DNA of 64,000 nt from positions 31,248,001 through 31,312,000 of the forward strand of contig NC_073397.1 in NCBI RefSeq assembly GCF_028641065.1, written 5' to 3'. This DNA comes from Leucoraja erinacea (taxonomy: Eukaryota). Under the pieces are notes generated by a model. That model made no database searches and was not told where the DNA came from. It saw only the letters and a list, made by a program, of their open reading frames with translations. How positions within the stretch are numbered: position 1 is the first letter of the stretch; every line of letters begins with the position of its first letter. Position numbers and translations under genes: made by a program. Below are positions 1 through 64,000 of this stretch, piece by piece.

Positions 1-82
1 TTTGCTTCAAGGTATGCAAAGAGTCACCACATCAAGGGCGCTGACAATGTTACAAAGTATCCCACACAGGTTGTACCTTTCT

Positions 83-127
<45 letters not shown>

Positions 128-240
128 ACCCCCCCCCCCCCCCCCCCTCACTGCGATCCACCCGCCCCTTTGTCCTATTTTTAAGGATTTTTTAAGGATG
201 GTATTGTAGTTACCCTACAAAAGAAAATTGCTTTACATAC

Positions 241-423
241 CTGTAATTCCAACATATGTACTGCAGGAGGTACACAGGGTGTCGTGGTAAAGATTGCCTG
301 GAACATTGACCACTAGACCATCAGTGCAGTTTGTGTGTGCAATACAGCGATCCGTACTCGAGAGTGTGGGAGAGAAATATCCCCTGGGACATATTTCACA
401 CGTTGAATCGCGATAATGGGTTC
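241..423 (-). CDS. TNFRSF6B: DcR3-like paralog A, coding exon 3 (end of CRD3 + CRD4)
   Basis: ccag|GA ACC CAT... to ATT ACA G|gtatgt; 183 nt, the same length as paralog B exon 3. Translates GTHYRDSTCEICPRGYFS...CIAHTNC...PGNLYHDTLC. Confidence 0.85.
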
Positions 424-929
424 CTGGAAAACACAAGTCCATCGGATCAGTTAAAATTCATGTAGTAATTTTTTCCCCAAAAGTACTTCCAGAGAACAAA
501 ATATGTACACAAAGTAAACCTGTCCATAAACTGTTCATGCATTGTCTATACATTCAACAGCATCATACACAGCAGTGTTTACATCTATCCTAAAGCAACA
601 CACCTATACCACTTACGACCCGAAACGTCACCTATTCCTTTTCTCCAGAGATGCTGCCTGACCCCATGAATGACTCCAGCATGTGTGTGTTCATCTTTGG
701 TGTAAGCCAGCATCTGCAGTTCCTCCATACACATAGTGCAGTTTGGACAAGCTTTGCAAAATAACAAACCATGCGCTCAAGGCGATGGGTGGATAGAGTA
801 AGAATTAAGATAGACACAAAAAGCTGGAGTAACTCAGCAGGACAGACAGCATCTCTGGAGAGAAGGAATGGGTGGTGTTTCGGGGTCGAGACACTTCTTC
901 AAAATTAATATTAGAAATATTAAACGTAC

Positions 930-1107
930 CTGATATCACCCCACCGTGTGTGGCGGTGCATCGTGTTAGCACAACTGTACCAGGCCCGCACATCTCACAT
1001 AACAAATTTTCACGAGTATATGGATCGGTCCATGTGTCAGTAGGCTTGGTTCTCACCTGCACTGTTGAACTTAAAACACGTTCAGTCAACGCAAATAGGA
1101 CGAGGCA
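930..1107 (-). CDS. TNFRSF6B: DcR3-like paralog A, coding exon 2 (signal peptide + CRD1, internally deleted)
   Basis: tttcctctacag|TGC CTC... to ...ATA TCA G|gtacgt; 178 nt. Translates CLVLFALTERVLSSTVQVRTKPTDTWTDPYTRENLLCEMCGPGTVVLTRCTATHGGVISG. Confidence 0.8.
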
Positions 1108-1628
1108 CTGTAGAGGAAATAATAACCAAAAAATAATAATTACTGAAACTGTCTATCATTACCATTCACAGCATCATACCTGAAATAACTTTACTCCTTT
1201 TAGCTTCCTTACCTTAGAAATGGTCAAACTTAAAACTGCACCATCAGACATCAAGTATAGGGAGGAATTGCAGATGCTGGTTTTACACCGAAGATCGACA
1301 CAATTGCTGGAGTAACTCAGCGGGCCAGGCAGCATCGCTGGAGAAAAGGAACAGGTGACATGTCGGGTCGAGACCCTTCTTCAGACAGATGAAAGGTCTC
1401 GACTCGAACTGTCACCTATTCCTTCTCTCCAGAGATGCTGCCTGACCCGCCGAGTTACTCCAGCAACTGTGTCTAGCATTAGACATCTATCTCTATCTTC
1501 AATAAATAGATGATGCAAGATTTTATTTGATGATGATGATGATGATACATTAATGTCACATGTACTTTAGAGTGAAATTCGTTGTTTTTCATGCACTACA
1601 CAAAGTGTGCAAAGAGTCGCCACCCATA

Positions 1629-2432
1629 ACTTTACACCCATATTTTAAGAAAGGCGGGAGAGAGAAAACAGGGAATTATAGACCAGTTAGCCTGACATCG
1701 GTGTTGGGGAAGATGCTGGAGTCAATTATAAAATATGGAATAGCGGCACATTTAGATAGCAGTAACAGGATCAGTCCGAGTCCGCATGGATTAACAAAGG
1801 GGAAATCATGCTTGACTAATCTTCTGGAATTTTTTGAGGATGTAACTAGGAAAATGGACAAGGACGGCCAGTGGATGTCGTGTGCCTGGACTTTCAGAAA
1901 GCATTTGATAAGGTCCCACATTCTTGGCATTCGTGCTATTGAGGGAGTACAGAGTATGTTCACGAGGTTAATTCCCAGGATGGCGGGACTGTCATATGTT
2001 GATAGAATGGAGCAGCTGGGCTTGTATACACTGGAATTTGGAAGGATGAGAGGCAATCTTATTGAAACATATAAGATTTTTAAGGGTTTGGACATGCTAG
2101 AAGCAGGAAACATATTCCCATTGTTGAGAGGGTCCAGAATCAGGGGCCACAGTTTAAGATTAAGGGGTAAGTCGTGTAGAACGGAGATGAGGGGAAAAAA
2201 ACACCCAAAGAGTTGTGAATCTGTGGAATTCTCTGCCTCAGAAGGCAGTGGAGGCCAATTATCTGGATGCTTTCAAGAGAGAGTTAGATAGAGCTCTTAA
2301 AGATAGCGGAGTCAAGGGTTATGGGGAGAAGGCAGGAACAGGGTACTGATTGTGGATGATCAGCCATGATCAAATTGAATGGCGGTGCTGGCTTGAATGT
2401 CCTACTCCTGCACCTAGTGTCTATTGTCTATT
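1629..2432 (+). mobile_element. CR1 LINE fragment (RT pieces, internally deleted, with 3' tail), specific to arm A
   Basis: ORF has FKKGGREKTGNYRPVSLTSV and KSCLTNLLEFFEDVT, plus a ctattgtctatt tail. The empty site (gtcgccacctatagagcgccgacag) is seen in arm B near 15910-15930. Confidence 0.9.
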
Positions 2433-3768
2433 GGTCGCCGACAGTTACAAAAAGTATTACTTAAAGTCCCGATGATCCTTCTTCGTTCATTTTATTTGAA
2501 ATGTACAGGCACGATGGGCCGAATGAACTCATCTGCATTCTGATTGCACAGAGTAAAATTTCAAACGTGTCTCCACTTAAATATATCAAGTTGTATTATA
2601 ATCCAATTTAAGATCTCAGTAATGGGATGACTCGAATCAGTCCCCGCCATGCGCGCAGAACCTACAATGCAGAGATTCTGTGGATGTCACACGCCACCTA
2701 TCTCATTCTGTCACATCGGCAGAATGTAGTTCAGGAGCGAATACGCCGAGCCGTAAACTTTTCACCCAACTCACTGCCGCAGAAACAAGGAACTGCAGTC
2801 GCTGGCAAAAATATAAAGATTGTCTAGGAGAGTGTATCTTAGACTATAGACAATAGACAATAGCTGCAGGAGTGGGCCATTCGGCCCTTCGAGCAAGCGC
2901 CGGAATCTTCTAGTTTAAGAAGGAACTGCAGATGCTGGAAAATCGAAGGCACTCAAAAGTACTGGAGAAACTCAGCTGGGTGCAGCAGCATCTATGGAGC
3001 GAAGGAAATAGGCAACGTTTCGTCCCGAAACGTTGCCTATTTCCTTCGCTCCATAGATGCTGCTGCACCCGCTGAGTTTCTCCGGCACTTTTGTCTGCCA
3101 AAATCTCCTAGATTCATCTTAAACGGAATTCCCTTGAAATAAGTCTAAATCATTCACATCTGCAAAAATGCTGCAACTACTCAGCAGAGAACCACTGCAA
3201 ACAACTTACAATGAACTTAGATTCAAGTAACTGCAGGTGCTGGTTTACAAATAAAAAGGTACAAAGTGCCGGAGTAACTCAGCGGGTCAGGCAGCATCTA
3301 TGGAGAACATATGCTGTACGAGACACGTCGTCAGACTGGCTGCTATAAAGATCAATATATATATAGCTTCAGCNNNNNNNNNNNNNNNNNNNNNNNNNNN
3401 NNNNNNNNNNNNNNNNNNNNNNNNNNNNNNNNNNNNNNNNNNNNNNNNNNNNNNNNNNNNNNNNNNNNNNNNNNNNNNNNNNNNNNNNNNNNNNNNNNNN
3501 NTAATAAATATTTTAAAATAAGTTAATATATAATATATATACTCATGCTCGTGTTTCCTCATAAATATATACTATTAAGAGTATACACAACTGTAACATT
3601 TTTAAGTCTATAAATATAAAATAAGTTAAAATTAATAAATATACTCATGCTCGTGTTTCCTCAAAATATAACTTAAAGAGTAACACCTTCATTGGAGCAA
3701 CGATCTCAGCACTAGTGCGCCATAGAGTTGATGCAGTGAAGCTGTTTGATCTTGCATTGCCACCTTAC

Positions 3769-3780
3769 CTTGAGGATCAT
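3769..3780 (-). CDS. TNFRSF6B: DcR3-like paralog A, coding exon 1 (micro-exon, MILK)
   Basis: Minus strand reads AGC ATG ATC CTC AAG|gtaagg, identical to paralog B. Spliced in phase 0 to exon 2 it gives the signal peptide MILKCLVLFALTERVLSS. Confidence 0.7.
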
Positions 3781-3837
3781 GCTTGCTCGCTTGCTAGGAC
3801 ACGCTCAGCTGTTGAGGGTGCAAGTTCCACACGCTCG

Positions 3838-3868
3838 TTTTATCAGCCGAATGACGCGAGGTGAGTCA
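3838..3868 (-). promoter_or_regulatory. Putative core promoter of paralog A: AP-1 site and GATAAAA TATA-like box
   Basis: TGAGTCA at 3862-3868 and TTTTATC at 3838-3844, 60-90 bp upstream of the ATG. Both are conserved in paralog B. Confidence 0.45.
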
Positions 3869-5404
3869 CCGTCTCACGATCTTACGAAGGAGGAAAAACT
3901 GTTCTCACGTTGCGAGTTGAGACAAGAGGTACCCCGAGTGAAAGACTCGTGGTTGTGTACGAGATTGCAAGTGTATGATCAAGAGTTTAACCGAGTTCCC
4001 ACGGGTATGACAAGTTTGCCGTTTACTTGTCATTTCTGCGATGTTCCAAGTTCGTCTCCCGAGTTACTCTTGAGCCAATCCTGATTGAAGGTTTGTTTTA
4101 ATAAGCAACAGTGTTATGTTTTAATAAGCAACAGTGTTAAAGAAGACCTCTCCATCCTGTGGCTTTGTTTTAAAGATATAATTCAAAGCGGCCGCATCTA
4201 TTGATGTGAGCTAAATAGGGAAAATGCGCCCCATCCAGTGCCAGAGCAGTTATGCTATGTGATGAAGTTCACTCCCATTTGAAAATTTTGCAATATTTTA
4301 ATCATATAATCCCATTCTACTTGATCAAACGCTTTTTCTGCGTCCAATGAAACTACCAGAGCAGTTATACTTATAATTTGTTTGAAACACGCAGGTTTGA
4401 TATGTTTTAATTGAATTTGCTGCCATGTCTACACACTGCGGGGAGACGGGAGATATAACTCTTTGAATGTGGACGGATATGCACATCAGATTGTTGTGAG
4501 ACGGAGCCCAGGGTTCGCCCCCTGAGTTGCTTCGGTGCCCAGGCGTGAGTTGAGATTACCGTCGAATTCCTCCCCATCGTCCCGGCTCTACGGTTCATCC
4601 GGGAATGATGTCTTTTTGGGGAATGTCTGGCAATTTCTTCGGGGTCACCGTTCGGTGGACCAGAGATACGACGGCGAGTTCGCTTCTGGCCAACACAATG
4701 AAGGAAGTAAATCGCGTGTTCACTGAACACAGGGGGCAGCTTCTAACTCAACGAACCACGGCGCTAGGTTGAAAATGATGCTACTGAAAAGTGGCTTTTT
4801 ATTTTTGCATTGTAAGCTTGACACAAGTATGCATACTCGATTGAGAACTCATTCATTCATCCAAACTCGATTGAGAAAGTGAAGTAGGGGATGCTCTCTG
4901 GTAGCATGGATACTTTCAGTGTCGTTATGACATGTTTGTGGGACGGGGTGGAATCATGGGTGACGGATAACATTGGGGCGGCCAAGGGGCTGCACAAATC
5001 CAGATGTTCACATGTAATAAAGTGTAAATGATGATGGCAGCCGGGCGATAACAGCGGCTGTGGTTCAACCCGGAGTGTGGCAAATTGCAGAATTGAAAGC
5101 TGAGATAAGCGATTGGACAGGATAGATGCAGGAAAAATGATCCCAATGTTGGGGCAGTCCAGAACCAGGGAGGGGGGGAGGGGGGGGGGGGTCACAGTTC
5201 AGAACCCGGAGAGTTGTGAATCTGGAATTCTCTGCCATGAAGTCAGTGGAGACCAATTTACTGGATGTATGCAGAGATAGTTAGATTTAGCTCTTAGGGC
5301 TAACGGAATCAAGGGATATGGGGAGAAAGCAGTAGCGGGGTACAGATTCTGGATGATGCCATGATCATATTGACGGTGTCTAAATTAACTAAATTGTGTT
5401 TATC

Positions 5405-5453
5405 TATAGGGTGATTTCACGAAATCTATGACCTTTCGTGAAATCACCCTATA
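5405..5453. repeat. Perfect 20-bp inverted repeat with 9-nt loop (probable collapsed DNA-transposon termini)
   Basis: TATAGGGTGATTTCACGAAA-tctatgacc-TTTCGTGAAATCACCCTATA. Confidence 0.75.
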
Positions 5454-5571
5454 TGCAAGGCAAAACTGCTTTCACGTTGACACCAACTGGTGAAGTCCTC
5501 TCTGCTACTGAGGCAGCAAAGGCACATTTATCTTTCCCTCCCCATAATCCTGCTTCTTGGAATCATTGAAG

Positions 5572-6561
5572 TAATAATAATAATAATAATAATACATTTT
5601 ATTTATTGGGCGCCTTTCAGACATCTCAAGGACACCTTACATAGATTAACAGGAATATAAATATATAATCAGAAAATAAATAATAAAGACATCACAGAAA
5701 CACAAATTAAAAACAGAATTCAGTCCAAAAACAAAATATCAAAAACACAATGTGAAGAGAGAGCAGCGGCAGCTAAACCGCGCCAGCGTCCACTCTCCCT
5801 TCATGGCAGCCATCTTGGACAAAGACTAACAGGATTACATTACAGACAAAAAACATCATCCCCCCACAATGGATACCACTGTGGGGAAAGGCACAAAGTC
5901 CAGTCCCCAACCCAAGTTCACCCCAAAGTCAGGTCTATTGAGGCCACCGCAATTGCCTCTACGGAGGCCCGATGTTCCTGGCCGTTCTCACCGGGTGGTG
6001 TTGACCCGGCGTCGGGAGAGTCCACTCAGCGGCTGGGCCACCTGGAATGGCCGCTTTCTAGCTGGAGACCGCGGCTTCCGGAGCCGACAAGGCCGCGCCA
6101 GTTTGGAGCTCCCAGGCCCCCGATGTTGAAATCGGCGCCGCCCGCTCCACTCCACAGCCCCACAGCCCGGAGGTGTTGAACACGGCGGTCACAGCTCATC
6201 GGAGCTCCAGCGCATCGATCCAGCGCGGTGACCCAGGCAAGGCATCGCCCGCTCCGCTCCGCGATAGCGCTCCAGCGCTGTGCCGCCACCGAAGCCGAGG
6301 TGCTGGGCGGTCCCCGCCAGGAAACGGCGCTCCAAGCCCGCTGGCAGGCCACGAGGATGGGTCAACGGGCAGCCCGGAGAAAAAGCTGCCTCACCGACCA
6401 GGTAGGGACCTAGAAGTAAGATTGACCCCTGCCCCCCACATTAAAAAGTCCATATCTCCAGACATCACTAAACAGGACTCACTAAAAACTTTTAAAAAAA
6501 GCGAATTAAAACGGACGGCTGTTAGCTAGCAGCCGTTCCCCAAGATGGCTCCTCCTCCTCT
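5572..6561 (-). mobile_element. GC-rich non-coding retroposon with L2/CR1-group-like 3' end and (TAT)n tail
   Basis: Minus strand ends gtaaggtgtccttgagatgtctgaaaggcgcccaataaataaaatgtattattatt. The body is CpG-rich with no recognisable protein. Confidence 0.55.
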
Positions 6562-8102
6562 AGTAGGCCTAGATTCTCCTTGTGCTCCTGCATTTCCAGT
6601 CAGCAAAGAGTGATTGAGGTGGGTTAAGCCATGTATCAGGTTTCACCTCAGGTCTAGCAGAGAATGTTCAACCTACCACTGGCACCCAATGCAGTGTGAT
6701 AGTGATATTGACCACAAAATTGATGCTTTCCCTTTCTAAACGATGTAGACTCCTTCTGCCTCTGCTGTCCCTATTGACAAGTCGTATTTTGCGGAGAGCT
6801 ACAATATCGAGATTATGATATCTCACGATGACTGTTCATATTTGGGTTGTCAGTGAGTGAGTGATTCCATCTTCCAGGATCCGAGGATTAGCTTTTCATT
6901 GTTTTGACCACAGTAACGGTAATTCACTGAACGATATTATAGATCTTTGTTCATCTTCGTTCATCTTCTGCCAAGCAAATCCCCCACTTGTATCCACCTA
7001 TCACTTGCCTGCATTACCTGCACACATCTCTCTTCCAACCTTCCCTTCCCAACTAGTCTCTGAAGAAGGGTCCTTACCTGAAACGTCACCTATCCATGTC
7101 CTTCAGTGATGCTGTTCAGTGACATTTATCATACAAGTTTTTTTGGCCTTCCATCACAGCAATGTGATGGATGTTTATGTAAATTATGTTGTGTCTTGGG
7201 TCTATTTGTTTGTAATGTATGGCTGCAGAAACGTCATTTCGTTTGGACCTCAAGGGCTCCAAATGACAAATAAATTGAATTGAATTGAATTGAATTGACT
7301 AATTTTCAGCGCGAGAGTTCGTAAAAAACACTTCATATTTATTATTCGCATACGCTGTGACACAGACACAAAAATAAGATAGAAATTACAGTTCATCATT
7401 TTGACACTTTTAGATAAATATCATAAAATTTTCCACAATGTTCATTATATTCATTGTACTATCCAGTCATTCAAGAACGTCCATCAGAACTCTGTGATTC
7501 ATCTCTCACAAACAAAATTTGCCTCAAGTACCTTCTAGTGGTGGTTACTTTGCATTTTGGACTCATCTTACTTCCCTGGAAGGATGAGAGTGCAGTGAAA
7601 GTTTAAATCATGCGGTATTTCAATATATACTTTGGGCAGCTGAGAGGACACCTTTGCCTGACAAAATATCCCTTGGCCTGCTGGAGACATGTAGATGAAG
7701 GAAAACTCACAATGCTAACGTTGGGGTTTATTAGACAAGCATTTGAATACAAAAATGGTGTGGGTTTATTGCGTGCAATATTGAATACAAGTACAAGGAG
7801 GTTTCATTGTACAAGACATTGAATACAAGTGCAGGGAGAGGATTTGTCCTCCTGTGACACTGAGCCTGAAGCTAGGGCAGACAAAATAGTTGAGCGACGA
7901 ACCGCTCGCCACCAATTCCCGGTTAGAGAAATGCCTAACTCCACGTTTAATCCAGCGATTGCAGTTGGTCCTGGAAACACTCAAACGATAAATGTATATC
8001 CCCCTGGAAACTGAATGAGATGGTGGCCATACTGAGCTAGATGCCTGATAGGAAAAAGTAATCCGGCACATTCATAGATTACCTCCGAACTACAATAAGA
8101 GT

Positions 8103-8368
8103 TTAGAACAGAGATGAGGAAACACTTTTTCACACAGAGAGTTGTGAGTTTGTGGAATTCTCTGCCTCAGAGGGCGGTGGAGGCCGGTAGAGGGCGATTC
8201 TTTGGAAACTTTCAAGATTGGGCTCTTGAAGATAGCGGAGTCAGGGGATATGGGGAGAAGGCAGGAACGGGGTGCTGATTGTGGATGATCAGCCATGATC
8301 ATATTGAATGGCGGTGCTGGCTTGAAGGGCCGAATGGCCAACTCCTGCACCTTTTGTCTGTTTTCTAT
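8103..8368 (+). mobile_element. 5'-truncated CR1 inserted in ERV gag, 9-bp TSD
   Basis: CR1 3' end sequence. TSD AATAAGAGT at 8094-8102 and 8369-8377. Removing the insert restores the gag frame RTTIRVYHAESREL. Confidence 0.85.
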
Positions 8369-9510
8369 AATAAGAGTGTATCATGCAGAATCGAGAGAGT
8401 TGTGAGCTTTAGTGCAACAAGTTGTAATCTCAGCAGAACCTGCAAGATTCTTGGTGAACTTGGGATCTCCAACTCATGATGCGCTAGTTAACCTGCTAGC
8501 CCAGAGCAAGGCACTAGAGGATGCCATCCTTGCTGCCCTTACTACCACTCTGCAGAAACCGATCAATATTTCTAAAATTTTGGATATCAGGGGGGGGGGG
8601 GGGGGGGGCAGGCGAATTTTTAGAAAGATTTTTGGAAATATCCATAGATATCGGGAGATATTAATTATCGGAACGGTGTAAATTCTCCCCCAGTACTGTG
8701 CAATTTTGATGAACTGCCTGCCAGCCGCTGCAGCAGAAGCAATAAAAATGAATAACATGGACTAGTCAGAGAATAATCCAGGTCAAATGGCCCGTGCAGT
8801 TAGATACCATTGGAAAGATAATAAGAAACAAGATAATCTGCCGCAGACTAAAGTAAAAAACGAAATATGTTATGGAAAAGGAGATACCGGAAGATATTAA
8901 CAATTACCAAACAGGACCCCGGATCTTTGAAACAGAATGGGCGAAGATGCAGGAATGCATGACTCCAGGCTACCCCATGAACTAAATGCCCCCGCTTACA
9001 GCCAACCCTATGTTTCCCCAAAGCCACATTTTAGAGTGAGGTGAGTGTTGGGACCAGACATTGTTAAAGCTGTGGCAGGTATGGTCATTGGAGCTGGGAG
9101 TGCCCAACATGAAGGGGAGGTTGGCAGGGAAATCGAGGACAGGAGAGGCAAATGAACTTTTCCCAGAATAATCCGTTTCCCCCGAATTGACTGGCAAATT
9201 TGGTGATGAATGGGTGCAATACCGACGAGAAACCTGTTTTATCCTTGCAAGTAGAAGGAAGAAGATGCACATTTTTGGTAGATACAGGGCCATCCATGTC
9301 ATCTATTCAGTCCATTCACAATCTTCCTAAACCAAACGAGACCCAGAGCCTGTCTGGGTTCCAAGGACAAGCATGTCAAATCTCCATCTCTATGCCAGTT
9401 GAAGTAACATACCAAGGCTAGACAGTGCTGCATCAATTCGTAATTACCACGGGTCTGGATTGTAATCTGCTAGCTCGAGATTTGCTATGCGCATTCCATC
9501 TGCCAATTGA

Positions 9511-10290
9511 AACATAGAAACATAGAAATTAGGTCCATTCGGCCCTTCGAGCCTGCACCGCCATTCAATATGATCATGGCTGATCATCCAGCTCAGTATC
9601 CCGTACCTGCCTTCTCTCCATACCCTCTTATCCCCTTAGCCACAAGGGCCACATCTAACTCCCTCTTAAATATAGCCAATGAACTGGCCTCAACTACCCT
9701 CTGTGGCAGAGAGTTCCAGAGATTCACCACTCTCTGTGTGAAAAAAGTTCTTCTCATCTCGGTTTTAAAGGATTTCCCCCTTATCCTTAAGTTGTGACCC
9801 CTTGTCCTGGACTTCCCCAACATCGGGAGCAATCTTCCTGCATCTAGCCTGTCCAACCCCTTAAGAATTTTGTAAGTTTCTATAAGATCCCCTCTCAATC
9901 TCTTAAATTCTAGAGAGTATAAACCAAGTCTATCCAGTCTTTCTTCATAAGACAGTCCTGACATCCCAGGGATCAGTCTGGTGAACCTTCTCTGCACTCC
10001 CTCTATGGCAATAATGTCCTTCCTCAGATTTGGAGACCAAAACTGTATGCAATACTCCAGGTGTGGTCTCACCAAGACCCTGTACAACTGCAGTAGAACC
10101 TCCCTGCTCCTATCCTCAAATCCTTTTGTTATGAAAGCTAACATACCATTCGCCTTCTTTACTGCCTGCTGCACCTGCATGCCTACTTTCAATGACTGGT
10201 GTACCATGACACCCAGGTCTCGCTGCATCTCCCCTTTTCCTAGTCGGCCACCATTTAGTGTGCTTTCCTGTTTTTGCCACCAAAATGGAT
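9511..10290 (-). mobile_element. 5'-truncated CR1 inserted at the end of ERV protease, 6-bp TSD
   Basis: ORF 9593-10345 has RDLGV, LVRPHLEYCIQFWSP and RVVNLWNSLP. TSD AATTGA at 9505-9510 and 10291-10296. Confidence 0.9.
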
Positions 10291-12203
10291 AATTGAGTGT
10301 GGAGACAATGAAATAACTGTAACCCCATCGGCTTCTAAGAGACATTGTTACTTGTCAGTGACACCAATGGTGGTCTCTAGACATAGAAGATGAACCCCCG
10401 CTTCATATCAACTTAGCATGTGATCACAGTGGTAAAAATAGAGAGTTGGAAACCTTTTACCGATCTCGTGAAGGAACTAGGTGGGATGTAAACCTGTTGG
10501 CATTAGTAACTGGACCACAGGGAACAGCAGAATATGCTGAGGTACCTTCAGAATTATGGAAGAAGATTTCCGAAGTTACCCCAGATATAACGAAGAAGGT
10601 GAACTTTCCATCTCCTACGAAGGAATTAGAGCGATGGTTATGTGAGCAATTAGTCTGGCGAATCCAGACACAAGCCCGGAGCAAGAACTGCGTAATGATT
10701 GTACTGTTCAGTTTTATCAGCCATTAACTGGTTCAAATTGCTTCCTGGATCATTGTTCCAGACGCGCACTGCACCAGCTGGCTGAGATTTTCCATTGCGT
10801 TGCAACAACCTCGAAGAAACAGGGAAAAATGCAAACAATGCCTTCATATCCTCTGCCTTGATAACTGAGCAAGCAAAGGCCTTACTCATGTAAGCACGAC
10901 CAAACCAATCTTATGCTCATTACCAAAATATTCTTTACGCAAATCTCTTGCCTTTTGATAGCCCACGGCTGAATACAAATGTCAGCAACTGTGAACAAGC
11001 TGCTTTGAATATCCGCCTGTATCTTGCTCCAAAAATTGCAAGGTTTCCATACTGAGAGTGTTAGTTTTATGAAACGAGCTGCCTGAGGAGGTAATTGAGG
11101 CACGTTCTAGAACAACATTTCAAAGACATTCAGACAGGTACATGGATAGGGTAGATTTGCTGGGATATGGATCAAACGACGGCAGGTGAGACTAGTGTAG
11201 ATGCAGCACCTGGTCAGCATGGACAAGCTGGGCCGAATGGTCTGATTCCATGACTCTATAAAATCACTTTGCTTAGCCCATGTTTCATTGTGCCTTTGTT
11301 AACTTGCTCCTGATATTCTCAACTCTCACACACAGAGTATGTCTGCAGTACCCATTCTTCAATTTGTTATTGCCATGTATATTTATTCTACATTTTCCTT
11401 AAGCTCATCCCTTTTGATGTCTCGTTTTCACACCTTACACTTCCATATCTCTAATCTCCCTCTCCCCTGACTCCCAGTCTGAAGAATGGTATCGACCCAA
11501 AACGTCACCCATTCCTTCTCTCCAGAGATGCTGCCGGTCCCGCTGAGTTACTCCAGCATTTTGCGTCTATCTTGTCATTGCCTTGGTATTTCTCCACCCG
11601 TGCCCCCGACTCTCAGCCTGCGACACTGGTCCACTGAAACATAGAAAATAGGTGCGGGTGTAGACCATTCGGCCCTTCAAGCCAGCACCGTCATTCAATA
11701 TAATCATCCAGAATCAGAACCCCGCTACATCTTTCTCCCCAAATCTCTTGATTCCGTTAGCCCTAAGAGCTATAATCTAACTATCTTTTGGATACATCCA
11801 GTGAATTGGCCTCCACTGCCTTCGTGGCAGGGAATTCCAGATTCACAACTCTCTGGGTCCTAAACTGTGACCCCCTCCCTGGTTCTGGACGCCCCCACCA
11901 TGGGGAAAAAACTGATCACTGGCCTTGGGGGTAGCCGTGATCAGTGAACAAGTGAGGGGAGGGGCTTTTTTAAATTAATCTATTAAAATCTTGTTTTAGT
12001 GCATTATAGAAGTATTTGTAGAAGTATAGGAGTATAATTTCAATTATTTTTCTTTGAAGTATTTTTAAGATAATGTAGGACCTACATGAGAGATAGGAGC
12101 AGGTGATTATTATTGTTGTTATTGCTTGGCCTCCAAAAACTGGGGGATAATAATACAGGCCATCCCCCACCTCAATAAGTGGGGGGGATATATCCCCCAT
12201 CTC

Positions 12204-12235
<32 letters not shown>

Positions 12236-13393
12236 CACCCCCGGATAAAGGCCAGTGTCTTCCACGGTACAGATAATTTGACCAAAAACTTTAAAATGTG
12301 TTATAATTCCAAATGCTATTTTTGATGTTTTTAGTTGGAAAAAAAGACAAGAAATATTCATAACACTTCCTGATTTTGCAAAGTTATACAAATTATGTTT
12401 TGCTCAGGGAACAAAATCTGAGTATTTTGAAAGTATGCGTTCTCCTTTTGACACATATTTCATTTTGATTTGAATTTAGAATCATCAAACCACAACATTA
12501 ATGAAGGGGGTATATGTTTGTGGAAACGTTACTTATTTTTAAAAAGTAAGACTTTCGAGACATCTAAAATGCATTAGAAGTATACATTTCAATGCACTGT
12601 CCGTTGCCCAAAGTAGGTGAATCGAGGACCAGAGGAGAGATTTGAGCTGAAGGGGAAATGATTTCATAGGAATCTGAGGGGTAACTTTTTCCATACAAAG
12701 GGTGGTGGGTGTAAGGAACAAGCTGCCGGAGGAGGTCGTTGAGGCAGGGACTATCCCAACATATAAGAAACAGCTAGACTGATACATGGATAGGACAGGT
12801 TTGGAGGGATATGGACCGAAAGCTGGCAGTGTTGACGGGTGTGGGCAAGTTGGTCCGAAGGGCCTGTTTCCACACTTTAGCACTCTGTGACTACATGAAT
12901 GCTTCAAAATCAAGTGGTCGAGTTTTATTGCCATATACTCAAGCATAGAAACATAGAACATAGGTGCAGGAATAGGCCATTTGGCTCTCTGAGCCAGCAC
13001 TGCCATTCAATATGATCATGGCTGTTCATCTAAAATCAGTACCCCTTTCCTGTTTTTCCCCCGTATCCCTTGATTTCGCTAGCCACAAGAGCTAAATGTA
13101 AGTCTCTCTTGAAAACATCCAGTGAACTGGCTTCCACTGCCTTCTGTGGCAGAGAATTCCACAGATTCACAATTCTCTGGGTGAAGAAAGTTTGTCCTCA
13201 ATTCAGTCCTAAATGGCCTACCCCTTATTCTTAAACTGTGACCCCCTGGTTCTGGACTCCTCCAACATCGGGAACATTTTTTCCTGCAGTTACAGTAAGT
13301 GGAAATCTAGCAGGCAAGCAGGATGCTTTCTCCAACTGCCCCCATTTGAAGGCCACTATCTTCCACCGCTTCTACCCAGTGCTTGGTAACTAC

Positions 13394-13524
13394 TTCCAGC
13401 AGCCACTGGTTGTCCTCCAGGATGCACCGAGCCGCAGCCTGGTCAATGCCGGTCACCAGGGCGAATTTGGCGCAGAGACTCTCACGGCCGACGGCCCGGG
13501 ACTCTTGCACTGAGGCTGCTCCAT
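13394..13524 (-). pseudogene. TDP2-like exon-1 fragment (UBA-like domain), frameshifted
   Basis: RESLCAKFALVTGIDQAAARCILEDNQWLLE resembles the TDP2 N-terminal UBA-like motif (LCxEFAxVxxxDxAVAQCFLAENDWEME). The Kozak GCCATGG at 13524 is one base out of frame. The match stops at a GT, and no further exons were seen. Confidence 0.6.
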
Positions 13525-14006
13525 GGCCGGAGCTGCAACGAGCGACTCGCCAGCCCGGCAAACACTCGCCAGCGCCGGCTCCAAGTCCACATGTGCCCCC
13601 GCCACTGCTTCTGCTTCCATCCCTCCCTCCGCCCCGGCTCTCCAACACCCACGACCAGAGCCTCGTCCAAAGCCGGAGACATTTAAAGATGTCTAGCACA
13701 TCCCCGGGTTTCGCGGTCCATGCAACAACAAAAAAAAGTCACTTGTAAATCGCAACACTTTCAACTTAGCGCCGTTGTTCGTTGAATTAGAAGCTGTCCC
13801 CTGTGTTCAGTGAACACGCGTTTTACTTCCTTCATTGTGTTGTCCAGAAGCGAACTCGACGCCGTATCTCTGGTCCACCGAACGGTGGCACCGAAGAAAT
13901 TGCCAGACATTCCCCAAAAATACATCATTCCGGGATGAACCGTAGATCCGGGACGATGGGGGGTTTCTACGTTAGGTTTTTCCTCCTTCGTAAGATCGTG
14001 AGACGG

Positions 14007-14037
14007 TGACTCACCCCGCGTCATTCAGCTGATAAAA
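14007..14037 (+). promoter_or_regulatory. Putative core promoter of paralog B: AP-1 site and GATAAAA TATA-like box
   Basis: TGACTCA at 14007-14013 and GATAAAA at 14031-14037, upstream of the ATG at 14096. Conserved in paralog A. Confidence 0.45.
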
Positions 14038-14095
14038 CCAGCCGGTGGCACTTGGACCCTCAACAGCTGAGCGCGGCCACAGCAAGCGAGCAAGC

Positions 14096-14107
14096 ATGAT
14101 CCTCAAG
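14096..14107 (+). CDS. TNFRSF6B: DcR3-like paralog B, coding exon 1 (micro-exon, MILK)
   Basis: AGC ATG ATC CTC AAG|gtaagg; yields the signal peptide MILKCLVVFVLSETVSS. Confidence 0.7.
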
Positions 14108-14357
14108 GTAAGGTGGCAATGCAACATCAAACAGCTTCACTGCATCAACTCTATGGCGCACTAGTGCTGAGATCCTTGCTTCAATGATGCTGAAGGTTTT
14201 ACTCTTAGTTATATTTTGAGGAAGCATGAGCATGAGTATATTTATTAATTTTAACATATTTTATATTTATAGACATACATATAACATGTTAAATTACTAT
14301 ATATAAAATAAGTTAAAATAAGTTGTGTATATGCATATATATATATATATACATATA

Positions 14358-14882
14358 CATAGAAACATAGAAACATAGAAATTAGGTGCAGGAGTAGGCC
14401 ATTCGGCCCTTCGAGCCTGCACCGCCATTCAATATGATCATGGCTGATCATCCAACTCAGTATCCCGTACCTGCCTTCTCTCCATACCCCCTGATCCCCT
14501 TAGCCACAAGGGCCACATCTAACTCCCTCTTAAATATAGCCAATGAACTGGCCTCAATTACCCTCTGTGGCAGAGAGTTCCAGAGATTCACCACTCTCTG
14601 TGCGAAAAAAGTTCTTCTCATCTCGGTTTTAAAGGATTTCCCCTTTATCCTTAAGCTGTGACCCCTTGTCCTGGACTTCCCTACATCGGGAACAATCTTC
14701 CTGCATCTAGCCTGTCCAACCCCTTAAGAATTTTGTAAGTTTCTATAAGATCCCCTCTCAATCTCCTAAATTCTAGAGAGTATAAACCAAGTCTATCCAG
14801 TCTTTCTTCATGACAGTCCTGACATCCCAGGAATCAGTCTGGTGAACCGTCTCTGCACTCCCTCTATGGCAATAATGTCCTT
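14358..14882 (-). mobile_element. 5'-truncated CR1 in intron 1 of paralog B
   Basis: Nearly identical to the CR1 at 9511-10025; (CTATGTTT)n tail. Confidence 0.9.
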
Positions 14883-16440
14883 CACAGAATGAGATTTGCA
14901 GCTGAAGTTATATATATATATTATTATATATATATATATATATATATATTGATCTTTATAGCAGCCAGACTGACGACGTGTCTCGTATAGCATATGTTCT
15001 CCATAGATGCTGCCTGACCCGCTAAGTTACTCCGGCACTTTGTACCTTTTTATTTGTGAACCAGCATCTGCAGTTCCTTGAATCTATAAGGTCGTTGTAA
15101 GCTGTTAGCAGTGGTTCTCTGCTGAGTAGTTGCAGCATTTTTGCAGATATGAATGATTTAGACTTCTTTCAAGGGAATTCAAGGGATTTCCATTTAAGAC
15201 GAATCTAGAAGGGTCTGGCAGACAAAAGTGCTGGAGAAACTCAACGGGTGCAGCAGCATCTATGGAATGAAGAAAATAGGCAACGTTTCTCACCTGTTGA
15301 GTTTCTCCAGCACTTTTGTCTACCTTCGATTTTCCAGCATCTGCAGTTCCTTCTTAAACTAAAAGATTCTGGCGCTTGCTCGAAGGGCCGAATGGCCTAC
15401 TCCTGCAGCTATTGTCTATTGTTCTATAGTCTAAGATACACTCTCCTGGACCATCTTTATATTTTTGCCAGCGACTGCAGTGCCTTATTTCTGCGGCAGT
15501 GAGTTGGGTGAAAAGTTTAGGGCTCGGCGTATTCGCTCCTGGACCACATTCTGCCCGTGTGACAGAATGAGATGGGTGGCGTGTGACATATGCACGGCAC
15601 AGCTCAGAATCTCTGCATGTCAAATTCATATCACTCATCAATTTGGGCTTCATTTATTGATATATGTTTTGAACATTGTAGGTTCTGCGCGCATGGCGGG
15701 GACTGATTCGAGTCATCCCTTTACTGAGATCTTAAATTGGATTATAATATAACTTGATATATTTAAATGGAGACACGTTTTGAATTTTACTCTGTGCAAT
15801 CAGAATGCAGAGGAGTTCATTCGGCCCATCGTGCCTGTGCGTTTCCTCACGCCTCACAAATAAAATGAATGAAGAGGGATTATCGGGATTTTAACCAATT
15901 TGTAACTGTCGGCGCTCTATAGGTGGCGACTCTTTGCATACTTTGCTGCATGCAAAACAAAGCATTTCACTCTACCTAAGGTACATGTGATAATAATGTA
16001 TCATTCATCATTCATCATCATTATCATCATCATCATCAAATAAAATCTTGCATCATGTATTTTTTGCAGATAGAGATAGATGTCTGATGGTAGACACAAA
16101 ATTCTGGAGTAACTCAGCGAGTCAGGCGGCATCCCTGGAAACGGTCGAGATCCTTCATCAGTCTGAAGAAAGGTCTCGACCCGCAATGTCAACTATTCCT
16201 TCCCTCTGGGGATACTGCCTGACCCGCTGAGTTACTCCAGCATTTTGTGTCTATCATCGGTGTAAATCCAGCATCTGCAGTTCCTTCCTGCACTAGATCT
16301 CTAATGGTGCAGTTTTAAGTTTAACCATTTCTAAGTTAAGGCAGCCAAAAAGGAGTAAGGTTATTTGAGATAGGATGCTGTGAATGGTAATGATGGTTCA
16401 TTTCAGTAATTATTGCCTTTTGGTTATTATTTCCCCACAG

Positions 16441-16831
16441 TGCCTCGTCGTATTTGTACTGAGTGAAACCGTTTCAAGTGGACCAGGAATAGATTTCAAT
16501 ACACTCTGGACTACTTTCGTCAGGGCCATTCCAAAAAGCAATCAGAAAGTTAGATGTAAGATGTGCCCGCCTGGTAAATATGTGGCAGCACCGTGTATCA
16601 GTGGCCAGGCAACAACTTGCGCTGATTGCTTGAAAGGCCAATACAACCCTTATTGGAGCTCCCTTGAAAAATGCCATGACTGCAAGCTCTGCGGAGAAAA
16701 TGAGGATACAGTCTCCGAATGCAATCACAGGTCCAATACGGGGTGTCGATGCAACGTTGAATCTTTCATCAATAATGGTCACTGCAAGAGACTTACCACA
16801 TGCTTCCCTGGTTATGGTGTACTGACACCAG
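16441..16831 (+). CDS. TNFRSF6B: DcR3-like paralog B, coding exon 2 (CRD1-CRD3)
   Basis: ttccccacag|TGC... to ACA CCA G|gttcgt; 391 nt. Translates CKMCPPGKYVAAPC...CADCLKGQYNPYWSSLEKCHDCKLCGENEDTVSECNHRSNTGCRC...CFPGYGVLTPG. Confidence 0.9.
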
Positions 16832-17335
16832 GTTCGTTTAATATTTCAAATATTAATTTTGAAGAAGGGCCTCGACCAGAAATGCCCCCCTTTCCTTCTC
16901 TCCAGAGATGCTGCCTGTCACGCTGAGTTACTCCAGCTTTTTGTGTCTATCTTAATTCTTACTCTATTCACCCATCGCATTGAGCCCATAGTTAGTTTTT
17001 CTGCAAAAGTTGTCTAAACTACACTATGTGTATGGAGGAACTGCAGATGCTGGCTTACACCGAAGATGGACACAAACATGCTTGAGTTATTCAGCAGGTC
17101 AGGCAGCATCTCTGTATAAAAGGAATAGGTGACATTTCGGGTCGAGATCCCTCTTCAGACTGAGAGTCAGGGGAGAGGGATACTAGAGGTATTAAAATGT
17201 ATTAGAGTTGCTGTCTGATCCGCTGAGTTACTCCATCATTTTGTGCTTAAACTACAATACAATACAGCATACTAATTCTAGATGAGTAGGAAATTGGAAA
17301 GATAGTGTGCGGTTAATGTAGCTGGTGAATGTATC

Positions 17336-17473
17336 TTCTTTTTCTTTTGTGTGGTGTGCACAGCCTAAAGTTGTTGGACAACTTGTTCTATTTGACCTTC
17401 CGTTTGTGCACTTCGAGTTGATTGTATAAGTCGAAACAGGGTGAACCACGTGACAGTTGCAATCTTCCACCCC
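17336..17473 (-). mobile_element. ~138-bp non-autonomous Vingi/Ingi-like retroposon, copy 1
   Basis: TSD GGTGAAT(G/T)TATC at 17324-17335 and 17474-17485. GAA-rich 3' tail. Same 5' end as the copy at 29211-29343. Confidence 0.75.
17420..17473 (-). ncRNA. Compact HDV-like ribozyme fold (copy 1, more degenerate)
   Basis: GGGGUGG AA GAUUGCA ACU GUCACGU GGU UCACCCU GUUUCGA CUUA UACAAUC; P1, P2 and P3 pairings are retained. Confidence 0.55.
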
Positions 17474-17779
17474 GGTGAATTTATCCTGAACCTGAGAATG
17501 AAATAAATAGTTCAACTGATCAAGTTTGTTCAAAGTAACCATTCATGTATTCTCAGTAACAAAGGCTGGATTTGGCTTCGATCACAACCACTAATGTAAT
17601 GTTTCATTTAATGAAAGAACATTTTAAGAGGTTGACATGTAGGAGATTATTCTCAAACAAGTGTCCCACTATTTTTTTTGCTTTTATTCTACTTTGTTGA
17701 AAATTATTGAGGTTTCAAAATTCATCATAGACGACAAATGGATTATTTCTGGGCAAAAAAGTTGAACGCCACAATAGGG

Positions 17780-18114
17780 AGGTTGCACGGTAGTCGGGTC
17801 ACGACCCGTGACCCGTGCTGTTGCTACGCTACGCCAACTGGAGTACACTCGATAAATTGCAGGTAAGCACTCACCATTGTTTCCAGTGGAGCGGGCCTGT
17901 TAAAATCCGCCAAAATTGTCAATTTTTGTGCTGTAAATAATTATGGAAATTGGGATAAGTGTGAGAGACATTCACCATTTGGGCGGTTTTTAACAGGTAG
18001 GAAAGTATGCATTTCGTGTATTAACAACATATACCGGAAGCTGCCATGTCCTCCAGATGGATTGAGCTGCTCCATGCGACAAGCCCTATGACCCGGTGAC
18101 CTTACGTGCAACCT
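17780..18114. mobile_element. Probable MITE remnant
   Basis: Terminal inverted repeat AGGTTGCACG / CGTGCAACCT, with further internal inverted segments. Confidence 0.45.
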
Positions 18115-18338
18115 ATACCATGAAATAATGTCTGCATTTGCATATCAGTTCCGAACAGTTCCAGAACAGAGCACTCTCTGATTTACTGACTATTTCAAGA
18201 GAAATACTTGCTTGAAGACCATCAACTGAATGAAGTTTGGGCTGCCCAAAACATGTTGGTCTCCCAGCAGAGCAAGCTGTTCGTTGGGGAATGTTGCCGA
18301 CAGTCACGCTCCAGTATGCCGGAGGATGTGCTGAGGGA

Positions 18339-20715
18339 CAGATTCAGATTCAGATTCAGATTCAGATTCAATTTTAATTGTCATTGTCAGTGTACAGTAC
18401 AGAGACAACGAAATGCATTTAGCATCTCCCTTGAAGAGCGACATAGCAAACGATTTGAATAAAAAAAAAAATATATATATAATAAGTGTCCGGGGGGGGG
18501 GGGGGGTGATTGGCAGTCACCGAGGTACGTTGTTTAGTAGAGTGACAGCGGCCGGAAAGAAGCTGTTCCTCGACCTGCTGGTTCGGCAACGGAGAGACCT
18601 GTAGCGCCTCCCGGATGGTAGGAGGGTAAACAGTCCATGGTTGGGGTGAGAGCAGTCCTTGGCGATGCTGAGCGCCCTCCGCAGACAGCGCTTGCTTTGG
18701 ACAGACTCAATGGAGGGGAGCGTGGAACCGGTGATGCGTTGGGCAATTTTCACCACCCTCTGCAATGCCTTCCGGTCGGAGACAGAGCAGTTGCCATACC
18801 ATACTGTGATGCAGTTGGTAAGGATGCTCTCGATGGTGCAGCGGTAGAAGTTCACCAGGATCTGAGGAGACAGATGGACCTTCTTCAGTCTCTTCAGGAA
18901 GAAGAGACGCTGATGAGCCTTCTTGATCAGAGTAGAGGTATTGTGGGTCCAAGAGAGGTCATCGGAGATGTTGACTCCCAGGAACCTGAAGCTAGAAACA
19001 CGTTCCACCTCCGTCCCGTTAATGTGGATGGGGGTGTGCGTGCCGCCTCTGGACTTCCTGAAGTCTACAATGAGCTCCTTGGTCTTCTTGGAGTTAAGGG
19101 CCAGGTTGTTGTCAGCGCACCATGCTGCTAAGTGCTGGACCTCCTCCCTGTAGGCCAGCTCATCGTTGTTGCTGATGAGGCCAATCACCGTTGTATCATC
19201 TGCATACTTGATGATGGTGTTAGTACCATGTACAGGTGTGCAGTCATAGGTAAAGAGGGAGTAGAGGAGGGGGCTCAGCACACAGCCCTGAGGAACGCCG
19301 GTGTTCAGGGTGAGGGTTGAAGAGGTGTGCTTGTCTAACCTCACAGACTGGGGTCTGTTGGTTAGAAAGTCCAGTATCCAGTTGCAGAGGGAGGGGTCGA
19401 TGCCCAGGTTACTGAGTTTGGTGATCAGTTTTGATGGAATAATGGTTTTGAATGCTGAGCTGTAATCGATGAACAGCATTCTTACATAAGTGTCTCTGTT
19501 GTCAAGGTGGGAGAGGGCGGAGTGAAGTGCCGTTGAGATGGCATCCTCCGTACTCCTGTTCTTGCGGTAGGCAAACTGATAGGGATCCAGTGTGGGGGGT
19601 AGGCAGCTTTTGAGGTGTGCCAGGACCAGCCTCTCGAAGCACTTGGTGATGATGGGGGTAAGTGCAACTGGGCGTAAGTCGTTGAGGCTTGCCGCAGTGG
19701 AGTGTTTTGGCACTGGCACGATGGAGGTGGCTTTAAGGCAAGTGGGGACAACTGCTTGGGCAAGTGACAGGTTGAAGATGTCAGTCCAGACGTCTGTCAG
19801 CTGCGCAGCACAGGCACTGAGCACGCGCCATGGGATGCCGTCAGGGCCAGCAGCCTTACGTGCATTAGTCCTACTCAGTGCCACGTACACGTCGTAGGGG
19901 GTGAGTGTGAGGGGTTGGTGATCGGCAGGTAGCACAGCCTTGATGGCTGTCTCTAGATTGTCCCTGTCGAAGCGGCCATAGAAGTGATTCAGCTCCTCAA
20001 GGAAGGAGGCGTCGCTGGATGTGGGGGTGATGTTGGAGGGTCTGTAGTCCGTGATGGCCTGGATGCCTTGCCACATGCGTCGGGGGTCGGAGTTGTTGTT
20101 GAAGTGCTCCTCAATCCTGAGCTTATGGCAGTGCTTGGCCTTCCTGATGCCCCTCTTCAGGTTAGCCCTGGATGAACTGTAGGCTCGAGCATCGCCTGAC
20201 CTGAAAGCGGTGTCCCGTGCTTTCAGCAGTAGCCTGACCTCGCTGTTCATCCATGGCTTCTGATTCGGGTATATGGTCACCTGTTTGAGGGAGGTGACAC
20301 TATTGATGGTGGAGTTTATAAAGTCCAGAACAGAGGATGTATAGGAATCAATGTCCGTGTGAGAGTCAAGGGTGGCCTGGGCTGCAAACGCCTTCCAGTC
20401 AGTGTTTCCAAAACACTGCTGAAGTGTGAAGTCCGCTTCCTCTGACCAGACTTTAACTGTCCTTACAGTTGGTTTAACCCGTCTGATGAGTGGGGAGTAC
20501 TTAGGGAGCAGGAACAATGAGACGTGATCAGACTGACCAAGGTGGGGGAGGGGGGATGGCTTTGTAAGCTTCAGCCATATTGGTGTAGACTTTGTCCAGT
20601 GTCTTGTCTACTCTAGTGGGGAAGGATACATGTTGGTGGAATTTGGGGAGTACAGTCTTCAGGTTGGAGTGGTTGAAGTCACCCGCAACAATGAAGGCTG
20701 CCTCGGGGTTGTGCG
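18339..20715 (-). mobile_element. Rex1/Babar-clade non-LTR retrotransposon, 5'-truncated, young
   Basis: Uninterrupted 666-aa RT region (18517-20517: KAAGPDG, FIDYSSAF, GVPQGCVLSP, KYADD, LLPSGRRYRS). Endonuclease C-terminus (VAGDFN...SDH) lies upstream, offset by one extra C in a homopolymer. (GAATCT)n tail at 18339-18370. Confidence 0.92.
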
Positions 20716-20816
20716 TCTGAACTGAAGCTCGGTGCAGCCAACGCCAAGGCTCTGTGGGGGAGGCTATTGAATGTGTAGAAATTGTATGAATAGTTTATAC
20801 ACAGTTTTATTTTGTA

Positions 20817-21332
20817 CTAGACCAAGTGCAGACCCGTTGGGTCTGCTCCCCCAATGTTGTGAGCCCCCAACCCAATATTCCACCATGCACCCGTCTCCTC
20901 CAACGGAACTGAACCCGTTCCCAAATGTAAGATTCCAGCACTCCCCTGCCTCCCTCAGCAGTGGATTGAAAAAAAATTCCAATTTAACCTACCCTGCCTG
21001 CTGCAGCAGTTCGAATTGCAATACCAATTGGCCCTCCCCCTCCTGTTGAAGCACTTGCTGTGATATCCCATTGAGGTGAAAAGTTCAGAGTGTTCTTGTC
21101 TTGCAACTTTGTTTTGAAGTGTGTTGGAAGCTGATAGGAAGGAGTGTATTATATAGATAGAACGGCATTTCGTTTGGACCTCAAGGGGTCCAAATGACAA
21201 TTAAATTGAATCTTGAATCTTGAATCTTGTATTGGGCATTGTGACATCACACGATGGAACGAATCGAAAGGCAGAAAGGTAGCCGGACGCCAGACGGCAG
21301 GCGGCAGCCACACAGTTTTAATATATAATCGA
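20817..21332 (-). mobile_element. Non-autonomous Helitron
   Basis: 3' end CTAG|T with subterminal hairpin GCAGACCC-GTT-GGGTCTGC (20828-20846). 5' end A|TCGATTATATATTAAAACTG. Confidence 0.7.
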
Positions 21333-21427
21333 TATATATGTTTTTCTCTGAATGTTCTTTTATGAAAAAAAATCCTACGTGGTATTTTCCACGAAATTTA
21401 ACTTAATCTATAAACTGTGTTTTCTAG

Positions 21428-21610
21428 GAACCTATACTAGCGATTCAACATGTGAAGAATGTCCCCGTGGCCATTTCTCTTCAACAATATCTAGTAAGGA
21501 TGTCTGTCTTCCACACACAATCTGCGCTGATGGTTTAGTGGTGAATGTCCCAGGTAACACTCAGCATGACACCCTGTGTACTCCCTGCAATAAATATGAT
21601 AATAGCACAG
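21428..21610 (+). CDS. TNFRSF6B: DcR3-like paralog B, coding exon 3 (end of CRD3 + CRD4)
   Basis: tttctag|GA ACC TAT... to AGC ACA G|gtacgt; 183 nt. Translates DSTCEECPRGHFSS...CLPHTIC...PGNTQHDTLC. Confidence 0.9.
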
Positions 21611-22272
21611 GTACGTAAAGTCATTTTCTTTTGTAGGGTAACTACAATACCATCCTTAAATACTAAAATTGTTTTCATGAAATATATTTCTATAATCAGA
21701 ATAAATCATCGGTATGTTAGGACAAAGGAGGTCCTGAGGCAGGGGGGGGGGGGGGGGGGGGTTCCGTGAGGGGGAAGGGGGGTGGGGAGAAGAAAGGTAC
21801 GTCCTGGGATTCTTTGTAACTTTGTCGATGACCTTTATATGACTCAACGCATACCCTGGAAGAAATAATTTCACTGTGACTTGACACATGTGACAATAAA
21901 GTATGCATTTTTTTCATTCATCCATACCAATCTCATTGGAGAACTGTGTGCAGTTTATTTTAGTTTATCTTAGTGTCAGTAACGGGCATTTCCTGATCAC
22001 TCATCTTACTGTAGCAACTATATTTTAAGTATTACATTTTACGGCATTAAAAAAGTAATTCATGCTTTTATAGAGTCATAGATTCATACAGCATGGACAC
22101 AGGCACTTTGGCCCAACTTCCCCACACTAATCAACATGCCCCATCTTCACTAGTCCCACATGTGTGTGTTTGGCCTCTAAACCTGTCCTATCCATGTACC
22201 TGTGCAAATATTACATATGGCATCATATTACACACATTTTTTTTAAATCTTAAGATAACCTAAAGCTCTTTA

Positions 22273-23338
22273 TCTATATATTACTAAAACTGTCATCTTG
22301 TCTCCCTGTGTGTGAATCTGTGTGCGCCGCCATGCCCAGAACTACGCCAAAACCGTACACGACAGTGCTACAATATTTGTACCACCTTACTCACAATTGT
22401 CCTGTGGTGTGTTTTTTTTTGGTTTTGTTTAGATTGATGTTATTTTTTATGTTTAGTTCAGATTGATGTTATTCTTCACAAGTTATTCACTTTTTTAACT
22501 TTACAAAACCCCACTTTGAGAACAATGACAGTTAGCAGGTATGATGCCACAATGGGATCTCATTTACATAAAATACGCTGGACACAGACATGGGTGGGGG
22601 TTCAAGCCGGTGAGGGATCTGGGGCCTGCTGCTCTAGAGCCCTGGGAGGGGGAAGGGGAGGGGAGGGGGGATGGGGAGGGGGGGGGGGGGGGGACTTTCT
22701 GTTCCTTTAAAATCCGCATGCATGCCTAACTTAAAGTCTCCGGGATTTGAAATGCTCGCAGTGCTGAGGTGGGAGCGAGGTCTGGGGGTGGCGGCCTTCA
22801 GGCCCCGCGGAGAGGGTCTTGTCCTCTCCCTCCTTCCCCTCTACTGGGGAGAAAGAAATAGAAAGAGACAAGGGAAGAGACAGAGACAGAGAGAGACGAG
22901 AGAGAGAGACACAGAGAGAGAGAGAGAGAGCCAGAGAGACACATATATATATATAGACAGAGACAGAAAGACAGACAGACAGGGAGAGACAGAGAGAGGG
23001 GGAGAGAGAGAGACAGACAGAGAGAGACAGAGGGTGTAGTGGGAGGGAGTGCTGGATGATGAGGGAGAATGGATGAGGATAGGGGTAGGAAGAGGGAGGG
23101 TGAGGTAATGGAGGATGAGAGGGGGTGGTGGGAGGGAGTGAGGGGAGGACGCAAAGGAGGGTTGGTGAAGGATAATGAAGGAGGAGAATAGGGGACTGAA
23201 GATGGAGAGTGAGATACGTTCATATTAATCTTATATTTTACAAGTTATTGTCATTTTAAATTAAAAATGTCAGCCGCTCCTTGTGCAGTTGGGAGCGATG
23301 GAACATTGCGTTGGGGCAACGGGGCCTACTTGATCTAG
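22273..23338 (+). mobile_element. Non-autonomous Helitron with internal (GA)n/purine-rich tract
   Basis: Starts A|TCTATATATTACTAAAACT and ends ...TTGATCTAG|T. Shares internal sequence with 33051-33642. Confidence 0.75.
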
Positions 23339-23574
23339 TAATTAACTAAATATGTCTATTATATAGAAAGCGGCATTCTGCATTCCATATCTGCCCCTTT
23401 GCTCCACCCATTGTAGTTGAATTTGTCGATTAATGTCTGTATAGTATCATCTGGCATGAGTGGATAGCATGCAAAACAAAGCTTCTCAAAGCTTGGTACA
23501 CCTAGCAATGATAAACATAAATTGATGTATGGCACAGTTAAATCATGGGAATATAGGAAATGCAATAACCCATT

Positions 23575-23770
23575 GGCACGGTGACACAGTGGTGGAGTTG
23601 CTTCCTTACAGCGCCAGAGACCCAGGTTCAATCCTGATCACAAGTGCTGTCTGTATGGAGTTTGTACCTTCCCCCTGTGACCGCGTGGGTTTTCTCCAGG
23701 CGCTCTGGTTTCCTCCCACTTTCCAAAGTCGTGCAAGTTTGTAGGTTAATCGCCTTCTGTAAATTGAATG
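23575..23770 (+). mobile_element. tRNA-derived V-SINE (HE1-type); representative of copies at ~26655, 30840, 35085, 37600, 38250, 41300, 44900, 58020
   Basis: A/B-box-like head (ggttcaatcc) and V-domain (tggagtttgtac...gcgtgggttttctcc...gctctggtttcctccca). Confidence 0.8.
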
Positions 23771-24490
23771 ATCCCAGGATTGAGTGGGTTAACATATCAT
23801 GAGCGTTTGATGGCACTGGGCCTGTACTCGCTGGAGTTTAGAACAATGAGAGGGGGTCTCATTGAAACGTACCGAATAGTGAAAGGCTTGGATAGTATGG
23901 ATGTTTCCACTAGTGGGAGAGTCCAGGACTAGAAGTCATGGCGTCAGAAATAAAGGACGTTCCAGTAGGGAGGAGACGAGGAGGAATTTCTATAGTCAGA
24001 GGGTGGTGAATCTGTGGAATTCTTTGCCACAGAAGGCTGAGGATGCCAAGTCTATGGATATACTTAAGGCAGAGACAGATCAATATTTGTTTAGTATGGT
24101 TCTCGGGGCTTATGGGAAGAGGGCAGGAGAATGGGGCTAGGTTTGAAGAGATAGAATGGTGTAGATTTGATGGGCCGAATGGCCTAATTCTCATATAACA
24201 TGACCTTATGACCATTTGATAATGTCTATGCTGAACATGATGCCAAGTTAAATGAACTTTATACACTTAATATGGTAATTATTGGAAGTAATCTATATAG
24301 TACATTATCACATTATATTAATCTCTAACGTGTCTGAAGTTTACGGTTCAATTAAGATTTTATTAAATGTTCTATTTTTGTGATGAATGGAAAAGCAAAG
24401 CATTGGATTTGACTGGAAATAGATCAACAGCTAATAACCAATACAGGGCGTCTAATAAAAAGCTAAATTTTGTTCCTTCTCACTCAACAG

Positions 24491-24774
24491 CATGTGATGA
24501 CGCACTTCTCCATTTTGTGGGACATCAGAATATTCCAGAAGATAAACTCGAAGCGTTTGCTCGCTTGCTTGCTCCTCCTCAATCCTTTGAGGCATTGTAT
24601 TGGAAATTGACTCGTCCCGAACACAGGAATAATCTGTTTACATATTTAGATCAGTACCTGATGAATTGGAAAACTATTATCGATGGGCAGCCTGTTGCAG
24701 AGACGATAATATCGATACTTGAAAAAGCCAAGTTGAATAATGTCCTAGCAAAGGTACTAAGCCGTTTTTGGTAA
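24491..24774 (+). CDS. TNFRSF6B: DcR3-like paralog B, coding exon 4 (C-terminal domain)
   Basis: caacag|CA TGT GAT GAC... to TAA. Translates ACDDALLHFVGHQNIP...LEKAKLNNVLAKVLSRFW, resembling the DcR3 tail (CERAVIDFVAFQDIS...VRERFL). Confidence 0.85.
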
Positions 24775-26486
24775 AGTGTCAGTTGAGGTCATGTTTACTC
24801 ATTCGCCCTGAATGGTCTCCAAAAGCCTTGTGTTTAAGGGCAAGGTTTTAGTAAATTGCATGTCGCAGGAGGGGTTTTATTTTATTCCAGGTTCCAGTTT
24901 GTTTTTTGGCCATTGTGGGATGCAAGGGAGAGAAAGGCAAAAACAAACTTGGTTTCCCACTTTTGCTGCCAATCCTGCAAGTCTGTGTAGCAGCTTAAAC
25001 CGGTGGCGGGGTTAGTAGTTTCAAGAGAGTCAAGAATCAAGAGACAAATACTGATATTTGTGCGACTTTCTATCAGAGTTGTAAAATATTTGAGACAAAG
25101 GTTGGAGAGAGTGGAGGGGGGGGGGGGGGGCAGGAGAATAAGGAACCCACCCAAGTGTTTGTTTGACCCCGTCCTTCTAATTCCACATTGGCTCCATTGG
25201 TAAAGGATCCTGTATAAACTTGTCTAATACTGCCAAGCCCTCCCCTGCCTCAGCCCATCTTCTGCTGAAACCTCTCACCCAGAGTATCTGTTATAATCAT
25301 AGAGTCATAGAGCTGCAATCATAGAATCATGGTAGTGGATAGAAGGCCATAGTCAAACAGCACGGCAACAGGCCCTTCGTCCCAACTTGTCCATGCTGAC
25401 TAAGATGTCCCATTTAAGCTGCATTTTTGCGCCCCCCGCCCATCCCCCCCCCCCCCCCCCGCCCCATTTGGCTCGTATCCATATAAACCTTTACCATCCA
25501 TCTACCTGTCCAGATGTCTTTTAAATGCTTTTATAGTACCTGCCTCAACTACTGTCTCTGGCAGCTTGTTCCGTGCACACACCACCCTCTGAGCGGAAAG
25601 GTTGCCCCTTAGGTTCCGATTAAATCTTTCCCCTCTCAACTTAAGCTTATGTTTTCTGGTTCTTGATTCTCTTACCCTGGGTAAAGGTGTCTGTGCATTC
25701 TCTCTATCTATTCCCCTTCTGCCCTGGGTTCACTGGTGTCTGAAAACAGTTGTGATGTTATAAAGACTGAGAATGACATTGAAGCATTTCCACAGAGAAC
25801 AAACAGCAACAAACTTTTGGTATTCAATTAAAATCCAACTAAAAAGTGAAATAAACACTGGAAGAAATGATTAAGTTGAAAAGAGGAATGTCATAAAAAG
25901 AACATTTAAAACAATATTAATGTGGATGAAGACTTTTGTTATTCCATGAATATATAATAAGATTTGAGAACATTCAGCGGTTGTTTTGGTTTTGCATACT
26001 ACAATATTACCATCATTCACTGGGATTAATATCCACATGATTTGTACAGAAAAATTGTAAAGAAAAAATTAGGTATGTTTTTTAAATTGCCAATTCGAAG
26101 ATAACTTCATCTGTTGGAATAATACCGTAATGCACAACACTACCTGCAAGTTTTCAATTTCTATATTTAACTTTGGACATACAGATTTTAAAAGTTGGAA
26201 CATTTTTTACAATATAATAACAATGAACGAGGGCAGTTTCGCCAATATTACCGGCAGCTGAAGTATTTGAGATGAGGGGCAAAAGACATTTGCAAAACGA
26301 GGAACATTTTTTACCCACGGAGATGCTGTGATTGGAGAGGTTAATGGAAGAAGGTTTCACAGGAATGTTCAAAAATAGAATTCCGTAAATTTCCAGAAGG
26401 AAATTACAACTATGAGAGTAGGACCATCAGGTAACTAAAAGTAAAAAAAAAGTACAGTGCTGGAATAACTCATTTGGTCAGAATGC

Positions 26487-26514
26487 CTGAAGAAGGGTTT
26501 TGGCCCGAAACGTT
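26487..26514 (+). ncRNA. Minimal type-I hammerhead-like motif in a Penelope-derived repeat (representative copy)
   Basis: CTGAAGA-A-GGGTT TT GGCCC-GAAA-CGTT. Related copies near 1360, 7060, 11478, 16162, 39307, 40462, 49826 and 62062. Confidence 0.5.
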
Positions 26515-29210
26515 GCCCATCTCCTTCGCTCCATAGATGCTGCTGCACCCGCTGAGTTTCTCCAGCATTTTTTGCGTACCTTTGGTCAGATAGCATCTCT
26601 GGAAGACATGGATTGGCGACCTTTTAGGTCGAGACACCTCTTCAGACACTTCAGGGCACCACAGTAGCACAGCGGTAGAGCTGATGCCTCACAGCACTAG
26701 CGACCCAGGTTCGATCCTGACCTCGGGTGCTGTCTGTGTGAAGAGTTTGTACGTTCTCCATGTGACCTAGTGGGTTATCTTCAGGTGCCCCAATTTCCTA
26801 CTGTATTTCAAGGACGTGCAGGTTTGTAGGTTAATTGTTTTTTGCAAATTGCCCCTTGTGTTTGTGACGCAGAAATGGGAGAACATAGAACTAGTGTATG
26901 GGTGATCGATGGTGGGCATGGACTTGATGGGGCGAAGGACCAATTTGCACGCTATAACTCTAAACTCTAAAATCTCAATCCCAAATATCCCCTATCCATG
27001 TTCTCTAGAAATGCTCCCTGACTCCCTGAATTACTCCAGCACTGCAGTTCCTTGTTTTTAATCAAAAAGAAGCTGGGCTGTAAAAACACTTGGGTTCATA
27101 GGTGTTATCATAAGTTGCCTCCACCAAAGACCCATTGAATGGTGAAAAGCCTCTGTCCATTCTATATTGTTGTAGCATTCTATGAAGAATCATATATACT
27201 TTATATTATCTGTATACAAAATGAGATGTGAGATAAATCATGACTTAAACGTTGAAATAATTGATGCAAAATTGTGAAGCCTGCTGCTAGGTTATCTATA
27301 TTTATATTTATAGATATGTTATGATGGTGCATTTCAAGAAATCCCAAATAAGGATAAGATATCTATTTTCATATTCACTATAGTTGTAACTGCTAAATCA
27401 TTCACTTTTACATGTCTGTTTGGAAGAAGTTTGAGTGAGGTATGGCCAGTGATTAATACTGACTGAAACTAGAACAAGGTTGCAAAGCCAGCATACCATC
27501 AAGTGTCCCAACTGTGTGAAGGAACTCTCGAGACTGGCTATGATTCTGTGAAAGGCATTGTAGATAAGGATACCCTTGTTTATCTGCTCACTGCATAGTG
27601 ATAAGGAAATAACAACACATGGTATTTTGCAGTTGCTAATTTCAAATAAGTTTTGGGAACATTCCGTGCTATGTTATTTCTTGTGGATTATATTTTTCAA
27701 TCGAAACAATGTTTGAAGAAAGCTTTAATTTATTTTCAATAAACCTTTACAGCAATTCAAAATTATGCTGCTTTCTGTGTCTTGACTCGTTTTCTTCAAC
27801 TGAAGTGGGCTCAGATTAAATTCAAACTTGAGCTGAGAAAGCCAGCGATTTGTCTTGTATCGTTCAGTTTAGTTTATTGTCACATGTACTGAGGTACAGT
27901 GAAAAGCTTTTGTTACGTGCTATCCAGTCAGCAGAAAGACAATGCATGATTACAGTTGATCCATTTACAGTGTATAGATACATGATAAGGGAATAACATT
28001 TAGTGCAAGGTAAAGGCAACAAGTCCGATCAAGGATAGTCCGAGGGTCATCAACAAGGTAGATAGTAGTTCAGCGCTGCTCTCTGGTTGTGGTAGGATGG
28101 TTCAGTTGCCCGATAACAGCTGGGAGGAAACTGTCTCTGAATCTGGAAGTACATGTTTTCACACTTATATACCTTTTGCCTGATGGGAGAGATGGGAGCA
28201 GAGGGAGTGGCCAGGGTGCGACTCGTCCTTGATTATGCTGCTGGCCTTGCTGAGGCATCATTGGGCATAAATACAGTCAATAGAGGAGAGGTTAGTTTGT
28301 GTGATAGTCCAAGCTGCATCCACAATTCACTGCAATTTCCTGTGATTGAGTGAGCTGCCAGCACAACAGGCTTGAGTGACTGAGCCACCAGTCCAAGAAT
28401 CCATTCGACCCACACTGTCCATACTAGCCCTTTGGAAACCAGTCCCTTCAGCCCACAACACCCACACTAGCCCCCCCCCAGAATTAGTGGCAAGGTGGAA
28501 TATTGTGTTGGGGGAATCAGCTCTCCCATGTGATGCTGGGACCCACTTAGTCCATGTTGTTACTTGTTGTGGATTATATTACACTAGATGCAATAAACTT
28601 TTAAAATAATTCATAATTGTGTTGTTTGCCGACTCTTTTTAATGTAGTGTAGTTTAGTTTACAGATACATCGCAGAAACAGGCCCTTCGGTCACTGAGTC
28701 CACACCGACCAGCGATCCACACACATCAACACTGCCCTACACACACTAGAGACTTGCCAACATCTTCTGCATTTTTTTATTTTTTTGATTGAAGGAAAAT
28801 ATCTTGTGTTTTCTATGTTGTCTTTAAATATCAGTGCAGTTTAGATTCACTTAGTTGATTGGTAGGATGACAGGGTTGGCATAAGGTAATAAGAAACAGG
28901 AGCAGAATTAGGCCACTCGGCTCATCAAGTCCAGTCTGCCATTCAATCATGGCTGATCTATCTCTCCCTCCTAACCCCATTTGTCTGCCTTCTCCCCATA
29001 ACCCCGTGACACCTCTACAAATCAATTTATCCACAGAATACCACCTTCTGACCAAATAAATTCCTTCTCGTCTCTTTCCAAAAGGAACGTCCTTTAATTC
29101 TGAGGCTGTTATCTGTAGTCCTGAATACTCCTACTAGTGGAAACATCCTCACCACATCCACTCCGCAAGCCTTTCACTACTGGTGCATTTCAATGTGGGT
29201 CCCCCCCCTC

Positions 29211-29343
29211 TTCTTTCGTGTGGCGTGCACAGCCTAAAGTTGTTAAGACAACTTGTTCTATTTGATCTTCCGTTTGTGCACGTCGAGTTGATTGTATTAG
29301 TCGAAACAGGGCGGACCACGTGAAGGTTGCAATCTTCCACCCC
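29211..29343 (-). mobile_element. ~133-bp non-autonomous Vingi/Ingi-like retroposon, copy 2, inserted in a CR1 fragment
   Basis: Interrupts the CR1 relic at ~28890-29450 with an approximate TSD (ggtcccccctc-like on both sides). 3' end ...ccacacgaaagaa. Confidence 0.75.
29290..29343 (-). ncRNA. Compact HDV-like ribozyme fold (copy 2)
   Basis: GGGGUGG AA GAUUGCA ACC UUCACGU GGU CCGCCCU G UUUCGA CUAA UACAAUC. P1 is 7 bp with G1-U, P3 is ACC/GGU with a 7-nt L3, P4 is a stub, J4/2 is CUAA, and P2 pairs 6 of 7 bp. Confidence 0.7.
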
Positions 29344-31521
29344 AGGTTCCCCCTCATTCTTCTGAACTCCAGCAAGTACAGGCCCAGAGCCATCAAATGC
29401 TCATCATAAGTTAAACCACTCATTTCTGGGATTATTCTTGTAAACCTATGGAGGAGGATTTGAGTAAGATTTACCTCTTTCCAATGAAGTTTTAAAGATG
29501 GTCTCACAGACATTAAAGGCTCGGTGCATATTCAATATTGAATCGGACATCTTGAATCAAGAAGCATTTTTATTTGTTGAATACAAAATGGAATGCATTA
29601 CATCTGAGATCACCGTATGATTGAGTTGAAGCAGGAACCCGGGGCTCACCACCGATCCTCTGGCAAATGGTGGTCCTAATTACAAGAATGCACTTGAAAT
29701 CTCCTCCCATTTGTGGCGCCCAGGCTGGGTGAGGCTCTGTGGCCAGTTGGCGGGTTGAATTTGCCTCCGTGGCTGGGACTCTGAAACTCTGGCCCGGCCG
29801 GATGCGGCAGATCTATTCCCACAGCCGACTTCCCCAGCCAACTTTGCGGGCCGGTATCTCGGTGCCAGGGCAGCCTAGGTGGACTATTGGGACTCCTCTC
29901 AGAGGCAGTGACCTCCATTAGTCTGACAAAGGCGTAAACCTAGACAAGGCTCTGGAACTAAGGGTGTCGGAGAGAAAAGAAAAAAAGTGGTGGATCTGTA
30001 CAAAAGAAAATATAAGAATCGGAACCCAATTTTGGCAGTCGATGCCATCCACATTTTTGGATCACAACTTGAAATATAAATATTAGTAGCGCAAATTAAA
30101 GTCTCAGGAAAGTATGAATGTAGTTTAGATATTTAGCCTCAATCCTTGTGATGAACCAAACTGAAAGAACAATGCCTTTTTCCAGGATCAGCTACACAAT
30201 TTCAGTTGCATCTGTTCTTAATTGGACACAAAGAAAAAGGAAGTGTTAACTCCAATGTTTCAAACGTCAAAGACAGCAGAAAGATTTAAAAAAAAGTGCT
30301 CATTGCATTCCTGGGTTTCATCGAGTTCAGAGATTCACAAAGTGTTAGGATGAAGCGCTCAGAGAAATAATCTATTCAGCTTTTACACAATTTATTTAAA
30401 ATATCTAGTCCATCCTGTTGCAATCTTATCTCGTGTACTCTGGATCGATTAATAGTATTTCCATTGCAATGATTTTGTTATTGTAAATTATCTCAGATCT
30501 TTCCTGGAAAATAGGTTAACCCTGTATATTTTTGTTTCTAAATGGAATTAAATACACCTGAAAATCAAATTACATATCAGGTTACATTGTAAAACATCAT
30601 AAACCAAGATATGAAGTACCACTCTGATGTGAACCAATGTGCCCCATCTATTACTCAGCTTTTCCCTTGTTTTGACAGGCGATAAACCCATTTTGTCCCT
30701 TGCTGGACAAACTTTGATCAGATATCAATATCAGACGTTTATGGGCTGATTGGAGAAGACAAAGTTCGATTATATGCCCATCCCGCTATGATCCATACAT
30801 GCTTCAGGAAAGGACTGCTGTATTGCAATTGAGTTTAGTTTAGAGATACAGCGTGGAGCCAGGCCCTTTGGCCCAACGACCTCCGCACACTAATACTATC
30901 CTACACACACTAGGGACAACTTACAAATTTACCAAAGTCAATTAAACTACAAGCCTGTCCGTATTTGGTGGGCGTGAGGAAACCAGAGCAGCTGAAGATA
31001 AACCCACGCAGGTCATGGGGAGAACGTACAAACTCCGTGCAGACAGCACTTGTAGTCAGGGTTGAACCCGGGTCTCTACCGCTGCGCCACCGTGACACCC
31101 ATTGGGGGGGGGGGGGGGGGGGGGAATCTTGTGATTATTGATTATTGTGCTCCTATCAATATGTTGAAGTCATCATGAAGCTTCCTTTTAGAGCATAGGG
31201 GGAAGAAAAAAAAGCAAAACAATTGGGTGGGAGGAAAAACTTCTTTCTAAACTGGTGACAGCCATTATGATGCATTTGGACATATTACAATGACGTTCTC
31301 AATGCATGCAAAATAACACATGCAAAAAGGTACAGAAATCCACAAAGTACGAGGTGTTTGAAGTGAAAAAAACCCCACAAATATCAAATGGTAATTATCT
31401 TCAGGTGTGGTGTTACTTGTAAAAGTTGGAGTTCCACAAATCCGATTCCACCTTTACTTGACAGTTCTGATGAAACGCGATTTATAACCAGTCTAATATG
31501 GAGTGGTTTTATGTGACATCT

Positions 31522-31609
31522 TTATGTGATATCCTTTTGCCTTGGTGGTCTGTGAATGTTCCTGATCACACATTTGACCATCCATTCAATGCCATCATTT
31601 ACACCTTGC
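31522..31609 (-). CDS. ARFRP1: ARFRP1 coding exon 7 (stop)
   Basis: QGVNDGIEWMVKCVIRNIHRPPRQKDIT*. Confidence 0.96.
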
Positions 31610-32765
31610 CTGGAAGACAAAAAATGTTTTAGTCTAACAAAATTGTAAATAAAACAAAATAGTAAATGGACATCAACGGGATACCTTCAATTGAGAGAAT
31701 TACAAGAAACTGAGGCATTTTGTTTATGACATTCTATTCAAATTATTTTTTAAAAAGCATTCAATTTGAAGTTAAATAACTCCCGCACCTCTCAAAGATC
31801 TCGCGGTATATTTAATTTTGATATAGCGCAAAGCGATTTCGACACCAGCTGCCTAGGGGTCATCGTTTGTTCTTCTTTAATTTGCCATTCAGACACATTT
31901 GAACATAGCTTTAACTAGAACTACGCTGAACCAGCACAAATGACAGAACAATTCTTTCAAAACAATAGGGTAGGAAATGTTCCTACGTATATTTAGGAGC
32001 AGTTTTAATTGTGACAATTTAAAATGAGTTGAATAACAAAATAAGCTATTTTAGTTAAGTGCTTAAGTTGTGATTCTAAGTCACTGCTGTGTCCAATAAT
32101 TTCAGAAGCTGGTGGAGAGATGTCCAGATGACACTGTTCAAGGGCGATGAGAGTTTACTAAGTGCGACCAGAAGTGTCCATACAAGGTAAAGCAACTGGC
32201 CCCATAACACTCTGGAAATTCTTGTGCAAGGTGCAAAAAATATTCAAACCTCTCATTCTTAAATAATTCAATCTAATACTTAACAGGCATGTAGTATCGA
32301 TTTATCTGCTTGAAATAACCTCTTTTTATAGACAATGCATTCCATTAATTTATCACCTATTCCTTTTCTCCAGAGATGTTGCCTAACCCGCTGACTCAAT
32401 CTAGCATTTTGTCTGAAGAAGGGTTTAGAGAACAAAACTTCACCCATTTCTTCGCTCCAGAGATGTTGCTGGTCCTGCCGAGTTGCTCCATCATTTTGTG
32501 TCTATCTTCGGTTTAAACCAGCATCTGCAGTTCCTTCCTCCACATTTTGGCATCATATTTGGCATGGACACTGTGGGTTGAAGGGCCTGTTCCACTGTTG
32601 CATGCTCCATGTAGACCCATTTCATTATATTTCTATCACAATCTGCCCCTATGCCTTTCAACTCAACACGATCCATCTCATATGAATCTACACACTTCAT
32701 ATAGCGAGGGTACGCACTAATGTCCTCAATCTCAATTTCACATTTTGTCATGAATGAAGACTTAC

Positions 32766-32866
32766 CCCGTAAGGGCAGAACATGGCTGCACCAAGCAGTC
32801 TCTCTTCCCTATTTTTGGAGCACAGTCACTGAAAGCCGTCTTTATATCTCCAACCGCGAGACAGGT
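32766..32866 (-). CDS. ARFRP1: ARFRP1 coding exon 6
   Basis: TCLAVGDIKTAFSDCAPKIGKRDCLVQPCSALTG. Confidence 0.96.
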
Positions 32867-33050
32867 CTACCAGTCATAGGGAAGAACAAAAACATTAATG
32901 ATAAACTAAGCGAGCTCACATTGCCAAGAAGAGAAACAGTAAGAATCGCACAGTCAAATCCAATATAGAGCGAAAAAAATCTGTACCATACCCATGTCAA
33001 TTATAAACTAACAAATTAAAAGATTGAACAAATTCCAATTTTAGTATTCA

Positions 33051-33642
33051 CTAGACCAAGTGGGACCCGTTCCCTCAATGTATCTTCCACCACTCACTCA
33101 TAGCTCCCAACTGCGCAAGAGCAGCTTATTTCCCCTCCTCTCTCCCCTCACCTCTCCCTCCCCTTTCCCCTACCTTCAGTCATCCTCCCTCCATAACCCC
33201 TCTCCCCTCCCTCTATCTCCCTGCTCCTCCACTCCTCACCTATACACTATCCCACTACGCCACTAAACACAATGTTTAAATAACATTTCTCCTCCTCCCC
33301 TCCCTCTCCTTACAACAATGCAACAAATCTCTCATTGCACTGGGTGGAAGAATGTTGACAGGCAGTTTATGTAAATGAGATCCCATTGTGACGCCATAGC
33401 TGTTAACTGCTAGTGAAGATAGAAGACAATTTTCTCGTGGGATTTTGAAAAATGGAAATAACTTGTAAAATATAACAATCTAAACAAAACTTGATACATT
33501 ACACACAATGATAATGGTGAGTAAGGTGGTCCAAAAATTATAGCACTATTGTGTACCGTTTTGGCATAATTCAGGTCGACTACGCTCACACACACAGACA
33601 GACTCACAAACAAACTAGATGAGAGTTTTAGTAATATCTAGA
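33051..33642 (-). mobile_element. Non-autonomous Helitron (same family as 22273-23338)
   Basis: Minus-strand start TCTAGATATTACTAAAACT; end ...GGGTCCCACTTGGTCTAG|T. Confidence 0.72.
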
Positions 33643-34094
33643 CTCCCACTTAAAATGAAAAAAAAAATTACATTCATCAGAAAGGTGGCAAAAACACATC
33701 CATGCACAAATTGGTTCAGTTCACGATGTGCAAAAAAAATTTGCTTACAAAGTTACTGCTCCCCAATATGGTGAGGGAGCAAGTCATTTAATTCAAATGC
33801 AAGCATTCTTCGCTATTTAGTTTTAAGTTTATTATTGTCACGTGTACCGAGGTACAGTGAAAAGACTTGTTTTGCATGCTGTCCAATCAGATCAGATAAT
33901 ACTATACACAAATACAACCCGGTCAAACTGGGTACAATGGATAGAGCAAAGGGAATGATACAGAGTGCAGAATATAGTTCTCAGCATTGTAGTGCATCCA
34001 TCAAAAAACACAGAAGCATGAAAGAATAATGGAATTCTTTGTTCCTGTTTGTTGGATGAGAATAATTCTCCAAACACGCTCTGGAAAGATAATC

Positions 34095-34718
34095 TGTAGA
34101 TGGCTAGTGCATGTGCCTTTAACATAGTGACCTCACCACCACTAACCACTCCCCCTATTAGATGTATAATTGCAACCTCCCCACCTATAGTTCTCTCTCT
34201 AGCTCCGGTGACAGACCACGTACAGCTAGAACTGTAGTACTTGTGAACTGTTAATAAACAATTAGTAAAGACACGATGTGTTGGTGAGACTTCTTTACAT
34301 GGTGTCAGAAGTGGGATACGAACCCACGCCTCCAGTTGGAGACCAGAAGGAGGAGGAGGTGGCGAACAGCACACCCGGTCTGGCAGGCTGGTTAAGCCGC
34401 CTGTCCGGTATGGGGATTTCGCTTAGTTGTTTAACTGTTTGTTTACCTGCTTGTAGCGCATGAGACGTGGTCGCTTGGTCACTACTGTATTGCTTTGTTT
34501 CTAAGAGGAAGGATGTAGATGGCTAGTGCATGTGCCTTTAACATAGTGACCTCACCACCACTAACCACTCCCCCTATTAGATGTATAATTGCAACCTCCC
34601 CACCTATAGTTCTCTCTCTAGCTCCGGTGACAGACCACGTACAGCTAGAACTGTAGTACTTGTGAACTGTTAATAAACAATTAGTAAAGACACGATGTGT
34701 TGGTGAGACTTCTTTACA
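34095..34718 (+). mobile_element. TRIM (miniature LTR retrotransposon): two identical 205-bp LTRs, tRNA-Leu PBS, PPT, 5-bp TSD
   Basis: LTRs at 34095-34299 and 34514-34718 (TG...CA). PBS starts at 34300. PPT AAGAGGAAGGA at 34503-34513. TSD TAATC at 34090-34094 and 34719-34723. 214-bp non-coding interior. Confidence 0.95.
34300..34348 (-). other. 49-nt copy of the 3' half of mature tRNA-Leu(CAA) including CCA (extended PBS; not a tRNA gene)
   Basis: Minus strand reads TTCTGGTCTCCAACTGGAGGCGTGGGTTCGTATCCCACTTCTGACACCA, i.e. tRNA nt 38-76 with a long variable arm. Confidence 0.85.
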
Positions 34719-34846
34719 TAATCCAAGGGTCTTAACAGGTCTACGCGAAGCTGGGTAGTTAAAACAAATATTACTACTTCAAAAAAATGTGCACAGCATA
34801 ATTAATTAAAATAAAATGCAACTAATTATGACAATAGGAAAAATAC

Positions 34847-34917
34847 CTCGATGTCCTGTTTGTTAGCCAAGACCAACAACGGAACTCCATCTAGCACCTC
34901 ACTTGTGATCATTTTCT
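34847..34917 (-). CDS. ARFRP1: ARFRP1 coding exon 5
   Basis: EKMITSEVLDGVPLLVLANKQDIE (NKQD motif). Confidence 0.96.
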
Positions 34918-36825
34918 CTGTGGTAACAAAACATTAAAGGCATTTAGAGAAGTGAAATTTAGCAAAAACCTCAGCACATTTGCAGGATCTCGTAGTGGTA
35001 CTAAAATTTCTAAAACAAGAAAAGGAGATGTTATGGCACACACAAGACTATAAGACACGGGAACAGAATTAGGCCATTCAACTCATAAAGGTAGAGTTGC
35101 TGAGTTACTGCTCTGAAGACCCAAGTTCGATCCTGACTACAGGTGGTGCCTGTACGAAGTTTGTATATTCTACCATGACCGAGTGGGGTTTCTCCGGGTG
35201 CTCTGGTTTCCTTCCACATTCCAAAGGCGTAGAAGTTTGTAGGTTAATTGGCTTCGGTGAAGATTGTAAATTGGCCCTAGTGTGTGGGATAGTGCTAGTA
35301 TAGGGGATTGCTGATTAGTGCAGATTCAGTAGACCAAAGGGCCTGTATCCGAGCAGTATCTCAACTAAAGTCTGCTGCGCCATTTAATCAAGGGCGATCT
35401 ATTTTTTCCCCTCAACCCCATTTTCTCCTGCCTTCTACCCGCATCCCTTGCCATGTTTACTAACAAGAACTCAAATCTCTGCTGTAAAAACCCAAACACT
35501 TCATCCACCTATGATGCCATTTCAAGGACTATGCACTTGTACTCCTCAGCCCCACGGCCCTACTATTCACTGTAAAAGCCGTCCCCTTGTTTAATGTCTA
35601 GAAATGAAACACCTTGCGCACTTATCCTAATGGGAGTACAAAATTGACATTTTGCAGATTTAACAGAGGCATGTTCCTAGAAAGTGTGATACCTGTGAAC
35701 AAGGACCTGCCTTCAAAAAGTAAATATTATCTTGGGTGAGGAAGCAGAATATGTCGCAATCTACTAGCAGCTCAAAAACTGACCAGCCATTGAAGTGAAC
35801 CATCGGTACAGTCAACGGACTAAACCTGATTATTTCTGAAGTTCAAACATTAATGACCATTCCAATTCTTCAATTTAAAAAAAAGATCATCAATACACTT
35901 TTTGGGAAACGGGTCTTGACTGTCAACTCTATGCCTCTCATCATTTAAAACGCTCCTAACAAGTCCACTCCGCCTCCGACCCTCCGGTGAAACAAATATC
36001 CAAGGTTGTCCAATCTCCCCTTGAAGCTAATACACTTTTCTCCAAGCAGCATTCTGGTAAACATTTTCTGCCCCTTTTCTAAAGCATCTATATCCTTCCT
36101 GTAATGGTGTGACCAAAATTGTACACAATTCTCTGAAAGCAAACTAACCAACAGTTTTATAAAACTGCAACACGACTTCCTGACTCTTGTATTCAAAGCC
36201 CCAACTGATGAAGGCAAGCATTCTATCTACTTTATTGCACTTTCTATTTGTGTTGCTACTTTCATGGAGTTACATATGGACTTACACCCCAAGATCCCTA
36301 TGTACGCTAAAGATTAGCAAGATCTTGCCTTGAACTGTATACCTTACCCTAACGTTTGACTTCCCAAAGTGCAACACCTCGCTTGCTCAGATTAAACTCC
36401 ATTTGACACTTCTCTACCCAGTAATTATGTCAGTAATTGATGGGAAGAAGGTCATCAAAAGAATCCAGCCAAAACCCACACTTTGGCATGGGAGTTTCCC
36501 TGGCATATTCCCCAATGCCAGTGTTAGATAATGACCAAACTTTCATATAAAGCTACTAATATTAGAGCACAGTCAGGAAGTGGCTTGTAATTAGAGTAAT
36601 TTCACATACATTTGTAGGAATGTAGAACTTACTGGCATTTGAATGGGTGTGGGGGGGGGGGGAGAACTAATGAACCATTTTGGTGGAAATCTGACACCAC
36701 AGTAATTCTCCAGTTTGCCAAAATATTTCATTCATTCACATTGTCCACAGCACAAATAGAAATATAGAATCATTAAAAGATGTTTACTTGCAATTGAGCA
36801 ACAGTTTTCATTGTCTTGTACTTAC

Positions 36826-36907
36826 CAAAAGCTATTTTTGATTCAGATAATCTTTCTTCATCGGTTGAATCAATGACATATATTACACCATGGGATTCTG
36901 CGTAATA
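36826..36907 (-). CDS. ARFRP1: ARFRP1 coding exon 4
   Basis: YYAESHGVIYVIDSTDEERLSESKIAF. Confidence 0.96.
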
Positions 36908-39900
36908 CTAAAAAAGAGAGTAGGTCATAATATTGCAGAGTTTGCTGAGAGTATACAGATGATGAGTCTTTGTAACCATTGTATTAATTATTCTTTGACA
37001 TTGCTCAAAATGGTTTGCAAAAACCACCGCCTTACAATATTTATAAAATTCAACATGTTTTGGATTACAGAGTAATATTGAAGTCAGTGTACATTCCTAT
37101 GCCATATTTGTAAAAGCAGATGTAGGGAACACAGGGAAACAAATATTTGACTATTATAGGAGACACAAGGAACCACAGATGCTGGAATCTAGAGCAAAAC
37201 ACTAAGTTTCAATGGGTGAAACAGGATCTGTGGAGGAATTGGATAGGTAACGTTTCGTGTCAGGACACTTCTTCAGACTGAAATGTCAACTGGCCATTTC
37301 GTCCACAAATGCTGCCTGCCCGCTGAGTTACTCCAGCATTTTGGACTTTTATTATGATTTTCTGCAGCAGTTGGCAAATTATATTGTCAGGTAAAGCTAG
37401 GAGAATAAGCATGTGTGCGAGAGAACAGCATGGCAGAGAGAGCAAGAATGAAGGTTGTTTGTGGTGCTGTCAAAACTACAATAATGACCACCTGCAGATT
37501 GGGTCAACAGTGGACATGGGTCTTCAGTATTACACCAGATTATGCTGGGTAGAAGATTTCAGATACGACAGAGATAACATTTCCTCAAACAGCAAATGGG
37601 GCCGCTCAGGGGCGAAGTGGCAGACTTGTAGCCTTACAATGTCAGAGACACCGGTTCAATCCTGACTATGAGTGCTGTCTGCATGGAGTTTGTACATTCT
37701 CCATGTGACTGTGTGGGTTATCTCAGAGTGCTCCAGTTTCCTCCCCACATTAAAAAGACATGGTTAAGTGGGCTTCAGTAAATTGACCCTAGCGTGTAGG
37801 ATAGAACTAGTTATGGGGTCATCGCTGGTCGGTGAGGACTTGATGGGCTGAAGAGCTTGTTTCCACATCATATCTCTAAAATCTAAACTATTTCTGTATT
37901 TGTTAAAATCGAAGCAAATACTACTGACAAAAGGCTTTAAAAATGCTCCATCCTGGACCCCAATTCATTTTGTGTAGGAAGGAAAAGCAGATGCTGGTTT
38001 AAACTGAATATCGACACAAAATACTGGGGTAACTCAGCAGGACAGGCAGCATCCCTGGAGATCCTCTCTAGTGATGCTGCCTGTCCCGCTGTTACTCCAG
38101 CATTTTGTGTCTATCCCCAATTCACTTTGATATTTTTGTATTTCCCTCCCCGCCCCCTAAAACTGTGCAAGGATAAATGTCATACCATAGTCAAAGTGAA
38201 GGATATTTTCCATGAATAAAAAGAGATTGGCATGCATTTAAATTGATTGTAAGATACAGCATGGAAAGGCCCTTTGGCCCATTGAGTCTGTGTTGAACAT
38301 ACATCACCCATTCACACTTGTTCTATATTATCCCGCTTTAACATCCACACCCGACACACATGGGGCATTTTTCAGAGGCCAACTAACATTCATGTTTTTG
38401 GAATGCGGAAGGAAACTGGAGCACTCGGAGAAAACCCATGTGGTCATATGGAGACTACGTGCAAACTTCACATGGACAGTCCTATGGCCAGGATCAAACC
38501 GGCTCACTGGCACTGTGAGGGAGCAGCTCTACCAACTGCACCACTGGAGATCTATACAGGATCTATGGACACAGGTGAATGCAGATGTTGATTTACAAAG
38601 AAAAAACACACATAAAGTAATGAAGTATCTCAGTGGGTCAGGCAGCTTCTCTGGAGGACATGGATAGGTGATGTTCCCGGGACTCTTTGGACCAGTTATA
38701 GTACGAGAGAGAAAGCTGGAAGAAAGGTTGGGGAGGACTACCCCAGGTAAGTGATGGGTGGGTACAGGTGAGGGGAGATTTGTCAGCAGGTGGTTGGTCA
38801 AAGTCCAAAGATGAAAAGACTAAAGGCTGTGAAACACGGAGAGAAGATGAAGGGATGTAGGCGGCATTGTGGGCAACGGAGGCAGCATTGTTGAAGAAAT
38901 AGATGCGTAGGCGGCATTGGATACATTCAGGAATGAACATGTAGGAGAGGAAGGAGGAAGAAAGAGAGGCAGGGGCAGTTGTTTGCAGGCTGATTTATCA
39001 TTATGTGCCCACAGCTGAAATCTTTGCAACATCATCAGATTAAACTGCAATTATTTATTCACCATTACATGTTTTACATTGAAATGGCCAGACTACTATC
39101 AAAAACATGGAAGTGTCTACACAATGCAACATATTTATTTGTAAGAAGGAACTGCAGATGCTGGTTTAAACCGAAGATAGACACAAAAAGCTGGAGTATC
39201 TCAGCAGGACAGGCAGCATCTCTGGGGAGAAGGAGTGGGTGACTATTGTTCTTTATGTCTCCAAATCATCGTCTATATATCTCTCGTTTCCCTTATCCCT
39301 AACCAGTCTGAGGAAGGGTCTCGACCTGAAACATCACTCATTCCTTCTCCAGAGATGCTGCCTGTCCCGCTGAGTTACTCCAGCTTTGTGTCTATCTTCA
39401 ACATATTTATTTTCCTTTGCTAATGGATACAAGGGCACAGTGACCTCTTTTGTTCAAACCAAGCAACTGCATACAAATTGGTAGAAGTATTGACATTTTA
39501 AAAACCAAAAAAATCTGTCCAGCATATTTTCTTTTGAGGAAACACTCCAAGAACCACTGAAGTAAATAAAATCCCATAACCTCAACAGAGAACATGGAAG
39601 AGGACAGCACAGGACCAAGCCCTTCAGCCCACAATGTCCATGCCCAACATGGGGAAAGGTACACTTTGAATGCATGTGATCCATATCTATGTGCTTCCCC
39701 ATCCAAAGGCCTCCTAACAAGGATGCCTTGCTTAGTTGGCAATTAAAGCAATTCCAGAGGCATGGATTGACCAAAGGCATGTCAATGTCACACCAAGCAA
39801 CTTCATACAAATTGTCGGAAGTATTTCCTTTTGATTAAAAATATATATAGCAAAGATATTTTGGTTAGTTCAAGAAGGATGGACTGAAAAATTAAAACAC

Positions 39901-41668
39901 TCACAACCCCATGTACTACCATGCTCAAAGCACTAACACAATCCCATGTAGCTCAAGGCTCATTGGATACAGTAAACCACAAGCTGAATGCACCTGGACC
40001 CCATGACTAAAATGGTAGAAGCTGTCAAATAACATTAGGAGGCATTCTTTCTCTTGTTGTAACATGGCGGACATTTGGCCCATTGATTGCATGCCAGCTC
40101 CCATAAGAGCTATCCTGTTCCTTCTCCTATTTCCATCTAATCCAGCAATGTATTCACTTTTACATGCCATTAACTCCCCATTGATTCATTTGTCACTTAT
40201 TCATGCTTAGGGTAATATACATTTGGGCCATTTAATCTCCAGGTCTAGCTTTGGGATATGGGAGGAAACCAGAGAAATCACAATGTCACAGGGAGAAATT
40301 GTTCTTGTACTATGCATTATTTTATAGTGAATCACACATATAAGCCATCCCACAAACCCTCCATTGGATCATCTCACAGATTTAATTTTGCCAGAGAAAA
40401 AGGAACGCCAGCTCATTTAATTTTTTCCTGATTGTTACTTTAGCTTTGGTACCATCTTCAGTCTGGAGAAGGGTCTTGACCCAAAACGTCACCCATTCCT
40501 TCTCACCCATTGCCTGTCCTGCTGAATTACTCCAGCATTTTATGTCTACTACCATTTTCACAAGGTACTTCTGTAATGTGTCTGGTCTGTCCATATCTTT
40601 TTTAATGTGTGGATAACAGAATTGTGTACAACTTCGATTTGGATCAAAGGTTTGGTGCAAGATAAATATCTCTAGAAATAAACTGCCATTAAATGTTGTT
40701 TTTAGTTACTTCATTAAACATCAAGAAGATATTAGCCAAAGGATGCCTAATGTGTTATACCTATTCAAATAACATTTGATGGTAAATAAATGGTTCTCCC
40801 CTTCATGGCCTTGTGACGAAGGTTATCATCAAAGTTGTATGCTTCACTGTGCAGAACATCAGGTCCTAATTTTACACGAATCCTCGAACGGTTTGGCTTA
40901 AGATCATTAAAATTGGCTCCAAGTTAGAACGTGAAAAGAATCCAGACAGGATTCTAGTAACCATGGTTCTAAGTAACCACTGCTGGGATTTGTCTCATAT
41001 GGATGTTGGATAAGAACGTGAGCAAGTTTGATTGTAACAACTTCCACAACTGGAATCTATCAACATTACACATCTGGTTGTCTACAAAGAATGATCACCT
41101 AATACTTGATAGCTATTTAACATTTATTAATAAATCACGGTAAAGCCACAAATGCCTGTGGAGGCCAAGTCCTTGGGTATTTTTTAAAGCAGAGATTCAC
41201 AGGCTCTTGATTAGTAAGGGTGTTAAAGGTTATGGAGCAAAGGCAGGAGAATGGGTCTGAGGGAAAGATAGACCAGCCATGATTGAATGGCCTAATTCTG
41301 CGCGGAAACAGGCCATTCGGCCCACCGAGACTGCGCTGACCAGCGGTCCCTGCACACTGACACTATTCTACACACACTAGGGATAATTTACAATTTTACC
41401 AAAGCCAATTAGTTTACAAACCTGTACGTCTTTGGAGTGTGGGAGGAAACCGGAGCACCCGGAGAAAACCCACGTAGGTCACAAGGAGAAAGTACAAACT
41501 CCATACAGACCCTTGGTCGGGGTCTCAGGCGTAACAAGGCAGCAATTCTACCACTGTGCCGCCCAAAGCAACTTAAGACAGCAGTTTAAACAGTCTGCTT
41601 TGCAGCATGTTTAATTTTTTGCCTTGAACAAAATCTTTATCATATTTTAAGAAAGGAAAAATGAATAC

Positions 41669-41751
41669 CTTGTCCCATAATGACTGGAGTTCTTCTTGTC
41701 CTCCAAGGTCCCAAAACATGAGGCGTGCTGAGCCAACATCAATGGTGCCAA
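41669..41751 (-). CDS. ARFRP1: ARFRP1 coding exon 3
   Basis: IGTIDVGSARLMFWDLGGQEELQSLWDK (WDLGGQ switch II). Confidence 0.97.
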
Positions 41752-42080
41752 CTTTAAGGAACAAAAATTAAACTGTTTTATGGTTATAAACCAGTGTGTA
41801 CTAAAATAAACACCACAAAGATGACTTCAATAAAATTGGCTGTTGCTATTATATTGCCCTTGAGTGGTACCGAATTCTGCTGAATTTCTTTGACAAGATC
41901 CCTCATCGTATTAAAAAGATTTTTCTTTAATGTGTACATTTTCAACTTTGTTTCTTCTGTATTTCAGCCAAAATTCTAAGCCATATGTTTCAAACTCTAA
42001 ACATAGCCACAATCCATCAACACGAACATGCTGGATACTTTTGGAAAGACATCAGATATAGACATAGCTTAAAAACTTAC

Positions 42081-42168
42081 TGTTTAAGCCAACTGTAGTG
42101 GTGATCTTTGATAAATTCATTCCTTTGTAGTTTCTGCTAAATTTAGTCTTTGTCTGTTCCAGGAAGGT
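42081..42168 (-). CDS. ARFRP1: ARFRP1 coding exon 2
   Basis: TFLEQTKTKFSRNYKGMNLSKITTTVGLN; ag|...|gtaagt. Confidence 0.96.
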
Positions 42169-44741
42169 CTGCTCATTTTGGTCAAAAGTAAAGAATTATA
42201 TAACAGTAAAGGTCAAACTCCACAGCATTAAAAAAAACTTGCAAAATCTGTGAAAGTATTGAAAAATATGATAAATGGCAACATCACATGCAGCGGTAAA
42301 TCTATATATTATTTATATATCTGACAAGTGCTTATTCATTTGATTATAATGTCATCCCAGATATCATATATTAATAAAAAAAGAATGTCATTTTCAAACC
42401 ATACACTTTTTGAACACATTTTAAATCGACACGGTCATTATTACCTTTTGTTTTTACACGAAGGTTGCAAGACCATATAAAGTTTACCCATTATGCAGCT
42501 AGCTCCATTGAATCATATCCAATTCATTTTGCAGTACTGAATTCCATCTGTTGCATTTGTAGTGCATTAGTTGGATTACTCCAATGCTGATCAATATCAG
42601 CCATAAATGAACTGCAGATGCTGGTTTACAAAGACACAAAGTGCTGGAGTAATTCAATGGGTTAGGCAGCATCTCTGGAGAATGTGGATAGGTAACGCTT
42701 CAGGTCAGGAAAACGTATGAAGAAAGGTCCTGACCCAAAACCTCACCTATCCGTCTTCTCCAGGGATGCTGCCAGACCATATAAGTTACTCTCGCACTCT
42801 GTCTTACATCAGCAGTAAATGATATCTGAAAAAGTTCCTAAACTGTTACAGCTAAAAGTCTTTTGAACTTTTTTTGGCAATGAGACATATAAAGTTGTCA
42901 GATTTTGGATTTGAGTTAGTATGCTGAACCACATGCATTACTTTTCCATAACTAAAGAACACAAACCATTCACATTGGTATTATCCTAAAAAAGCATTTA
43001 TTTACTTCCTTCTTCTGGATGAGTTTTCAACAATTTCTTCTTTCTCCAGCAGGTTATCCATGCAACATATGCCAGTCTAAACAAAGTCCATCTGCCTACA
43101 CATGCCTAATTCTATTCCCTCCCTGTACATGCATTTGTCAAAATGCCTTCTAAACATTGCTGGTTGTCTGCATCTACCACCTTCCTTAACAGCACATTCC
43201 CCTGGCACCTATTCTCCTCCATGCAAGAAAACATGCCTTGTATATCCCATTTAAAGTTACCCGTTCTCACCTTAAACCTCTGTCCTCTAGTATTTGACAT
43301 TTCTATGCTTCTCACAATTTTATATACAATCAAGTTGCTCCTCCAAAGTCTAAACTGCACATAATACTCCATATGTGACCTAGAGTTTTATACAGTTGCA
43401 TGTTTTTATACTCGGTGTCCTGACTGAAGGCACGCATGCCGTATGCCCCTCTTTACCACCTATCCACTTGTGTTACAACTTTCAGAGCTGTGGCCAAACC
43501 CCCAAACTACCCCTGTACCTCAATGGCCCTAAAGGTTCTGCCATTTACTGTATACCTTCAGCTTGCATTCAAGATGCATACTTGTATCAATTAAATTCTG
43601 TCTGCTATTTTCGTAGCAGACTTTTCAACTGCATCCTTTCCATGCTATCGACATCTCCACCAATGTTCACATCTGCAAAACATACTAATCATCTGCCTAT
43701 ATTTTCAATCAACATTAAAAAAATGTATCAGAAAAAGCAGAGGTCCTTGCAGAACAAAAATTAGTCAGAAAAATCACCCCCACCCTCTGTCCTCTATGAT
43801 TAAACCATCTTTGGGTGAAATTTACCATGGATCCAAGGGCATCAACAGTAGGCAGGAGAATGGGGCCGACAGGGAAATGTAGATCAACATTGATCGAATG
43901 GTGGAATAGACTTGATAGGAGCAGAATTAGGCCATTCGGCCTATGTCTTTATGGACCCCATATGACTGAATCTTCCAGACCCTCCTACAATGAGGAGTCT
44001 TGACAAATGCTTTACTAAAGTGCAGCAGGGCACACATCCACTGCCCACTGCTCAACAATCATCTACACCACATCATCAGGAAACTTAATCACATTTGTAA
44101 AACAGTATGCCCCAACACGAGTGTATACTGATTATCCTGAATAGGCGAGTGCTTTCACAAATGCAAGTCTATCCTGTCCCCAAGAAACTTCCACTTATGA
44201 ATAACATTCCAGATACCCAAGTGGTGAAATGTAAAGGCAGAGCAGCAACCAGGGTGCCAGCTAGTTACTGCAAACATCACCTGGCGAGATAATGTCAAAC
44301 ATTGGAATTTCAAAATGATGAGATAAAGGATTATTGGAGTTTTACAGTGCCACCAATTCTCACAATACTCCATAACAAATGATAAAAAAAGTACTCTGTA
44401 TGCACATAACGCAAAAGTGAAATTTCCAGCTTCTTTCCAGGTACTGATTAAATTTTGACATTACAAAATCAGACATCACAAATATCATTAAAACAAATTC
44501 CAATAATTCAGCAAGACAAAAACATGCCATTTACAAACTAATGTAGTGATTCGTTTTGACATGCGGCACTTCATAAAGGGAGAGGCATGAGATATGGTAA
44601 AGGTGCAAAAAGATGAAAGTATCTGCATGCAGATGCAAGAGTTATTAATAAAACAATCAAGATATTCATTACCACTTTATTAACCAGTCACAAAGTAGAT
44701 TAAATCAAGGACAAGCCAAGAGGTCACAGATATCACCTTAC

Positions 44742-44834
44742 AGTTTTGCCTGCATTGTCCAATCCTAGAATAAGAATGCAGTATTCATCCTTTTGGAACA
44801 TGTACTTCCACAGCCCAGACAGTAATGTATACAT
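44742..44834 (-). CDS. ARFRP1: ARFRP1 coding exon 1
   Basis: MYTLLSGLWKYMFQKDEYCILILGLDNAGKT|gtaagg; P-loop. Confidence 0.97.
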
Positions 44835-46669
44835 CCTGTAAAATAAAACAGCTCTTTCAAATATTTTCATTGCAAATAAATAAGTTAAGACATCAGGTTG
44901 GGCGGCACAGTAGCGCAGCTCGTGAAGCTTCTGCCTCACAGCGCCAGAGACCTGCATTTGATCCCAACCTCGGGTGCTGTCCATGTGGAGTTTGCACGTT
45001 CTTCCTGTGATGGTATGGGCTTCCTATGGGTTCTCCGGTTTCTGCCCACATCCCAAAGACGTGAAGGTTTACAGGTTAATTGGACTCTGTAAACGTCAGC
45101 CTGGTGAATACTCTAACATACTTCTTACAGATACACTAGAGAAAGTATCCTGACTGGTTGCACCATGTTATAGCAATTCCAATGCACAGCAGCGCAAGAG
45201 GCTCCAAAAAGTGGCAGACTTCGTCCATTGCTTCACATGCACAGTCCTCTCCTCCCTAAACGTGGCGCTGCTTCAAGGCAGCGGCATCTATCATAAGGAT
45301 CCCCACCATTCGGGCAGTGCCTTCTTACTGTTGCCACCATCGGTCATGAAGCTGTTGCTTATTCAAGTTAAGTGGAGCCTGTTCCAATGTAACCCTCTTC
45401 AGCTAGTGTCTAATTTGCATTAATTTTAATGTAACTTCCAACTGTAGGTTCAATCTGTTCAACCTCAATAATTCCCATCACACTCCAGTTCCACGAGCTA
45501 AAGCATCACTCCACTCAGCCCTCCCAACCTCCCCTCACTGAATTAGATCTCCTTTTCACTTGGATCTCCACATCATAGTCTCTTCACTGCTAGAAAAATA
45601 AATGTTAGTAAAGAGAAAGAGCTAAGATAGGACAGGATAGCTATTGTAATTTGTTTACTTACTCAGCATATAGCAGACAAGGCTACAGAAAATGATAGAA
45701 GTCTGCAGGGCACCAAATCAGTCAGAAATGTGTGAAAACATTCATGTAAAATCTGGTAAGGAAGGAATATAGAATTAATCAGACAAATAACAATGAGATT
45801 AGTAGTAGATAAAAGTCTTTAGAACAGACAAAGTACGGTATGATTGATTGCTCCAAAAGATTCTCAGCTACTAGAATCTCCAAGATAAAAATGGAGTCAC
45901 TTAACCCAACTTGCCTATGCCAACCACGATGCCTGCATTTGGCCCATATCCCACTACACATTTCCTTCCATGTACAATGGTTTCTTTATTATCACATGCA
46001 CCAAGGAACTGTGAAATACTTTATTCGCATACAGCTCAGCAAGACTATCACCAATATGTTGTTAAAGCATCTTCTATTCTGTTCCATTATGTCAGGTTTC
46101 TCACTACATCATACTCTTTCACCCAGCTTAATATATAATACTGGACTCAGATTCTGTGCAAGGTTATGCACTTTGTCTGCCTTTCCATCACCCATGGACC
46201 ATTAAATGTGTAGAAAGGAATTGCAGACGCTGATTTACCAAAGATAGACATGAAAAGTTGAAGCAAACTCCGGAGATGTTGCCTGACCCGCTGAGTAACT
46301 CCAGCATTTTGTGTCAATGGGCCATTACATCCCAGGCTTTATCGGCCTTTGATCCAGATGCACCATGTAATCTTAATTAGATGTGCTACATCAATAAAAG
46401 CATCCAAGAAGATGCATTACATTTCATTCCAACTCTAAAGAATGCCGGAGACGTCTCAAGTCCCCATGCAAATAAAATGATAGAATTTGAGGGTTTATTT
46501 CTGACCCTGAAAGCATTAAAACCTAACCAGCTGGCAAACTTCTGGTGCTCCTAGCTGAATGGAAGCAGCTCCAGCTGCAAATATATATATAAACACTACC
46601 TCTTGCACGATTCTGAAGGAAACAGCAAGTTCTTCCTCCAAAGTAACACTTGCAAAGAGCAGCTCTTAC

Positions 46670-46970
46670 CTGTTACCCCTCTCTCTCCATTTAAAATACT
46701 TTGATTCCCTCCTCTCTGGCTGAGAGCGACTCTCCACTGAGTCCAGGTACATCCAGGCACCACCGGAAGGACTAGTGCCCCGTGGGCCTCTGGACCTTGT
46801 AGTTTTTCCCGCCGTGTCTACGTGAATGAATCGGCCTGTAGAACTACAAATCCCATGCTCCCCCGCGCGGCGGCCGGGGGGAGGACATTTTCAGACACAA
46901 TTTCCCTGATGTGGGACATTGGATGGTTAAAAACAATTGGATGGCAATAAAAGCAGGAAGTAGCAGTGAG
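46670..46970. promoter_or_regulatory. Shared bidirectional promoter of ARFRP1 and ZGPAT with ZNF143/SBS motif; probable non-coding first exons
   Basis: ACTACAAATCCCATGC at 46843-46858, ETS-like CCGGAAG near 46763, and a CpG-rich patch. Minus-strand donor ag|gtaaga at 46670/46669. Head-to-head gene layout. Confidence 0.7.
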
Positions 46971-48458
46971 CCAGGCAGCATTTATTTGGTTTTATTGCTA
47001 TAATTATCTCAGAACCATTATGAACAGGATTAAATGCTGCATTTAATGTTCAGATACAATGGTATTCCTGGATCTTACTGTTAACCCAGTCCCACCACTC
47101 TCATGTTGTGGGAAGGAACTACAGATAGACACAAAATGCGAGAGTAACTCAGCAGGACAGGCAGCAACTGTGGAGAGAAGGGATGAGTGACGTTTCAGGT
47201 GCTGGTTTACACCAAAGATGGACACGGAATTCTGGAGTAACTCAGGCAGTATCCCTGGAGAAAAGGAATGAGTCACCCATTCCTTCTACTGAGTCCTTTT
47301 TTTACCCCCAGGGTGAAAATATCAAAGATGGCATAGGTTTAAGATACAGTGGGTGCCTGGAATGCACTGCTCGGGGTGAAGGCAGATGCAATAGTGGCAC
47401 TTAGAGGCTTTTGGATAATCAAATGGATATGCAGGGAATGGATGGATGTGGATCATGTGTAAACAGATAAGAGCAGTTTGTCTTGGCATCTTGTTCGGCA
47501 CAGACTGTACGGGCAGAAGGGCCTGTTCCTGTGTTGTGCTGTACAGTTCTATGTTCTGCATCCTTTTTCTGATCTGAAGCTGAAATCCTAGACTCCAGTT
47601 TAAATTATTCTGTAACCTCTGGACTCTTGAAATAATAGACTGTTAGCCGCCCAATACTACCTCAAACCTTCTTACAGCAGGAGAAACAAGAAAAAATGTA
47701 GATGTCTTGAGCAAAACACAAAGTAACTCAGCGGGTCAAACAACAACTGTGGAGGATATGGGTAGGCGACGTTTCGGATCGGGACCCTTCTTCGAACCCT
47801 TGGAGGATCCCAAACTGAAACATTGCCTATCCTTGTCTTCCACAGATACTGCCTGGCCATGCATTCATTTCACTCCTACCATCAGGAAGAAGGGAAAGGA
47901 GTCGGGAAACAATGACCACAAGGTTCAAGAATAGCTTCTTCCCAACCTAGAGATGCTCTCTGGCCCACTGACTTACACTGGCACTTTGAGCCTTTTTTCT
48001 CTCGCCAGAAATGCTGCCTGACCCACTGAGTTACTCCAGCACTTTGTGTCTTTATTTTTCTCCAGAGATGCTGCCTGTCCCACTGAGTAAATCCAGCATC
48101 TGCAATTTCTTCCTACACAGTAATTCCAGCACTATTAGGCATTAAACCTCCAAATAAAGTCTGAACTACAGAGGCTAGGGGCCTTATGCACTTTTATTGC
48201 TTGGTTGTTTTTATGTATATTTGTATCTGAAATGTCACCTATTCCTTCTCTCCAGGGATGCTGGCTGTCCCACTGTGTTGCTCCAGTTTTTTGTATCTAT
48301 CTTTGGTGTAAACCAACATCTGCAGCACACGCAACACACGCGCGTGTTTTATTGTCATAGATCCCAGATAGAAGAATTACATTCTTATTTTCAGCAACAC
48401 TGCAGAATATGTAAACATAGTACACTGTAAACAATATAATAAACGAGAAAACAGAGTT

Positions 48459-48507
<49 letters not shown>

Positions 48508-49193
48508 TGTGTAGGAAGGAACTGCAGATGCTGGTTTAAACCAAAGATAGACACAAACATCTGGAGTAATCAGCGAGACAGGCAGCACACACACATGTGG
48601 AGGAATTAATTGGTGAGTTTTGGTTAGAAACCAAAGATAGAGACATATGNNNNNNNNNNNNNNNNNNNNNNNNNNNNNNNNNNNNNNNNNNNNNNNNNNN
48701 NNNNNNNNNNNNNNNNNNNNNNNNNNNNNNNNNNNNNNNNNNNNNNNNNNNNNNNNNNNNNNNNNNNNNNNNNNNNNNNNNNNNNNNNNNNNNNNNNNNN
48801 NNNNNNNNNNNNNNNNNNNNNNNNNNNNNNNNNNNNNNNNNNNNNNNNNNNNNNNNNNNNNNNNNNNNNNNNNNNNNNNNNNNNNNNNNNNNNTCGTTTA
48901 TTATATTGTTTACAGTGTATTATGTTTACATATTCTGTTGTGTTGCAGATATCATTGTTCTATCTGGGACCTATGACAATAAGACATTCTTGAATGTGTT
49001 TTGCTCTGATAACAAGGCTGGGCGGTGATCTTTGCTGGGCCGGGCCGGGCCGACACGAGTCATCCCCACCGCTGAGAGGCGGTGCTGCGGGGGTCCGAGG
49101 GCGGATCGAGCCGCTGAGGCGGCGGTGGGATGGCGCTGAGGAGCGGGGTAGAGGGGCCGTAAGGACCGAGGCCGAACTCCCGAGGCCGGGGCC

Positions 49194-49741
49194 ATGGACG
49201 AGGGGAGCCTGGAGGCGGCGATCGAGGTGTACAAGGGGCAGCTGCGGCAGGTGGAGGCGGCGCTGGGGGCCGAGGTGGAGGCCCAGGCCCAGGCAGAGGC
49301 CGAGGCCCAAGCCGACCTGCAGCGGCTCCGCGCCGACCTGCAGCAGCTGGTCGCCCTCACCGAGTCCAGCCTGCTGTCGGTGCGCAAGAGCCGGCTACTG
49401 GAGCAGCTGGAGCCCGCACAGGACGACGAATACGCCGCTTTCCAGGCGGCTGTGGGCGGCGGCGAGCCGGCAGCGGATGAGGAGAGCAGCCGGGAGGAGG
49501 AGGAGGAGGTGGCGGCGGCGGCGGTAGAGGAGGTGGGGGAGGTCGGCGGCACCAAGGTGCGGGCTCCCTACCGCACACCCTGGGCACCGCTGCAGTATTA
49601 CAACGCCATGATCGTGGACATGGAGAGCGACGAGCCCCCCGAGCCCACCGTGAGAGTCCTGTGGATCCACCCCACCCAGCGCGCCATGAAGCCTTGTCCC
49701 TACTATCTCACTGGCACCTGCCGCTTCCTCGACTCATGCAG
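49194..49741 (+). CDS. ZGPAT: ZGPAT coding exon 1
   Basis: GCCATGG start; MDEGSLEAAIEVYKGQLRQVEAALGA...HPTQRAMKPCPYYLTGTCRFLDSCR|gtagcc. Confidence 0.96.
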
Positions 49742-49764
49742 GTAGCCTGGAGCAAGCTGTCTCT

Positions 49765-51500
49765 CAAAAAGGATAGACACAAAAACCTGGAGTAACTCAG
49801 CGGGACAGGCAGCATCTCTAAAGAGTGATGTTTCGGGTTGAGACCCTTCTTCAGACAAAGGATTCCCTTCTCTCCAAGATAGTTATTCCAGCATTTTGTG
49901 CCTATCTTTGGTACAAACCAGCTTCTGCAGTACTTTGTTTCTACATGGAATCAAAGGATTCGATGGGCAGATCAAATGCGTGCTGGAAGCCTGGAGTACA
50001 AAAAAACAAAGATGCTGGAGATGGCAAAGATAGACACAAAGTGCTGGAGGAACTCAGCGGGTCAGGCAGCATCTCTGGAGAACATGTTTTGGATTGGGAC
50101 CCTCCTTCAGACTGAATATAGATATGATCCTCATTCAGACTTGACCCAACCCTTTCAATGTCCTCCAGAGATGCTGAGTTACACCGGCACTTTGTGTCTA
50201 GCTTTGGTATAAACCAAAATCTACAGTTTTTTGTTTCCACATGCTGGAGATACTCCTGCAGAACACAACGTGCTGGAGGAACTCAGCAGGTCAGACAACA
50301 TCTCTGGAGAACATGACTAAGAAGGAACTGCAGATGCTGGTTTGCACCGTAGATGGACACAAAGTTTTGGTTCGAGACCTTTCATCAGACTGGCTGAAGG
50401 TCTCGACCCGAAAAGTAATCTTCCCCTTTTCTCCAGAGATGCTATCTGACTTGCTGAGTGGCTACAGCTTTTTGTATCTTATCTTCTGTGGAGAACATGT
50501 TTTGGGTTGGGACCTTTCTTCAGACTGAACATGGATAGGTAACGTTTTGTGTCAGGATCTTTCAGACCCGACTCAAAACATCATCTACCAATGTCCTCCA
50601 GAGATAACTACTGCCTGACCCACTGAGTTACACCAGTACTTGACCCGCTAAGTTACACCAGCACTTTGCATCTTTCTTTGGTATAAGCCAGCATCTGCAG
50701 TTCTTTGTTTCTACATGCTGGAGATACTCCTGCAGAAAACAAAGTGCTGGATGAACTCAGTGGGTCAGGCAGCATCTGTGGAGAACATGTTTGGGTTGGG
50801 ACCATTCTTCAGACTGAATGTGGATAGGTTTAGTTTTGGGTCAGAATCCTTCTTCAGTCCTGAACCGAAGCATTGCCTATCAATGTCCTTCAGAGATGCT
50901 GCATGACCCGTTGGGTTACTCACTACTTTGTGTTGTACACAAGATTCCAGCAACTGTAGTTCCTCATGTCTACATGCTGGAGATACTCAGTGGATCTGAC
51001 AGCATCTGTGGAGGACAGGGATAGATGACATTTTGGGATGGGTCCCTTCTTCAGACTGAATTTCGATAAGATTACGTCTTGGGTTGGGATCCTTCTTCAG
51101 CCCCAATGTTTCCACTGTGGTGCTTCCTCTGGCTTCAGAATTCGCACTTCTATACTTGTCTCAAACCTCTTGCCTTTTCATCTCTGGCCTTTTTCCGACC
51201 ATCTGCCTATCAAATAACCTCCCTATCACTCGCTCCTCTTTGTCCTGCCCATTTTCTCTCCCAGCTTTCTCACCTCCAGCGCAATTACCCTGAAGAGATC
51301 CCGACCAGAAACATCACCTATCCATGTCCTACAGAGATGCTGCCTGACTGGACGAGTTACTCCAGTAATTTATGTTCTACACAAGATTCCAGCATCCTCA
51401 GTTCTTTTATGTGTATATGCTTGAGATACTCAGCGGGTCAAGCAACATCTGTGCATAGAGAAACAGTGTTTCATCAGATCATGGACTTAAAACGTTAATT
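49765..51500. repeat. Dense tandem/inverted cluster of Penelope-derived terminal-repeat fragments in a ZGPAT intron
   Basis: Recurrent ctggagtaactcagcgggtcaggcagcatctctggaga, cttcttcagactgaa and acatgctggagatactc blocks (near 50239, 50713, 50972) in both orientations. Confidence 0.75.
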
Positions 51501-53101
51501 GTTTCTCTCTCGGCAGATATTGCCTGAGCTGCTAAGTGTCCCAGGCAATGTACGTAGATCACCTTATCTTTACTTGCATGACTCAAAATCTAAGGGAGAG
51601 AGGTGTAGGTGCTCCCTGATGCATGCAGTGGAAGAATTTAAAGCTCATCCACACTATTATTTCAAATGCAGATAGGGATACAAGGGGGAAACGGATAGAA
51701 CAATTTCTCCATGAAGGATTGATAAGAAAGCATTAGAATTAACCGGTTTGTCCACGTGTATAGTTTGTATCTGTGCAATATAATTCAGGATTAAATTGCT
51801 CTTTTGCGTTAAGGTCTAGAAAATTACAAGCATCATCAAAATACAATGAGTAACTGGTTTAGATACAAAATTGTTTGGTTCTTCTCAGAGTGACCTTCAA
51901 AAGAATAAAAAATAAAATATAAACAAAATGGTATGAAGGGTGGTATTAAAATGTACTGCCATGAATCACTTTTTCAGGCATTAAATGTAAGCAGCCATTT
52001 TGACTTGCGAGCAATTGGTTGAACTATTGACAACTTTGGCATTGATCACTGTGATTTATTGTCTTGACCCATTGACCTTAAGTGACAGGACCGTATCTGT
52101 TCTCTTTCCTGTACTTCGGGGTCTCGCCCCTTCTCCCTCCCTCCAAGAACAAGGATAAGAATTATCCATCTACTCATCACCCGTCCTTTAATTCTCATAT
52201 TCAATGGACCATGCTTCAATATTTTTTAACACCCTAAATGTGATATTGTAGCCAGATTAACCTTTTTAGGATTCTGAAATGGCCGTTCCACAGGGATATA
52301 CCTGGGTTCTGCCTCCTCCAATACCCATATCTCTTCCCATGACACATCCCTATACAATTCCCCCTTCTCCCCTATCATTGCTCTAATCTCTTCAGGTTCC
52401 TTGAATGTTGTTGAGCACCATATAACCTGCATGTGGCTGCACAAGAACATCAGAGAGAGGCCTGTTGCAGTTTAACTCAGTTCTTCATTGCTGTAGTATG
52501 TATTTGTACCCACTAGATGTCCAAAATAAGTTCAGGCAGGATCATTAAATATTGCAGAATGCATTCTTTGTTTCTCACATGGTGAGGTGAAAATGAAAGA
52601 TATTCGGAGAAAGACACAAAATGCTGGAGTAACTCAGCAGGTCAGGAAACATGTCTGGAAAACATGGACAGGTGATGTTTCTATCAATTTGCATCCTTCT
52701 TTGGTAAACCAGCACCTGCAGTTCCTTATTATTAAAAGGGAAGATATCTAGTTTGATTTATAATCTCTCCAAACCATGGAGGATAGAAATTTTTCAGTGA
52801 GTCCTGATAAGAAGTGCATGTACCTGGATGCTTGTTTTGATGCCCCTTATTATTTACTAGAGACGAGGTACTTTTGTGAGATATTAGCACAACTAATGTT
52901 GATAAATGAGGGGGAAAGCAGGAGATACAAGGGATTGAAGGCCTGGATCCAATGGAGGATAAAGTAACGTTGAGGTCTATTGCCAGTCTGGGTGAGTGAG
53001 GCCTGGATTTAGACCAAAAATGTTGACTTAAATGGAAGACTAATGGAAAATGATGTATTTTGTAGCAACATTTTCAGTGCTGAAATTAATTGTTTGACCA
53101 G

Positions 53102-53235
53102 ATACTCGCATGGAGAAGTTGTGGCTATATCTGAACTACGAGAGTTTGAAGAACTGGACCTTAGTTCACTTGAAGTGGGGTCACCCTGTTTAGCTAAATT
53201 TGAAGATGACATTTGGTACCCAGCTAAAATCCTAG
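53102..53235 (+). CDS. ZGPAT: ZGPAT coding exon 2
   Basis: YSHGEVVAISELREFEELDLSSLEVGSPCLAKFEDDIWYPAKIL; ccag|...|gtgcgt. Confidence 0.95.
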
Positions 53236-54351
53236 GTGCGTACATCATTTATTAATCTAAGTCTAAGAAACTGTAACCATGTTCCCAATGGTTATTTCTG
53301 TGTAGATTATCTTAGTACTGTACCTTTTTAAGTAAATATTTTTTAAGTGAATATATCTGTGCAATAAATTCAACTTTTCGCTGCAGAAGAGATTACTTTA
53401 TCTGCTGAATATTTTAATTGCAGGATACCGGGATTGTCACTGCAACTTTGTGGGAGATATGTATGAATTTTCACTAGTTCTGTTATTTAACATAATATTG
53501 TTTATAAGAAAAATGTAAATTTATTTATCAGTGAGCTTAAATCCAGTCTGTTTTAAATTAGCATTATTATACTGCGATAGAACTATGTTACCTTTCATTG
53601 TAAATTGCACAGTGTTGTAAAGTAAGCTCTTCTAAATTCAAAAGTAAGGGAATTTGACATGATGCGTAAAGCAATGTACTGGAGGAATTCAACAGGTCAG
53701 GTAGCATTGGAAGTGTGTTTGTGCATTGCGCGGACAGAGGAGAAAGCTGAGGCAGGTACAATTGCAGCGTTTGAATTGCACGTGGACCAACATCTGAATA
53801 GGAAAGGTTCTTCGGAGAAATGGGCCAAATGCAGGCAAGTGGGTTTATCATAGAATGTGAGTACATAATTGTGCTTTGGCTAATCCTTTGTAGGTAGCAA
53901 GTCAGCAGGCAAGTGAAATTAGTTTGAGAGTTTATGTGATAAAAGAATATCACCATTCGTGGCCTACTTGCTTATTTCTGCAGTTAAATTCTATTGTTCC
54001 AGTTCCAAATGACAAAAGATTAAAAATAATAATGTGAAATCTCACAGGCTACGGTATCTGTTTAGAAGCAGTATATAGAAAAAGTGTAAAATGTGTAAGC
54101 TGCAGCACCATGTATATTAGTTATGACTTATACATAGTTTAAGAAATATAATTACAGTTTCTGCCCTTCAGTTCTATGATTTAGGCCACTACTATTAAGT
54201 TCTGTTTGTACAAAATATACAACACTATAGCTGTCCAACCTCAGTTGTTTTATCTTGCTTTTTAAATTATAAAATCTAAAATACTGCATATTTTGATATT
54301 TGCTTTGAATGAGCTTATATTTGAGCATTGTGTTTGGGAAAAACCTAGCTA

Positions 54352-56164
54352 CAGGTGCACAACCTTTTATCCGAAAAGCCTTGGGGTTAGAGTGACATTT
54401 TTTCGTAATTCATCATTTTTTCGGCTTTCATAATGGAAAGATTTTTAGCGTAGACTTTCTAACGTTCGAATTCTGGCTGCATGCTATATTATTAAAGTCT
54501 ACTTTGTGCAATATTTGATGAAGGTCGTGAGTTTGCCCCTCCTTTCCCGGCAGTTACCATTCTGCGATCGCGTTTTCCTTCAATCTTCAAGGAACATTTT
54601 TTCTTGCAGAATATGGAGAGAATATAGCAGGGTTAGGCTGGGATCATTCTCTGCGAGATAATCTTAGTGCGGGAGAACAAGATGTAAGAGAGGTGTACTG
54701 ACTGTGTGGGCAATGCCTTTAGAAAAGTTTGTATTTATGAATGCCCACCATTCTCAAAAAGCCGCTGTTGTCTCCCTGTCCCTCCAACTACAGAGGAATC
54801 CGACTGCCTTCGATGCGCCGCTACGGCGACAAGTGGCAGTTCTTCCCACAGCCCGAGCTGAGGGTCGCCCCCTCATCCGCAAAACCCGGGTTCCTCTGGA
54901 GTTGGAGCGGGGCTGGGCTAGAGAAGTCTCTGGGATCTCCGTGCTTGCAGTGGGCCTGGGGGTCGAGTATTAATTTTGCCCCGATGAGGGGGTGCAGCTT
55001 GGGCTGTGGGCGACCTGCCACGTCGCCGTAGCGGCGCATCGGGGAGCGGCTTCTGGTGGTCCTGACGTCTCTCAGCTCCTGTCCGGGGGACGGCCGGAGA
55101 CATCAGGACCAACAGGAACCCGCTCCCCGATGCATGCCGCTACAGCGACAACTTGGCATAAGTTCGCCCTACAGCCCGAGCTGACCCCTCATCCGCAACC
55201 TGTGGTTCCTCTGTTGACCATTTCTTTGGAGCGGGGCTGGGCTAGAGTTTGCTGCTGGCTGCTAAAAAAATTTCTGGGATTACATTTATTCCGTCACAGT
55301 TTTGCACTGGGGAGTGTCCCGTTGGTCCATCTTCCAGTCTTCCAGGCCACCACACCCTGGACTGGATGAGACTGGGAACTGAACTGCCCTTGTCCCCCTC
55401 CCTCTTAATAACTGCACAAACAACTCCACAGTTCCCAGTCTCAGCTCCTGTACAGGGGGGTGGCCGGAGACGACACAGCCCGAGCTGCGCCCCCTCATCC
55501 GCAACCTCAAGACCAAGACGCACCTTGCACACCATCAGCTTCTGTCCCTACGGGGGGCGTGTTCCTCTGTACTTGGAGTGGGGCTGGGCTGCTGCTGGCT
55601 GTATTTGGGTCTCTGGGATCTCCGTGCTTGCAGTGGGCCTGCTAAAGGTGGCCGGTGTCCCGATTTGGTCCTGACGTCTCCGGCACGATTGGCACTCAAA
55701 CAGCTCCGAGAGAGAAAACATGTGCAAACCCCCCATTGCCGGTGCTTTAATGGGTGGGGAGCTGGAGAGGGGAGGGAAGGGGTCACACACATGGCCTGGA
55801 AGCAGAGGGGTGTAGGTGAGGTGAAACTTAAGGGAGCGACAATTTGCTGCTGCCTGCCCGCTGAGTTAAAAAGTTCTCATGCAAGACTCACGATACACTG
55901 TGTATCGTGAGTCTACCGTGGGAACTTTTTAACTGAGCGGGCAGGCAGCAGCAGATTGTCAATTATTAACCTTCCCGCGCAATATACCCTCACCTTCTCT
56001 TTTATGAATGGGGATTTAGTTCCCCTATCTTCGAGGACCGACCGGAGGTTCCGCTGTCACCTCTGCGGGCCGCCCTCGCAGAACGTTTTCAAGGACCTTT
56101 CTTCAAGGACTGAAAAAATGTCGCTATTTCGTTATTTGGAACCGGATAAAAGGTTGTGCACCTG
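54352..56164. mobile_element. Non-autonomous Tc1/mariner-superfamily (pogo/Tigger-like) DNA transposon, 1813 bp
   Basis: Perfect 22-bp TIR CAGGTGCACAACCTTTTATCCG at both ends, TA TSD, GC-rich internal sub-repeats, no transposase. Confidence 0.88.
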
Positions 56165-56563
56165 TATTTTATTATGTGCACTGCATTTAGTTTCAGGCTT
56201 CAGCCAATAGGTGGCGGGTTAGAGTGAAATTTTGATCTTGCTTTCCTATCATTTTTAAAATTTTCATTCATTGAATGAAAGTAAATTTGAACCGTAACAA
56301 CCGTAGTCTCAGCTGTACGAATTCATTCTTGCATGCTATATTTCTTAAAGTCTACTTTGTGCTTTGTATTTTGATGACACGTGTCAGAGTTTGTGTTTAA
56401 AAATAATGAAGAGCATGGGTTTAGAAAAGATAGAACCAGATGATAAAGAATAAGCATTGAATAAATTGATCATAAACTCCATGTGTAAAGCAATGCCATT
56501 TAGAAAAGTTTGTATTTATGAATGTTGGCTCGTATGTGCAAATAATTTGTGTTTTGTTTTCAG

Positions 56564-56716
56564 ATATAGATAATGGTTATTTTACAGTAAAATTTGACTC
56601 CTTGCTTCAAAGAGAAATGGTAGTGGAAGGGGATGGGATTATGCCAGTACATCGGAGTGATGAGTCTTCCTCGTCATCTAGCTCTGAGGATGAGGGTCAG
56701 CTTGGTTATGCCAAAG
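56564..56716 (+). CDS. ZGPAT: ZGPAT coding exon 3
   Basis: DIDNGYFTVKFDSLLQREMVVEGDGIMP...GYAK; ttcag|...|gtaagg. Confidence 0.95.
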
Positions 56717-57329
56717 GTAAGGCTTACAACAAAAAAGTTACAGCTATTTCTTCAGCAAACCACATCCATTGAACAGTATGATGTATTTTAAAACCGTTTG
56801 CGGGAACAGAAGGTATTTTATCAATTTAAAGCCATTATTAAGTAATGCCTACAATGTAATGTTAGGTAAGAAATTGTAAGGTGACTGGTGGTCTAGAATG
56901 TTATCAGATCATAATTCTACAATTCAATACTAATGCACAGTAATCTTTAGAAATACTTGATTTTAATTTAGTATTATCCCTGCCACACTAACAAACCAAC
57001 CTCCCTAGTTGATTCTGCATACGGACATTCTGATATTAATTTTTTGACTGTTCTGATCTATTCTGCTTCCACTATTAACATGCTTTTTGAAAAATCACAG
57101 CATTTACAGACTTTTCATAAATCTCTTCAGTTATCTATATCTGATGTTACACTTAATGACTTCAGTCGGTTATCTGTGACTTTTTAATTTGTTGACCATT
57201 TCTTCCTGTGGAGCTCTGGGATTATTACATAAATTGTTCCAATCAAGTTTGTAAAACAATACATTAGGCTGCTAAAAAACAATGTTCTGCATTTTTCTTT
57301 CCATTTATTACATTTATTTTGTTTCACAG

Positions 57330-57462
57330 TTTTGGATGCGAAACCTGGGGAGATGGAAAATTGGACAGCATCTTCCAGCTCTTCATTTGCAGGCTGGGAA
57401 GCCCACACTCGAGGCATGGGATCCTAAACTAATGATGAAGATGGGTTATGAATTTGGCAAAG
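57330..57462 (+). CDS. ZGPAT: ZGPAT coding exon 4 (G-patch start; +1 frameshift at ~57423 as assembled)
   Basis: SSSFAGWEAHTRGMGS then TAA at 57425-57427; KLMMKMGYEFGK continues in the next frame. Exon is 133 nt where 132 is required. Confidence 0.9.
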
Positions 57463-58520
57463 GTAAGGAGGTTATTACTGCCCAAATGTCCCCTGGTAGA
57501 GAAATACTTAATACTCTTGCTGAGATACAAACAAAATACTGTCCAGCACAAGATATTGGTTCTATTAATTAGTTGCATAATTATATTGACATATTGAGCT
57601 TTATGTATTAAATGTGATTCAGTTACGATATTTATGAAAGTTAATTTGCATGCAACAGATGATGCTCAGTAAATTTGTAAATGGTGAAGTTGTGTCACGA
57701 GCTGCATGCTGTTTCCAAAATTGAATTATTTAGTGCTTGCAATACTTCTATCCTTTACTTTCTACAATGGTGTAGTCTTGTCAATGAGTGATGCAATGCT
57801 GCTAAAGAAAAAATTGTGTTTATTGATAACGAAAAATGATTTGTATGTTTCTTAAATGTATACATTGTATTCCCTTTCCAAATAAATCGACTGCGCACAA
57901 GCAGTTTGGAGCCGAAATAAAAACTGAAATACACATCAGGTCAAACAGCATCTATAGAGAGAGAAATAATGTTAACAGTTCAGGTTATTGACTTTTCACC
58001 ATTGACTTTAGACTTTACTTTAGACATACAGCGTGGAAACAGGATCTATGGCCCACCGAATCTGCACTGATCAACGATCACACCGTAGGCTAACACTACC
58101 CTACACACTAGGGACTTGCTTTTTTTTTTAATCAAACCAAATTAACCTACAAACCCGTATGTCTTGGGAATGTGGGAGGAAACTGGAGCACCTGGAGAAA
58201 ACCCAAGCGGTCACAGGGAGAACATACAAACTCCATACAGACAGCACCTATAATCAGGATCGAACCTAGTGTCTCTGGTGCTGTAAAGCAGCAACTGTAT
58301 TGCTACGCCACTGTGCCGCCTTTTCAGTCAGTTCAGGTCAAGTCACTGTCACTGACTTCTCACCTTCGGCCAGAACGAGTGACTTTGTTCTCTTCTTCAC
58401 ACATTTAGCCTGACCTGCTGACTGTTTCCGACTTTCTGTTTTTTTTTTCAGATTTCCAGCATTCGCTCTTGTTTGCTCTTTGATTGCTAACTTGGGCCGT
58501 TTTTTTTTTTTTCCTTTTAG

Positions 58521-58935
58521 GTTTAGGGAAGAATGCTGAAGGTAGAGTGGAGCCAGTACACGCAGTGGTTCTACCGCAGGGGAAGTCGCTAGATCAATGC
58601 ACTGAAATCCTGCAAAAAAAGAGAGAAGGAAAACTGAACCATCTTCATAAAAAGAAGCACAAGAGGAAAGGTCAAGGCGGCTCGTGTATTAAAGAGAGAA
58701 AAACACGGCAAAATGTGTTTGACTTTTTGAATGATAAACTCCAAAGTACTGGGCAGACCAGCAGCTCGTCAGCTCAAACTGAACTTGCTAAAAGAAACAG
58801 CAAAGAATGTTACAGGGCCAGCAACAGCATGAAGAAAACGCTAAATGTCCAGCTCTTTCAGATAATGCAAAAGATAGACCATACAGAAAAGGACATTGCA
58901 AGAATTATGGAAGCACTTGCAAGAAATGTTGGAAG
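58521..58935 (+). CDS. ZGPAT: ZGPAT coding exon 5
   Basis: GLGKNAEGRVEPVHAVVLPQGKSLDQC...NVFDFLNDKL...ALARNVGR. Confidence 0.95.
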
Positions 58936-59433
58936 GTATACACCACTCTCTTTACAATTTGATCTTAATTTAAATTGGTAGTTCTGTCATGTAAATAATT
59001 CATATTGTTTAAGATAGTAGGTAGTCACTGATGAATGTGATGAAGCAGCTCAAAATTAAGAGGAGGAAAGGACCTTGTTCGGTTCCTATCAGAAAATAGT
59101 ACCCTGACATTGCATCTCTTTCTCAGCTGCTCAATGGGTAAGCTGGGTAGAATTGTCAGAATATTTCAATTGGACAGTAGTCTATAATGAAAATCATGAT
59201 ATTGGAAAACTGACAAAATGCTGAAATACTCGGCAGGTTAGACAGCATTTGTGGAATGGGAAACAGGGGTGGTGTTCCAGTTTGGAGATTTTATGTAACA
59301 AACTGCTGAAATCTTGGACAACCATGTTTAATGTGTTGGAATGAACTGCAGAAGCTGGTTTATACCAATGATAGACACAAAATGCTGGAGTAACTCAGTG
59401 GGTCCGGCAGCATCTTTGGAGAAAAGGAGAAGG

Positions 59434-59800
59434 TCAAGTCAAGTCACATTTATTTATATAGCACATTTAAAAAACAACTCTCATTGGCCAAAGTGAGATA
59501 AGAATTTGTTATAAGAATAGCACAACAAAACAAACTACATACATATATACATGTAGCCCTCACTCAGAGGACGTCAGGAAAGGCTTGGGAGTATAGATAA
59601 GTCTTTAGTCTTGACTTAAAAGAGTCGATGGAGGGGGAAGTTCTGATGGGAAGGGGGATACTGTTCCACAGTCTAGGGGCTGCAACCGCAAAGGCGCGGT
59701 CGCCCCTGAGCTTATGCCTGGACAGTGGGATATTCAACAACCCCAAGTCGGCCGATCTGAGGGGCCTGGAGGTGGAGTGGTGGGTGAGAAGACTTTTTAT
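59434..59800 (-). mobile_element. L2-clade LINE 3' fragment
   Basis: RPLRSADLGLL...GDRAFAVAAPRLWNSIP...FKSRLKTYLY; (TTGAC)n tail. Confidence 0.85.
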
Positions 59801-60267
59801 GTGGATGCTGTTTCGGACTCCTTTTCTCCGGAGATGTTGCCTGACCCCCTGAGTTATTCCAACCATTTTTAATGTTTACCACCAATTTTAGTGTCATCTT
59901 CAAATGCTTTCAATATTCAACTTTTCCAATGCCACCATGCCACGTTATTGTTCATCACGTTCACCTAACATTTATCTACATTAACTTGTGTTGGACTTCC
60001 ATTCCATGGTGTACTGGTTCTCAAGTCTTCCGGCCATGTTCTACCGTTTCATTATCCTTTTATGGAAGCACGCAGCCAACATTCCTTGACTTGCATCATT
60101 GTAATTTTCCCCCAACCACACCCTAACAAATGAATATAGCGTCCTAATACCTTAATCACCAGTAATGCCCTTTTGAAACTCGTTTATCTTGTTGCCTCTA
60201 ATTCCCATTTTAATTTCCTTACAATTGATTGCATGGCCTAGCTATTTTCTTCATTCCTTTCCAACTC

Positions 60268-60302
<35 letters not shown>

Positions 60303-60634
60303 CAACAGCTGCAGGGTTTTGTGACCTGCAAATTATTTTTCTTTGCTAATTTAAAAATCCACATTAACTGGTATCATTTAACGTATTGTCAATTATGTAA
60401 GTGAGCTCAAGATATATTTTGCTGAATTATTGTATAAATAAATATTTTTTAAGGGAAGGGGAAAGCTGCGATAAAGTTGTTTTTATGTTGTGTAGAGTCT
60501 CAAACGAGGTAAAATATTTTTCAATCCTTTAGAGTAAAGGTGAAGGTTTAACGTTGGTCAAAGAATATCAAGAATTATGTAATATCAACATCACTTAGTA
60601 GTATGTTTCACTATTCTCCACTGCTTTATTACAG

Positions 60635-60773
60635 AGACAAAGCAGTAACTTCTCATCTTGAAGAGAAGTTGTCTAATGCAAGGAAGCAGTTATCCTATCT
60701 AAAGACTCAGGAATCCGGGGCAACGCGGGAACAAAAGAAAGGAAACACGCACAAGATGATGACCAAATTCTGA
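60635..60773 (+). CDS. ZGPAT: ZGPAT coding exon 6 (stop)
   Basis: DKAVTSHLEEKLSNARKQLSYLKTQESGATREQKKGNTHKMMTKF*. Confidence 0.93.
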
Positions 60774-63700
60774 TTTGAAGTCCTCCAGTGTTCTTTGTTC
60801 TGTTTTGAAGTGTAAACATTTGTGCGGCATTTTCTGCGGCAAATATATGTATACAATGACATTAGTCTAACCTGTGCTTTTAGGTGTAACTTTTTGAAGA
60901 GTTTGCAGAGAACTAATAAGGAAAATCTCTTCTGTTCTTAGAAGAGACTCAGTGTAAGCACCCAGACATCACAAATGCTCCACTAACTTTTTTAAAACCC
61001 AGAAAAGTTACGTTGTTTTGGTCTTGTAAATCGTAAAGTGGAAGTTATATTAAAATGTTTTCTCCCCTGTGATTTTTCGTAACTTAAGAACACGGAGTTA
61101 AACTCAAACTTCTGGTCAAGCTCAAAGAAAAACGTTTTTTTTAAAATAAGAGATTTCCTGTTTCCGTGTGTTGACAGACTGGAAATTGATTTGGTTTCAA
61201 ATATCAACTCAATTTAACAATTGTGATTCCTGGATTCAACACCGTGCCATTTGAGGAACCAGATACCAGCCATACTCCCACTCAAGTGTTGCAGGAGATC
61301 CTGGAACTCTGTGTATCAAATGGAACTTGTTTACTTCTGGGCCGTTAGATGACTTACTCAGGGAAAACCTGAGGCTCCATCTGCAGGTAATACAGCAGAG
61401 GGTCTCAGCATCGTACGATTGAAGATATTGCAACGGTGAACCAAGATTGTGGAGAAAATAGATGATTTTGAAATGGTGTTTGTGATGAACAGCAGCGGCA
61501 GTGAGCACGTACTGGCCAGTGAATGGCAAGACCAAGTGTCGGGCATTAAAGGTGTTGACACTGGCTAGGGCAGACATGTTTATAGAAGGAGGAGGTTGAC
61601 AAAAAAAATGTTTAATGTGGCAATAGTTTGAATAAACAGGAGACTGATAGAGCTGAAATGCACAGGAATTAAATTTGTTTTCTGCTGACACATGGTTTTG
61701 CGCTTGAGTTTTAACCCAACATCAAGGAATAAATTAAAAGGAAAATATTAAAGATTCTTTCCAGTGCCCACTTTATATGAAGTCTTTTCAGTCTTCAACA
61801 TAGGACCTTTGGCTAATGGTCCTATGTTTCAAATCTGGTGTCATTTTCAGACATTGAATTCTGATCGCTGCACACAACGTCAAGCAAGGCTCTCGACCCG
61901 AAATGTTACCCATTACTTTTCTAATAAGATGCCATCTGACCTGCTGAGTTACTCCAGCTTTGCGTAGGAAGGAACTGCAGATGCTGGTTTAAATTGAAGA
62001 TGGACACAAAATGCTGGAGTAACTCAGCGGGACAGGCAGAATCTCTGGAGAGAAGGAATGGGTGACATTTTGGGTCGAGACCCTTCATCAGACTAGAAAC
62101 GTTATCCATTCCTTCTCTCCAGAGATGCTGCCTGCCCCTGCTGAATTACTCCAGCTTGATGTGTCTTGTCAAGGAGATATGGTCTGGTCAATTGAGCAGA
62201 AAAGGAGCAACTGGAATTAATTCCAAGATAGTGAGAGATAAAGCATTTGGGAGGAATAACAAGAAAGGGAGTGCCCAATAAATGAGAGAATATCGTGTGG
62301 TGATGGGGGGACAAAGGGGCCTTGGAGTGTGTGTCCGCAGGCCGTAATGGTCGCAGGATAGATCAGAAAGATGGTCAGGAAGGCAAAATAATTTTATTAG
62401 CTCAGCATGGAATAATAAAAGATAAGAGTTTGTGCTAGAATTGCATACAGCTTGTTAGATGATAGCTTGAGTATTGGGCAAGTTCTGCACCCCAGCAGAA
62501 CTGAATGCAGTATTCCCCCAGCTCCTATTTTGTGAGCAGGACCCGAGTTCAACAGGGAAATGTCAACCCCACATTTCTCTCATCAAGCCCATAAAAATAT
62601 TGTATGTTTAACTGCAAATGTTTCCCTTGGTTGAACTAGGGCCATTCTTATAAAATAAGATCTGGGCCATTCAGGGTATATGTGGGAAGAGGTTTCTTCA
62701 TTCAACTGGGCCTAAACAGTTGTGGAGTACTTCAATCATCAATTCAAGAAAGAAATCAAAAGATTTTCAGATATAATGGCAATCAAGAAATATACGGTTG
62801 GTTAGTGCAGCAAAGAGGTACCACCTCTAATTCTTTTAAATTCTGGAGAAAATAGGCTCAGTATAGCAGAGAGGTCAAAAACCAGGAAGCATATATTTAA
62901 ATTAATTGGTAGAAGGAATAAAGTGAAGACGAGGAATTTTCTGAAGAAAGTTATGAGCAACATTAGGTTATTTGGCCCATTGTGTCTACTCCGCCATTCA
63001 ATCATGGCTGGTCTACCTTCGCTCGCAACCCCATTCTCCTACCTTCTCATAACCCAACACCTGTGCTAACCAACAATCTGTCAATCTCCACTTTAAAAAT
63101 ACCCATTGATGGCCTCCATAGTCTTCTGTGACAATGAATTCCACAGATTCACCACCCTGGTGATCTCTTGTGTTCTGCTTCAATGACATGTCCATGTAAC
63201 AAATTCAGTATCGCTGCATGATTCCATGCCTCTGTATACATGTCCCATGCTCTATGTAACATATCTCAAGAGATGGCAAAGTCCTTGAAGGAGTCCATTT
63301 CCATCCTCAAACAGAATTTGGTGCAGAGCCAACAAACAGGTCATTCTTTACACTCTTTGAGAGTCATGCACATTTCTGTAGATGGCATATTTTTCAGATA
63401 CATTTGTGTTATAGAAGCTTTTAAAGCAAGTTCACCATTTATAGATGGACATTCAGAGGCGTTATTCCTCTGGTTTAATTCCAATAGAGGCCTGCTAGTT
63501 AACACTTGTAAGATGAAGACAGTCATGCATGAACAAAGCTGACCATTGTAACTCTTGAACTGAGAAATGCTGCTATTAATGTAATTGCCTTAATATTGGT
63601 ATGAATGTATTGTTGTCATGTGTATTGAGGTACAGAGAAAAGGTTGTGTTTGCGTGCTATCCAATTAAAGTACATAGAAGTACAACAGATAGTTCAAAGA

Positions 63701-64000
63701 GAACAATACTAGAGTACCGAATATAGTTTACAGCATTATGGTGTTACAGTCCCAGAGATGAAGTCCAATTCCCACAATGACATAGATTGGAAGATCGGGA
63801 CTACACCAAGCTGTTTAGTAGTCTGACAACAGAGGGGAAGAAATCGGAGGCATATGTTTTCAAGCTTTTGTATCTTTTGACCGATGGAAGAGGGGGAACA
63901 ATTTTGCCCATCAGAAGTGTGGATACTTTGATCAATCCAAATGCATCACCAGCTCTAAAATTAAGCACTTAAATGGAATCTGAGAACCTTAATGGGACCA

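Follow-up and report, generated by a model that had tools for sequence, protein, structure and literature searches.

What becomes of a decoy receptor gene when a deletion takes away the modules that bind its ligands, while the reading frame and the signal for secretion are spared? The question is raised by a 64,000-nucleotide stretch of the genome of the little skate, Leucoraja erinacea (NC_073397.1, positions 31,248,001 to 31,312,000), which we call the window and to which plain coordinates refer. An initial annotation of this stretch had described two DcR3 paralogs, A and B, and proposed that A, whose second exon is much the shorter, encodes a ligand-blind mini-decoy that might act as a dominant modulator or have acquired a new target; early pseudogenization was named as the alternative.

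The family assignment made in that annotation has stood, for the genes in and beside the window are indeed DcR3 (TNFRSF6B). Compared with human proteins, a third skate copy, C, matches DcR3 best (E 2e-37); its predicted structure (mean pLDDT 84.7, from an alignment of 18 sequences) recovers DcR3 chains in places 1-8 of a structure comparison (human DcR3 structures 3K51, 4MSV and 4J6G); and RTEL1 adjoins the cluster, with a DEAD_2 exon at C21:31157160 and HHD_RTEL1 exons at C21:31191915-31193784, about 35 kb upstream of C and on the same strand. This arrangement agrees with the human one, in which DcR3 sits downstream of RTEL1. The intact skate paralogs also have the same four-CRD N-terminus as osteoprotegerin (OPG/TNFRSF11B; E 3.7e-34 for C), and the OPG gene has, like the skate copies, a short first coding exon; but these paralogs are 289-298 aa long with one C-terminal helical domain, whereas OPG has two such domains and about 400 residues, and OPG-like genes lie on another contig. 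The exon-2 matches of the latter are at G000:C4:79010641-79010922 (L003) and 79067102-79067374 (L004), 56 kb apart, and osteoprotegerin may itself be duplicated in the little skate.

DcR3 is present in three copies in this genome, and a search of its DNA with the exon 2 region of A found A, B and C only. Copy B (14096..24774, plus strand) is an intact four-CRD paralog of 289 aa that stands head-to-head with A, its exons lying at 14096-14107, 16441-16831 (391 nt), 21428-21610 and from 24491. Copy C, also on the plus strand, is outside the window, about 17.5 kb before its start (G000:C21:31228176-31233570, locus L026), and has an exon 2 of 385 nt. Spliced, the copies give products of 217 (A), 289 (B) and 298 (C) residues, and the latter two are identical to Leucoraja erinacea RefSeq proteins (P0021, which is XP_055508688.1, for B, and P0003 for C). 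Humans have a single DcR3 copy, against the three tandem copies of the little skate; no account of a skate DcR3 triplication was found in a literature judged by titles and the starts of abstracts, with most subscription journals outside its coverage.

Copies A and C form an inverted duplication, tail to tail, in which long blocks match at 92-97% (about 95%), and on this similarity the closest relative of A is C, not B. The tree of DcR3 proteins leaves A versus C unresolved. As a parent of A, copy B was considered and rejected, the central part of A's exon 2 hardly aligning with it. Each of the two intact copies has peculiarities of its own. In C, exon 4 has a 1-nt frameshift close to its end that adds 12 residues, and since a 298-aa protein of the thorny skate has an identical end extension, the extension is both old and real. 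Copy B is strongly diverged: its branch length is 0.98, where A and C have about 0.06, its CRD1 is altered at the N-terminus and its tail is neutral (10 K+R, 11 D+E). Its introns are still 78-91% like those of A, and intron 2 carries a LINE-like insertion (18517-20607, minus strand) in which a 696-codon open frame contains a reverse transcriptase domain. For a change of ligand specificity, B would seem the better candidate than A.

The structure of copy A, on the minus strand, could be followed through four exons. The first coding exon (3769..3780) has 12 nt, or four codons, with the ATG at 3780 and a GT donor, and B and C have the same exon. Exon 2 (930..1107, 178 nt, AG/GT) encodes the rest of the signal peptide, three of the four CRD1 cysteines and the last residues of the CRD3 strand, and exon 3 (241..423, 183 nt, AG/GT) the end of CRD3 and the whole of CRD4. 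The last exon, sought upstream of the window, was found 775 nt before the window start (G000:C21:31247225-31246945, minus strand); it is intact, with 92 open codons for a basic helical tail and an end like that of B, and it completes an open frame of 217 residues. The splice sites, signal peptide and exon 3 had been described as intact, and both the GT/AG ends and the hydropathy agree; the signal peptide is called by hydropathy only (mean 2.36 over residues 1-12), and by the same measure no transmembrane segment is seen, the best later 19-residue window reaching 1.03. No premature stop, frameshift or splice defect was detected in the four exons, and poly(A) signals are present, both of which count against decay.

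The domain content of A is nonetheless much reduced against that of its paralogs, with 10 mature cysteines versus 20 in B and C. The Pfam TNFR_c6 match on exon 2 is partial and below the cut-off, and the exon 4 tail, which is net basic and helical in the model of C, gives a weak Death_3 match that is likewise below the cut-off. By its sequence, then, copy A is a DcR3 gene by descent but not a four-CRD protein. The RefSeq model of copy A, XP_055508687.1 (P0002), has the gap padded with 64 intron-derived residues and contains one non-GT/AG joint; it is probably mis-annotated, and the padding suggests a model forced by homology without transcript support.

As for the deletion itself, the exon 2 lengths of the initial annotation (178 nt in A versus 391 nt in B, a difference of 213 nt in frame) were recovered, and that the deletion is in frame holds good. 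Its size has to be revised: against the sister copy C, with its exon of 385 nt, the loss is 207 nt, and the remaining 6 nt of the A/B gap come from B and C differing in length at the N-terminus. The alignment of A with C contains one clean gap of 207 nt, equivalent to 69 codons and 10 cysteines. At the junction (947..949, minus strand) there is a 2-nt microhomology and, 6 nt before it, a 7-nt repeat in register, the two copies of which adjoin the junction and lie exactly 207 nt apart. A 7-nt repeat of this kind accompanies 128 of 54740 possible deletions, and 94 of these 128 are in frame; that repeat-guided deletions mostly keep the frame follows from the construction of the exon out of repeated modules. 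By 20-nt identity the 207-nt offset ranks only 27th among 270, so it is the 7-nt match alone that speaks for guidance by the repeat. A perfect module-register deletion was rejected, as it needs 79 codons and 69 are observed.

The kept frame and cysteine pairing had been read as a signal of function. Both, however, arise readily by chance. When deletions of 100 nt or more were simulated in exon 2 of copy C, 9121 of 28203 (32%) were in frame and open, and 4004 (14%) were in frame with an even cysteine count, so that chance alone yields the combination in about one deletion of seven. The kept frame and even cysteine count are weak evidence of selection.

That the deletion might be an assembly error, or an allele private to the animal sequenced, we consider highly improbable. 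In the short-read run X1, a 74-nt contig over 903-976 crosses the junction at depth 18 with 0 differences from A, its end coinciding with the point at which the sequences of A and C turn identical. Among the X1 contigs listed there is no further full-length middle segment, and a full-length exon of A, sought in this matching DNA run as a check on assembly collapse, was not found in it. Moreover, 1 site in A and 5 in a C contig distinguish X1 from the assembly, so that at least another haplotype is represented. Since short-read contigs carry the junction, a collapse is unlikely and we take the deletion as real. Some weight is left to an error or a private allele by three circumstances: the run may come from the assembly's own animal; one individual of this organism was examined; and the junction divides the contig into parts of 44 and 28-30 letters, the shorter of which is just below the 31-letter rule of the tool. 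The contig depths in X1 (16-23 for A types versus 20-24 for B and C types) hint weakly that the allele with the deletion is not a rare one, which counts against decay.

Comparison with other organisms indicates that the deletion is young. It was seen in one of the four organisms examined, in a sample comprising 4 of 14 DNA-like runs (X1-X14), one per organism, with 26 of 31 contigs listed and with contigs that show presence, not absence. Contigs crossing the site carry the full 207 nt in organisms B and D, and in organism C a loose end runs on into the full exon, with no junction contig among those listed. The A-type contig of organism B differs from A in 3 of 145 letters and has A's letters at 11 of the 11 sites that separate A from C; both this contig and the C-type contig lead into one unbranched full-length contig, which supports, without amounting to proof, an intact A-type copy in that organism. 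The thorny skate, Amblyraja radiata, has an intact 286-residue protein (217+69) with the exon-4 marks of A, on which its orthology to A rests, and a 298-residue protein with the extended end of C. The occurrence of A-like and C-like full-length proteins in the thorny skate places the duplication before the separation of these species and the deletion after it.

Two further observations concern the dynamics of the cluster. The thorny-skate proteins P0004 and P0005 have species-specific residues in common in exons 2-3 and differ in exon 4, a pattern that suggests gene conversion between the inverted duplicates. In run X5, from organism C, several short divergent contigs match window 953-1239, one of them with exon-2 letters joined to inverted exon-3-like letters; these are possibly further rearranged DcR3 copies.

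What kind of protein would the deletion leave? DcR3 binds its ligands through CRD2-CRD3. In general plan copy A still resembles DcR3/TNFRSF6B, as a soluble TNFR with a signal peptide, one basic helical tail and RTEL1 as a neighbor, but CRD2 is gone, together with the greater part of CRD3 and the fourth cysteine of CRD1. As had been described, it keeps three CRD1 cysteines (Cys41, Cys44 and Cys54) and then jumps to the end of CRD3, so that 10 of the 20 mature cysteines are lost. The deleted part also includes Trp74, which all 18 aligned homologs have in common. CRD2 and CRD3 are reported to be the ligand-binding part of viral TNFRs and of CD95 (PMC8401223, PMC7214685). From the loss of this region and of Trp74, it is predicted that copy A no longer binds FasL, TL1A or LIGHT.

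By the disulfide pattern of DcR3, transferred through the alignment, the orphaned cysteines are exactly two, 44 and 72, in keeping with the earlier proposal that the last cysteine of CRD3 could replace the lost fourth cysteine of CRD1. The pairing so proposed (41-54 with 44-72) would nevertheless have a Cys3-Cys4 spacing of 17, versus 7 in 139 of 143 matching modules from 167 proteins, and the lone homologous module with a spacing of 17 is a visibly corrupt model. The alternative pairing, 54-72, has the spacing of the native CRD3 pair, with an invariant glycine replaced and with 41 and 44 left over. In TNFR1, mispaired CRD cysteines are reported to cause retention in the ER (PMC3204872).

We regard it as rather doubtful that copy A is an expressed and secreted mini-decoy whose CRD1 is completed by the final CRD3 cysteine, with CRD4 standing in the place of CRD2 and the tail kept, the product perhaps modulating C or a new partner; and that the deletion was itself selected, because a CRD1/CRD4 chimera acted as a dominant modulator by binding C or a different TNF receptor, or had a new target, seems quite improbable. 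A selected mini-decoy would accord with the even cysteine count and the two orphans able to pair, and with the fast evolution of the skate DcR3 family, as seen in the long branch of B and the dN/dS of about 1.0 between A and C. It would also have precedents, since ligand-independent actions based on CRD1, the very mode proposed for A, are reported for HCMV UL144 and for the PLADs of myxoma M-T2 and CD95 (PMC7214685, PMC8401223, 10.1101/591883). These precedents, however, keep an intact CRD1 and have a demonstrated function, whereas the CRD1 of A is chimeric, without the fourth cysteine, and any function of A is hypothetical; and in the parts of the literature searched, a pre-ligand assembly role for DcR3 was not found. 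The deletion was seen, too, in one lineage only, and the amino acids of A over the 5' half of exon 2 recur in the A-type copy of organism B, which appears to be intact, and so predate it.

In-frame loss of internal CRDs is also seen in other DcR3/OPG-type database models, namely isoform X2 of the elephant shark, Callorhinchus (XP_007905719.2, P0095), and 225-aa forms of a snake and a shad (P0019 and P0020). These are annotated models, two of them labelled isoforms, whereas in A the loss is in the genome itself, with CRD1 running straight into the end of CRD3.

Substitution patterns do little to separate a functional from a decaying copy. In their coding sequence A and C differ by 27 replacement and 8 silent changes, a dN/dS of 1.0 that covers both branches and includes the time before the deletion. 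Private amino-acid changes, counted among 216 sites and only where the other three copies agree, number 6 in A and 5, 9 and 4 in three intact copies; they give no signal either way and fit recent loss and continued constraint equally. Positive selection on A was considered and rejected: replacement divergence exceeds that of intron 3 plus the 3' flank (p 0.017, in a test that omitted the more diverged intron 2, 32/505, and intron 1, 15/635), but it equals synonymous divergence.

It is conceivable, and deserves some though not great weight, that A is still transcribed and yields a secreted, ligand-blind protein of two modules that keeps only the non-decoy activity of DcR3, exerted by the basic tail through binding of heparan-sulfate proteoglycans (HSPGs), in a passive division of labor with C. 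The 217-codon open frame, the signal peptide and the intact tail would allow this. The tail has 17 K+R versus 8 D+E, with its basic stretch in the same alignment columns as in other DcR3 proteins, and the C-terminal domain of human DcR3 is reported to signal through HSPGs independently of ligand (PMC12884390, PMC5477258). The 10 surplus residues, moreover, are rich in glycine and their place would be at a loop, and 2 of the 6 private changes of A fall within them, a post hoc observation. Yet the tail of C is the same and more basic (21 K+R), so that A would add nothing that C lacks; two private changes of A remove lysines from the tail, while one adds an arginine; and the heparin binding of skate DcR3 is itself putative. 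To this must be added an insertion upstream of A.

This second lesion is a repeat insertion of 656 nt (3901..4556, minus strand), 120 nt upstream of the ATG of A and absent from B and C. It is a piece of a young dispersed repeat, the best copies of which are 96-98% identical to it (among the 40 of 2170 candidates that were scored), and the copies elsewhere in the genome are longer. Nested within it, at about 4254-4368, is a scrap of roughly 115 nt with a 13-nt flanking duplication, absent from the two other copies that were compared; by its motif it is putatively L1 reverse transcriptase-like. The insertion shifts a conserved block (4557..4807, minus strand), which contains an ETS-like motif, is common to B and partly to C and is presumed to be the promoter, from about -270 to -928. 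Next to exon 1 of A, downstream of the insertion, AP-1-like and TATA-like motifs survive and count against decay; among the three copies, a consensus NF-kB-like site upstream is found in C only. All four motif calls are putative. Human DcR3 is reported to be induced via NF-kB and AP-1 (PMC12884390). Expression was examined in three RNA runs of organism A (X22, X23 and X24), of each of which 1-5% was read and matched to C at 88% likeness: depth in the bins lying entirely or for the most part on C exons 1-4 was 0 to 0.17, while repeats drew thousands of reads. Neither A nor C is seen in X22-X24, and since even the intact C is missing, these runs say nothing about the expression of A.

A young, probably repeat-guided deletion in a redundant duplicate, joined by an insertion upstream, makes early decay the best reading of these data, and copy A is probably a redundant DcR3 duplicate that is starting to decay. 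Pseudogenization, the alternative named at the outset, is thus better supported than a new or dominant function, which the youth of the deletion, the intact sister and the second lesion make unlikely. The deletion would have arisen through mis-pairing of a short repeat common to two cysteine modules, an event in which the frame tends to survive, and would have been tolerated because the sister C still supplies the decoy; the insertion may have weakened the transcription of A. Any protein still made would consist of a chimeric CRD1, a surplus loop of 10 residues and then CRD4; its folding or secretion would be poor, or it would do nothing that is selected. Counted in favor of decay are the intact sister C, of 298 aa and modelling as DcR3, the Cys3-Cys4 spacing, the padding of XP_055508687.1, the chance frequency of frame with even cysteines, and the reported absence of DcR3 from mouse and rat (PMC5477258).

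If copy A is decaying, it is a case of the usual birth and death of genes in an immune cluster, of use as a dated example and for correcting the RefSeq model XP_055508687.1. If the mini-decoy were true, A would be a natural separation-of-function protein, with no uptake of FasL, TL1A or LIGHT. And should A prove to be expressed and secreted, it would provide a natural test of the separation of the decoy from the heparan-sulfate activities of DcR3, and of whether TNFR modules re-spliced from CRD1 to CRD4 can still fold.

Follow-up and report, generated by a model that had tools for sequence, protein, structure and literature searches.

A short LTR element of the skate Leucoraja erinacea carries, directly behind its 5' LTR, a DNA copy of the 3' part of a mature tRNA-Leu(CAA), and it belongs to a set of about 390 such copies which, judging from plain sequence, is likely a passive record of tRNA modification in the germline. 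In the most far-reaching interpretation, with a probability of roughly 0.7, these failed copies would record the identity, the position and the rough level of m1A58, a variable-loop m3C and m1G37 at the time of insertion, and dead-end reverse transcripts would be routinely rescued; as part of the same joint reading, and held with the same confidence, the variable-loop m3C record would include a tRNA-Leu(CAA) site that is missing from the zebrafish list. The copy in the window (the whole stretch of 64,000 nt that was analysed) is very probably a one-off, internally deleted copy of a Ty3/gypsy element of about 4.7 kb, which lost about 4.1 kb when the reverse transcriptase (RT), still copying the attached primer tRNA-Leu, ran past m1A58, came to a halt at m1G37 and switched to a position close to the element's 3' end. 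The core of the preliminary description, an RT that read through m1A58 with an error and stopped at position 37, holds and is stronger than a single locus could show, while the fixed and stronger primer site that it proposed cannot be upheld.

The window element is 624 nt long and has two 205-nt LTRs without a single difference. Its features, all on the plus strand, are as follows.

34090..34094, plus: left target-site duplication, 5 bp, TAATC; single copy at the empty site of a related organism
34095..34299, plus: 5' LTR, 205 nt, TG...CA; 98% identity to the LTRs of the near-full-length relatives L091 and L092
34300..34348, plus: mature tRNA-Leu(CAA) copied into DNA, starting with the CCA end and reaching nt 38; first 8–11 nt only in normal elements
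34318, plus: A opposite tRNA A58, T in the genes; putative misincorporation at m1A58
34335, plus: base opposite the variable-loop C, gene base in the window copy; putative m3C
34348..34349, plus: junction of the tRNA-copy end with the parent interior, about 4,090 nt downstream of the L091 primer site; 1-nt overlap; 98.6% identity
34348..34513, plus: last part of the parent interior, about 165 nt; 99.4% identity to L004/L091
34503..34513, plus: polypurine tract, 11 nt, read from the sequence; same in relatives
34514..34718, plus: 3' LTR; 100% identity to the 5' LTR
34719..34723, plus: right target-site duplication, 5 bp, TAATC

The empty site was found in one contig of the related organism, where both flanks are joined over a single copy of the duplication. 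In structure, the element at 34095-34718 corresponds to a TRIM, being shorter than 1 kb and noncoding and having two LTRs, a primer site and a polypurine tract; an antisense frame overlapping it was without Pfam match, and ARAGORN and Rfam reported no tRNA gene and no RNA family in the window. A multi-copy family mobilised in trans was not found, as the window junction occurs once among 71 places reaching nt 38, and other short copies have junctions of their own. The earlier label of TRIM thus fits the anatomy but not the family. The window copy is probably inert, without a function of its own. Just left of the insertion, at 33826-34000, lies a very high-copy repeat (contig depth in the millions), and the window also contains RT reading frames at 18517-20607 (minus strand, with an ALKBH8_N-like domain after the RT) and 1554-2291 (plus strand), which we take to be typical of LINE remnants.

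Positions 34300-34348 are complementary to nt 38-76 plus CCA of the host tRNA-Leu(CAA) at 48 of 49 bases, confirming the match described previously, and a chance match is contradicted by reversed-pattern genome controls, which gave 0 matches. The gene set used for comparison comprised 13 gene-like tRNA-Leu(CAA) loci with an intact 3' exon, obtained in two independent searches. All 13 have A58, with no T58 gene among them, so that T is expected at 34318, the only mismatch, where the window has A. All 13 likewise have the variable-loop C opposite 34335 (G on the copy strand), and none encodes CCA, which is nevertheless present in the copies. The genes contain a 30-nt intron after nt 37, nt 38 being the first base of the 3' exon. 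At 34349 the window has G, where spliced tRNA would give C, and the match therefore stops at nt 38 as originally described, with its end uncertain by 1 nt, since the last A also belongs to the acceptor sequence. The host genes are clustered (L144-L147, C12 cluster) and were miscalled as Thr or Cys by ARAGORN, which also called spurious tRNAs on many of the tRNA copies; tRNA-Leu(CAG) genes are clustered as well (L193-L202, C34 cluster).

A read-through site was defined as CCA plus 18 nt plus at least 7 more tRNA bases, and the genome contains 389 of them, compared to 0 in reversed controls. Every base is represented opposite A58 (T at 210 sites, A at 127, C at 29 and G at 23, the last two counted by hand from the full list), which supports the proposed read-through of m1A58 with misincorporation. 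The non-gene bases amount to 179 of 389 sites (46%) versus 37/1,542 (2.4%) at 18 control positions in sampled copies, and the state of the adjacent CpG, used as an age proxy, was similar for all four bases. The canonical T in 210 siblings is formally the outcome that was to make the window mismatch a private later mutation, yet that reading was not borne out: given the low variation at control positions and the identical window LTRs, the T is read as mixed read-through in independent events. The correct reading of A58 in 54% of copies counts against our reading, as it could correspond to unmodified tRNA or to correct bypass. According to the available part of one report, m1A causes arrest and misincorporation, with a dATP preference where m1A is followed by U (PMC4787781); unlike in that context, the candidate m1A58 of the host tRNA-Leu(CAA) is followed by A. 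Errors at A58 and in the variable loop were not coupled within the sampled copies (p 0.62). For primer tRNAs of another 3'-end type, read-through was sought with a single generic pattern, a weak test; it gave 1 match against 90 in the reversed control and hence no sign of the effect in that class.

Stops and misreadings were analysed in 165 copies taken in list order, comprising 61 of the 127 with A, all 52 with C or G and 52 of the 210 with T at A58. Within the sample, 162 junctions and 84 LTR ends differ from one another, so that the copies count as independent. Copying ends at 18 nt in some copies; beyond this, the chance of ending per base was about 1% at 25–34 nt (20/1,578), 24% at 35 nt (34/144), about 10% at 39–48 nt (71/695) and 56% at 49 nt, i.e. 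nt 38 (19/34). The stop before the variable-loop C is thus the strongest internal one (p 4e-25 against the upstream position-passes), and the stop at nt 38 likewise stands out from the passes before it (p 4e-10). Ends assigned to 35 nt include copies that misread position 36 and then jumped within 2 nt. At position 36, opposite the variable-loop C, the 96 copies passing it have A 55, G 28, T 8 and C 5, where the gene base is G. The variable-loop C was accordingly misread in 68/96 copies, compared to the 2.4% at control positions and 9–11% at CpG positions, with no dependence on the CpG-decay age proxy (p 0.35).

The position-specific stops together with misincorporation found in the copies are what m1A58, m3C-e2 and m1G37 would be expected to leave, and Leu tRNAs presumably carry m1G37. 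From their positions, from the signatures in other species and from general knowledge, we infer that stops and misreadings concentrate at m1A58, at a variable-loop m3C of the e2/47d type and at m1G37. Zebrafish tRNA sequencing, in the part of the preprint available, finds m1A58 in almost every tRNA, m1G37 in a large number of them and m3C-e2 (47d) in Leu-CAG and Ser (bioRxiv 2024.01.30.575011), and m1G37 is given for yeast Leu-UAA in the accessible text of a second source (PMC8062790).

The third of these marks has a modest rival in hidden gene variants, according to which the variation in the variable loop, though not the A58 and nt-37 signals, would derive from tRNA-Leu isodecoder genes that are missing from the assembly. 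The neighbouring position does follow a real gene polymorphism (T/C 66/19 in copies, 11/2 in genes), the assembly may be incomplete, so that gene variants are bounded by assembly searches only, and the zebrafish m3C-e2 list does not name Leu-CAA in the part available (bioRxiv 2024.01.30.575011). Unassembled CAA genes with T thus remain a rival for the dominant A. However, the two gene searches gave G in 13/13, the copies show three different non-gene bases rather than one, and the very same position is the strongest internal stop. The CAG-type tRNA provides a further comparison: a search for it yielded 25 places, namely 16 genes or gene-like loci and 9 copies (3 of the 9 without a primer-site start). 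The corresponding variable-loop site is here e2, a C and the second of three loop bases, for which m3C is reported in zebrafish, and the copy-strand base is G in 15/16 genes but in 0/9 copies (A 6, C 3; p 5e-6). One CAG gene of the 16 has A at this site (L195), which again speaks for gene variants. On balance, we consider it unlikely that missing isodecoders account for the variable-loop variation.

The abrupt end at nt 38 is best judged from the copies that reach this point. Of the 34 sampled ones, 31 end at 49 or 50 nt (nt 38/37), in line with the stop at position 37 proposed for the window copy, and 3 pass nt 37, the longest copy being 54 nt; ends at 50 nt are often explained by the acceptor's own C. 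None of the 59 non-gene CAA places reaching nt 38 continues into the intron, since the four intron-like bases with which two of them begin belong to element sequence, while 3/59 cross the spliced junction (L128, L160 and L164). Together with the CCA, this demonstrates that the template was mature tRNA, as in aberrant second-strand transfer. Among the CAG copies, 8/9 reach nt 38; at 37 they have A in 5 cases, T in 2 and G in 1, never the gene base, and 3 follow the tRNA further into the anticodon arm without a shift in register. As these intronless copies stop at or misread position 37, the barrier there needs no intron.

These observations also bear on the possibility that the template of the RT simply came to an end at nt 38, the primer having been either a 3' tRNA half or a 3' splicing exon that was still unligated. 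As nt 38 is the first base of the 3' exon, a single copy looks alike under both readings, and for the window copy alone a stop at m1G37 is indistinguishable from a tRNA cut at 37/38, which counts against our reading at this locus. A truncated primer would nevertheless leave unexplained the intronless CAG copies with the same barrier, the three CAA copies across the spliced junction and the fact that most copies end elsewhere, at 25 to 48 nt. Priming by a 3' tRNA half, raised earlier as an option, is not needed to explain the copies and is in our view very unlikely.

The parent family was recovered by a search with the window element, which gave 45 matches, most of them starting at query position 254, directly after the tRNA copy. 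Upstream of that point the relatives have several kb of coding sequence, and near-full-length relatives measure about 4.7 kb. In the long frame of the relative L098, Pfam detected RVT_1 (542-695), RNase H (761-891) and integrase (1000-1156). This order of RT, RNase H and integrase would place the parent among Ty3/gypsy-type LTR retrotransposons, the order alone being compatible with BEL/Pao as well; TG...CA ends, a tRNA primer site, a polypurine tract and a target duplication were also found. On the largest contig, the window LTR end followed by the first 8 primer bases occurs at 66 places, 16 of which have a perfect 18-nt tRNA-type site. Among the remaining 50, 39 were examined; all 39 of these normal primer sites pair over only 8–11 nt, and 38 run into the family leader. 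A second LTR was in view for 25 of the examined elements, 13 of which span 4.2–4.6 kb. By comparison, among the first 30 of 221 places with an 18-nt site only 1 enters the normal leader, and 17 run at least 23 nt into the tRNA. In total, 11 of the 66 primer junctions on the largest contig (about 1 in 6, L025 included) are read-throughs. Inheritance of tRNA sequence is thus almost always accompanied by rearrangement, which agrees with a primer site that does not normally derive from the tRNA. Two near-full-length elements retain the normal leader, L100 (primer site after the LTR at 4572, minus strand) with about 14 nt of the primer site converted to tRNA, and L179:325 with a full 18-nt tRNA primer site; both may represent rare correct inheritance of the primer copy. 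A leader motif resembling the tRNA variable arm/T-stem was observed in 33/52 normal leaders, about 21–29 nt after the LTR (L091-L110, L296-L335). This motif could pair with the variable arm/T-stem of the primer in the manner of a bipartite primer site, a predicted pairing with weak energies, in that the duplex z-scores were weakly better than those of shuffles (median -1.2, 8/52 below -2).

With normal elements working on 8–11 nt, the idea of a mobile TRIM family in which selection has kept the 49 nt as a stronger primer-binding site loses its footing. The window copy does have TRIM anatomy and could pair over 48 nt with the primer, and a few junctions recur (L136/L148/L162; L169/L286). Yet the window junction is single-copy, nearly all sampled junctions are distinct, the recurring ones differ in LTR ends and sit on acceptor microhomology, and 0/165 extended copies continue into the normal leader. 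We therefore abandon the functional fixation suggested in the preliminary description and regard such a family as highly improbable. Finally, almost no weight can be given to the view that recombination or repair brought in the stretch from a tRNA gene once the element had inserted, and that the mismatch is a later point mutation: the canonical base in more than half of the sites would allow a single mismatch to be chance, and some copies are old, but the CCA tail, the spliced junctions, 46% variation at one position against a 2.4% background, the indifference of both variable positions to the CpG age proxy and the 0 differences between the window LTRs all speak against it.

As the end of its tRNA copy is joined to interior sequence about 4,090 nt into L091, the window copy is a deletion product. 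Its origin is very probably as follows. Given that normal pairing involves only 8–11 nt, plus-strand strong-stop DNA containing 18–54 nt of tRNA would have a 3' end without an annealing partner and so become a dead end. Such DNA would arise when synthesis overruns m1A58 and stalls at m3C or m1G37; it would then be rescued by a jump, on 0–8 nt of microhomology, to an internal site, after which the copy would be finished and integrated. In the copies studied, as in aberrant second-strand transfer, tRNA sequence beyond the primer site defines the deletion junction and the LTRs are intact. Of 166 junctions (sample plus window), 78 were mapped onto 53 parents, with landing sites 67–4,433 nt into the parents, and microhomology of at least 2 nt was present at 15 of 28 clean junctions versus 7% at random. 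Among the 38 copies with a second LTR within the retrieved DNA, the median LTR identity was 98%, ranging down to 89%, and a crude script detected a target duplication in 18/38 (5 bp in 16 cases), a proportion that counts against our reading. Also counting against it, 20 of 77 mapped junctions are antisense (57 are sense, one self-hit having been dropped), and this quarter or so is not explained by a simple jump to the minus strand. Antisense junctions such as L127, L283 and L351 imply that synthesis changed to a plus-sense template and returned later, which suggests that the enzyme at times leaves the tRNA for the RNA of the element itself.

Several copies depart from this pattern. The recurring landing sites L136/L148/L162 and L169/L286/L254 involve different LTR subfamilies and different bases at the modified positions, and may be jump hot spots on short microhomology. 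At L040:1510-1600 (minus strand; L237 is the same locus), a tRNA copy that extends to nt 38 is followed by a sense-strand tRNA 3' end with CCA and with another base at position 58, so that two read-through products appear to be fused head to head. In L049, L053, L060, L158, L221 and L261, synthesis resumed near the LTR end after the tRNA copy, giving a short duplicated LTR end instead of interior sequence.

Earlier retroviral work on such deletions exists, and the jump mechanism is already known from defective HIV proviruses. In the available part of one study, HIV-1 proviruses have 7–54 nt of tRNA-Lys3 at the deletion junction, with 5/44 changed at position 58 (PMC12657518). These inserts, attributed to aberrant or delayed second-strand transfer, resemble the skate copies in that a tRNA copy past the primer site defines the junction, but they are somatic and number 44 sequences, whereas the skate copies are germline-fixed, number about 390, belong to many Ty3/gypsy families and vary at three positions; the text available discusses the change at position 58 as a sequence mutation and contains no map of further marks (PMC12657518). 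For the HIV-1 plus-strand strong-stop products P2-P5 in vitro, the accessible account gives m1A58 as the major and the modified base 37 as a minor stop and describes the products as not serving transfer, in contrast to their integrated skate counterparts (PMC13191261). The variable-loop stop, unlike P2-P5, is particular to the long-arm Leu tRNAs. In Ty1/Ty3, as far as the available text goes, the primer sequence is not inherited from tRNA, the first plus strand copying into the tRNA and normally being discarded as a dead end, and a short primer site is kept independent of tRNA as in the skate elements; the yeast DNA stops at 12 nt and accumulates in particles, while the skate DNA extends over 18–54 nt and is found as deleted genomic copies (PMC5371799). 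Helenus TRIMs, in the portion of the source at hand, share with the window copy a short noncoding LTR structure with primer site and polypurine tract, but are multi-copy and have a tRNA-like promoter inside the LTRs (PMC10886601). The window element lacks the tRNA-derived polymerase III promoter inside the LTR that characterises Helenus/TRIMp3; its tRNA stretch is antisense, outside the LTR and single-copy.

The copies also resemble misincorporation tRNA sequencing, which, in the parts of these reports available, shares the stops and misreads at m1A58, m3C-e2/47d and m1G37 (PMC8062790; zebrafish tRAM-seq, bioRxiv 2024.01.30.575011; PMC4787781). That method is a laboratory procedure on extracted RNA, whereas the skate copies would be its natural, in vivo and datable equivalent: taken together, the approximately 390 copies behave like a modification map built from misincorporations, with three positions, of which one is absent from the zebrafish list. 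A search of openly accessible article texts found no earlier account in which retrotransposon copies fixed in a germline are read as recording several tRNA modifications.

RNA modifications normally leave no trace in DNA, and here the marks on germ-cell tRNA would be readable, position by position, from plain genome sequence. As LTR divergence can date each copy, it could be traced when the variable-loop m3C and other marks arose, or whether their levels changed, in species without tRNA sequencing. Through these copies the genome of an animal also lends support to the Ty1/Ty3 model, according to which elements do not take over their primer site from the tRNA, and the copies show how a full element may be reduced to TRIM size in a single step. 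If dead-end DNA is indeed routinely rescued, it accounts for roughly one in six primer junctions in this group and keeps yielding elements of TRIM size. In practice, consensus primer sites of at least 18 nt for such families may derive from defective copies, and such copies can lead tRNA gene finders astray.
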